From Candidatus Moraniibacteriota bacterium (GTDB lineage: Bacteria; Patescibacteriota; Minisyncoccia; Moranbacterales; UBA1568), in contig CAIOMK010000022.1 of the NCBI GenBank assembly GCA_903859375.1, positions 1 through 44,740 on the forward strand: DNA of 44,740 bases, read 5' to 3'. The position numbers were made by a program, and so were the translations under genes. Under the pieces are notes generated by a model that saw nothing but the letters and a program-made list of their open reading frames with translations, was not told the DNA's origin and searched no databases. Shown here one piece after another: positions 1-44,740 of the stretch; the stretch's first letter is position 1; each line of letters begins with the position of its first letter.

Positions 1-147
1 CAGCATCGGAAAATCCCCTCTCAAAGCCACGAAATATTCGATTTTCCGTTTTCAGCGATCGCGTCAATTCGATGACGGCACGACCTCGCGATAGTTCAGG
101 TTGCAGTCGGTACGGGTGCCGGGCCCGGTACAGTCGACCGCCTTGCC
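1..147. repeat. Direct repeat copy 1 (3' end of the surface-protein gene plus downstream DNA), running off the window edge
   Basis: Matches 3102-3245 apart from 4 substitutions and a 3-bp indel. Confidence 0.95.
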
Positions 148-2904
148 ACACATGTTTCTGAGTCTCCATGACATCTCGCTCTGGCAGTGAAGTGCTTTGG
201 ATGCTTCGCAGGTATTGGTGCAAGAAGCACTGCAGTTCGCCTGACTCCCTCCATACGGTCCGACACAGGTCCAGGTCCAGTCGGGTTCGCCATAAGTGGA
301 ACCAGTAGCTACCTGATTGGTGACCGTATTCCCTGGAGCACAAAGCGCCATTGTCCATGGTGATGCGTTCTGATCCGTACTTTTGTCCGGAGTGGCACAC
401 GTGCCGGGGATAGCCACGAGAACCGTGACCGTCTGGGCAGGAGCCGTGCCACCAGCACCGGAACAAGAGAGGGTGTAGTTCATATCGGTTGTCGGTGAAA
501 TATCCAAAAAGCCGGAGGATCCCCGAGTGCCGGACCATCCACCGGAGGCGGTACAAGTGACGCCGTATCCGGTCGTGGACCAGTAGAGCGTGGTGGAAGG
601 AGACTCAGGATTTACGGTAGTCAAAGGAGAAACGAGGAACGACAGCGTAGTTGGGTCGTACGAAGCAATCGTGCTGATAGTAATGAACCGTGCGAGCGAA
701 CCGCCGTCACCGGAGCAGGTGAGGGTATAGGTCGTAGTGGCAGAAGGAGAAACGGCGAGCGATCCGGTCAGCGCCTTGGCTCCCGACCAACCGTTCGAAG
801 CGGTGCAGGAAACGTTGGTACCGGATGCGGACCATGTGAGGGTTGCCGGAGACACAATGACACCGTTGTTCCATGCGACTGCATTCTTGTCGGTCGTGAA
901 TGAGACGGATGGTGCCACGACACATATTCCTGTATTGCATGACTGGGATGTGGAACCGGAACAGGTTGCTCCACCACCGGACGGAGTCGGATTGGTACAG
1001 GTGCGGGTCTGGGTTCCTCCTCCACAGGTGACGGAGCAGGAGCTCCAACCGGACCACCCGCCATTGATAACAGGGACGGGATTGACGGTGACATTGATGT
1101 ACGCGGTACTGGTCGACAGCTCTCTATGACCATTCGGGAGTGTTCCAGTTAATAGGATTCGAACAACCGTCGGGGACGAAACGGTCGGCGCGATAAGTGT
1201 ACCGGAGCCATGTCCAGAACCGCGATTTGTTGAAAACACGGAAACGCTTCCCGAATATGGGCTCGTAAACGAAGCTGTTAACGTACTGTTGATAGAACTT
1301 GGTCCACCTACTACCGTAAAACCACTACCTATTATTATTCCGCGGAACTCTGAGCTTCCGGTTATTGTAATCGGATTTCCCGATGTATATGAAGTCGCAT
1401 TCGAATTCGCGGCGAAATGAAAAGTTACTGTTGCATTGTTTCTGCGAACTATACACGTACCCCACGGCATACACTGGGACGTATTATACGTAAACGAATA
1501 TGGCATGTTCCAACTCACCGCCTCCGCCTTCTGCACCGACAAAAATGACCCAAGCATGATGAGCGGGAAGAGGAACAGACCGATGCGGTTCTTGCCAGCA
1601 CCACGTTTCAAGACGAATTTCCACACAATGAGTCCGAGGCTGATGACAAAGAGAACCGAGACGATGACGAAGAGGAGTGCCTTGGATGTCAGGCCCGTTG
1701 ATTGGTCCGCGGTCTCGGTGACGGGAACCGTGGAAGCAACTTCCTTCGGAGTCGTCACATCCCCTTCAATCGTGCGGGTATCGAGAATATTCCCGTCTTT
1801 GTCGGTGAGGGTGATGGTGGCTGAAGCGTCAGGACAGGCCGTCGTGGTCTGGGCCGAGAGTATCGTCTTGATATCGGTCGCCGAGGTCGACTGAGTCAGA
1901 GGAGCGATGCAGGCAATACCCGTGGAATCCGCGACTGAGAGGGTCGCAGTGACGGTGTCGATTTTCGCGCCTTCTCCGGTGCGTGATCCGGGGAACGTAT
2001 CAGCCGACGGGGTCCAGAAGAGGGTGGCGCTCAGGGTCTCGCCTTGGGCATAGGTTCCCTTGTCGAGGGAGACGGTTTGGATAGTGGCGCTCGCCCCTTG
2101 AATGACATAGTGAGCAGTGATGGTCGCGGAGACCGGGGCCGTGTCTTGTTTCAAGACGACGGTGAAGTCATAGGCCTGGGGAGTGGAGGCCTTGGGGATG
2201 GTGATACTGATATCCTTCTTCTCTTTCGGGGCGAAAGTGATGGGGGTCTTGGCCGGGTAGTCGAGTTTCACTGAGGGGCCATAGACGGTACGACGGAAGG
2301 TGTCGAAAAAGGGAGTGACCGTGAGTGGAGTGGTCGAGGTATTCTCGGCCGGACAAATCAAAGTCAGCTCCTCGTCTTTGGAAACGTCGACACCCTGGTC
2401 GAGGGTGTAGTCCCTGCCGGCAACGGAGAGGTGGCAGGTGCTTGGATTGATGGCGATATGATTTCCTGATCCCGTGAAGGTGACCTTGCCCGGATTGGCG
2501 AGGCCAAGCATGAGTCCGCCAGTGGTCTTGGCGATGACCCAGAGGTCATAGGAGCCGGAAAGAAAAGCTGGAGCTGTATAGATGACGTCACGATGGAGGG
2601 AGCCATTCGCGGAAACAGTCGCTGTTTCGGTCGCGATGAAAGAATCGACGGTTTCCTGTGTCTGGGTGGTGGTTTTGATGATCTCGATGCCGTATCGGAT
2701 ATCGGGCTGTGGGATGGCGCTCCGGTTCTCGATATCAAGGCCGATGGTGACGGTATTCCCCTCCTGGGAGATCGTCGCATTGGACAAATTGATATCGGCG
2801 AGGATGGTTCCCTCGGTCGGCTGTGGATCCGGCACGGTCTGGGCGGAAGAGATCGTCGGAGAGAAGAAGAGTACAAAGAATGAAAGAAGGAGGGCGCGGC
2901 GCAT
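64..2904 (-). CDS. Large cell-surface protein: signal peptide, Ig-like domains, two TM helices, thrombospondin type-1 repeat, two Ig/PKD-like repeats, Cys-rich C-terminus
   Basis: Long ORF (listed from 2928; ATG at 2904, [10 protein letters not shown]...SSA, gives a signal peptide). Thr/Ser-rich beta domains, [25 protein letters not shown]1 motif [25 protein letters not shown], two W-S...CTASxGWSG...YTLxCSG repeats. Confidence 0.85.
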
Positions 2905-3101
2905 AGGATTCGATTTTATGTTTGTCAACGATTGACTTCGGAAACCGTCCCGTCTCCTCGCATCAGGTACGAATCGGCTTGGAGCACGGAGTCACAGCAA
3001 GAGGAGCGTGAGGAATTGCCTGACAGGGTGGGGAAACACGCCAGCCGGAATCGTACAATTTTGGTCGGGTCCGCATACCGGTATGATTCAAAATTGAAGT
3101 T

Positions 3102-3245
3102 CAGCATCGGAAAATCCCCTCTCAAAGCCACGAAATATTCGATTTTCCGTTTTCAGCAATCACATCAATTCGACGGCGCGACCTCGCGATAGTTCAGGTT
3201 GCAGTCGGTACGGGTGCCGGGCCCGGTACAGTCGACCGCCTTGCC
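3102..3245. repeat. Direct repeat copy 2
   Basis: cagcatcggaaaatcccc...gtcgaccgccttgcc, near-identical to 1-147. Confidence 0.95.
3165..3245 (-). pseudogene. Orphan 3' fragment of a surface-protein paralogue ([26 protein letters not shown])
   Basis: 26 codons plus TGA matching the C-terminus of the 64-2904 protein. An in-frame TAA lies 8 codons upstream with no start codon between. Confidence 0.8.
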
Positions 3246-3359
3246 GGATAGAAAAGGTCGGGTTCCTTATACACGTATTTTCTCCAAAGATGACACGCTC
3301 CTTTTGAAAACAAACATGTGACGCATACTCGTTTGTATTATGGTTCGTAGCGAAAAATA

Positions 3360-4106
3360 CTATTGCTTCTCACCTTTTCGAAAAGACCAAAGCAAGATGA
3401 TACTGACGCTCAGAATAAACAATATCGAGATGATGACAACGGCGGTGGTCTTGAGGTCTGTCTGGGCAGTTGGATGATTCATATCGAAAGCCCGAACGGG
3501 CGCGGCCGTCTCGACGATCGGTGCCGAACCGTCCCCGATGACGATTATTTTCGGCTCGTTGACGGTCCACGACCCAAGAGAAATACCGTTCCAGTCGGAA
3601 AAGGTGGCCGATACGGAAGGCTGAATGCAGTCGGCGGTCGTGGTGAGATGGAATATCGGATTAAGATCCGAGATGGGGAACGTCGTCGCAAGCGGTTCGG
3701 CACAGGCGACTCCTTTGGAATCGGTAAGTCCGAGATTCAAGGAAAACTTCGGGGTATCGGCGGCTTCACGATGGGAATCCGCATATCCCTTGGCCAGAGG
3801 TGAGTTCAGGGAAAGAGAGACCGCTATGACATCGCCCGCCACAGGGCCGGCCTTGTTAATCGAGACAGCGAGAGAATCGATGCCGATGACGGTACCGGGG
3901 GTCTCGATCGCCGCCGCCGAAAGGTATGCGCGGTACTCGACGCGCTGGGCATCGGTCAGCTTGGCGACGTCGGCTCCGGACGTGATACTGTCGAAGAAAG
4001 CCGGCTTCGGGGTCACTGCGAAAGAGACTCCTGGGAAAAGGAGCAGGCTCGCAAAAAGCGAGGCGATGACGACACGATGCATATTGTTTTGTTTTACACT
4101 GAACAA
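3360..4106 (-). CDS. Exported single-Ig-like-domain membrane protein, paralogous to part of the 64-2904 protein
   Basis: Signal peptide (..PGVSFA) and C-terminal TM. LTDSKGVAC.EP..TTTADC..SATFSDWNG aligns with [26 protein letters not shown]. Start may be a later Met. Confidence 0.8.
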   Translation of the reverse strand: MFSVKQNNMHRVVIASLFASLLLFPGVSFAVTPKPAFFDSITSGADVAKLTDAQRVEYRAYLSAAAIETPGTVIGIDSLAVSINKAGPVAGDVIAVSLSLNSPLAKGYADSHREAADTPKFSLNLGLTDSKGVACAEPLATTFPISDLNPIFHLTTTADCIQPSVSATFSDWNGISLGSWTVNEPKIIVIGDGSAPIVETAAPVRAFDMNHPTAQTDLKTTAVVIISILFILSVSIILLWSFRKGEKQ

Positions 4107-4263
4107 CCAAACGTTTCGTATGTGATAAATATATCAAAAATATGGAAACTTGAGAAGAGATTATCCCAAAATAAAGTCATCCCGCATGGCCGTATACGAC
4201 TTTTTCGATTTGTAAAAGATAAAAAAACACATCCGATACGGTAATGGTTCCGTTTAACGCAAT

Positions 4264-4299
4264 AAAAAAGAACGGGCGACATTCAGAGTCAGCCCGTTC
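4264..4299 (-). terminator. Intrinsic terminator
   Basis: gaacgggc...gcccgttc stem followed by a U-run on the minus strand. Confidence 0.6.
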
Positions 4300-4334
4300 A
4301 GTATTCTTGTTTCATATATCGAAACGCACCCATC

Positions 4335-4778
4335 TCACCTCCCGATTGATCTGTGAAACCATCGCGCCAACGGGGAACGGTTTACATCAGCGGTCATACC
4401 GAGACAGCGTCTAAAGTCCGAAAGTGGCAGGTTCACCATGAGGGTATATTCGACCCGCGTATCAGGAATGATACTCACAGAAAGATTGAACTCTCCGATG
4501 GTGTTGTCCCATTTGCATGACTCGATACCGAACAGTACGTCATGTGACGAGAGGTAGAGGATACGCTTCATATCCCCGCGTATGCTACGGATCAAGATAT
4601 CTTTCGTATACCAATCCAAAAACGCATCCAGATTTCCCATCTGGCTCACCTTTTTCCATTTCCCAAGATGCAGGATATGGAGATCTGGGTCTCCCAGGGA
4701 GCCAAGAAAACTGGTAAGCGGACCATCATCATATAAGGATGAGGAACCGATGGTCGACATTTTCAATGATTTCATCAT
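4335..4778 (-). CDS. Hypothetical protein (AT-richer orphan)
   Basis: ORF with GGAGG before the ATG at 4778 and a downstream terminator. No recognisable motif. Confidence 0.5.
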   Translation of the reverse strand: MMKSLKMSTIGSSSLYDDGPLTSFLGSLGDPDLHILHLGKWKKVSQMGNLDAFLDWYTKDILIRSIRGDMKRILYLSSHDVLFGIESCKWDNTIGEFNLSVSIIPDTRVEYTLMVNLPLSDFRRCLGMTADVNRSPLARWFHRSIGR

Positions 4779-4906
4779 ACTTCCATCCCTCCTCGAGATG
4801 TGTGATATGTGTGGTTTGAAATTATTAAGGAAAAGACACCTGATTGATATCACGATTCCACGATTCCGTCGAGTAGACAGAGGGAAAATGCCTCTATGGT
4901 ACGGAA

Positions 4907-6796
4907 TTATTTCTTTAAGATGGACAAAAATGCCTCGGATGGGATAGACACGCGCCCGATGGATTCCATGCGCTTTTTCCCCTTCTTCTGCTTCTCGAGG
5001 AGTTTTTTCTTGCGTGAAAAGTCGCCACCGTACAGCTTGGCAGTCACGTCTTTTCGGAACGCCGAGATGGTCGCCCGGGCGATCACCTTGCCACCGATAG
5101 TCGCCTGGATGGACACGGCGAAGTTCTGACGAGGAATGGAATCTTTGAGCTTCTCAGTCGTCCGCTTCCCTTCGTCGAAGGCGCGCTCCCGTGGGATCAT
5201 CCGCGAAAATGCGTCGATACGGTCCCCCGCGACCAATATGTCGAGCTTGACCACATCGCTTGCGCGATAGCCGATCGGTTCATAGTTCATCGAAGCATAT
5301 CCGGCCGTCGCACTTTTGAGTTCATCATGGAAATTGACGATCACGTCCATAAGGGGCGCGTGGAAGACAAGCAGTACGCGCTCGGCATCGATGTATTCGG
5401 TATTCTTGTACTCCGCCCGGATAGACTGTGACAGGTTCATGACATTGCCGAGGTATTCGCTCGGAACGACAACCGAAAGTTCGACATAGGGTTCGAAAAT
5501 CTTCTCGATGACGGCGGGGTCCGGCATATCGACCGGTGAGTACATCGGGACACGTGCACCGCTACGGAGCTGAAGTTCATACACGACCGACGGTGTCGTG
5601 ATGGTCGGTTCCATACCGAATTCACGACGAAGACGCTCCTGGATTATTTCCATGTGAAGCAGACCGAGGAATCCGCATCGGAATCCGCGACCAAGTGCCT
5701 GATTGGACTCCGGTTCAAATACGAAGGCGGCGTCATTGAGACGGAGCTTGTCGAGCCCGTCACGCATCAGGCCGTATTCATCCCCTTCCACGGGATAGAA
5801 ACTCGCATAAACGACCGGCTTCATCTCGTGATACCCCGGAAGAGCTTCCACTTTGACGGTCTCACGTTCACGGGGACGGAGCGTGACCGTATCACCGACA
5901 CGACAGTAGGCCACTTCTTTGAGCCCGGTCGCGATATATCCGATATCACCGGCTGAGAGCTCCTTGCCGGCGACGAAGTGCGGATGGAACGTGCCGACTT
6001 CGATCGCGAGACTTTCCTGTCCCGTTCCGATCATGTGCAGTGCGGTATCGCGCGATACCGTACCATCGACAAGCCGGACATAGGCTACCACCCCTTTGTA
6101 CGTATCGTAAACGGAATCGAAAATCAACGCGCGAAGAGGCTTCTCGGCGTCGCCACTCGGCGCCGGAACCTTCTCGACAACCCGATCGAGGATCTCACGC
6201 ACGCCAAGACCAGTCTTGCCCGACGCGAGCAGGATATCGTCTTCTTTGCATCCGAGAATATGGACTATTTCTTTTTTGGTCTTGTCCACCTGCGCGTTCG
6301 GCAAGTCTATCTTGTTCACGACCGGGATGATCTCGAGTCCCTGTTCGATAGCGAGGTACAGGTTCGCCAATGTCTGTGCCTGCACACCCTTGGTCGCATC
6401 GACAAGCAAAACCGCGCCCTCGACCGCCGCCAATGATCGTGACACCTCGTAATGAAAATCCACGTGTCCGGGCGTGTCGATCAGATTCAGGATATAATCG
6501 GTATCGGACTGACTCTCTTGTATGCCAGGCTGGCCGCTCTCCGAGGTTTTCGCTCCCGCCACAATTCCCGCTTCCGTTGTCTGCTGACTGTTCTGCTTGC
6601 GGTACCGCATCCGGACCGGCTGAAGTTTGATTGTGATGCCTCGCTCCCGTTCGAGATCCATCTGATCAAGGAGTTGTTCCTTCATTTTGCGATCCTCGAC
6701 GGTGTGCGTGTATTCTATAAGACGATCGGCCAGGGTGCTTTTCCCGTGGTCGATATGAGCGATGATACAAAAATTGCGGATAAGTCTCAGATCCAT
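4907..6796 (-). CDS. lepA: Elongation factor 4 (LepA), with a ~25-aa insertion in the G domain
   Basis: IRNFCIIAHIDHGKSTLADR, DTPGHVDF, NKID, GFLGLLH, RKDVTAKLYGGD. Confidence 0.98.
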   Translation of the reverse strand: MDLRLIRNFCIIAHIDHGKSTLADRLIEYTHTVEDRKMKEQLLDQMDLERERGITIKLQPVRMRYRKQNSQQTTEAGIVAGAKTSESGQPGIQESQSDTDYILNLIDTPGHVDFHYEVSRSLAAVEGAVLLVDATKGVQAQTLANLYLAIEQGLEIIPVVNKIDLPNAQVDKTKKEIVHILGCKEDDILLASGKTGLGVREILDRVVEKVPAPSGDAEKPLRALIFDSVYDTYKGVVAYVRLVDGTVSRDTALHMIGTGQESLAIEVGTFHPHFVAGKELSAGDIGYIATGLKEVAYCRVGDTVTLRPRERETVKVEALPGYHEMKPVVYASFYPVEGDEYGLMRDGLDKLRLNDAAFVFEPESNQALGRGFRCGFLGLLHMEIIQERLRREFGMEPTITTPSVVYELQLRSGARVPMYSPVDMPDPAVIEKIFEPYVELSVVVPSEYLGNVMNLSQSIRAEYKNTEYIDAERVLLVFHAPLMDVIVNFHDELKSATAGYASMNYEPIGYRASDVVKLDILVAGDRIDAFSRMIPRERAFDEGKRTTEKLKDSIPRQNFAVSIQATIGGKVIARATISAFRKDVTAKLYGGDFSRKKKLLEKQKKGKKRMESIGRVSIPSEAFLSILKK

Positions 6797-7022
6797 AGGC
6801 TGACTGTACTGACAAAACGATATGAAAACCGCTACGAAAAGCTAGAATACCCGAAAATAAACAATAAATCAAGGCTTTCGAACCCTCCTGAACCATTCTA
6901 CAGGATTTCCATCGTTCCTTCCATCACCGACTTTGAAAGTTTTTGGCCAGACTACACCGCCACATCTCCGTGAACCGAAATGACACCGGTACGGTTTCGT
7001 TCACCGGGAGGCTACGACCGAC

Positions 7023-7060
7023 AAAAAAACACCTGGGAAATCCCGAGTGCTTTTTTCTTT
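7023..7060. terminator. Probable bidirectional intrinsic terminator downstream of murJ
   Basis: A-run, imperfect cacctggga/tcccgagtg stem, T-run. Confidence 0.55.
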
Positions 7061-7166
7061 TTGTTTCAAAAATCGAAATTCCACATCCTACCGGTTCCAG
7101 TTCACAATTACCGATTGTCGGTTCCTGAGTCCCGTTTCCCCTTCCCCTGACTTTCGACACTATGAA

Positions 7167-7238
7167 CCCCGTACAGTCGCAGGGCGATCACGGGGCATGC
7201 CTCATGGGCTCCGTAAAGCCGTGCAACACGGCCTCGGG
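7167..7238. repeat. Two tandem REP-like hairpins (CCCCGTA-inner stem-CACGGGG type)
   Basis: ccccgtacag-tcgc..gcga-tcacgggg-catgc and ctccgtaaa-gccgtg..cacggc-ctcgggg. A related copy lies at 26643-26679. Confidence 0.55.
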
Positions 7239-7278
7239 GTACACTGTATAAACCATCCACTCTCAGTATCCCGTTCTC

Positions 7279-7330
7279 ATTCACAATTCGTATTTCGTCT
7301 TTCGCATTCCGCACTTCGACATTCGCAATA
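7279..7330. repeat. Degenerate heptamer tandem repeat just after the murJ stop
   Basis: attcaca attcgta tttcgtc tttcgca ttccgca cttcgac attcgca. Confidence 0.65.
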
Positions 7331-7336
7331 CTCCGC

Positions 7337-9016
7337 CTACCATTCCCCCTTCTCCGGATGTCCCTCGACACTCGAGATGGCTTCCGGTGTACGGAGTACC
7401 TTGGCAAAAATGAATCGTCGCATCGAATGGTATTCCTCTATGCGGAACCAGTGACAAAGAAGAAGGAAGGTCCCGAGACCGAGTGCGCTTCCGAAGGAAA
7501 GTTGGAGAAACACCTTGACGAACGTATCGAGCGGTGACATCGCGAAAAAAGCAAAGACGGATTTCGACAACTGGGCGACGACGCCGGCAAGAATGGCCGC
7601 GAGAAAGATAAGGGCGTTCTCACGAAAAAATATGCCGTCATTCCAACCGACGACCTTCTTCCGAAGCGCGAGGAGCAGGAAAATAAAGTTCGCGATACTC
7701 CCAAGGGAAAAAGCGATTGCGAGTGCGTTCGTGCCGTGCCGGGGCAGAAGCGCTATGACCGCCACGACATAGATGACCTCGGCGATAAGTGCGAACAGAA
7801 GGGGTGTTTTGGTGTCCTGAAGCGCATAGAAGGCACGCGCGAAAAGAGGGATGAGTCCTTGTGCGAACAGACTCACCGAAAGCCAGGCGAGGACACCGAA
7901 CGTCGAGATCGTGTCGTTCCAATCGAACTGCCCGCTTCCCAGGATCACACGGACGACCTGCGCCCTATAGACGATGAAGAGCATCGAGATCGGTACGACG
8001 AAAAAGAGAATCCGCTTCGTCGTCCGGTACAGCGTGTCGAAAAAATCACCGTTCCGTTTCTCTGAGGCGGAAAATGAGAGCGTCGGAAACGCCGCGAGCG
8101 AGAACGACACCGCAAACAGTCCGATTGGAATCGCCTGGATATTGGAAGCGAGTGTGAATATCGCGAGACTCCCCGATACGAGAAAAGAAGCGAATACGGT
8201 CGTCAGGAACAGACTCATCTGATTTGCCGCGATGCCGAGCGTCCGAGGAATCATCAGGGTCACGACCCGACGGACCGCCCCGTCAAACGTGAGCGGGTGA
8301 CGGAACAGCGATGGGAAGAATCCCCTGCTCCTCACCGATGGAATCTGCACAATCATATGGAGAAGCGCCCCGAGAGCGACGCCCCATGCCAATCCGGACA
8401 TTCCGAACATCGGTACCATGAAGAGGATGCCTATGATGATGCCGATATTGTAGAGAATCGGTGCAAGCGAGTAGGCGGTGAAACACCGGAACGAAAGCAG
8501 CATCCCCCCGAAGACGGCGCTTGCTCCGAGTAGGAGCGGGGAAAGAAGCATGATCCGTGTCAGTTCGACGGTCATCATCCGTTTCTCTTCCGAAAACCCC
8601 GGCGTCAGGACAGAGACGATGAACGGTGCGAATATGATGGCGAGGATCGAACATCCGCCCAGAAGAAGCAGCATCCATTCCAGTACGCCGGCCGCGAGAT
8701 CGAGTGCCTCCTTTTTCTTTTTCTTTGATATGAATTCCGTAAAAACCGGAACGAACGCGGCGGAAAGCGCTCCCATCACGAGGAGATTGTACAGCGTGTC
8801 GGGAATACGGAATGCCGCATAATAGGCGTCGAGCGTATCGCCCGCACCGAAATGACCCGCAAGCAACCGGTCACGGAGAAACCCGAGTATCCGACTGGCT
8901 ATACCCGCAGAGGCGATGATGAACGCCGCGCCACCAATCGTTTTCGATTGGGAATCCGCGAAGCGTCCGAGTAAGGCCGTTTTTTGTTTCAACATCGTCA
9001 TCATACGCTTCATCAT
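7337..9016 (-). CDS. murJ: Lipid II flippase MurJ (MviN)
   Basis: SRILGFLRDRLLA..FGAG..DAYYAAFRIPD, many TM helices, RAFYALQDTKTP. ATGA overlap with the upstream gene. Confidence 0.95.
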   Translation of the reverse strand: MMKRMMTMLKQKTALLGRFADSQSKTIGGAAFIIASAGIASRILGFLRDRLLAGHFGAGDTLDAYYAAFRIPDTLYNLLVMGALSAAFVPVFTEFISKKKKKEALDLAAGVLEWMLLLLGGCSILAIIFAPFIVSVLTPGFSEEKRMMTVELTRIMLLSPLLLGASAVFGGMLLSFRCFTAYSLAPILYNIGIIIGILFMVPMFGMSGLAWGVALGALLHMIVQIPSVRSRGFFPSLFRHPLTFDGAVRRVVTLMIPRTLGIAANQMSLFLTTVFASFLVSGSLAIFTLASNIQAIPIGLFAVSFSLAAFPTLSFSASEKRNGDFFDTLYRTTKRILFFVVPISMLFIVYRAQVVRVILGSGQFDWNDTISTFGVLAWLSVSLFAQGLIPLFARAFYALQDTKTPLLFALIAEVIYVVAVIALLPRHGTNALAIAFSLGSIANFIFLLLALRKKVVGWNDGIFFRENALIFLAAILAGVVAQLSKSVFAFFAMSPLDTFVKVFLQLSFGSALGLGTFLLLCHWFRIEEYHSMRRFIFAKVLRTPEAISSVEGHPEKGEW

Positions 9017-12000
9017 TGGGAAGAAAGTACCGTACCATAGTATGCGTCTGTCGCAAGGGTTGCATCGAACGAGAACCCGTTCCTGTCACGATTCAACCCT
9101 TCGGATTGCCAGTCTGTCCGAAACGACTCGGGAAACGTGAGCCGTGAATGCAGAGTGCTCCCGGCCGATCCCGACTGCTTCTGGAAAAGAACCGAATACG
9201 ATGCCGGGTTGGCGACCTGCGGAGATACCCGAAACGGCAACCGATACGTATATTCGACCGTCACGCTCTCCCCCGGACTCACGTAGACCCAGTTCCCGAA
9301 AACAGTCTTTCCGCTTTCCTCCGAGATACGGGTTCCTCCTTTGTCGACGATTGTCGACTTTTCTTCCTTCTGAACGTTCGCGTCGCGCTTGAAACCGAGT
9401 GCGTCATAATTTATCGGCGACTTCGGGAACTCATAAGTCTGACCAGAAGCCGACACGAGCTCGGCCCCTTGCGGAACATACACCCGGAGATAATCGGTAT
9501 TCACCTTGTTGAACCAATCGTATTGGGAGTTGCCTCCGGAGTGCTTCCTCGTCACCCGGACCGTATCGAGGACCGACCCGTCGGCCTGCACGGCGGCAGT
9601 ATGCTCGATGGTCTCCTTGACGACGGCATCAGTCTTGTAGCCGTTCAGGTTCGTATGGATGACACTCAGATAATCCCTCGGCGTATCGAGAACCTTTCCA
9701 GACCACCCGGCTTCATCGACAAGTTTCTCCACGTCGGCATTTCTCGAATACAGAAGAATGTGCTTCTCATCAAGCGCCTGGGAGAACGTTTCCGCAAGCG
9801 AGGACAGCAATGTCGCACTTTTCATGGAGAAGAGGCGCTCAAGCAACAGTGGCGCCAGATCGGAAAGTATTTTTTTTGGCTGATTCAGTTTCCGATCGTA
9901 CTTTAGTTCCACTTCTTCCTGAGCGACCTGTGTAAAATTGTTCTCATCGATCGTCACGCCGTAATCAGGCATGTCGATCGGGCCGGTAAGGTGAAGAAGT
10001 TTCTGAATGACGGTCGGGGTCAATGTGATCACACCGTCAACCGTAGGACCACCGGTCTTCTCATAGAAGTATATGGCCTTTTCCGCAGACGTCGGAAAAT
10101 CCGGCCACCAATTGCTATCATGAAGACTCCATGCGGTACTCACCTTTTGGATCGGGGCCGGAGGAACGATGTTTTCCTTGAGTTGCCCGTCCGGATTAAA
10201 GATACCGTCGACAAAGAACTTCCGTATATGTCCTTCACTCACGTCAAGCACTCCATAGCTTCCGATAAATCCACCGGTAGGTCGCAGTTCCGCATTGTTC
10301 TGAAACAGGAACAGGTACATACGGGGACCGTTCTCACCGAGCATTTCCCGTATGAGATGGGAGTTTCGGTTGAACCCGCCGAGGGCGGCCGCGACCACGG
10401 GCAATTTCGCCCGGATAGACAGGAACGCTTCACGCTTATCGTCCGGAACATCTTCCGGATGAACGCGATCGAAGGCGTTTTGTGCGGCTGCGATTTCGTC
10501 CGCCGCCACCGATGAGCGTTTTTCCGCCTCATCTATCATATCCAAAAACGAGATGTCATCCCCTTTGTCGTTTCCTATCCCGGACGAAGGAAGGACTTCG
10601 AGCATGCTACTCATGGAAACGCCCGCGGCGGAAAGATATTTCGCGCCCTCAAGCAGACCCTGGGCGGAAGAAACCTTGGAAAGCCATGGAACGAATCTCG
10701 TCGCCTTGGCAAGTTCGTTGCCGACCGTACCAAGGGAATCCGACGCGTCTGAAAAAGTCTGATATGCATCGATGAAGTTTCTCGATGAGCTTGAAAAGTC
10801 GGCCGTCTGGAGATTGTCCACCGCCTTGGTCGCGAAAGAGGCGCCTTCGACACTCGCTCCGAGCACTTCTCCCTTGATGGAAACGATGCGGTTTACCGCA
10901 AGCACACCACCACCGAGAACGATGATAAAAACAGCCATGACAGAGACGTAGCGCATCTGCGGAACAGCCATTATGGTGTCGAATGACGCGGAAACCGTGG
11001 ATGAAACATGCGCGAGAAACGATCCGACACGTTCTCTTCGTTCCGAAATAAACGTATTCTTTTCCCGGGAAACAGTCTCTTCGATCTCGGGTTCAGACCC
11101 GATCACGGGCGTATATTCCATCGGAACGTCCGTGTCCGTGATTTTTTCATGTTGGAAAAACGAACTCCCGAGAAAGGTCGACGAGAGGGCGTCAGCCTCA
11201 GGAAGAAAGGGTTTCCATTCCTCTTGCTCCGAGACCAAAGCCTGATCAGGCTCATCTTCCCGGCTCACGTCACATTCCCGATCCTGCATGGGAGCCCCTT
11301 TCAGACTTTGAAAAAATGAATGGAACGGCATGGAAATTCGTGATTCCACCGGCATTTCCAAAACGGGAGCGTCTTGTAACGGAACTTCTTCCTCACTGAT
11401 CGATGATAAACGACTCAGGACGATTGGATCCGAAAAAGCCGTTTCTTCGACGATGTTTTCCTGTTGGAACAAATCGCTTTCAAAAGCGGTACGGCTTTCC
11501 GCGATCGGTTCACGTATGAAAAAATTTACGGATTCGGGTTCGGGTTCTGACTCGACAACGGCAATGGCAATGGTCTCCGTCTCCTGCACATATTCAGGTT
11601 CGACTGCGGACACATATGAGACCTCATCTAAAACCGTCGGCTGATTTTCCGTTGCAGGCGCAGGCTGAAGCGATGCGAGAAATTCGAGATACTCCTCGTG
11701 TTCCGCCTCCTTCTCCGCTCGGATAAGAGCCCGTTTTTCCTTTCCGGAAGATATCTTATCCGCACATATCGAAAAGAATGATCGGCGAGTTTCCGATATG
11801 TCGGCTGTCGGAAGCTGAACAGATCCGTTTTCCTGTTCTTCCGAAACACCCGATACCTCGACCTCGTCTGCGGACAGAATCGGCTCGACGTGCATATCGA
11901 CGACCTCCACGACCGTCGATTCATATTCATATGTCGGCTCGGACACGACGTCCGCGATGATCGCCTCCGCATAAACGACCGGCTCCTGTACGACGTGGGA

Positions 12001-12489
12001 ATATCCGGAGGGTCGGCTCAGAACGACGTCAGAAAGAGTAGGCCTCACCTGTCGCCCGATCGATTGCACAGCTTCGACGTTCGGCCGGATGTCTCTGACA
12101 TCCGCAACGAAAAAAGTCTCTTTTCCATCCTGATTCGGTTCGAGTTCAGGTTCTGCGATGACGATGAAAGACTCGACTTGTTCTTCCACGACGATCGCCT
12201 TTACGATGAAAGAGCCGGCTTCTTTGTGTGCGCTATAAAACGGCCAATAGGTCCTCTCATGCGTCAACAGATGTTGGAAAGATTCGTGCCCCGACAACAG
12301 ATTTTCGGAATAGCCACCGGTTTCGCTCTTTTCAAAAACCGAAATCTCTTCCGGGAGAAGACTTCCCCAGTGCCCGGCATATGACGAATCGACGGAGCTG
12401 ATATTCTCCCAATTCAAAACATCGGTCCGACCGGCCGGCCGTACATCATTCATCCGCGAGGCGACTTTTTCTCTCTGTTCCGATCGCAT
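9013..12489 (-). CDS. DUF4012-domain membrane protein with a long acidic N-terminal extension
   Basis: YLFLFQNNAELRPTGGFIGSY, DSNWWPDFPTSA, YLRVYVP and QKQSG motifs after a single TM. Confidence 0.85.
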   Translation of the reverse strand: MRSEQREKVASRMNDVRPAGRTDVLNWENISSVDSSYAGHWGSLLPEEISVFEKSETGGYSENLLSGHESFQHLLTHERTYWPFYSAHKEAGSFIVKAIVVEEQVESFIVIAEPELEPNQDGKETFFVADVRDIRPNVEAVQSIGRQVRPTLSDVVLSRPSGYSHVVQEPVVYAEAIIADVVSEPTYEYESTVVEVVDMHVEPILSADEVEVSGVSEEQENGSVQLPTADISETRRSFFSICADKISSGKEKRALIRAEKEAEHEEYLEFLASLQPAPATENQPTVLDEVSYVSAVEPEYVQETETIAIAVVESEPEPESVNFFIREPIAESRTAFESDLFQQENIVEETAFSDPIVLSRLSSISEEEVPLQDAPVLEMPVESRISMPFHSFFQSLKGAPMQDRECDVSREDEPDQALVSEQEEWKPFLPEADALSSTFLGSSFFQHEKITDTDVPMEYTPVIGSEPEIEETVSREKNTFISERRERVGSFLAHVSSTVSASFDTIMAVPQMRYVSVMAVFIIVLGGGVLAVNRIVSIKGEVLGASVEGASFATKAVDNLQTADFSSSSRNFIDAYQTFSDASDSLGTVGNELAKATRFVPWLSKVSSAQGLLEGAKYLSAAGVSMSSMLEVLPSSGIGNDKGDDISFLDMIDEAEKRSSVAADEIAAAQNAFDRVHPEDVPDDKREAFLSIRAKLPVVAAALGGFNRNSHLIREMLGENGPRMYLFLFQNNAELRPTGGFIGSYGVLDVSEGHIRKFFVDGIFNPDGQLKENIVPPAPIQKVSTAWSLHDSNWWPDFPTSAEKAIYFYEKTGGPTVDGVITLTPTVIQKLLHLTGPIDMPDYGVTIDENNFTQVAQEEVELKYDRKLNQPKKILSDLAPLLLERLFSMKSATLLSSLAETFSQALDEKHILLYSRNADVEKLVDEAGWSGKVLDTPRDYLSVIHTNLNGYKTDAVVKETIEHTAAVQADGSVLDTVRVTRKHSGGNSQYDWFNKVNTDYLRVYVPQGAELVSASGQTYEFPKSPINYDALGFKRDANVQKEEKSTIVDKGGTRISEESGKTVFGNWVYVSPGESVTVEYTYRLPFRVSPQVANPASYSVLFQKQSGSAGSTLHSRLTFPESFRTDWQSEGLNRDRNGFSFDATLATDAYYGTVLSSQ

Positions 12490-12528
12490 GGATTATTTAT
12501 TTTCATATTCCAGCCCCTGCCGGAAAGA

Positions 12529-13647
12529 TTATGTCGAAACGGTATCGTGATAGGTTCTCAGTGTCGTTTCCGCCATATCCTCCCAACGGAACGAGTCCAC
12601 GTGAGCCCGTCCTTTCCTCGACAATTCCGAGGCGAGCAGAGGATCATGCAGGACACTTTCGACACACAGAGCAAGACTGTCTTTGTCATCTGGATCGAAG
12701 AATAACGCGGCATCCCCGAGTATCTCCGGAAGAGAACCCCTGTCGGCGGCGATGACCGGCGTACCGGAACGCATCGCTTCAAGAGGAGGAAGTCCGAACC
12801 CTTCATACAGGGACGGGAAGATATATCCCGTCGCCGCACGATAGAGACCCGCCAATTCATGGTCGGGCACATACCCTGCGAAATCGATATTCCGTATCCC
12901 TGCCAACGCCACTTCTTCGCGCAATCGCTTATAGAAGTGATCATCTTTCCCGACCAATACGAACCTGACTTCCGGAAACCGCATCGCAAGCGGAACAAAA
13001 GCCCCGAGATTCTTGTGCGGGTACGCGTTCCCGACATACAGGAAGTACGGCAATAGTATACCATGATTCGGGCCCAATTCCGAACCGGTCGAGACGTCGT
13101 TATCCGCCTCAAAATCACACCCCTCATAGGCGATGACAATCCTGCCTTTCGCAAATGGGAATTCCGTGAGAATATCGCGCTCCGTGAACATCGATACGGT
13201 GAGTATGGTCTTCGCCCGTCGTATCGCGGAAACGATCGCGACCTGATAGGCAAAATACTTCAGCATATACGTCAGCCGATTCCTCGTCGTATTCCGGATG
13301 GTCGGGAAATGGAACAGTATCAGATCATGAATGGTCACGACGAACGGTTTCCGATACAGGATCGGAACATTGAAATGAGGAAAGTGAACGAGGTCGAGCG
13401 TATACCGATACAGCAGGAATGGAAGAAACAGCTGTTCCCGAAAGGTATACCACGGGTAATCGGCCAAGACCTTTGTGAATTGCGCGTTTTTCGGGACGTA
13501 TCGGTCGAAATTTTCCTTCCTGAGAAATATGAAAAACTCGTCGTCTGATCCGGCGACGCGTTCGAGGTATTCGACCAGTTTTTCTGTATAGCGCCCGAGG
13601 CCCTTTCCGACAGGACCGTAGAAACGCGCATCGATACCGATTCTCAT
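12529..13647 (-). CDS. Glycosyltransferase family 4 (GT-B)
   Basis: MRIGIDAR, VTIHDL, YVGNAYPHKN, PSLYEGFGLPPLEAM. Confidence 0.95.
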   Translation of the reverse strand: MRIGIDARFYGPVGKGLGRYTEKLVEYLERVAGSDDEFFIFLRKENFDRYVPKNAQFTKVLADYPWYTFREQLFLPFLLYRYTLDLVHFPHFNVPILYRKPFVVTIHDLILFHFPTIRNTTRNRLTYMLKYFAYQVAIVSAIRRAKTILTVSMFTERDILTEFPFAKGRIVIAYEGCDFEADNDVSTGSELGPNHGILLPYFLYVGNAYPHKNLGAFVPLAMRFPEVRFVLVGKDDHFYKRLREEVALAGIRNIDFAGYVPDHELAGLYRAATGYIFPSLYEGFGLPPLEAMRSGTPVIAADRGSLPEILGDAALFFDPDDKDSLALCVESVLHDPLLASELSRKGRAHVDSFRWEDMAETTLRTYHDTVST

Positions 13648-14366
13648 GTGCCTTTTTCTGGTTTTGAACCGTCGACATCACGAAGGAACAGTGTTCCGTC
13701 ACGTTCCAAAAAGAACAAAACGAGTCCCTGTGTCGCGAGTGCGCCGAGTATTCCCGGATCCTCTATCCGGTTCGTGGTTTTCGGGAACATCAGGAATGCA
13801 GCATACTTTCCGATCATTCCCGGAGACCGGACGATGATACAACCGTTCTTTTCCGACAATTTTTTTCCCGAAGCCACCAACTCCCCTATCGGTATGGCGA
13901 CACATGCGGAGACCCTTCCGTTGCGTATTTCCTTCTCCACCGTCAATTTTTCCGTATCGATGATGCGTATTAGAAACGAGGCCGATTTGGAAGACATCAG
14001 CACCGACCGTTCGAATGTCAGGTACCCCTTGCGTGTTTCACCGAGCCTGAACCGTTCCGCCGCCTCTGGCAGTGAGATGATCAGTCCTTTCAGCAGATCG
14101 AGTTTCCGATTCGTCTCACCGATATACGAATACGATTCGGAAAGGTCTTTTGTGATATCCGATTTCTCCCGCTGAATGAGTATTTTCTCGCGGATCTGCC
14201 GAAGCATGGACTTCTCCTTGAGAAAGAATATCAAAAATCCGACCGCTCCGAGCAGAAATACGATGAGTGTTTCCGCCTCTTCCTCATGAAGACCCAGAAG
14301 ATTTCCCTGGATGGTCTCCGGCGTAATCGAGGCAAGAACGAACAGTATGAAGAATATCCAGTACAT
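13644..14366 (-). CDS. Hypothetical membrane protein (2 N-terminal TMs, coiled coil)
   Basis: ATGA-coupled to the GT4 gene. Hydrophobic N-terminus then DLSESYSYIGETNRKLD. Start uncertain (14366 or 14435). Confidence 0.7.
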   Translation of the reverse strand: MYWIFFILFVLASITPETIQGNLLGLHEEEAETLIVFLLGAVGFLIFFLKEKSMLRQIREKILIQREKSDITKDLSESYSYIGETNRKLDLLKGLIISLPEAAERFRLGETRKGYLTFERSVLMSSKSASFLIRIIDTEKLTVEKEIRNGRVSACVAIPIGELVASGKKLSEKNGCIIVRSPGMIGKYAAFLMFPKTTNRIEDPGILGALATQGLVLFFLERDGTLFLRDVDGSKPEKGT

Positions 14367-14431
14367 TTCGGTAAGACCTCTTTCCCTCAAAATAGGAAAG
14401 GGAGGCGTTATAAGATATTCTGAACGGATCG

Positions 14432-15319
14432 TCAATCAAGCGGAAGATTTTTCAGAAATGTCTTCAGCCTTTCGCCGACTTCCGGGTGTTTCAATCCGTA
14501 ATGGATGGTCGCCTTGAGAAAATTGAACTTGTCCCCCGTATCGAGCCACTCCCCCTCGAGCATGCGGGCATGGATCGGCACGCCCTTCGCGAGCATGAGG
14601 TCGAATGCGTCGGCGAGGCGGATCTCTCCGGACTTCCCCGTCTCCATACCGGACAACGTGTCGAACACCTCACGGGTGATGATATATTTCCCGACCGCGA
14701 CCGCGCGGCTCGGTGCGTCTTCCGGCTTCGGCTTCTCCACCATCTTGGTCACGAGCACGTCATGCTCCCCGACCGGGTCTCCCGCGACCACACCGAATTT
14801 CGAAACGTCTTCCAGATCGACTTCGGCTGCCCCGATGATCGGCGTCCGATACAGTTCGTACGCATCGATGATCTGTTTCGCGGCCGGTACTTTGCTGTCA
14901 TACAGACAATCACCGAAGAACACGAGAACCGGCTCATCGTCGTCCACGAGATGTGCCGCCTGCAACAGGGCATGCCCGTCGCCCAAAGGAGACGACTGTC
15001 GGACATACGAGAACTTCGCAAGCCCCGATATGGATCGGACCTTCTCCAGGAGATCGTGCTTGTTCTTCTCCACGAGCGTATCTTCGAGCTCGTAGGACAC
15101 ATCGAAGTGATCCTCGATGGCACGCTTGCCACGACCAGTGACAAAGATGATTTCCTTGATACCGGAGGCGACCGCTTCTTCCGCCAAGTATTGCACCACC
15201 GGCTTGTCCACGACCGGTAGCATTTCCTTCGGCTGCGCTTTTGTTGCCGGGAGAAACCGGGTCCCGAAACCGGCGACGAGGAAAATAGCCTTCTTGATCT
15301 TCATTGGTTTCTTATTCAT
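14432..15319 (-). CDS. galU: UTP--glucose-1-phosphate uridylyltransferase
   Basis: KAIFLVAGFGTRFLPATKAQPKEMLPVVDKP, EDHFD, GDGHA, VEKP. Confidence 0.95.
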   Translation of the reverse strand: MNKKPMKIKKAIFLVAGFGTRFLPATKAQPKEMLPVVDKPVVQYLAEEAVASGIKEIIFVTGRGKRAIEDHFDVSYELEDTLVEKNKHDLLEKVRSISGLAKFSYVRQSSPLGDGHALLQAAHLVDDDEPVLVFFGDCLYDSKVPAAKQIIDAYELYRTPIIGAAEVDLEDVSKFGVVAGDPVGEHDVLVTKMVEKPKPEDAPSRAVAVGKYIITREVFDTLSGMETGKSGEIRLADAFDLMLAKGVPIHARMLEGEWLDTGDKFNFLKATIHYGLKHPEVGERLKTFLKNLPLD

Positions 15320-15392
15320 GCCTGATACGTGACAGATTATCGGTTCCTTGCATATGCCTACAGTATACCACTGTGGAAACACTCGCAAAAGG

Positions 15393-16190
15393 TCATTTTT
15401 TGAGGGAAACAAGGCGCTTGAATTCGGCGTTGAACTCAGTGATCGCTTCGTTGACAATCGGGTGAAACCGGCTTCGGAAATCCTTTTCCTTCACATAAAC
15501 CGACGCTTCAAGAAGAGAATCGTGCGTTCCGGCATCGAAATATGCCCCGGTTATCGTCCGCACATCGAGTTCTCCCAGCGCCAGATAGGCGCGGTGCATG
15601 TCGACGATCTCGAGTTCCCCGCGTTCCGACGGCTTGATCCGCTTCGCGATTTCCGATGCCTTGCCATCGTACAGATAGATTCCCGGAATGGCGAAATTAC
15701 TTTTCGGCGCAGACGGCTTCTCCTCGATCGAAATGACCTTCCCTGTCGCCTCGTCGAATTCGACGACACCGAACCGTTCCGGATCAGTCACCTCTTTGGC
15801 GAACACACGCCCGCCGGATACGAAACTCCCTATCGCCTCGGAAAAATCATCCTCGAAAATATTGTCGCCCAAGATAAGCGTGGACGGTCCGCCGTCGAGG
15901 AAATCCTCACCGAGAATAAACGCTTCCGGAAGTCCTCCCGGTCGCTTCTGTACGACGAATGTGATATTCACCCCGTGCCCGCGGAACATGGATCCGAGCA
16001 GGTTAAGGAAGCTCCCCGAATACTCCGGGGACACGATGATGAGAATATCGCGGATTCCCGCCTGAATGAGCGTGTTGAGCGGATAGAAAATCATCGGCCG
16101 GTCATAGGCCGGGAGCAGCTGCTTGGTGAGGACCGATGTCAGTGGCAGAAGCCGTGTGCCGGTGCCTCCGGCGAGAATGATACCTTTCAT
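15393..16190 (-). CDS. rfbA: Glucose-1-phosphate thymidylyltransferase
   Basis: MKGIILAGGTGTRL.PLT..KQLLP.YD.PMI.YPL, LGDNIF, EEKP, RGELEI. Confidence 0.92.
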   Translation of the reverse strand: MKGIILAGGTGTRLLPLTSVLTKQLLPAYDRPMIFYPLNTLIQAGIRDILIIVSPEYSGSFLNLLGSMFRGHGVNITFVVQKRPGGLPEAFILGEDFLDGGPSTLILGDNIFEDDFSEAIGSFVSGGRVFAKEVTDPERFGVVEFDEATGKVISIEEKPSAPKSNFAIPGIYLYDGKASEIAKRIKPSERGELEIVDMHRAYLALGELDVRTITGAYFDAGTHDSLLEASVYVKEKDFRSRFHPIVNEAITEFNAEFKRLVSLKK

Positions 16191-16250
16191 ACCAATATAT
16201 ATTGCGAATTACGAAATGCCGAATGCGAATGAAAACGGTCAGCTACCCTA

Positions 16251-17495
16251 TCAATGATAAATCGGGAACGACTTGCAGAGCGTCTTCACTTCCTTGCGGA
16301 TGCCCGAAAGGATTTTTTTCTTCCCCTCCGAGCGGAGTACGGAATCGATCCATCCCGCGATCATCCTCATCTCATCCTCTTTCATGCCACGGGTCGTCAC
16401 GGCCGGCACACCGATACGGATGCCTGACGGATCGAGCGGCCCACGCGGATCATCCGGCAGCACGTTCTTGTTGACCGTGATCGAGGCCAGATCGAGCCAG
16501 GCTTCGGCATCCTTGCCGGTCACGTTCCGACTCTTCACGGTATCGATGAGGAGCATGTGATTCTCGGTCGTGCCGAAAACGATCTCATAACCGAGCCCGA
16601 TGAACGATTCTTCAAGCGCTTTGGCGTTCGTAAGGATCTGTCTCGCATATACCTCGAACTCCGGTCGGAGTGCCTCCCCGAATGCGACCGCTTTCGCGAG
16701 CACCATATGCATATGTGGTCCTCCCTGTACGCCAGGGAACACGGCCTTGTCGATCGCTTTCGCGAACGGTTCCTTGCACAGTATTAGTCCTCCGCGCGGG
16801 CCGCGGAGCGTCTTGTGCGTCGTGGCTGTCACGATATCGAAGTGCGGTACAGGACTCGGCAACGCCTTCCCGGCTATCATACCGGCGATATGTGCCATAT
16901 CCATCATCGTGATCGCGCCGACCTTGGCGGCGATGGCAGTGAACCGTTCATAATCTATCTGTCGCGTGTATGAGGAAAATCCGGCGAGCATAAGCTTCGG
17001 ATGTTCCAAGACGGCGAGCGCCTCGAGTTTGTCATAGTCAATCGTCCCGTCGGCCTCCGTCTTGTAACGGATGAAGCGATATACTTTGGCCGGCAACGTG
17101 ACGGGATGTCCGTGAGTGAGATGGCCTCCGTGTGACAGGTCCATACCGAGCACGGTATCACCAGGGGCGAGCACTGCCGCATATGCCGCGAGGTTCGCCG
17201 ATGCGCCCGAGAGCGGTTGGACATTGGCATGTTCCGAACCGAACAACTCTTTCACCCGGTCGATCGCGAGCGTCTCGATGATATCGGTATATTCCTGCCC
17301 GCCGTAATAGCGCCTGCCGGGATATCCTTCGGAATATTTGTTCGTGAAAACGGAGCCGAGTGCGTCGAGCACGGCGGGTGACACGGTGTTTTCCGACGCA
17401 ATGAGTTCGAGTCCCTGCTCCTCGCGTTTCATCTCCCCTTTGAGCGCGTCATACGCTGCCTTGTCGGATTCCTTCAACGAATGATATGTATTCAT
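16251..17495 (-). CDS. glyA: Serine hydroxymethyltransferase
   Basis: LELIASEN, NKYSEGYPGRRYYGG, GGHLTHG, TTHKTLRGPRGG. Start placed at MNTYHSL. Confidence 0.98.
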   Translation of the reverse strand: MNTYHSLKESDKAAYDALKGEMKREEQGLELIASENTVSPAVLDALGSVFTNKYSEGYPGRRYYGGQEYTDIIETLAIDRVKELFGSEHANVQPLSGASANLAAYAAVLAPGDTVLGMDLSHGGHLTHGHPVTLPAKVYRFIRYKTEADGTIDYDKLEALAVLEHPKLMLAGFSSYTRQIDYERFTAIAAKVGAITMMDMAHIAGMIAGKALPSPVPHFDIVTATTHKTLRGPRGGLILCKEPFAKAIDKAVFPGVQGGPHMHMVLAKAVAFGEALRPEFEVYARQILTNAKALEESFIGLGYEIVFGTTENHMLLIDTVKSRNVTGKDAEAWLDLASITVNKNVLPDDPRGPLDPSGIRIGVPAVTTRGMKEDEMRMIAGWIDSVLRSEGKKKILSGIRKEVKTLCKSFPIYH

Positions 17496-17515
17496 ATTTC
17501 TTTCAATTAAACGGT

Positions 17516-18466
17516 TCAGATTGCCGGACAAGAATGTCCCTCTTCCGTTTCCGGGACCGCGTGAAGCGAACGCCGGAAAAAATACCCGACCACCGCGACC
17601 GTGGACAACGGAGCGAACCACTCCGGAATCGGCAGATGAAACGCGTGTCCGATCATCACCGCCCCGAGAATCGCGACGGAATACATCGCACCGTTCTTGA
17701 GGTAGAGATACTTCTTCACATGGTCGATATTCGCCACGGTCAATTGCCGGACGATGACAGCCCCAACACCGTTCCCGAGCAGGATGAGCGGCACGGAAAG
17801 AGTGAACGCGAACGCACCGAGCACCCCGTCGATGGAGAAGGACAGATCGATCACTTCAAGGAACAGGACTTTGCTCAGATCAGACAGTCCGGATTTCCCT
17901 TTTGCAAGATCATGTTCCACCGCCTCCGCGTGCTGACGGAATCCGTGCGTGATGAAAAAAGCGGTCGATCCTATGACCGCACCGAAACCGAGCATAGGAC
18001 TTTCCTTGAGCCCGAACCACACGGTAACCGCAAGGATGATCGAGATCGTCGCATAGAACCATGCACCCTGCCGTATGAAAAATGATTCGACCCCGTGCCA
18101 GCCGAAATGCTTGCCTTCGAGAAACAACCAGTGGAAAAACAGGAAAAGAAGGAAGACGCCTCCGCCGATAAGGAGGACCGGTGCGGACGACGCGATAGCG
18201 GTCGCGACCGACGGATCGTTCGAGAATGTCGCCAGAAACGATCCTACGAATCCGAGGTCCGGTACCGTCGCCCACACGATAAGCCACGGCAACAACCCGC
18301 GTACCACGAATACCGCAAGGAACAGTCCCCATGTGAGAAAAAATCTCCGGGCCTTCTTGCCCATGGTCGAAAGGACTTCCGCGTTGATGACGGCATTGTC
18401 GATGCTCGACACTGTCTCGAACAGTGCGAGTCCGACGACCGTAATGATGATGGAAAACATCGTCAT
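17516..18466 (-). CDS. DUF475 (TerC-like) membrane protein
   Basis: SSIDNAVINA, LEVIDLSFSIDGVLGAFA, YLKNGAMYS. Confidence 0.88.
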   Translation of the reverse strand: MTMFSIIITVVGLALFETVSSIDNAVINAEVLSTMGKKARRFFLTWGLFLAVFVVRGLLPWLIVWATVPDLGFVGSFLATFSNDPSVATAIASSAPVLLIGGGVFLLFLFFHWLFLEGKHFGWHGVESFFIRQGAWFYATISIILAVTVWFGLKESPMLGFGAVIGSTAFFITHGFRQHAEAVEHDLAKGKSGLSDLSKVLFLEVIDLSFSIDGVLGAFAFTLSVPLILLGNGVGAVIVRQLTVANIDHVKKYLYLKNGAMYSVAILGAVMIGHAFHLPIPEWFAPLSTVAVVGYFFRRSLHAVPETEEGHSCPAI

Positions 18467-18469
18467 AAA

Positions 18470-19366
18470 TTATGAGACTATATGGCCGGACCCTGACTCC
18501 TTCCGATTCGCGAAAGATTCCAATGCCTCACGGTAATCGCGAAGTGCGGGCCGTTTCGTATTGCATAGGGTCGAATCCTTCGGCCGACGTGCCGGTCGGG
18601 TGAACGATGCGCCCGACACCGGCATGATCTCGGCATCGATGCGTATGATACGGAAATACTCGCGAAGGGCCTCATACCATGAGACACTCCCTTCGTTTAC
18701 CAGATGGTACACCCCGACCGGGGCGGAATCAAGTACCAAAGAATAGGTTGCGGAAGCCAGGTCCGGTGCATACGTGAAGCAACCGGTCTCGTCGTCCACG
18801 GCCGATACGGCCCCTTTTTCCCTCGCAACCTCTTCCATCTTCGCGAAGAAACTTTTTTTTGCCGAAACCGAAGAGGCCGGCATGCCGAAGAGTTTCGAAA
18901 GTCGGATGATGAAATATCGTCCGCCGATCGCCGCGACAGACTTCTCCCCGATAAATTTACTCTCCCCATAACGCGAGACCGGGTTCGGTATGGCATCTTC
19001 AGAATAACCACCGGATCGCTGTTCCCCGTCGAATACGTAATCCGTCGAATAATGAGCGAAGACGGCCCCGATTTCCAAAGCGACCGAAGCAAGTTCTCCG
19101 GGTACCTCGGCATTGAGTCGCCAGGCCTTCTCAAACTCGTTCTCATCTTCTTCACAAAGGTCGACCGCATTGTATGCGACGGCGTTGATGATGACATCCG
19201 GATGAAGCATGATGATCTTCTCGCGCGTATCCGAGGCGTCGTTCACATCGATATCACCGAAATCCCAGCCCGTCACCTTGTGTCCGGCTTCGCTGAAAAC
19301 ACAGACCAATTCCTGACCGAGCATTCCTTTCGACCCGAGTATGAGCACTTTCTTTATCATAATCAT
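18470..19366 (-). CDS. rfbD: dTDP-4-dehydrorhamnose reductase
   Basis: GSKGMLG, INAVAYNAVD, YSTDYVFDG, YGESK, RRP. Confidence 0.93.
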   Translation of the reverse strand: MIMIKKVLILGSKGMLGQELVCVFSEAGHKVTGWDFGDIDVNDASDTREKIIMLHPDVIINAVAYNAVDLCEEDENEFEKAWRLNAEVPGELASVALEIGAVFAHYSTDYVFDGEQRSGGYSEDAIPNPVSRYGESKFIGEKSVAAIGGRYFIIRLSKLFGMPASSVSAKKSFFAKMEEVAREKGAVSAVDDETGCFTYAPDLASATYSLVLDSAPVGVYHLVNEGSVSWYEALREYFRIIRIDAEIMPVSGASFTRPARRPKDSTLCNTKRPALRDYREALESFANRKESGSGHIVS

Positions 19367-20055
19367 CCGTTACAAATTTTCTCGAGACGCTCACGTATCC
19401 GAAGCTGTTCCACAAAGGGATTCTCGGCCTCTATGCTGACATATTCCGGGAGATATGAGGCGTAATCCGACACATAATCATACTCTCGTATATCGATCAT
19501 GTAATGTTCATCCATGCCCGACCGTTTCCGTTTCATCATATTGCGGATCGCCGGAAGAGGCGAGATGTGGCAACACCCGATCGCGACGTCGGTTCCGAGC
19601 AGCTCGGTCAGCATACGATACGATTTCGGGAAACGGAAGCGTGTCAGCCGGTAGTGTTGGATATCGAGACAGATGCCCGCGTATTCGTCGACTATCCCGT
19701 CCGGAAAAGGATGAAAGTGATTCTCCACGAAAATCTTGTGCCGAAACCGGTCGAACGCCGGGACATGACGGGGATGATCGTGAATATTGTACGCCACCGG
19801 ATGGAACCGATCCTCGAGATACGCGACTTCGTCCTCTTCCATGTCGTCGCGGAGATGTATGTGCGGTACCGTAAGAGAATCGATACCCTCAAGAAGCGTG
19901 TACAGCTCGTCGCGCTCCTGCTTCTTCAGGAATGTCGGGAACAACGCGATATCGGTGATACCGAATCGTTTCATTTCTTCCACCTTTTCCCTCCAATCGG
20001 ACCCGGGCGTCGTCGTCAGTCCCAAGAGTATTTTTTTTGGTTTCTTCTCTATCAC
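19363..20055 (-). CDS. Hypothetical protein, possible metal-dependent TIM barrel
   Basis: ATGA-coupled to rfbD. FVEN, ICLDIQH, CHIS and SIE motifs resemble xylose-isomerase-like barrels. Confidence 0.65.
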   Translation of the reverse strand: MIEKKPKKILLGLTTTPGSDWREKVEEMKRFGITDIALFPTFLKKQERDELYTLLEGIDSLTVPHIHLRDDMEEDEVAYLEDRFHPVAYNIHDHPRHVPAFDRFRHKIFVENHFHPFPDGIVDEYAGICLDIQHYRLTRFRFPKSYRMLTELLGTDVAIGCCHISPLPAIRNMMKRKRSGMDEHYMIDIREYDYVSDYASYLPEYVSIEAENPFVEQLRIRERLEKICNG

Positions 20056-20082
20056 AATCAGACATCAGGAATTAGTGATCGG

Positions 20083-21066
20083 TCAGACTTTTGATGTGAG
20101 CTTCAACTTCTTCCACCAGTCCTCATGCGTCCGATACCACTCGACTGTCTGTCGAAGCCCCGTTTCAAGCGTGACCGACGGCTCCCATCCGAGTTCACTT
20201 TTGATTTTCGAATAATCGATCGCATACCGCCGATCGTGCCCGAGCCGGTCCGTCACGTATCCGATCCGATCTTCACTGAGACCCATGATATCGAGGAGTG
20301 TCTTCGTGATCCAGATATTCTCACGCTCGCCGTTCCCGCCCACGCAGTACGTTTCACCGACTCGCCCTTTGCGGAGCACGAGGTCGATGGCCCGGCAGTG
20401 ATCCTCCACATGGAGCCAATCACGCACCTGTTTCCCGTCGCCGTAGACCGGTATGTTCTTCCCTTCCAGAAGGTTCGTGATCGCCAGAGGAATCAGTTTT
20501 TCCGGAAAATGATACGGTCCGTAGTTGTTCGAGCAGTTGGAAATCGTGACCGGCAGATCATACGTGTGAAAATACGCCCGGACAAGATGATCCGACCCGG
20601 CTTTGGACGCGCTGTACGGACTTCGCGGATCATACGGTGTCGTCTCGCAAAACGGCGCGTCATCCGGTGCGAGTGACCCGAACACTTCGTCGGTCGAGAC
20701 GTGATGGAATCGTTTCCCACCGTGTTTTCGTGCGGCATCGAGCAACACCTGCGTCCCGAGGACGTTCGTACGGACAAATGATGCGGGATCACTGATAGAC
20801 CGGTCCACATGAGACTCTGCCGCGAAATGGACCACCGCATCGCATTCTTTGACCAATCGATCGACAATTTCCGCATCCGCGATGTCCCCCTTCTCGAAAC
20901 GGAAACGGGGGTCCCCCTCACACCCAGCAAGATTCTCAAGGTTCCCCGCATAGGTCAACAAGTCGAATACGACCACCGAGTCCTCCGGATGCTCCCGCAA
21001 AACATGGTGCACATAGTTCGAACCGATGAATCCCGCTCCGCCGGTGACAAGCAAATTCATAGTCAT
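20083..21066 (-). CDS. rfbB: dTDP-glucose 4,6-dehydratase
   Basis: VTGGAGFIGSN, HFAAESHVDRSI, STDEV, YSASKA, GHDRRYAID. Confidence 0.98.
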   Translation of the reverse strand: MTMNLLVTGGAGFIGSNYVHHVLREHPEDSVVVFDLLTYAGNLENLAGCEGDPRFRFEKGDIADAEIVDRLVKECDAVVHFAAESHVDRSISDPASFVRTNVLGTQVLLDAARKHGGKRFHHVSTDEVFGSLAPDDAPFCETTPYDPRSPYSASKAGSDHLVRAYFHTYDLPVTISNCSNNYGPYHFPEKLIPLAITNLLEGKNIPVYGDGKQVRDWLHVEDHCRAIDLVLRKGRVGETYCVGGNGERENIWITKTLLDIMGLSEDRIGYVTDRLGHDRRYAIDYSKIKSELGWEPSVTLETGLRQTVEWYRTHEDWWKKLKLTSKV

Positions 21067-21071
21067 GTGGA

Positions 21072-21647
21072 TTATTCCGTAAACAATAATTCATCCCATC
21101 GTACGGGATCGGATTCAAGGGAAGCGAGTGTCGGCTGAACCCGGTCTTTGTCCGATATCGTCAGTCTGTCCCTGTTCAACCAGTCGATATCGAATGACTC
21201 GTCGTTCCAGAGCATACCGCGATCATGTTCTTTGGAATAGACGTTCGTGCATTTGTACGAGAAAATCGTATCGGGAGCAAGCGTCAGGAATCCATGGGCG
21301 AACCCGGCCGGGATATAGAATTGCCGATGGTTTTCCGCCGACAAAACAACCGAAACATATTTCCCGAATGTCGGTGAATTTCTCCGTATATCGACTGCCA
21401 CATCGAACACTTCTCCTTGGATTACCTGTATGAGTTTGCCTTGTGAGAAAGGTGCGGTCTGATAGTGAAGTCCACGAAGCGTTCCGGTCGGTTTCGAATA
21501 GGATAGATTGTCCTGAACGAATTCCGGTATACCAGCTTCACGATATCGGTCCCGATTGTAGGTTTCCTTGAAATACCCGCGCTCATCTTCGAACACGTCC
21601 GGCTCGATCACGAGTACACCGGGAATGTCCATTTTAGTGATTTTCAT
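21072..21647 (-). CDS. rfbC: dTDP-4-dehydrorhamnose 3,5-epimerase
   Basis: DERGYF.E, FVQDN.S, LRGLHYQ, DVAVDIR.SPTFG, GFAHGF. Confidence 0.97.
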   Translation of the reverse strand: MKITKMDIPGVLVIEPDVFEDERGYFKETYNRDRYREAGIPEFVQDNLSYSKPTGTLRGLHYQTAPFSQGKLIQVIQGEVFDVAVDIRRNSPTFGKYVSVVLSAENHRQFYIPAGFAHGFLTLAPDTIFSYKCTNVYSKEHDRGMLWNDESFDIDWLNRDRLTISDKDRVQPTLASLESDPVRWDELLFTE

Positions 21648-21714
21648 AAGGCTTTTCGCAACGGTTCAAGCCTCTTCATAATACCAAATAAGCCGATTGG
21701 AGGCCAGAAAAGCG

Positions 21715-21741
21715 AAAACCGACCCGATTTCTCGGGCCGGT
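21715..21741 (-). terminator. Intrinsic terminator after khpA
   Basis: accgacccga/tcgggccggt stem plus U-run. Confidence 0.55.
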
Positions 21742-21779
21742 CCGCTCTTTTCCACTCTCTGTGGTCACTATTGACCGTC

Positions 21780-22199
21780 CTACAGTCTGATGTCGTTCAT
21801 CACGTCATCAAGCGTTCGTTTTACCTCGGGCTTCGGTGCTTCGTATACCGGTCTCACCGTTTCCGCGACCACATCCGCGACCGGCGCCTGCGTCTCCGCG
21901 GCGGCTACCGGTGCGACCTCGTCACGATGATGTCCGCGGGTCGAACCTTCCGGCTCGTTGATTTTGAGATTGACGCGCGCGTTGTTCTTGGCACCGATGA
22001 CACGCAAAAGCGTCCGGAGAGACTTCGCCGTCATGCCCTCGCGACCGATTACCATGCCCATATCTTCGGGATGAACGTCGAGTGTGATAAGTACGCCCAT
22101 CTCATCCACTTTTCGGGTGACCTTCACATCCTCAGGATGATCGACAAGCGCCTTCACGACATATTCAATAAACTCCTGATCCTTGTAGATTTCTGTCAT
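21780..22199 (-). CDS. khpA: KH-domain RNA-binding protein KhpA, with C-terminal extension
   Basis: VKALVDHPEDV, VHPEDMGMVIGREG.TA..LRTL. Confidence 0.9.
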   Translation of the reverse strand: MTEIYKDQEFIEYVVKALVDHPEDVKVTRKVDEMGVLITLDVHPEDMGMVIGREGMTAKSLRTLLRVIGAKNNARVNLKINEPEGSTRGHHRDEVAPVAAAETQAPVADVVAETVRPVYEAPKPEVKRTLDDVMNDIRL

Positions 22200-22294
22200 A
22201 CTCGTATCATCGTATTACACAGGATTATATGACCGAACGATCTTACCTTCATCAGTATACCTATCCGCCCCGATGGCTGTCAACGACAAGGGAG

Positions 22295-23626
22295 TCAGGC
22301 ATCCCCGTTCCATTCGGCGGGCCTGAAAAAAGGCTTTTCCCGCCATATCTGAGACTGACGACACAGCAATGCATGCGCGTCTTCCGGATTCCGAAGCAAC
22401 GCTTCCGAGACCTTCTCCATCCGAAGTCCCTGCGATCCCTTGACCAGAACAAGGTCTCCTTCATGAACCAAGTCCGATATCACGGCAGCCGCCGAATCTG
22501 GATCGGGAAATTGGAGTACATTCCCACGGGACATTCCCTGGGCAAGAAGCTCTTCTCCGAGAGCACGCGTCCGACGTCCGACAAGGATCACCAATCCCGT
22601 CCCGACAGCCAATACGCTCTCGGCCAGACGCAAGTGATCCTCTTCCGAACCGATGCCGAGCTCGAGCATGTCGCCGAGTGCCAAGACTTTCCTCCGCGCG
22701 GGAATCTCACCGAGTGTCGAGAGTGCCGCGGATACCGATGACGGCGAAGCGTTATAGGTGTCATCGAGCAGACCGACGCCGTTTTTCCCGCTGAGAAACC
22801 TGAGTCTGCCCGGAAGCGGTGCGAATTCCTCGAGTCGTTTCGCGATATCGACGAGATTCATGCCCACGGCGATACCGACTGCGGCACCGGCGAGCGCGTC
22901 CAGGATATGATGACGCGCGATCACGGACGGCAACCGCACTGGGATAGACTTGCCCTTATAATTCAGTTTGAAACTGGATCCTATGACACCGTCAGTTTCC
23001 TGAAGGAGGATATTGTCCGCCCGAACCGAGGCATCGGGAGAAAATCCGTATGACAGGATGACGGCCTTCGTCTTCTTCCCCATACCGAGCACCCGTTCGT
23101 CATCGGCGTTCAGGATTGCAAACCCATCAGCCGGCAACGAGGAAATCAATCGTCGTTTCTCCTTGGCGATATTGGCGACGCTTCCGAAGTATTCGAGATG
23201 GCTCTCTCCTACGAGGGTCACGACACCGATCTTGACCGGTGCGATGCGAAGAAGCGCCGTCATATCCCCCGGTCGGTCGATGCCCATCTCGAGCACCAAT
23301 GCTTTCGGGTAACGGCTCGGCAGAATCATGAGCCGAAAAAATCCTCCTATCGCGAGAAGAAAGCGAGCAATCGTTCCGTGTTGTGCCCCTATTCCAAGCA
23401 CCGCGAGAGGCAATCCGATTTCGTTATTATAATTGCCGTCGCTCTTCCCTGTCGGCATAAATCCACCCAAAACAAGCGCAGCCGCTTCTTTCGTCGAACT
23501 CTTCCCTACCGACCCCGTCACCCCGATGACAAGCGGACGATATTTACGTAACACCGAACCTGCCATGAATCCGAGCACTTTCTCAGCTACCCGTACCGTT
23601 CCTTTTTTTCCGTTGTTTTGAATCAT
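22295..23626 (-). CDS. murF: UDP-N-acetylmuramoyl-tripeptide--D-Ala-D-Ala ligase
   Basis: IGVTGSVGKSSTKE, NNEIGLP, LEMG, DDTYNASP, LGDMLELG, LVKGS. Confidence 0.95.
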   Translation of the reverse strand: MIQNNGKKGTVRVAEKVLGFMAGSVLRKYRPLVIGVTGSVGKSSTKEAAALVLGGFMPTGKSDGNYNNEIGLPLAVLGIGAQHGTIARFLLAIGGFFRLMILPSRYPKALVLEMGIDRPGDMTALLRIAPVKIGVVTLVGESHLEYFGSVANIAKEKRRLISSLPADGFAILNADDERVLGMGKKTKAVILSYGFSPDASVRADNILLQETDGVIGSSFKLNYKGKSIPVRLPSVIARHHILDALAGAAVGIAVGMNLVDIAKRLEEFAPLPGRLRFLSGKNGVGLLDDTYNASPSSVSAALSTLGEIPARRKVLALGDMLELGIGSEEDHLRLAESVLAVGTGLVILVGRRTRALGEELLAQGMSRGNVLQFPDPDSAAAVISDLVHEGDLVLVKGSQGLRMEKVSEALLRNPEDAHALLCRQSQIWREKPFFRPAEWNGDA

Positions 23627-23830
23627 AAGCGTTCGCACAGTATACCCTCATTTTGAAACGAAATCGACTATCTTGTACTTTCAAGGCTTATATAAGGAAC
23701 AAATTTTTCGTGAAATCCGATTTTCTCGTTCCTTGTCCCACAGACCAGTTACTGATTGCCAATTCCCCGTTCCAAAATTCGCCTTTCGCATTCCGCCCCC
23801 GTAAAGTCACACCGACTCTTTCCTTGTATT

Positions 23831-24319
23831 CGTTCCCGACTTTCGACTTTCGACTTGTGACTTTTCACTTTCGACTATTCTTCCCGTTCCCCACTTTCGA
23901 CTTTCAACTTTTCACTTGTTCCCGCTTTCGACTTATGACTATTCTCCGACTTTCGACTTTTCACTTGTGACTTTCGACTATTCTCCCCCGTCCCCACTTT
24001 CAACTTTCGACTATTCTCCCCCGTTCCCGCTTGTGACTTTCAACTTTCGACTTGTGACTATTCTTCGACTTGTGACTATTCTCCGACTTTCAACTTTCGA
24101 CTTTTCACTTGTGACTTTCGACTATTCTCCCCCGTCCCCACTTTCGACTTTCAACTTTCGACTTGTGACTATTCTTCGACTTTCAACTTTCGACTTGTGA
24201 CTATTCTTCGACTTGTGACTATTCTCCGACTTTCGACTTGTGACTATTCTCCCTCCCCGCTCCCGTTCCCGCTTTCAACTTTCAACTTTCGACTTGAGAC
24301 TATTCTCCGACTTTCGACT
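23831..24319. repeat. Combinatorial ACT-unit repeat array 1 (about 54 units)
   Basis: Units ACTTTCG, ACTTTCA, ACTTTTC, ACTTGTG and ACTATTCT(C/T)CG with C-rich linkers (CCCCGTCCCC, CCGTTCCCG). Confidence 0.97.
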
Positions 24320-24323
24320 CCTT

Positions 24324-26111
24324 TCATTTGGCCCCTGGAATAGGCTCTGTCGGTTCGATCTTCCCATAGGAAAGCAGGAACTTCATCATGGACCCGAACA
24401 TCGGAGCAGCACTCGATTCGGCCCACTCGACGTTCTTCGGATTGTCCACCTTGGTCAGGATGACATACTTCGGATCACCGATCGGCGCATACCCGACAAA
24501 GGATCCTATGGACAAGCCCTGCTCATACCCGCCTCCGCCTTCCTTCGCGACCTGAGCCGTCCCCGTCTTGCCACCGACCCGGTATCCCGGCACGGCGGCA
24601 CGTTTCCCGTGACCGCGAAGGACGACGCTCTCGAGCATCTTCCCCATCTTCGCCGCCGTATCTTCACTCACGACCCGACGCACCTCTTCGGGCTCCACGA
24701 TACGTTCATGTCCGTCTTCGTAGACGTATTTCTGCACGATCTGCGGTTTCATAAGGACGCCCTTGTTCGCGAGTGCGCCGTATGCCGAGATCAGTTGGAT
24801 CGGCGTCGTCGTGATGCCCTGACCGAACGAAGCGGTATAGAATTGGATATCGCGCTTGGTGTCGGCGAGGTTCCTCAGGTTTCCGGAGAGTTCCGCCGGC
24901 AAATCTATATCCGTCTTTTTCCCGAAACCGAACTGAGACATCCGTTCCGCGAAACGCGCATTCCCGACCTGACGCTCCACCGAAATGACGCCCATGTTGA
25001 TGGAATTATCGAGCACCCCGTACATATCGGTCTTTCCGTAGGTCTTTTCCTCGGCATTATGAAGGGTGTATCCGGAAAGGGTAACCGATCCAGGATCGAA
25101 AAACGGGGTCTCTGGCTCTACTTTTCCATCATCGATACCGATAGCCATGGTAATCGGTTTCATCGTCGATCCGGGCTCATAGGTCATGCTCACGGTCGGA
25201 TTTATGAAGCGGAAATAATCTTCCGTCTTCCCGTATTCGTTCGGATCGAAACTCGGATCGGACGCCATCGCGAGGATACGACCCGAAGCCGCATCCATGA
25301 CGATGACGCTTCCCCCGACCCCCGCGTATTTTTCCACTGAGTCACGCACTATCTTCTCCGCTTCATGTTGGATCACCTGGTCGATCGTCAACACGACATC
25401 GGGACCTTTCTCTGCAGGTACCACGACACGGTCATCCGTCGATATCCACCGCCCGGCGGCGTCACGCATCTGATCCACCTGACCGGATTTTCCGCGCAGT
25501 TCCGCATCGAACCACGATTCGAAACCGTATCGACCCACTTCGCCTTTTCCGGGATCTCCCGGGCTCACGAAACCGACGACCTGTGCGGCAAGATCTCCGC
25601 CGGGATAGAACCGGTTCTTCTCCTTGCGCAGATACACGCCGGGAAGTCCGAGCTCCGTCACTTTCGCCGCCTCGTCATCGGAAAGTTTCTTTTTTATCGG
25701 TGCATACTGACTGTCGAGATTCTGACACTTCGCACGGATTTCATCGGCCGGAACACCGAGTATCGAGGAAAGCGCCTCTGCAGTCGTCTTCACGTTCTCC
25801 ACTTCACCCGGCACGAGATACAGGAGCGGCGCCTCGCGGTTCACGGCAGCCGGATAGATGGTGTCCCGTTCCTGAAAATAAATCTCGCCCCGATCGGGAG
25901 TCAGCTCCGCCGATACGGACTGCTGGTTCTCCGCGACCGCCTTCCATTTATCCGCCTCGAACACCTGTACTACCGTCAATCTGAGAATGACGGCTATGCC
26001 GACCAGAAAAACAAAAAAAAGAAGAGTTCTCACCCTCCCTGTCGGAAGCGATCCATTCATCGGTTTTACAATGGCTGATGCCGATTTGTGTTTTCTCATC
26101 GCCATACTCAT
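24324..26111 (-). CDS. ftsI: Class B penicillin-binding protein (FtsI/PBP3-like)
   Basis: N-terminal TM, RGEI, RFYP, EPGSTMK (SxxK), SIN, KTGTAQ. Position after mraZ-rsmH-ftsL. Confidence 0.92.
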   Translation of the reverse strand: MSMAMRKHKSASAIVKPMNGSLPTGRVRTLLFFVFLVGIAVILRLTVVQVFEADKWKAVAENQQSVSAELTPDRGEIYFQERDTIYPAAVNREAPLLYLVPGEVENVKTTAEALSSILGVPADEIRAKCQNLDSQYAPIKKKLSDDEAAKVTELGLPGVYLRKEKNRFYPGGDLAAQVVGFVSPGDPGKGEVGRYGFESWFDAELRGKSGQVDQMRDAAGRWISTDDRVVVPAEKGPDVVLTIDQVIQHEAEKIVRDSVEKYAGVGGSVIVMDAASGRILAMASDPSFDPNEYGKTEDYFRFINPTVSMTYEPGSTMKPITMAIGIDDGKVEPETPFFDPGSVTLSGYTLHNAEEKTYGKTDMYGVLDNSINMGVISVERQVGNARFAERMSQFGFGKKTDIDLPAELSGNLRNLADTKRDIQFYTASFGQGITTTPIQLISAYGALANKGVLMKPQIVQKYVYEDGHERIVEPEEVRRVVSEDTAAKMGKMLESVVLRGHGKRAAVPGYRVGGKTGTAQVAKEGGGGYEQGLSIGSFVGYAPIGDPKYVILTKVDNPKNVEWAESSAAPMFGSMMKFLLSYGKIEPTEPIPGAK

Positions 26112-26211
26112 ACGGACAAGCTACCAATTTCGGGCGCCGAGAAAGTCCGTGTTCCAAAATACGTCTCGAATCCGAAGCGAACGGGTCACTCCGCGCCTTC
26201 GGGACAGATCT

Positions 26212-26553
26212 CTACCGAAAAGCGACCGTACCCCGTCCCCCGACGGTCTTCAGGTCGGTCGGGCGATCCATCTCCTTGCTCTTTGCCGAATCCTCAATAT
26301 GCGAAAGGGACAAAGCCTGAGCCTCGGAAATCTTCAACTTCCGGTTCTCCTCCTTGAGTTGAGAAATATCGGACTCCACTTTCCGCTCCTCATATCCCTG
26401 GGTCGCACCGCGATTGAGCGCGTACACGTAAGCTATGCTCGACAGGAAAAATACAAACAGTCCGACGATCGCCACCGGATGAACAGCACCTGAAAAAGAT
26501 GACTTCTTTCCTGGAATGTTTCGTTGCTCCGAGACATGGTAATCCTTTTTCAT
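26212..26553 (-). CDS. ftsL: FtsL-like cell-division protein
   Basis: Single TM followed by a coiled coil (ISQLKEENRKLKI), between rsmH and ftsI. Confidence 0.7.
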   Translation of the reverse strand: MKKDYHVSEQRNIPGKKSSFSGAVHPVAIVGLFVFFLSSIAYVYALNRGATQGYEERKVESDISQLKEENRKLKISEAQALSLSHIEDSAKSKEMDRPTDLKTVGGRGTVAFR

Positions 26554-26689
26554 ATGTTTGTGCCCCTGTTTTTTGTTTATTTTTTTTCGGCCTTCGACCC
26601 GAGACCGACTCCCATCTTTTTGTTCCCGTCTCCGACTTGTGTCCCCGTAAAACCTTGATGACTCGGCCACGGGGCATGCTTTCGATTGT

Positions 26690-27655
26690 TCATGCCCTCT
26701 CTGCCACCCGGAGTTTCGCACTCCGTGCCCGCGGATTTTCTGCGATTTCGGCTTCACTTGGCAAGATGAATTTCGGTGAGAGTGTCTTTATCAGTGGTAG
26801 CTGTCCACAGACACACTTCGGAAATCCCGTCGGACAGACACATCCTTTCGACAATTCCGAGAACACCCGTTTGACCAACGCATCCTCTCCGGAATGGAAC
26901 GTGATGACCGCGATACGGCCACCCTTCCGGAGCAATGGGATCCCATCATGCAGGAACGTCTTGATGACCGACAATTCCCCGTTCACTTCGATCCGGATCG
27001 CCTGGAACACTTTCGTCGCCGGATGAATGTTCATCTTCCTCCGCTCGACATCCGAGTAGCATCCGGAAACCGTTTCCGCAAGCTCGGACGTCCGTTCAAA
27101 GGACTTCACCTCCCGCCGTGCCACGATCGCCTTCGCTATCTTCCATGCCTTCGGTTCATCGCCGTACTCACGGAACAATTTCGCGAGGGCCTCATCATCC
27201 CATCCGTTCACGATGGTCGCCGCGGTCGTTTCCGTACGTTCGTCGAGCCGCATATCGAGCGGCCCGTCCGAACGGAAAGAAAATCCACGCTCTGCTTCGT
27301 CCATCTGGTCCGTCGAGAACCCGAAGTCCGCGAGCATCGCATCCACTTCACCTATTCCGAGAGATCGGAGCATTTCCGCGACCCGGGAAAAATTTTCCCG
27401 AACCACGACAAGCGAACCGTCCTCCATCGCCTGCCGCACACCGGTATCCGATTCCGCGGACCGCTGAAAACGCCCGATCGCCCTCTCATCGGCGTCGAAT
27501 GCGACCACCCTCCCACCGGGAAGCACACAGGAAAGTATCTTTCTCGTATGCCCACCGCCTCCGAGGGTCGCATCCACCGCCACGTCACCCTTTTGAAGGT
27601 TCATCGCCACTATCGCCTCGTTGAGTAATACTGGAATGTGTCTCGTCTCTTTCAT
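26690..27655 (-). CDS. rsmH: 16S rRNA m4C1402 methyltransferase
   Basis: HIPVLLNE, DATLGGGGH, RGFSF..DGPLDMR, FQAIRIEVN.EL, NPRARSAKLR. Confidence 0.98.
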   Translation of the reverse strand: MKETRHIPVLLNEAIVAMNLQKGDVAVDATLGGGGHTRKILSCVLPGGRVVAFDADERAIGRFQRSAESDTGVRQAMEDGSLVVVRENFSRVAEMLRSLGIGEVDAMLADFGFSTDQMDEAERGFSFRSDGPLDMRLDERTETTAATIVNGWDDEALAKLFREYGDEPKAWKIAKAIVARREVKSFERTSELAETVSGCYSDVERRKMNIHPATKVFQAIRIEVNGELSVIKTFLHDGIPLLRKGGRIAVITFHSGEDALVKRVFSELSKGCVCPTGFPKCVCGQLPLIKTLSPKFILPSEAEIAENPRARSAKLRVAERA

Positions 27656-27761
27656 AACAATCCGAACATCAGGAATGAATACCGCTCACGTTTGTTTTCA
27701 TTACCGATGTCCGCCCTGTTTCGTTTTCTCTTCTTTGTTTTTTCTTTTTCCTCTTCTCTTT

Positions 27762-27845
27762 CCGTTCCCGACTTTCGACTTATGACTATTCTCCGACTTG
27801 TGACTATTCTCCGACTTTTCACTTTTCACTTTTCACTTTTCACTT
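27762..27845. repeat. ACT-unit repeat array 2, abutting the mraZ stop codon
   Basis: ccgttcccg-ACTTTCG-ACTTATG-ACTATTCTCCG-ACTTGTG-ACTATTCTCCG-(ACTTTTC)x4. Confidence 0.95.
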
Positions 27846-27846
27846 C

Positions 27847-28281
27847 CTAATAGATTCCTAGCTTCCCAAGTTCCTCCGCGATACCATCCGTGTTCTTCTC
27901 CGCCTCGGACTTGTATGCCTTCCATCCGTCCTCGTCCCAGATCTCGAGTCTATTGAAGAGACCGACGACGACGACGTTCTTTCCGAGTCCCGCGAATTCC
28001 TTGAGGTAGTCCGGGATAAGCACGCGACCTTGGCTGTCGAGTTCCGCGTCTGTCGCGCCCGCGAGCTGCAACCGTATGAAACTTCGCGTCGCCGCTTCAC
28101 CGACCGGCATCGTACCGAGTTTCTCCGCGAGCTCTTCCCACACTTTCATCGGATACACGAAAAGCGAACGGTCCAAACCCCTCGTGACGACCACCCGGCT
28201 ACCAAGCTCCCCGCGGAACTTTGATGGCAGCGCGATGCGCCGCTTCGGGTCGATACTGTGCGAATATTCTCCGATGAACAT
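27847..28281 (-). CDS. mraZ: Transcriptional regulator MraZ
   Basis: MFIGEYSHSID.K.R, DSQGRVLIP, LEIWD. Confidence 0.97.
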   Translation of the reverse strand: MFIGEYSHSIDPKRRIALPSKFRGELGSRVVVTRGLDRSLFVYPMKVWEELAEKLGTMPVGEAATRSFIRLQLAGATDAELDSQGRVLIPDYLKEFAGLGKNVVVVGLFNRLEIWDEDGWKAYKSEAEKNTDGIAEELGKLGIY

Positions 28282-28286
28282 AGATT

Positions 28287-28351
28287 CACCACTCTTCCCC
28301 ACTTATTAGTACTTCAACGACATTTTACTCCACTCCTCTTTCCATTGTCAA
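28287..28351 (-). promoter_or_regulatory. dcw promoter (TTGACA-N18-TAAAAT) overlapping MraZ boxes
   Basis: GTGGTG (28287-92), GTGGGG (28297-302), degenerate GTACTA (28307-12) and GTGGAG (28328-33) at about 10-bp periodicity. The -35 is at 28346-51 and the -10 at 28322-27. Confidence 0.8.
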
Positions 28352-28522
28352 CACTTTCAGAAAATCCCTTATATAAAACAAAAAAACAGCCCCACTGGCT
28401 GTCAAAACACCCCATTTCCGGTCTTTTTGACTGTATCGCCCCATCGCTCATTTTCCACACTCCCCTCCCTTCCCTCCCGATTTCGTTCCAAATTCTGATC
28501 TTTTGTAAATTATTTCTTGTCA

Positions 28523-28678
28523 CCGTTCCCGCTCCCGTTCCCTCTTTTCACTTTCGACTTTTCACTTGTGACTATTCTCCGACTTTCGACTTTCGACTTT
28601 CGACTTCTGACTATTCTCCGACTTGTGACTATTCTCCGACTTTTCACTTTTCACTTTTCACTTTCGACTACTCTCCCC
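28523..28678. repeat. ACT-unit repeat array 3, upstream of the mraZ promoter
   Basis: Same unit alphabet, led by ccgttcccgctcccgttccc. Confidence 0.95.
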
Positions 28679-28781
28679 TTCACCCTTTCCTTCCACATGA
28701 ACTTCATACCTCTGTTCCTCAATATTTTTTGTTCCTGGAAAAAACGAAAGGACCGGATGCATTTGCTATCCGGCCCATCTG

Positions 28782-29294
28782 TCAAAGAAGTTTTGCCATC
28801 GAATATTTCCCTCTGTCTCCGACACGCCCGCTACCGATCTCATCAAGGGAAATCTGCTTTCCGGTTTCGGCATCGATTCCGAAGAATCTGATATCCCTAC
28901 CGCCTACGAGCATCCGTATCGCTCCGACATTCTCTTCGCGACACACTTCGGCACAGCTCTCTCCTTCATAAAGGAATCCGACATGCCATTCACTCACATC
29001 CGAGGACGGCTTGAGAACCACATAGTTCCTCCAGCCTCCGAAGATCGGCATATGACATTTCAAGCCCGAACAGGATTCCCCAGGAATCCCTGATCGGAAA
29101 ACCATCAGCTCGTTATCGAGATCAAAGGTCTTGGATTGGGAAAGTTTCATGTAATTCAACGGTCCGATACCGCTTTTGGGCTCTTCCCAAACCGTTCCCG
29201 AAACGATGTGCATGGGCAACCTCATAACGAGACAGGCAAGTCTGGCGACCGGACCCAAGGGGTCTACGTGTATAACTGCGTTTTTCTGTTCCAT
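28782..29294 (-). CDS. Hypothetical protein
   Basis: 170-aa ORF with GGAGG SD, consensus promoter upstream and a hairpin at 28747-28776 downstream. Confidence 0.7.
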   Translation of the reverse strand: MEQKNAVIHVDPLGPVARLACLVMRLPMHIVSGTVWEEPKSGIGPLNYMKLSQSKTFDLDNELMVFRSGIPGESCSGLKCHMPIFGGWRNYVVLKPSSDVSEWHVGFLYEGESCAEVCREENVGAIRMLVGGRDIRFFGIDAETGKQISLDEIGSGRVGDRGKYSMAKLL

Positions 29295-29347
29295 CTGAAA
29301 CCTCCCGGACTGATTGGTTGATTGATTCCTCTTTTTTAATGATGCTC

Positions 29348-29376
29348 ATTATATATCAAAAAAAGAAAAAAGTCAA
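29348..29376 (-). promoter_or_regulatory. Sigma70-type promoter TTGACT-N17-TATAAT
   Basis: agtcaa at 29371-76 and attata at 29348-53 on the plus strand. Confidence 0.75.
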
Positions 29377-29384
29377 TATCATGA

Positions 29385-30412
29385 GGTAATGTGTACACAC
29401 ATATGGCGGTTTTGCTAGGCTCTGGGGTTATTCCCTCATCCTGGCCCTATGTCCATCCATATGTCAGAAACCATACAGGAAGAGAGATCGAGGTGGGTTC
29501 TCCCGATCGTCGAGGGTGAGCTGAAACTTTGTGACGTGGCAACGGTCTGTCCATATGGGAAACGGACCCTGGAGCGATGGGTTGCGGCATACCGTGGAGG
29601 AGGCAAAGAAGCACTCATACCGAAATCAACCAGACCGAAGACGTCACCGAACGAGACCCCGATCCATATCAAGGAGCGGGTCATATCACTCAGGAAGAAA
29701 ACCGGTCTCTGTGCGAAGAAATTGTCCTGGAAATTGGAAAAGGAAGGAATCGTGATACAGGAACGAGTGGTCGGGAAGATCATCAAAGAAGAAGGGCTCG
29801 TCCGGACATACCGGGTTAGAAAAGTGAAGACGAAGTATGTGAAGATCTCGCTTCAGCCCGGAGAGCTGGTCGAGATCGACGTGAAGTATGTGCCTGGAAC
29901 CATCATGGAACGGTCGTATTTCCAGTATACGGCCATCGACTGCTCATCAAGGTGGCGATACCTTCTCGCGTATGAGGAAATGAACATCGGCAACTCAATA
30001 CGGTTCCTGGAATCGGTCCTCTCCGTCTTCCCGCATCGTATACGGTCCGTGAAGACGGACAACGGGTCGATATTCACCAACTACTATCTCGGGACGAACA
30101 AACGGAGCGACATGACTGTGAAGACGATTCACGCGTTCGATATCTTCTGCCAGAATCAGGGTATCATTCACTACCTGATCGATCCCGGGAAACCGGCCCA
30201 GAACGGAAAGGTCGAGCGCAGTCACCGGGAAGACCAAGAGAAGTTCTATGAGAAGAATACCTTCTCTTCGTTTGTGGACTTGCAAAAGAAGATGAGACGG
30301 TGGAATATGTACTACAACGATCTTGAGCACTGCGGATTGAACGGAAAGAGTCCGAACGAATTTCTGAAAGAATTCGAATTAATCAATCCGCCATATGTGT
30401 GTACCTAAAACA
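29385..30412 (+). mobile_element. IS481-family insertion sequence
   Basis: Terminal inverted repeats share the 17-bp core GTACACACATATGGCGG. The right end is ...TAAAACA and ATGA flanks both sides. Confidence 0.9.
29449..30408 (+). CDS. IS481-family DDE transposase
   Basis: HTH region, then VEIDVK, TAIDCSSRW, KTDNGS.F, P.QNGKVERSH. Confidence 0.93.
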   Translation: MSIHMSETIQEERSRWVLPIVEGELKLCDVATVCPYGKRTLERWVAAYRGGGKEALIPKSTRPKTSPNETPIHIKERVISLRKKTGLCAKKLSWKLEKEGIVIQERVVGKIIKEEGLVRTYRVRKVKTKYVKISLQPGELVEIDVKYVPGTIMERSYFQYTAIDCSSRWRYLLAYEEMNIGNSIRFLESVLSVFPHRIRSVKTDNGSIFTNYYLGTNKRSDMTVKTIHAFDIFCQNQGIIHYLIDPGKPAQNGKVERSHREDQEKFYEKNTFSSFVDLQKKMRRWNMYYNDLEHCGLNGKSPNEFLKEFELINPPYVCT

Positions 30413-31232
30413 ATGAAACCGATCGGCGTCGGCCGAGATATTCATCGCGTTCCCCTTCCGACAACCGCTCGATCGCATAGCGGAGCATGGTGCGGGGCAT
30501 GCGTGCGGAATGAGTATCGAGAAAATTACAAAGTACTTTCTCGTCGCGCTTGCCGACCTCGCGAAGCATCCAGCCGGTCGCCTTGTGGATCAGGTCATGT
30601 GTGTCGTCGAGAAGCATCTCACAGATCGCGAGCGTCTCATCGAACTGTCCGACACGGATGAACGCGAAAGTCGAGACGATCGCGATGCGACGCTCCCACA
30701 AATTACCCGACTCCGCTAATCGATACAGAATTTCTCGGCTGTTCCGATCCACTTTCGTACCTTTTCCCTTTCCTGCTCCCCTTTCGGAGGGAAGTTCCTG
30801 AGCCTGCTTGTCACGTCGTTCGCGAACGACGTGATGGACTGAGGGGTGTGTATGCAAAAGATAGTCCCCGATGATCTTCGGCGCGATCACGTCGACGAGG
30901 TCCCAATTGTTCATTGCATGAATATGTGCGAGCAGGAAATCATATATCTTTTTTTTCTTTTCCTTGTCCGCACTCTCATATGTATACGTCAAGATGAGCA
31001 ATCCGGTCAGGCGCGCCTCGTGATACGGACTCGCGAGCAATGTTTCTATTTCCGAGAACGGCAGATCGCGGAATTCCTTCGCGATCCTGCGCTCTTCGGG
31101 CACGACCACACCGAGGAAGATGTCCCCTTCGCCATACTGCCCTTTCCCCGTCTTGAAAAACCCCGAGAGCAGTTTCGCTTTCTCCGGCGTCCCGACTTTC
31201 TTCAATCGTTTCAGTATTTCCGATGCGGACAT
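30405..31232 (-). CDS. AlkD-like DNA alkylation repair protein with a ~35-aa insertion
   Basis: FFKTGKGQYGEGD.FLG, NNWDLVD, LWERRIAIVST, HDLIHKATGWMLRE.GKRD, MPRTMLRYAIE. Confidence 0.92.
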   Translation of the reverse strand: MSASEILKRLKKVGTPEKAKLLSGFFKTGKGQYGEGDIFLGVVVPEERRIAKEFRDLPFSEIETLLASPYHEARLTGLLILTYTYESADKEKKKKIYDFLLAHIHAMNNWDLVDVIAPKIIGDYLLHTHPSVHHVVRERRDKQAQELPSERGAGKGKGTKVDRNSREILYRLAESGNLWERRIAIVSTFAFIRVGQFDETLAICEMLLDDTHDLIHKATGWMLREVGKRDEKVLCNFLDTHSARMPRTMLRYAIERLSEGERDEYLGRRRSVSLF

Positions 31233-31237
31233 ATATA

Positions 31238-32404
31238 TCAGACGGAAGACGGATCGGCCGTCTCGAACCGCTTCCTCTTGACGAACAGTATCGCAAGCAA
31301 CGCCGTGATCGACACGATCGGCAGGAAAAACATCAGTTTCGGATCGGACACGACGAGGAGCAACACCCCGAACATGACCAATCTTCCGAGTACCGTCGGG
31401 ATCTCGCGGATGATGAGAAATTCCTCTTCATCGTCACCTTTGATTTTCCGATAGATCATGCCGAAATAGGAAACGAGGAAGAATGTCATCACAAATGAGG
31501 CAATCAGGGAAATGGAGTATGCCAATACCGGCTCGTGCACGAAGAATCGCGCCACCCAGATCACGATCAGTCCTATCGAGGCGATGGGAACGAGTTTTTC
31601 CGCGTTCCGATTCGCACGCTTTCCGATCAGGACGGCGAAGAGCGCTCCACCGAGCGATTCCAATCCGCCGACGATACCCGGAACAGAGAGTGACCCGATG
31701 ATAAGGAACACGAAGATTCCCCAGAACCACTCCGACTCCTCGATGATGTTGTCGAGCCCTTCCAATGTGAATAATAATTTGCGTTTCCACAACGTTTTCC
31801 ATGCGTTACGCATATCAATTTCAATTTTGAAACCGTCATCGGGAATTCCCACGAGCGGGAGGGATGAGAAAATCAGACCGATGCAGGCGACCGCGAACAT
31901 CGGCCAGAACCCGAACATCGGGATAAGGAGTGCGGATACGAGCGGACCGACGACACCGAACACTTTCGGGAGCGCGAAGAACATTCCGAGGTCACTCCCC
32001 ATCTTCTCCTTGTCGGAATATTTCACGAGCAGGATATTGAGCGGCATCCAATAGACGAAGGTTGCGCTGCCGCCGATCACGGCGATGAGAACCCACGGGA
32101 TGGAAAAGGTCGGCATCAGATTCAGGAGCACGAGACTGATGACCTGAAGCGGATATGAGAATCGAAGTGTCTTGATGAGACCGAACCGTCGCATGGACCA
32201 TGGACAGAAAAGAAGACCGATAGGAAGCCCGACGAGATGGAATACGGTGAAGAACAATATCATCTCCGAAAGTGAGAAGCCGTGTGTCAACAGGAAGGCC
32301 GGGATATAGATACTGACGAACGAAAGGGAGACCGATGTCATCGCATTCGATACCTGAACCCGACGGATATCGCGATCGAACGCGATGCCGAATATTTTTT
32401 TCAT
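31238..32404 (-). CDS. MFS transporter
   Basis: About 12 hydrophobic segments arranged in two halves. Confidence 0.8.
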   Translation of the reverse strand: MKKIFGIAFDRDIRRVQVSNAMTSVSLSFVSIYIPAFLLTHGFSLSEMILFFTVFHLVGLPIGLLFCPWSMRRFGLIKTLRFSYPLQVISLVLLNLMPTFSIPWVLIAVIGGSATFVYWMPLNILLVKYSDKEKMGSDLGMFFALPKVFGVVGPLVSALLIPMFGFWPMFAVACIGLIFSSLPLVGIPDDGFKIEIDMRNAWKTLWKRKLLFTLEGLDNIIEESEWFWGIFVFLIIGSLSVPGIVGGLESLGGALFAVLIGKRANRNAEKLVPIASIGLIVIWVARFFVHEPVLAYSISLIASFVMTFFLVSYFGMIYRKIKGDDEEEFLIIREIPTVLGRLVMFGVLLLVVSDPKLMFFLPIVSITALLAILFVKRKRFETADPSSV

Positions 32405-32405
32405 A

Positions 32406-33800
32406 TCAATACTCAAACAACATCCGTACAAGCAACCGCACCGGCGCGCCGGCCGCACCCTTGGCGAGATATTCCCCCTCGACCGCTGTCATACGCGGAG
32501 CGATATCGAGATGCACCCACGGGTATCCGTCCGCGAACTGTTTGAGAAACGATGCCGCGGTGATCGCCCCGCCCCAGCGCGTCTTACCGAGATTCGCCAC
32601 GTCGCCGAAGGTTCCCTTGATCTCCTCGTCGTATTCGTCCCACAAAGGAAGCGGCCAGACGAAATCACCGCTCTCTTCGCCCCATGACCTGAACCGTCGT
32701 TCCATCTCCTCGTTTTTCGTGAACAGCGCCGAGGCACGTTCACCGAGCGCGACGAGCGCCGCACCGGTCAAGGTCGCCACGTCCACCACGACTTTCGGGG
32801 AAAAGCGTTTCGCATACGTGAGCGCGTCCGCCAGGATGATTCGTCCTTCCGCATCCGTATTGCGCACCTCGATCGTCTTGCCGGACATCGAACGGAGTAT
32901 GTCTCCGGGACGATAGCTCGAACCCGACGGCATATTTTCGACCGCCGGCACGAGTGCGACGATATTCCGTTTGATACCGAGTCGGGCTGCCGCGGCAACC
33001 GCATGCAACACCGCAGCGCCTCCGGACATATCCATATTCATACCATCGGAAATAGCGGCATCCGGCTTGAGGTTCAGTCCGCCCGTATCGAAGGTGACCC
33101 CTTTGCCGACCAGGACGATCGGCTGCTCGCCTTTCTTCCCACCCGCGTATTCGAGCACGATAAAACGAGGCTCTTCGGAAGATCCTTTGCCGACACCGAG
33201 TACGCCACCCATACCGAGCCGGGTCATCTCCGCCACACCGAGCACTTTCACTTTTGACTTCTCTCCGATCCGTTTCGCGATCTTCACCGCCTCGTCGGAG
33301 AGCGTCTTCGGCGTCGCATCGCTTCCGGGCAGGTTCGCGAGCCGTCGGCACGCGTTTGTCTCCTCTCCGATTATTTTTCCGCGAATCAATCCCGCTTTCA
33401 CTTCTTTCGTATCGGCATCCGACAAGACGATTTCTTTCACGTCGACCCAACCGCCTTCCGGCACCGAGCGGAATTCACGATGTTCATATCCGGCCATCTC
33501 CGCATTCACCGAAAATATCTCGGCGAGTTCACCGTCGCCCAGTCCGAGATGGGGAAATCTGAACGTGGAAAAATCGAAGGCGATCCGTTCCGCCTTTCTC
33601 GCTTTGGCAGACATCACCATCCGCCGTGGCAGCAACAGGAGTTTCCGACGAGTCATCTCATCACGATTCCCGAGACCGAGTATGATTTCGATCGATCCGT
33701 CCGACAGACGGACGGTCTCGTCCTCTTTCGCATCCGACACGGTCAAAAGTGCGACTCCCGACGGTATTTTCTTCCCTTTCCCACGTACGGTATATTTCAT
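32406..33800 (-). CDS. pepA: Leucyl aminopeptidase (M17)
   Basis: VGKGVTFDTGG, DMSGGA, NTDAEGRIILAD, ATLTGA, WVHLDIA. Start placed at MKYTVRG. Confidence 0.95.
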   Translation of the reverse strand: MKYTVRGKGKKIPSGVALLTVSDAKEDETVRLSDGSIEIILGLGNRDEMTRRKLLLLPRRMVMSAKARKAERIAFDFSTFRFPHLGLGDGELAEIFSVNAEMAGYEHREFRSVPEGGWVDVKEIVLSDADTKEVKAGLIRGKIIGEETNACRRLANLPGSDATPKTLSDEAVKIAKRIGEKSKVKVLGVAEMTRLGMGGVLGVGKGSSEEPRFIVLEYAGGKKGEQPIVLVGKGVTFDTGGLNLKPDAAISDGMNMDMSGGAAVLHAVAAAARLGIKRNIVALVPAVENMPSGSSYRPGDILRSMSGKTIEVRNTDAEGRIILADALTYAKRFSPKVVVDVATLTGAALVALGERASALFTKNEEMERRFRSWGEESGDFVWPLPLWDEYDEEIKGTFGDVANLGKTRWGGAITAASFLKQFADGYPWVHLDIAPRMTAVEGEYLAKGAAGAPVRLLVRMLFEY

Positions 33801-33852
33801 AGGATTCCGATTAATAGCGATTCCATTGTACCCGCGAACGTATGAAACATGC

Positions 33853-33881
33853 AAAAAAAAGCAGCCGTCGGTACCGGCTGC
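33853..33881 (-). terminator. Intrinsic terminator
   Basis: gcagccg/cggctgc stem plus U8. Confidence 0.7.
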
Positions 33882-33895
33882 CATGATATGCGCTC

Positions 33896-34237
33896 CTATA
33901 TGGATGCTCTTATTTTCCGATCCGCAAGGATCCAACAATAAAACGACCGTATGAATTCCTGTCCCGATCTCACCACTTTGGCCGTGAGACAGACAAAATA
34001 ATCTTCCGAATTGTCTCCTTCCGGCACGACGACTCCCTCGAGAACGAGGGTTCCCTGAGACATGCTCGCATGGGAGGTCTCAAGATCGAATGTGAAGTCC
34101 CCTTCCTTGCCATTCTCCTGATTGGCATGGTATTCGCCGAGAAATTCTTTATTGTGCCTGAAAAATTCCCGCGTCGCGGCCGCGAAAATATCCTTGATTT
34201 CTTTACCGTTCACTACTGACTCCGTCTGTTTATGCAT
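33896..34237 (-). CDS. Hypothetical protein
   Basis: 113-aa ORF followed directly by a terminator. Confidence 0.55.
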   Translation of the reverse strand: MHKQTESVVNGKEIKDIFAAATREFFRHNKEFLGEYHANQENGKEGDFTFDLETSHASMSQGTLVLEGVVVPEGDNSEDYFVCLTAKVVRSGQEFIRSFYCWILADRKIRASI

Positions 34238-34515
34238 TTTAAGAAACTATCATGTCACTCAATCGGCATCCTTTTTCCCCATCATCGTCCGAGGAGACCG
34301 CTCCCCGCGAAATCTTGTGATCCACGGAGAAAATTCCACTCAGATAGTACTAGCACCCCGGAAGGAAACAGTCAAAAGGAAACCCGCCCCATACGACTCG
34401 GCTACAAGAAAAACAATCCGGGGTTTTTCCTTCTCCAGCAGACAGTCATCCTCCCCGTATGCAGTCTCTTGGTGTTATCGACCTTCATCCGCGATAGAAC
34501 GGTTCCACTGATATT

Positions 34516-35763
34516 CTAGGATTCCGTAAATCGTAGATATTTCTTGCCCTTGAGCCGTTTCGGCAGATAGTCCTGTTCGGCGGATTCCGAATCCTTAAAA
34601 TCAGGCGTGTATTTGTATCCCTTGCCGTAGCCGACGTCCTTCATGAGTTTCGTCGGGGCGTTGCGCAGATGGATCGGAACCGGATCGTTCGGCAGTTCGC
34701 GGATATCGTCCTTCACGTTTCCATAGCCGACATAGAGCGCGTTGGACTTCTTGGATTTGGCGAGATAGACGACCGCCTGCGCGAGCGCGAGCTCACATTC
34801 GGGCATGCCGATGTACTGACAGGCCTGATATGCCGCGATCGCCTGCGGGAGTGCGAACGAATTGGCCAGTCCCACGTCCTCGGATGCGAATCGTACGAGC
34901 CGTCGCGCCACGAAGAGAGGGTCTTCCCCCGCCTCGAGCATCCGCCCGAGCCAGTAGAGCGCCGCGTCCGCATCGCCACCGCGAAGAGACTTGTGCAGGG
35001 CCGAAATGATATTGTAATGTTCCTCGCCGGTCTTGTCGTACAAGAGGTTCGGTCGCTGAAGGATTTCCTTGACCGTCTCACCGGCGATATGATCCGATTC
35101 GGATGCGGCCGCATCGAGCGTCCCGAGTGCTATGCGCGCATCGCCTCCCGCGAAACGTATGATGAGCGCGACCGCTTCATCCGTCGCCTCGATTCCCCGA
35201 CCACCGAGACCTCGATCCGGATCCGAGAGTGCCTTGCGAACGATTTCCCCGACCGCCTCATCGGTAAGCTTCTCGAGGATGAAGACTCTTGCCCGCGACA
35301 AAAGCGCCGCGTTGACCTCGAAGCTCGGGTTCTCGGTCGTCGCGCCGATAAGCGTCACCGTCCCGTGTTCGACGTGTGGCAAAAGGGCATCCTGTTGTGA
35401 CTTGTTCCACCGGTGGATCTCATCGAGGAACAGGATGGTCCGCTTGCCGTCCGCCCGTGATTTCTCGGCGGTCGCGATTATTTCGCGAAGTTCCTTGATC
35501 CCGCTCGTGACCGCGGACAATGAAAGGAACTCCGCCTGCGTCTCACGGGCTATGATGGTGGCGAGCGTCGTCTTGCCACTCCCCGGAGGACCCCAGAGGA
35601 TGATCGACGGCACGGAGTCCCCCTCGATCGCCTTGCGCAAAAAAGTCCCCTCGCCGACGAGCGAAGACTGCCCGAGAAATTCCTCGAGTGTCCGCGGCCG
35701 CATCCGATCTGGTAGCGGCACATTCCGGTCCTGTTTCTTCCCTGTTCGTATAGACACGGTCAT
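34516..35763 (-). CDS. rarA: Replication-associated recombination protein RarA/MgsA
   Basis: MRPRTL, WGPPGSGKTT, DEIHRWNK.QQD.LLP, ATTENP, SALHKSLRG, EDVGLA. Confidence 0.96.
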   Translation of the reverse strand: MTVSIRTGKKQDRNVPLPDRMRPRTLEEFLGQSSLVGEGTFLRKAIEGDSVPSIILWGPPGSGKTTLATIIARETQAEFLSLSAVTSGIKELREIIATAEKSRADGKRTILFLDEIHRWNKSQQDALLPHVEHGTVTLIGATTENPSFEVNAALLSRARVFILEKLTDEAVGEIVRKALSDPDRGLGGRGIEATDEAVALIIRFAGGDARIALGTLDAAASESDHIAGETVKEILQRPNLLYDKTGEEHYNIISALHKSLRGGDADAALYWLGRMLEAGEDPLFVARRLVRFASEDVGLANSFALPQAIAAYQACQYIGMPECELALAQAVVYLAKSKKSNALYVGYGNVKDDIRELPNDPVPIHLRNAPTKLMKDVGYGKGYKYTPDFKDSESAEQDYLPKRLKGKKYLRFTES

Positions 35764-35971
35764 GTTCCTGTCCGATTATCCGAAAACCCTTATTCCATTC
35801 ATTTTTCCCAGTGTCCCTGTTCCCATTGAAAATTGAGAATTGTCAGCCAAAGGCTGATCACCATCTGGATGAAGAATTGATCATTGGCTTCTGTCTCCGT
35901 TCCCGTTCGCCTTTCGTATTCCGCCTTTTGCAATTGGTTGCGCCCCTTCGGAACACTGTCGGGACGTTCCG

Positions 35972-36265
35972 TTACTCGGTACCATTCTCAACCGGCACTG
36001 CCGGAGTCGGAGTGACCGAATTCCAATCATAGGGATTCTTGAAAATATAACTTTCCTCCGCCTTCTCCCTACAGAACTCGTACGCGCGATCGGAAAGCTG
36101 CTCGGTCTTGACGCAGTTGATCCAAGTGTTCAGATCAAGTATGTTGCTCTCACGGAAATGGACATATTGACCGAACGCATAACTCACGCTGAAAATGAGC
36201 GCGGCGACGGCCAACATACCTTTGAGTATCCGGTCGATCAGGATTTTCTTTTCTATTTTGTCCAT
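35972..36265 (-). CDS. Small membrane-anchored hypothetical protein
   Basis: One TM, a Cys pair and a Pro-rich tail. Confidence 0.6.
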   Translation of the reverse strand: MDKIEKKILIDRILKGMLAVAALIFSVSYAFGQYVHFRESNILDLNTWINCVKTEQLSDRAYEFCREKAEESYIFKNPYDWNSVTPTPAVPVENGTE

Positions 36266-36430
36266 ATGTTTGCAAAACGATTTTATACCAGGAAACATAC
36301 ACCAGAACCGGTACGTCCGCAAGATTTCTTCTCCGTCGGCAACCCGGAACCGAACCGATTCCGTTCACTGTTTCATGTCATGATTTCAGATTTCTGGAGG
36401 TGCATATGCGCGTTCATCCGTTCCGAATGA

Positions 36431-38275
36431 TCATTCGACTGTCACCGATTTGGCAAGGTTGCGCGGACGGTCCACATCGCGACCGAGCGTCACGGCCGTA
36501 TGATACGCGATCAATTGAAGCGGGATGACGGCGAGCAATGCCACGACGAATTCGTCGGCGACCGGAATGGATATTGATCGGTCGGCAAGCGCGGCAGTCG
36601 CCGTATCCCCTTCGGTGACGACCGCGGTCACGTTGGCACGACGAGCCTTCATCTCCTGTATGCTCCCGACGATCTTGTCGTGCGTCTCGCTTTCCGGTGC
36701 GACCGCGATCACGGGAGTCCCGTCTTCGATGAGCGCTATCGGGCCATGTTTCATCTCACCAGCAGGATACCCTTCGGCATGGATATACGTGATTTCCTTG
36801 AGTTTGAGCGCGCCCTCGAGTGCGACAGGATAGCAGACACCTCGACCGAGATAGAACGCGTCGCCTGATTTCGCGATTTCCTTCGCGATTTCCTTGCACT
36901 CTTCACGTTTCGCGAGTGCCGTCTTCACCTTCTCCGGAATGGCCAAAAGTTCCTTGGCAAGCCGGATCAGTTCCGTGTCCGACAGTGTCTTGCGTCTCTT
37001 TGCGAGCGCGAGCGTGATGAGTGAGAGCACGGTCACCTGTGCGGTGAACGCCTTGGTCGACGCGACGCCGATTTCGGGACCAGCATGCGTGTATATACCT
37101 GCCACCGTCTCACGCGCGATGGACGAACCGACGACATTGCAGATGCCGAGCACGGTCGCACCGGATTCCTTGGCGAGCCGAATCGCAGCAAGCGTGTCCG
37201 CCGTCTCACCGGACTGCGACACCGCGAACACGAAGTCATGTTTGCGGATGAGAGGATGGCGATACCGGAATTCCGAGGCGTATTCCACCTCGACTGGAAT
37301 ACCCGCATAGCGTTCGATGAGGTACTCACCGAGAATCGCTGCATAAAAAGATGTCCCGCACGCGACGAATATGATACGGTCGGCCTCGGCAAGCCGATCG
37401 ATATGATCGCGGAGTCCGCCGAGCCGCACTTCGCCCGTCTCGGGATCAAGTCGGCCTCGCATGCTGTCGAGGATGGTTTTGGGCTGTTCGAAAATTTCTT
37501 TTTCCATGAAGTGTTCGAATCCTTCCTTACCGATGGATTCGAGCTCCGCCTCTATTTCCGTGATGACCGGATTCCGCTCTTCTCTTCCGTCAATCGCCGA
37601 AACGAGGAGATCTTCGCCTCTTTTCAATACAGCCATCTCCCCTTCGTCGAGATAGACGACTTTGCGGGTATATTCCGCGACAGCGGTCGCATCGGAAGCG
37701 ATGAAAAATTCTCCGTCACCGATACCGACCACGAGAGGGCTTCCTTTGCGTGCGACGACGACGATATCGGGGTCATTCGTCGATATCGCAGCGATGGCAT
37801 ACGCGCCCACGACCTCGCGGAGTGCGAGGCGGACCGCTTCCGGAAACGTCACGCCGGTTTTCTTGCCGATATGTTCGATCAGGTGTGCCACGGACTCGGT
37901 ATCAGTGTCACTCCCGAACCGGTAGCCGTTCCGTTCGAGTTCGGCACGGAGCTGACGGTAGTTCTCGATGATGCCGTTGTGCACGATGGCGACGGACCCG
38001 TCCTGCGAAACGTGCGGGTGTGAATTACGATCGCTCGGCTCGCCGTGCGTCGCCCACCGCGTATGGCCGATACCGACCGCTCCCGAAACGTCCTTGCCGG
38101 TCGTGAACAGAGCGAGGTCCGCCACCTTGCCCTGCCGTTTGTACGTCCGTATACCCTTGTCATCGCACAGGGACACACCGGCGCTATCATATCCGCGATA
38201 CTCGAGACGCGACAATCCGCCCATAAGGATCGGGTAGGCTTCCTTCTTTCCGATATAGCCGACTATTCCGCACAT
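36431..38275 (-). CDS. glmS: Glutamine--fructose-6-phosphate aminotransferase, copy 1
   Basis: MCGIVG, HTRWATHG, SQSGETAD, KHGPIALI, PRNLAKSVTVE. Confidence 0.98.
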   Translation of the reverse strand: MCGIVGYIGKKEAYPILMGGLSRLEYRGYDSAGVSLCDDKGIRTYKRQGKVADLALFTTGKDVSGAVGIGHTRWATHGEPSDRNSHPHVSQDGSVAIVHNGIIENYRQLRAELERNGYRFGSDTDTESVAHLIEHIGKKTGVTFPEAVRLALREVVGAYAIAAISTNDPDIVVVARKGSPLVVGIGDGEFFIASDATAVAEYTRKVVYLDEGEMAVLKRGEDLLVSAIDGREERNPVITEIEAELESIGKEGFEHFMEKEIFEQPKTILDSMRGRLDPETGEVRLGGLRDHIDRLAEADRIIFVACGTSFYAAILGEYLIERYAGIPVEVEYASEFRYRHPLIRKHDFVFAVSQSGETADTLAAIRLAKESGATVLGICNVVGSSIARETVAGIYTHAGPEIGVASTKAFTAQVTVLSLITLALAKRRKTLSDTELIRLAKELLAIPEKVKTALAKREECKEIAKEIAKSGDAFYLGRGVCYPVALEGALKLKEITYIHAEGYPAGEMKHGPIALIEDGTPVIAVAPESETHDKIVGSIQEMKARRANVTAVVTEGDTATAALADRSISIPVADEFVVALLAVIPLQLIAYHTAVTLGRDVDRPRNLAKSVTVE

Positions 38276-38282
38276 ATGATTC

Positions 38283-38855
38283 TTATTCGAGGATTACCGC
38301 CCCTTGGCGAATGACATGCCATCCACCGCTTTCAATCCTGGCGATTGTCGATGGCAAACCGGCCCGTCGACCGCCGTCAACGACAAATTCCGCATCCGAG
38401 TCGAAATAGGCAACGGCCTCTTCCGTCGTTTCAGCCGGACGTTCGCCGGCCGGATTGGCAGAGGGTGCTATGACCGGACCCGCTTCGCAAAGAAACGCAC
38501 GGAGCCGATCGTCTGCCGGCACACGGAACGCGACTGTCCCCGTCCCACGATGCAGGTATTCCCACTTCGCGCCGTCGCACGGCAAGACGACACTCATCGC
38601 CCCAGGCCACACCGTGCCGAGCAATCGTGATGTCGCCTCATCCGGTACGATATCGAACAAGGCGAGATCGCCGACCCCGGCTATCAGCACGATGCACGGC
38701 TTTTCGGTCCCGCGTCCACGTATCGCGTAGACCCGCTCGACTGCTTCTGAAATCATCGCGGACGCAACGAGTCCATACAGGGTATCGGTCGGAATGATAC
38801 CGACCCGACCCATACGTACGTGCCCTACCGCTTCTGTCAGCGTCATTGTTTTCAT
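38283..38855 (-). CDS. tsaC: Threonylcarbamoyl-AMP synthase (TsaC/YrdC)
   Basis: PTDTLYGL, WPG, AFRVP, PSANPAG, PSTI, RQG. Confidence 0.9.
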   Translation of the reverse strand: MKTMTLTEAVGHVRMGRVGIIPTDTLYGLVASAMISEAVERVYAIRGRGTEKPCIVLIAGVGDLALFDIVPDEATSRLLGTVWPGAMSVVLPCDGAKWEYLHRGTGTVAFRVPADDRLRAFLCEAGPVIAPSANPAGERPAETTEEAVAYFDSDAEFVVDGGRRAGLPSTIARIESGGWHVIRQGAVILE

Positions 38856-38865
38856 AGCGGTTCCA

Positions 38866-39138
38866 TCAAAGAATCACGAAACCGTCATCCGCGACCGTGG
38901 AGAGCGATTCGATCACGATGCGTTCCACAACCGCGCGACTCGGACCCTGCTTCGCCCATTCGACAAATGAATCCACAGCCGTGCGACCGCCTTCGACTTC
39001 GATGACCACGCTACCATCCGGTTCGTTTCGTACGAACCCGGACACGCCGATTTTCCCCGCTTCCTGCTCCGCCGAAGCACGGAAAAATACACCCTGCACC
39101 CGACCATATATGCGTAATCGTAAGCGTATCGTGTCCAT
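38866..39138 (-). CDS. acyP: Acylphosphatase
   Basis: GRVQGVFFR, GFVRNEPDGSV, GP..A.V. Confidence 0.95.
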   Translation of the reverse strand: MDTIRLRLRIYGRVQGVFFRASAEQEAGKIGVSGFVRNEPDGSVVIEVEGGRTAVDSFVEWAKQGPSRAVVERIVIESLSTVADDGFVIL

Positions 39139-39167
39139 GTTTCCATTATACTCCATTTTTCATTGCC

Positions 39168-39196
39168 AAAAACCCCGCCTATCAAGCGGGGTTTTT
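39168..39196. terminator. Intrinsic terminator after glmS copy 2
   Basis: aaaaaccccgc-loop-gcggggttttt. Confidence 0.8.
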
Positions 39197-39226
39197 CTGG
39201 TTTTTCCGTTTTCAGCCGAAAAGCGA

Positions 39227-41071
39227 TTATTCCACTGTCACGGACTTGGCGAGGTTGCGCGGACGATCCACGTCATGGCCGAGCGTCACGGCCGTATAAT
39301 ACGCGATCAATTGCAACGGTATGACAGCGAGCAATGCCACGACAAATTCGTCGGCGACCGGCACCTCAACAAAGCGATCCGCCAATGCCGCCGTCGCCAT
39401 ATCCCCTTCCGTCACGATGGCGATCACTCTCGCCTTGCGCGCCTTCATCTCCTGTATGCTCCCGACTATCTTGTCACGAATCTCGCCGTCCGGTGCGACC
39501 GCGATGACCGGCGTCCCGTCTTCGATGAGCGCTATCGGGCCATGTTTCATCTCGCCGGCCGGATATGCTTCGGCGTGGACATAGGAGATTTCCTTGAGCT
39601 TGAGCGCACCCTCGAGCGCGACGGGATAGCAGACACCGCGACCGAGATAGAACGCGTCGCTTGACCTCGAGATTTCAACCGCGATTTCACGACACTCGTT
39701 TTGTTTCGTGAGCGCTCTCTTGACCTTCTCCGGTATGGCGAACAACTCCTTACCGAGTCGGATCAGTTCTTCGTCCGACAACATCTTGCGTCTCTTCGCG
39801 AGTGCGAGTGTGATGAGTGAGAGCACGGTCACCTGCGCGGTGAACGCCTTGGTCGACGCGACGCCGATCTCGGGACCCGCATGCGTGTAGATACCCGCCG
39901 CCGTCTCACGCGCGATAGACGAACCGACGACATTGCAGATGCCGAGCACGGTCGCGCCGGCCTCCTTGGCGAGCCGGATCGCGGCAAGCGTGTCGGCGGT
40001 CTCACCGGACTGCGATACCGCAAACACGAAGTCCTTCTTCCGTATGAGCGGACGCCGGTACCGGAACTCGGATGCGTAATCCACCTCGACCGGTATGCCC
40101 GCATACCGCTCTATCAGATACTCTCCGAGGATCGCGGCATAAAACGACGTCCCGCACGCCACGAATATGATACGTTCCGCCTCCGCCAAACGATCGATAT
40201 GATCGGCTATCCCGTTGAGCCGTACCTCGCCCGTCTCGGGATCGAGCCGGCCACGCATGCTGTCGAGGATGGTCTCCGGCTGTTCGAAGATTTCCTTTTC
40301 CATGAAGTGGGCGAACCCGTTCTTGCCGATAGCCTCGAGTTCCGCCTCGATTTCCATGACGATCGGATACCGTTCGTCGTGCCCGTTGATAGAGGACACG
40401 TAGAATTCCTCATTCCGCCTCAGCACCGCCATCTCCCCTTCCTCAAGATAGACGACCCGGCGTGTATGCTCCGCGACGGCGGTCGCATCGGAAGCGATGA
40501 AAAATTCTCCGTCACCGATGCCGACCACGAGAGGACTTCCTTTGCGCGCGACCACGACGGTATCCGGATCACCGGTCGATATCGCCACGATGGCATATGC
40601 GCCCACGACCTCGCGGAGCGCGAGTCTGACCGCCTCCGGAAATGTGGTGCCGGTCCTCTCACAGATATGTTCGATAAGGTGTGCGACCGCCTCGGTGTCG
40701 GTATCGCTTACAAACCGATATCCGTGCCGTCCGAGATCCTCGCGCAGTTCGCGATAATTCTCGATGATGCCGTTGTGCACGACCGCGACCGTACCGCATT
40801 GGGAAAGATGCGGATGCGAGTTTCGATCACTCGGCTCACCGTGCGTCGCCCACCGCGTATGGCCGATACCGATCGTCCCCGAGATGTCTTTCCCTTCGGC
40901 GAACGAGGCGAGGTCCGCCACTTTGCCCTGCCGTTTATACAGCCGGATATCCTTCCTCCCTCCGAGCGCCACTCCGGCGCTGTCGTACCCGCGATACTCG
41001 AGTCGTGACAATCCTCCCATAAGGATCGGGTATGCCTCCTTTTTTCCGATATAGCCGACTATGCCACACAT
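39227..41071 (-). CDS. glmS: Glutamine--fructose-6-phosphate aminotransferase, copy 2
   Basis: Same motifs as copy 1, also 614 aa. Confidence 0.98.
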   Translation of the reverse strand: MCGIVGYIGKKEAYPILMGGLSRLEYRGYDSAGVALGGRKDIRLYKRQGKVADLASFAEGKDISGTIGIGHTRWATHGEPSDRNSHPHLSQCGTVAVVHNGIIENYRELREDLGRHGYRFVSDTDTEAVAHLIEHICERTGTTFPEAVRLALREVVGAYAIVAISTGDPDTVVVARKGSPLVVGIGDGEFFIASDATAVAEHTRRVVYLEEGEMAVLRRNEEFYVSSINGHDERYPIVMEIEAELEAIGKNGFAHFMEKEIFEQPETILDSMRGRLDPETGEVRLNGIADHIDRLAEAERIIFVACGTSFYAAILGEYLIERYAGIPVEVDYASEFRYRRPLIRKKDFVFAVSQSGETADTLAAIRLAKEAGATVLGICNVVGSSIARETAAGIYTHAGPEIGVASTKAFTAQVTVLSLITLALAKRRKMLSDEELIRLGKELFAIPEKVKRALTKQNECREIAVEISRSSDAFYLGRGVCYPVALEGALKLKEISYVHAEAYPAGEMKHGPIALIEDGTPVIAVAPDGEIRDKIVGSIQEMKARKARVIAIVTEGDMATAALADRFVEVPVADEFVVALLAVIPLQLIAYYTAVTLGHDVDRPRNLAKSVTVE

Positions 41072-41518
41072 ATGTTTATCATTATCGATTTATTTTCCGG
41101 CGTCGTTACAGTGGTCCGTCGTGCGCAAGCGGGACATTCGATTCCGACCGACTCGCGATTCCGTTTCTTTCTCCGGGAATCACGTTTCCGTCCGGATCGT
41201 TTTGTGCCTCGTACGGACTGTTTTCAATGACCACCATTAGCCATCAGGCTCGAACAACCGAAAGAACGGCCGTTCGGAACCATAAAAAAAACCGATGACA
41301 ACAAAGCAGTCGATCTGCCTGTTTATCATCGATTTTCTTACCGTCACGATCTCATTGGATACTATCATACCGTTGTATGCCCATACCCGGAGATGATCAC
41401 ACGCGCACGTGCCGAGATCGCCTACCGGAAACGGTCATTTTTTATAAGTCCGAACCACCTTTTCACTGTTTCACCCTCGGAAGTATACACTCTTTTCGAG
41501 AGATGGAAAACGGTTTTG

Positions 41519-42316
41519 TCAAGAGACGTCATGCAGGACAATCCCGACCGGACAATGGTCGGAACCCCCGACATCGGGAAGAATGAACGCGTCTTTCACC
41601 GAAGCGCGGAGGGAATCACTCACGAAGAAGTAATCAAGCCTCCACCCGACGTTGCGCTCCCGTGCCCGGGTCTTCATATCCCACCACGTGTATGCGACTT
41701 CCTCCGGATGTGCCGACCGGAACGTGTCGACGAAGCCTGCAGGCGCAAGCGTGTCCATCCAGTCGCGCTCAATGCGAAGGAATCCGGTATGCCGCTCATT
41801 CTCCTTCGGTCGGGCGAGGTCAATCTCATCGTGTGCGGTGTTCACGTCCCCACAGAAGACGACCCGCTTGCCCTCCGATACCAAAGAGCGGACATGAGAG
41901 AGAAACTCGTCGTAGAAGCGAAGTTTGAACCGTAATCGGTCCTCGCTTGCCCCGCCGTTCGGGAAATAGATGTTGAGCAGGACAAATCCCGGGAATTCCA
42001 TCTCGATCACGCGCCCCTCCGTCGAGAGGAGTGAATCGTCGCCGAAATGCGTCCGAACGGATCGAGGTTCCTCTTTGGTATAGATCGCCGTCCCGCTGTA
42101 TCCCTTGCGCTCAGTCGCACAATGAAAATATCCCATATACCCGTCCGGCCCCTGGAGTTCGTCCGGAAGCTGATCGACGTTCTGGAGCTTGGTCTCCTGA
42201 AGACAGACGATGTCGTGGTCCCCTGCGCCGATCCACTCCGAAAAACCCTTGCGTCCGGCGGCGCGCAGGCCGTTCACGTTCCATGAGACGATGGTGATGT
42301 CGCGGTGTTTCATCAT
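41519..42316 (-). CDS. xth: Exodeoxyribonuclease III / AP endonuclease
   Basis: SWNVNGLRA, CLQETK, GYSG, YFPNG, GDVN.AH, GWRLDY, SDHCP. Confidence 0.97.
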   Translation of the reverse strand: MMKHRDITIVSWNVNGLRAAGRKGFSEWIGAGDHDIVCLQETKLQNVDQLPDELQGPDGYMGYFHCATERKGYSGTAIYTKEEPRSVRTHFGDDSLLSTEGRVIEMEFPGFVLLNIYFPNGGASEDRLRFKLRFYDEFLSHVRSLVSEGKRVVFCGDVNTAHDEIDLARPKENERHTGFLRIERDWMDTLAPAGFVDTFRSAHPEEVAYTWWDMKTRARERNVGWRLDYFFVSDSLRASVKDAFILPDVGGSDHCPVGIVLHDVS

Positions 42317-42375
42317 AATGATTCCATGGTAGCCGTTTAGGGCCGAAATGAAAAGACCGCCGTTTCACGCATAAT

Positions 42376-42404
42376 AAAAAGCAGGGGATATTCTCCCCTG
42401 CTTT
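42376..42404 (-). terminator. Intrinsic terminator
   Basis: aaagcagggga/tcccctgcttt stem with U-run. Confidence 0.75.
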
Positions 42405-42420
42405 GACTGCGATTTCTTCA

Positions 42421-42702
42421 CTACTGCGGCATATTGATGAGGAGACCGGCCAAGGACGGGCCGTCCTGATGTTTCAGAAAGTAAATCCCCCATACCGATA
42501 CGAGATGCAGTATCCCGAGATAGACGGCAATCAGCCCACGATGACTCACATGCCAATATTCCCTGTGGCTGAAACAGACGGCGATGACCACCGAGAGGGT
42601 GGCGAATGAAGATACGACCAGCGCCGTAACGGGCCAGGAGTATCCGATTGGCACACCGAGGAACACCATCATGGCCAGAAAAAACATTGCGAAATATTCC
42701 AT
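42421..42702 (-). CDS. Small membrane protein (about 3 TM)
   Basis: AAGGAG SD, hydrophobic segments, terminator downstream. Confidence 0.65.
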   Translation of the reverse strand: MEYFAMFFLAMMVFLGVPIGYSWPVTALVVSSFATLSVVIAVCFSHREYWHVSHRGLIAVYLGILHLVSVWGIYFLKHQDGPSLAGLLINMPQ

Positions 42703-42777
42703 TGTAACTCTCCTTGTTTGGGGGTTGAAAAAAAGAGTATGTCGGAAACGCGCGATTGTCCGGCGTCGGTTTTCGAA

Positions 42778-43050
42778 TCAGGATGTCATATATATGAGCA
42801 ACCCTATCGAAAATATCGAGGCGACCAGATACATCACTAACATCTCCACGCTGACCTTGAACAGGATTGCGTTCTCGACAGGTCCGATATCATCGACGTA
42901 CCTGCGTGTCAGCCACCACAGGAACGAAAAACAGATGACGGCGGCGCATGTGGCCGAGGACAGGATTGCGAGCGGGATCAATGGGATCCTTGGATCGATC
43001 GATTTTCCAACCACGACAGCTGGAAATACAATACCGAGTATGTCTGTCAT
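42778..43050 (-). CDS. Small membrane protein
   Basis: AAGGAG SD before MTDILGIV, hydrophobic segments. Confidence 0.6.
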   Translation of the reverse strand: MTDILGIVFPAVVVGKSIDPRIPLIPLAILSSATCAAVICFSFLWWLTRRYVDDIGPVENAILFKVSVEMLVMYLVASIFSIGLLIYMTS

Positions 43051-43221
43051 TTCGCTCCTTTGGTTTGTCGTTGACCGATATATGATTGGTAAAAAACCAT
43101 CCCGACATTCTACACGCATCCGGAGCGTTGTCAATCGGCCGGACATGGGAACGCTTCCATAAAAAACGGGAGATTTCTCTCCCGATTGTTGCCCGTTCCC
43201 GTTTCGGAAACCATAGGCCGG

Positions 43222-43527
43222 TCAAAACGGCGCATACCGACCGACATATTCCGCCAGTCGCCGCAGAAAATCTGGCGTAAGAGCATGGGAGGCGAAGAAC
43301 ACCGCCCATATCATCACGATATCGAAGATACCGAGCGTGATCGCCGACCTTCCCCCGAACGAATTCACCCCGTCGACCTCGATTCTGTATATGAACATCG
43401 CGGACAAGACGACGAGGACGGTAAGCCCCAAGAGCCATACGGGCGAGAGCAACCCTCCTGCGAACGGACCAGCTGCCGCTGAGACAAGAAGAATGACCAC
43501 TCCGAGTGATTCCATGAAATCCTTCAT
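43222..43527 (-). CDS. Small membrane protein (about 3 TM)
   Basis: AGGAGG SD, hairpin at 43161-43185 downstream. Confidence 0.65.
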   Translation of the reverse strand: MKDFMESLGVVILLVSAAAGPFAGGLLSPVWLLGLTVLVVLSAMFIYRIEVDGVNSFGGRSAITLGIFDIVMIWAVFFASHALTPDFLRRLAEYVGRYAPF

Positions 43528-43603
43528 GATTCCTCCTCTTTGTTTCGGTGATTAATGAACTATACCCGTATTGTAGGTCATGCCGAACCGATGTCAAACA
43601 TCG

Positions 43604-43630
43604 AAAAACGGGAGACCGTTCTCCCGTTTC
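43604..43630 (-). terminator. Intrinsic terminator after the ferritin-like gene
   Basis: aaacgggaga/tctcccgttt stem. Confidence 0.75.
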
Positions 43631-43657
43631 CGAATGTTCCGGATATGCCGCGATCCC

Positions 43658-44080
43658 CTATCGTCCGAGCGAACTGGTCAGATCGCGACGATGTTCCTCC
43701 TCCATCATGAGGATGTCCTCGAGCAGTCGGCGCACGCCGTATTCACCGAGTGATTCCGCCTGGGAGATACGTTCCTTGTACCGCGCGATGGCGCCTTCCT
43801 CTCCGGCGAGATCCTGTTCGAGCATCTCCTTGGAATCCGAAGAGACATGACGCTCCGACACATCGGTTCCGGGAACACCGCCCAAATCGCAGATGATATT
43901 CGACAGTGAGACCGCATGCATCATCTCCTCGTTGGAGTGGATGATAAGTTCTTTCCCGATGGCATCGTATTCCGGTCCCGTCACGGCTGCGGCATGCTGG
44001 ACATATTGCACCGCCGCACCGAACTCGTCCGCGAGGTCCCGGTTCAGCTCCGAGATAAACGCTTCCTTGGTGATTGCCAT
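43658..44080 (-). CDS. Ferritin/bacterioferritin-like di-iron protein
   Basis: LNRDLADE..A..QY, EEMMHA, LGG.P, EEGAIARY, EEEH. Confidence 0.9.
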   Translation of the reverse strand: MAITKEAFISELNRDLADEFGAAVQYVQHAAAVTGPEYDAIGKELIIHSNEEMMHAVSLSNIICDLGGVPGTDVSERHVSSDSKEMLEQDLAGEEGAIARYKERISQAESLGEYGVRRLLEDILMMEEEHRRDLTSSLGR

Positions 44081-44145
44081 ATGTTTTTCCCCAATGATTA
44101 TGGCCCTATTATATCACACCCGTCCCGCCGATCCGGCCGGAAAAG

Positions 44146-44180
44146 AAAAAAGACGGGAAACATTACGCTTCCCGTCTCTT
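44146..44180 (-). terminator. Intrinsic terminator
   Basis: agacgggaa/ttcccgtct stem plus U-run. Confidence 0.65.
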
Positions 44181-44214
44181 ATACCGTCAATCTATGCATC
44201 ATTCACCATTCGAT

Positions 44215-44469
44215 TCATTTCACTGAAAACCTGCCTTCAAGGATTCTTTTCCATCCGTCTCTCGACTGGAAAAATATTCTCGCACACCAGAGCAGACAGA
44301 CACACTGTATCAACCAAGACACGAAAGCGCCGAGATCGAACACCATACCTCCCGCCTGAACGAAGTACAGCGGTACGAACAACACGGAACACCACAGGGC
44401 CGACCAACCAAGCATATGATTTATCACCATCTGTCTTTTCGGACACATTTTGCATTTTTTTTCTTCCAT
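44215..44469 (-). CDS. Small membrane protein (2 TM, N-terminal CxxC)
   Basis: AAGGAG SD, MEEKKCKMC start, terminator downstream. Confidence 0.55.
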   Translation of the reverse strand: MEEKKCKMCPKRQMVINHMLGWSALWCSVLFVPLYFVQAGGMVFDLGAFVSWLIQCVCLLWCARIFFQSRDGWKRILEGRFSVK

Positions 44470-44601
44470 CGGCAATCATCTCCTTTTATAGATTTTTAGG
44501 TTGTTAACAAACATCCCTTCAGGCGCGTATGACCATCATACCCGCTTGCGACGGATTGTACGGAAGAGCCGTCAGACTGTCAAATCCGGCACCGGACGCT
44601 C

Positions 44602-44740
44602 TGTTTTAGGAACACACATTTGGCGGATTGATTAATTCGAATTCTTTCAAATATTCGTTCGGACTTTTCCCGTCCAATCCGCAGTGTTCAAGATCATTGT
44701 AGTACATATTCCACCGTCTCATCTTTCTTTGCAAGTCCCG
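44602..44740 (-). mobile_element. Right end of a second IS481-family isoform (transposase 3' end at 44606-44740), truncated by the window edge
   Basis: Reverse complement aligns to 30274-30412 with 13 mismatches in 139 bp (hand count). Encodes ..WNMYYNDLEHCGLDGKSPNE..*. Confidence 0.93.

Follow-up and report, generated by a model that had tools for sequence, protein, structure and literature searches.

Dispersed heptanucleotide repeats are a long-noticed and unexplained feature of some bacterial genomes. The STRR heptanucleotides of heterocystous cyanobacteria reportedly carry small dispersed repeats nested inside them. Other described kinds are the G-quadruplex-forming GGGNATC repeats of Xanthomonas and Nostoc (Rehm et al. 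2015, PMC4692102) and the TAACTGA direct repeats of Beggiatoaceae, cyanobacteria and Bacteroidetes (MacGregor 2015, PMC4679880). A full-text search, with most subscription journals outside its scope, found no paper on heptamer repeats in CPR/Patescibacteria. Here we describe a heptamer array between ftsI and murF in a Candidatus Moranbacteria (CPR) MAG of 1.03 Mb (94% complete, 78 contigs). The array lies in a window of 44,740 nucleotides, which is the whole stretch of DNA that was analysed.

The ftsI array is a member of this known kind of dispersed heptanucleotide repeat, and it is unusually elaborate here. Like the STRR, it is built of 7-nt tandem units that recur at many dispersed and mostly intergenic loci, with a lineage-specific unit sequence and with nested tiny repeats or hairpins. 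Unlike the STRR, its host is a 1-Mb CPR genome, an 11-mer and C-rich hexamers stand among its heptamers in a positional order, and its expansion is confined to one species of the genus. The family shares with the GGGNATC repeats a genome-wide spread, over-representation between co-oriented ORFs, a preference for four units and G-quadruplex (G4) potential on the purine strand (PMC4692102). The array was nevertheless not assigned to that G4 class (Rehm 2015), because its heptamers hold no G3 tracts; the linkers alone carry a G tract, and the single G4 motif of the array stems from a linker. The TAACTGA repeats are likewise dispersed direct heptamers, mostly intergenic and gene-oriented, some of them within or overlapping ORF ends, but they form sets of 2-6 copies within a few nucleotides of the start codon, on its upstream side (PMC4679880), whereas the present array has ~54 units at a stop codon. 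Bacterial intergenic minisatellites (VNTR) resemble it as lineage-specific spacer expansions by slippage and unequal exchange, and differ in being one locus with one unit rather than a multi-unit vocabulary common to ~45 loci. Finally, the same heptamers form the arms of cassettes around IVP genes (PF05635, 23S rRNA intervening-sequence protein, an Avd-like four-helix bundle). The ftsI array, unlike these cassettes, is solo and one-directional. Its identity as such a cassette was rejected, with no IVP match on the contig and all three arrays of the window in one orientation (+).

The array occupies the spacer between two dcw genes, abutting the ftsI stop codon and ending ~200 nt before the next start codon (Table 1). 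The FtsI-type ORF contains Pfam transpeptidase and PBP dimerisation domains, and its product is 76-79% identical to four Moranbacteria MAG proteins. The conserved block next to murF may be a murF leader or promoter. In addition, GTGGNG boxes with a 10-bp period, recognised by eye and kept in relatives, are located at ~28300-28345 upstream of mraZ. The heptamer arrays of the window have a 7-bp period and lie away from these boxes, and the heptamers are probably not MraZ operators.

Table 1 Features of the ftsI-murF spacer, the neighbouring dcw genes and a related IVP locus (window coordinates unless a contig is given).
Feature	Position	Strand	Remarks
Mur ligase, MurF-like, 447 aa	22295..23638	-	PF08245, PF02875
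Conserved block GATTTCAC..TTATATAAGCC..GTCGATTTC..GTATACTG	23639..23717	-	Common to relatives
Rest of the ~606-bp extra DNA	23718..23772	.	No second copy in genome
Short dispersed module (..TTCGCCTTTCGCATTCCGCC)	23773..23797	+	Adjoins arrays on C13, C43, C21, C54, C30
Flanking module CCGACTCTTTCC..GTATTCGTTCCCG	23812..23838	+	Precedes arrays also on C14, C21, C26, C54, C32, C3
Core array	23839..24316	+	ACT-type units on + strand; AAGTC-type on gene-sense (minus) strand
53-bp block	23949..24001	+	Exact second copy at 24093-24145
57-bp block	24035..24091	+	Exact second copy at 24178-24234
Only canonical G4 motif in array (four G3+ tracts)	24251..24270	-	Long linker, gene-sense strand
Degenerate last unit ACTCCTT	24317..24323	+	Follows final canonical unit (ends 24316); abuts ftsI stop codon (24324-24326)
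FtsI-type class B penicillin-binding protein, 595 aa	24324..26111	-	PF00905 5.5e-78, PF03717 4.1e-16
rsmH/mraW methyltransferase	26690..27655	-	PF01795 8.6e-98
Second array of same repeat family	27771..27845	+	Starts at mraZ stop codon; between mraZ and rsmH/mraW
mraZ	27847..28302	-	PF02381 4.3e-35
Third array, C-rich hexamer linker + 16 units	28523..28676	+	Upstream of conserved mraZ promoter region
IVP gene (PF05635, Avd-like), next to recR	G000:C21 48-446	-	Inverted heptamer arms

When the core array (478 bp) is cut at each [A/G]CT[T/A] anchor, every base is assigned. The parse yields 41 heptamers and 7 eleven-mers; a further 5 tokens are eleven-mer cores joined to a C-rich linker, and one unit is truncated. 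The heptamers are dominated by ACTTTCG (16), ACTTGTG (9), ACTTTCA (7) and ACTTTTC (4), with GCTTTCG, GCTTGTG, GCTTTCA, ACTTATG and ACTTGAG found once each. The eleven-mers have the form ACTATTCT[C/T]CG and comprise four copies of ACTATTCTCCG and three of ACTATTCTTCG; the five fused tokens join 'ACTATTCT..' to a linker, and the truncated unit with its linker is ACTTGTTCCC. The motif ACTxxxxACT is present 38 times, whereas 1000 shuffles give a mean of 0.057 and a maximum of 2, and Tandem Repeats Finder (TRF) reports periods of 7, 18, 25, 32, 33 and 47 over the tract. The 53-bp and 57-bp blocks together mark a ~144-bp tandem duplication with a diverged middle. This anatomy agrees with the sequence-only reading of 23831-24319, which had parsed the tract into five ACT units, placed most linkers after a truncated eleven-mer (5 of 6 linkers do follow an eleven-mer core) and noticed both recurring blocks, which are exact and slightly longer than it gave. 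It had also set the tract apart from CRISPR arrays and simple microsatellites, rightly, since unique spacers are absent and every base is repeat unit or linker.

The + strand of the array is 73% pyrimidine (C 33, T 40, G 12, A 15%), and its gene-sense strand is therefore purine-rich. As had been claimed from the letters, the sense-strand RNA would pair poorly: its predicted fold has a z-score of +1.59, 96 of 100 shuffles fold at least equally well, and the opposite strand is similar (+1.58). The array units thus form no stable hairpins compared with shuffles, which rules out a palindromic element of the REP/BIME or MITE kind. Neither promoter-like nor terminator-like sites were found inside the array, and an Rfam search of the entire window at gathering thresholds gave no match. 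The tract has no coding potential. Only three ORFs of at least 60 aa are listed in it. Two of them run opposite to the genes, on the + strand (23653-23970, 23916-24200); the third, 60 aa long and on the minus strand (24244-24426), extends over the 3' end of ftsI in a different frame. The two + strand ORFs are spurious, and the spacer should be annotated as a repeat region instead.

The dispersed copies on which the sequence-only reading depended are abundant. Array regions number 45 (9,151 bp) and are distributed over 27 of the 78 contigs. With ≤1 mismatch allowed, the eleven-mer-bearing 17-mer ACTTGTGACTATTCTCC has 93 matches here, where its reversed control has none, and a single match among 40 related genomes. 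TRF returns 180 rows of period 7 versus 45, 14 and 24 of periods 6, 8 and 9, and 1 row of period 7 in a block-shuffled genome; of the 180 rows, ~110 are from this family, and 161 lie outside called genes according to our own crude gene calls. Genome-wide, the eleven-mer is the next unit after ACTTGTG in 79/167 cases, ACTTATG in 24/29, ACTTTCG in 35/186, ACTTTTC in 0/82 and ACTTTCA in 0/15. The proposed rule that each complete eleven-mer follows ACTTGTG, ACTTATG or ACTTGAG holds for all seven in the ftsI array, but for only 56 of 78 in the genome. Since 76 of these 78 are preceded by a unit ending in G, much of the rule reflects the eleven-mer's own first base, G.

The array is absent from the ftsI-murF spacer of the four close relatives mentioned above. 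Their spacers measure only 100-190 bp, compared with which the window carries ~606 extra bp. Conservation covers the final ~95 nt ahead of murF, and for L010-L012, three of the four relatives, this block begins directly after the ftsI stop codon. The pattern GACTTNN, repeated 3.5 times, has 64 matches here, 1-7 in each of six of eight same-genus genomes, and none in 16 searched genomes from other genera of the same taxonomic family. In the six sister species, the GACTT core is located at non-orthologous sites. Judging from these genomes, the family predates the species and is kept at low copy elsewhere, and its expansion into arrays is restricted to this species of the genus. The expansion is a recent burst, and because the same vocabulary is present in sister species in few copies, the system could serve to date and dissect the spread of the family. 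In wider searches, a 24-mer of the family has no match in GTDB representative genomes or IMG/VR, and an 18-mer gives 3 single chance matches and no arrays in JGI metagenomes. To look for this locus itself in other assemblies, a 27-mer anchored at the ftsI end was searched in JGI metagenome contigs and has no match. In other CPR lineages (L042, L032), unrelated heptamer arrays are located directly after ftsI, and the ftsI spacer is therefore a recurrent permissive site.

Taken with this distribution, the tract is probably a large, runaway, non-coding and lineage-specific expansion of a genome-wide, STRR-like heptanucleotide family, grown by slippage and unequal exchange. It mixes three kinds of unit, namely the 7-mer GACTTNN, an 18-mer and C-rich hexamers (the CCCGTT-like linkers), and the 18-mer may be viewed as a heptamer plus the eleven-mer, GACTT[G/A]T + GACTA[T/C]TCT[C/T]C. 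Because all units share the GACT anchor, slippage together with unequal or ectopic exchange could add, delete and recombine them at 7, 18, 25-33 and ~144 bp. The resulting order would lack a period and yet seem governed by rules, these apparent rules consisting of unit boundaries (the eleven-mer begins with G) and an inherited module order (linker, CTTT(T/C)x, ACTTTCG, ACTTGTG, ACTATTCTCC). Between the ftsI stop codon and the conserved murF-proximal block, the array would occupy a low-harm site. Among the features from which we infer this mode of growth, the nested exact duplications of 18, 53, 57 and ~144 bp point to slippage or conversion, and the 118 distinct 'super-units' among 166 genome-wide fit slippage rather than the copying of a few modules. 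Of the mechanisms offered by the sequence-only reading, microhomology-driven slippage and conversion is thus the best-fitting one, in line with the ACT/GACT anchor common to the units. The array probably has no dedicated function at the ftsI-murF site.

Several observations count against neutrality. The GACTT core is kept genus-wide and AAGTCNN order-wide, which exceeds the expectation for neutral junk. Among 42 regions, the ACT strand is antisense to the neighbouring genes in 24 and sense in 11 (5 are mixed and 2 intragenic), and several arrays start exactly at stop codons. Moreover, G4 motifs are ~30-fold enriched in or near arrays, with 15 of the 36 motifs of the genome in 1.4% of its DNA, always on the purine strand. 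On these grounds, and with four heptamers as the commonest run ahead of an eleven-mer (73/166), the AAGTC-type units, as sense RNA or DNA, and/or the G-rich linkers could form a binding-site or G4 platform, through which a sequence-specific factor would adjust how the dcw operon and other operons are expressed or processed; G-rich heptamers are reported to act similarly near stop codons (Rehm 2015, PMC4692102). We regard such a platform as rather unlikely. The same spacer lacks the array in the four relatives, the 11 sense regions run opposite to the bias, unit number and order are extremely variable, and this array has only one canonical G4 motif. The boxes upstream of mraZ, as read by eye, look like GTGGNG and not like the heptamers. 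As to partners for an RNA sponge or rut-like site, CsrA (PF02599) and the Rho RNA-binding domain (PF07497) were not found in the 94%-complete genome.

Slippage alone does not account for the arrival of the family in ~45 separate spacers. A Y1/IS200-type transposase (PF01797), as a possible REP/RAYT-like spreader, was not found in the 94%-complete genome. The Avd-like four-helix-bundle genes named by the sequence-only reading do prove to be linked to the family elsewhere in the genome, as IVP genes. The IVP gene of contig C21 lies between AAGTC-type units and ACT-type arrays, the arrangement of an IVP gene between two inverted arrays is found on C21 and C54, and recR-linked orthologues in three sister genomes (G001, G006, G007) bear short arms of the same heptamer family. 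Across the order, the AAGTCNN pattern is present in 22 of 201 genomes. The heptamer also occurs in in-frame runs encoding the peptide KSKVKSQ, mostly in tRNA-handling enzymes among the host genes sampled: TsaD, MiaA, a MiaB-like enzyme, TGT, a CCA-adding-type enzyme and class I aminoacyl-tRNA synthetases. The same heptamer thus adds lysine/serine-rich KSKVKSQ loops to such enzymes and builds the inverted arms of IVP cassettes. AAGTCNN could be the currency of a lineage-wide system, in which an IVP-linked, sequence-specific mechanism copies or seeds the units into new sites and the ~45 intergenic arrays of this species are its runaway. We give this proposal a slim chance.

The repeat itself is real, and it is quite unlikely that the length and block order of this 490-bp array were picked by the assembler among equivalent paths. 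Independent contigs, assembled from four runs that belong to one study, end at the array and yield only exact pieces of 61-285 nt. None of them spans it, the flank contigs stopping at 23855 and 24212 and the pieces inside the array measuring only 61-116 nt. Furthermore, no called gene separates the array from a contig end in 22 of 42 array regions, suggesting a contribution of the arrays to assembly fragmentation, and the array-rich contig C21 has identical ends of 141 bp. Against this, exact internal pieces from up to four samples match 23875-24172 and 24212-24496 without a single difference, and unique genes flank the array on both sides of a single 44.7-kb contig. With exact pieces but no spanning contig, the local junctions are therefore supported, and the long-range order and length are without independent support. 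Indels and joints listed inside the array are not attributable to this locus, because other arrays of the family map there too.

We consider it very unlikely that an IVP cassette once visited or recombined at this site and left a single arm, the ftsI array, which then went on growing. On that view, the home of the family would be the inverted heptamer arms around small IVP genes, with intervening-sequence-like hairpins as possible substrates of RNase III. Besides the same-family arms at recR described above, this idea draws on the lag-7 periodicity of IVP loci, 30 of which were examined among the 39 genus matches. It exceeds the cut-off (99th percentile, same-locus controls) on at least one side in 16 of the 30 and on both sides in 9, although these loci are few orthologous groups and not independent; the two scored loci read as DGR Avd genes (L082, L083) show no such periodicity. 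G/C-rich linkers resembling those of the ftsI array are also present in IVP arms of other species (L112, L113 and the L127 group), and the genome has RNase III. However, most arrays in the genome are solo, only +-oriented arrays are listed on contig C22, with no inverted partner, and the window holds no IVP remnant, tblastn with E up to 10 matching only C21, C38 and C30.

The other mechanism put forward by the sequence-only reading, in which an RT or telomerase-like enzyme re-primes on a short template RNA and adds unit after unit, is extremely improbable. The 3-4 nt anchor of the units could allow re-priming, and on C26 the RT locus has arrays ~100 bp upstream of its first gene. However, the array is chromosomal-internal, between ftsI and the Mur ligase gene rather than at a DNA end, and is no two-copy template/variable pair; the only two RT genes are on C26 and on C12, a contig without an array, while the window contig has no RT; both are read as DGR-type from motifs and an Avd-like neighbour each, not from a family test; no template-like RNA gene is seen by Rfam in the window; and the exact 53-57 bp multi-unit duplications fit DNA-level duplication better.

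With at least 9 kb of assembled sequence in arrays, this tiny genome is an extreme case of heptamer expansion, and it offers two leads on the connections of such repeats, namely the arms of the Avd-like IVP cassettes and the in-frame heptamers in tRNA-handling enzymes across the order. Nested hairpin elements occur only in other arrays of the genome: those on C3, C11, C14, C19, C21 and C32 are interrupted by an element of ~135 bp that forms a hairpin and by a short GC hairpin.

The tract between ftsI and murF is a real repeat, an elaborate addition to a known, unexplained repeat class, that of the dispersed intergenic heptanucleotide repeats called STRR in cyanobacteria. The genome under study (G000; 1.03 Mb, 78 contigs, 52% GC, completeness rating 94%) carries it on the window, a complete contig of 44,740 bp (C22), in a dcw cluster whose genes are all on the minus strand. 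Its FtsI shares 76-79% identity with the proteins of four MAGs labelled Candidatus Moranbacteria or Moraniibacteriota, which places the organism among the uncultured CPR/Patescibacteria. As the sequence-only reading proposed, the tract parses into ACT units; splitting 23839-24316 at ACT/GCT anchors leaves no base over and gives 41 heptamers, seven eleven-mers, five fusions of an eleven-mer core with a C-rich linker and one truncated unit, and a degenerate unit (24317-24323) adjoins the ftsI stop codon. The spacing ACTxxxxACT occurs 38 times, against a mean of 0.057 in 1000 shuffles, and the plus strand is 73% pyrimidine. The two recurring blocks noted earlier are exact over 53 bp (23949-24001 and 24093-24145) and 57 bp (24035-24091 and 24178-24234), jointly marking a ~144-bp tandem duplication whose middle has diverged. 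The only ORFs of at least 60 aa in the tract are one of 60 aa on the minus strand and two on the plus strand, opposite the genes. Translation of the ACT-reading strand of family arrays gives F/L-rich TFDFRL-type peptides, and these two plus-strand ORFs are read as repeat artefacts.

Coordinates of features discussed in the text (unprefixed positions, window; C, contigs of G000; L, loci fetched from G000 or relatives)
Location	Strand	Feature	Remark
22295-23638	minus	MurF-like Mur ligase	
24244-24426	minus	60-aa ORF	overlaps ftsI 3' end in another frame
24251-24270	purine-rich	G-quadruplex motif	only one in ftsI array
24324-26111	minus	FtsI-type class B PBP	
26390-26677	minus	small ORF	no family assigned
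26690-27655	minus	rsmH/mraW	
27771-27845		second array	begins at mraZ stop codon
27847-28302	minus	mraZ	
28462-28478	purine-rich	G-quadruplex motif	
28523-28676		third array	upstream of mraZ promoter region
C2:6283-7512		TsaD	two in-frame runs
C33:721-1740		MiaA	two in-frame runs
C57:18032-19309		TGT	in-frame heptamers
L086, L088, L089, L093, L134-L162		in-frame loci	relatives
C26:723-4529		locus read as DGR	long first ORF, Avd-like gene, RT
C12:441-1834		locus read as DGR	RT, Avd-like gene
C58:2025-2372		locus read as DGR	Avd-like gene
C21:48-446		IVP gene	GACTT family on both sides (C21:1-650)
C54:463-744		IVP gene	AT-rich flavour arms (C54:380-880)
C19:70-190, C21:3475-3600, C11:75-125, C32, C3:1500-2300		nested hairpin elements	
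C14:100-230	minus	nested hairpin element	
L009:1430-1520; L010, L011:1440-1530		inverted heptamer pair	AACTGAC-type facing GGTTGTG-type, filling spacer up to rsmH start

The order of units had been described as rule-bound. Within the array both rules hold, as ACTTGTG, ACTTATG or ACTTGAG precedes all seven complete eleven-mers and an eleven-mer core precedes five of the six linkers. Genome-wide, with 78 complete eleven-mers and 99 linker-fused cores, the first rule stands in part: 56 of the 78 comply, and 76 simply follow a G-ending unit. An eleven-mer comes next after ACTTGTG in 79 of 167 cases, after ACTTATG in 24 of 29, after ACTTCTG in 10 of 11 and after ACTTTCG in 35 of 186, and never after ACTTTTC (0/82) or ACTTTCA (0/15). 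The first unit past a linker is (A/G)CTTTCG or GCTTTTC. Three kinds of unit describe the vocabulary best: a 7-mer GACTTNN, an 18-mer made of a heptamer and GACTAYTCTYC, which TRF finds in clean period-18 runs, and C-rich hexamers. Modules follow the order linker, CTTT(T/C)x, ACTTTCG, ACTTGTG, ACTATTCTCC; the 166 modules are highly diverse, falling into 118 distinct types, and four heptamers form the commonest run preceding the eleven-mer (73/166). Such diversity is consistent with ongoing slippage and exchange between units that share an anchor, and not with copying from a small set of master elements; the array most likely arose by slippage and unequal exchange.

The region is represented in four DNA runs of a single lake-water study, exact pieces of which cover 23875-24172 and 24212-24496. 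These data confirm the repeat and its local junctions as real, and the overall order and length of the array are not covered by any spanning contig, those of the four runs stopping at 23855 and 24212.

Comparison with four relatives (L009-L012), in which the ftsI-murF spacer is array-free and 100-190 bp long, shows the array to be an insertion relative to its kin. A stretch of roughly 95 nt immediately preceding murF is conserved among these relatives and the window; the conserved block directly follows the ftsI stop in L010-L012 and starts at about 23717 in the window, leaving about 606 extra bp. This extra DNA consists of family modules present at other loci (23773-24323) and a unique part (23718-23772). 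In two more distant CPR genomes the same spacer holds an unrelated inverted heptamer pair, starting 3 nt past the ftsI stop (L042), and an unrelated heptamer array (L032). The mraZ-rsmH spacer is occupied by an inverted heptamer pair in L009-L011 and by a one-directional array in G000; the pair could fold into a long, G-U-rich hairpin covering the ribosome-binding site. Heptamer arrays at both spacers in other genomes thus mark these as recurrent permissive sites. GTGGNG boxes of 10-bp period immediately upstream of mraZ (28300-28345, minus strand), kept in L009-L012, are probably MraZ operator repeats, separate from the heptamer arrays.

The window holds two further family arrays, and 45 array regions (9,151 bp) lie on 27 of the 78 contigs. 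Among the 42 regions with at least five units, 22 have no called gene before the contig end; arrays are a probable cause of assembly breaks, and the actual array load thus likely exceeds the assembled count. A diagnostic 17-mer (at most one mismatch) has 93 copies in G000, none in the reversed control and a single occurrence in 40 related genomes. Period 7 dominates the tandem repeats of G000, with 180 rows compared with 45, 14 and 24 for periods 6, 8 and 9, and the block-shuffled control has a single period-7 row; some 110 of the 180 are of the GACTT family, and 161 lie outside genes by crude gene calls. Arrays on other contigs contain two small nested repeats, an element of about 135 bp with inverted ends CCTGTCATGCCGG...GGGATGACAGG and a short GC hairpin TGTCATGCCGGGCTACGACCCGGCATCCA, which look like MITE/REP-type passengers. 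Contig C21 (4,575 bp), whose first and last 141 bp are identical, closes as a 4,434-bp circle carrying dnaB, recR, an IVP gene and several arrays, and is probably a repeat-induced assembly path, not a replicon. A pure CACACTT array of about 21 copies at the start of contig C58 (C58:4-150) enters an ORF that carries, by eye, SpoU-like methyltransferase sequence.

GACTTNN in 3.5 copies matches 64 times in G000, one to seven times in each of six of eight same-genus genomes, in none of 16 searched genomes from other genera of the family, and in four of 16 from other families. Three same-genus genomes (G004, G005, G006) have single short modules that combine linker-like and eleven-mer-like stretches. 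The eleven-mer-bearing form has no match in GTDB representatives or IMG/VR, and three in JGI metagenomes, single chance ones without arrays. The low-copy sister occurrences and the absence of this form elsewhere indicate that the vocabulary predates the species and that its mass expansion is species-specific.

Published classes of related kind are GGGNATC heptamer repeats in Xanthomonas and Nostoc (PMC4692102) and TAACTGA repeats in Beggiatoaceae and others (PMC4679880). Features common to the array and the known classes, STRR included, are the 7-nt period, dispersal, intergenic site, closeness on the sense strand to stop codons, nested mini-elements and no known function. The array differs in its CPR host, mixed 7/11/6-mer vocabulary and single-species burst. 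A full-text literature search turned up no description of such repeats in CPR.

An associated gene family, which the sequence-only reading had asked about, was found in the IVP (Avd-like four-helix-bundle, PF05635) genes. G000 has four PF05635 matches and two RT genes; a Y1 transposase was not found in it. Both IVP genes lacking an RT neighbour are bracketed by inverted heptamer arrays. The genus holds 39 IVP matches, in eight of nine genomes. Among the 30 with loci, which entered the flank analysis and form few, hence non-independent, orthologous groups, one flank or both exceed the 99th percentile of same-locus controls for lag-7 periodicity in 16, and both do so in nine; none was found at L082 and L083, the two scored loci read as DGR Avd genes. 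Several other IVP loci show, by eye, inverted repeats of other short periods. In addition, recR-linked IVP orthologues in G001, G006 and G007 (with G000, four species) have short GACTT-family arms. Stand-alone IVP genes of the genus (C21, C54 and, in sister genomes, L108-L133) are bracketed by inverted arrays of short, mostly 7-nt, period and of different flavours, some of which contain G/C-rich linkers resembling those in the ftsI array. However, no IVP remnant was found near the ftsI array on the window contig, nor an inverted partner of it in the window, and the IVP link therefore does not explain this array.

Writing by an RT- or telomerase-like enzyme, also proposed earlier, is unsupported: neither RT gene is on the window contig, and the module diversity needs no writer. 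From motifs and context, both RTs are read as of the diversity-generating retroelement (DGR) type, each with an Avd-like neighbour. At C26, family arrays precede the first ORF by about 100 bp.

No function is demonstrated at the ftsI site. Rfam gave no match in the window, no promoter- or terminator-like site was found inside the array, and both strands fold worse than shuffles. Array orientation is biased, not strict: across 42 regions, the ACT strand is antisense to neighbour genes in 24, sense in 11, mixed in five and inside genes in two. Linkers give G-quadruplex motifs, always on the purine strand, and 15 of the genome's 36 canonical motifs lie in or within 60 bp of arrays, which make up 1.4% of its DNA. 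RNase III is present in G000; CsrA and a Rho RNA-binding domain were not found there.

The family heptamer also occurs in frame within genes, the sense strand always reading AAGTC, with peptides such as KSQKSKVKS and KVESQKS. Across the order sample, the 3.5-copy pattern occurs in 22 of 201 genomes (reversed control, two hits), and 23 of 30 fetched loci (22 distinct places) lie in ORFs of at least 330 aa. Pfam naming, which covered 18 of these 23 (L145, the G000 TsaD, being tested as L099), gave TsaD, MiaA, TGT, a PolyA_pol/CCA-type enzyme, LeuRS, three other class I synthetases, FemAB, an EF-G-family GTPase, a class V aminotransferase, peptidase U32, a HypF/Kae1-like protein, two GT4 glycosyltransferases, GrpE, LigA and SMC. 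A MiaB-like host (L086) came from the search of relatives. In this sample most hosts are tRNA-handling enzymes (TsaD, MiaA, MiaB-like, TGT, CCA-type, class I aaRS, FemAB), a striking apparent excess. Runs of other flavours lie inside the genes for ValRS (C2:2771-5485, AACTGAC), UvrC (C43:4849-6300, CACTTTC/AAAAATT), Pol I (C59:52378-55023, GAATCAAG) and SufB/D (C63:2503-3996, GTTGTCA).
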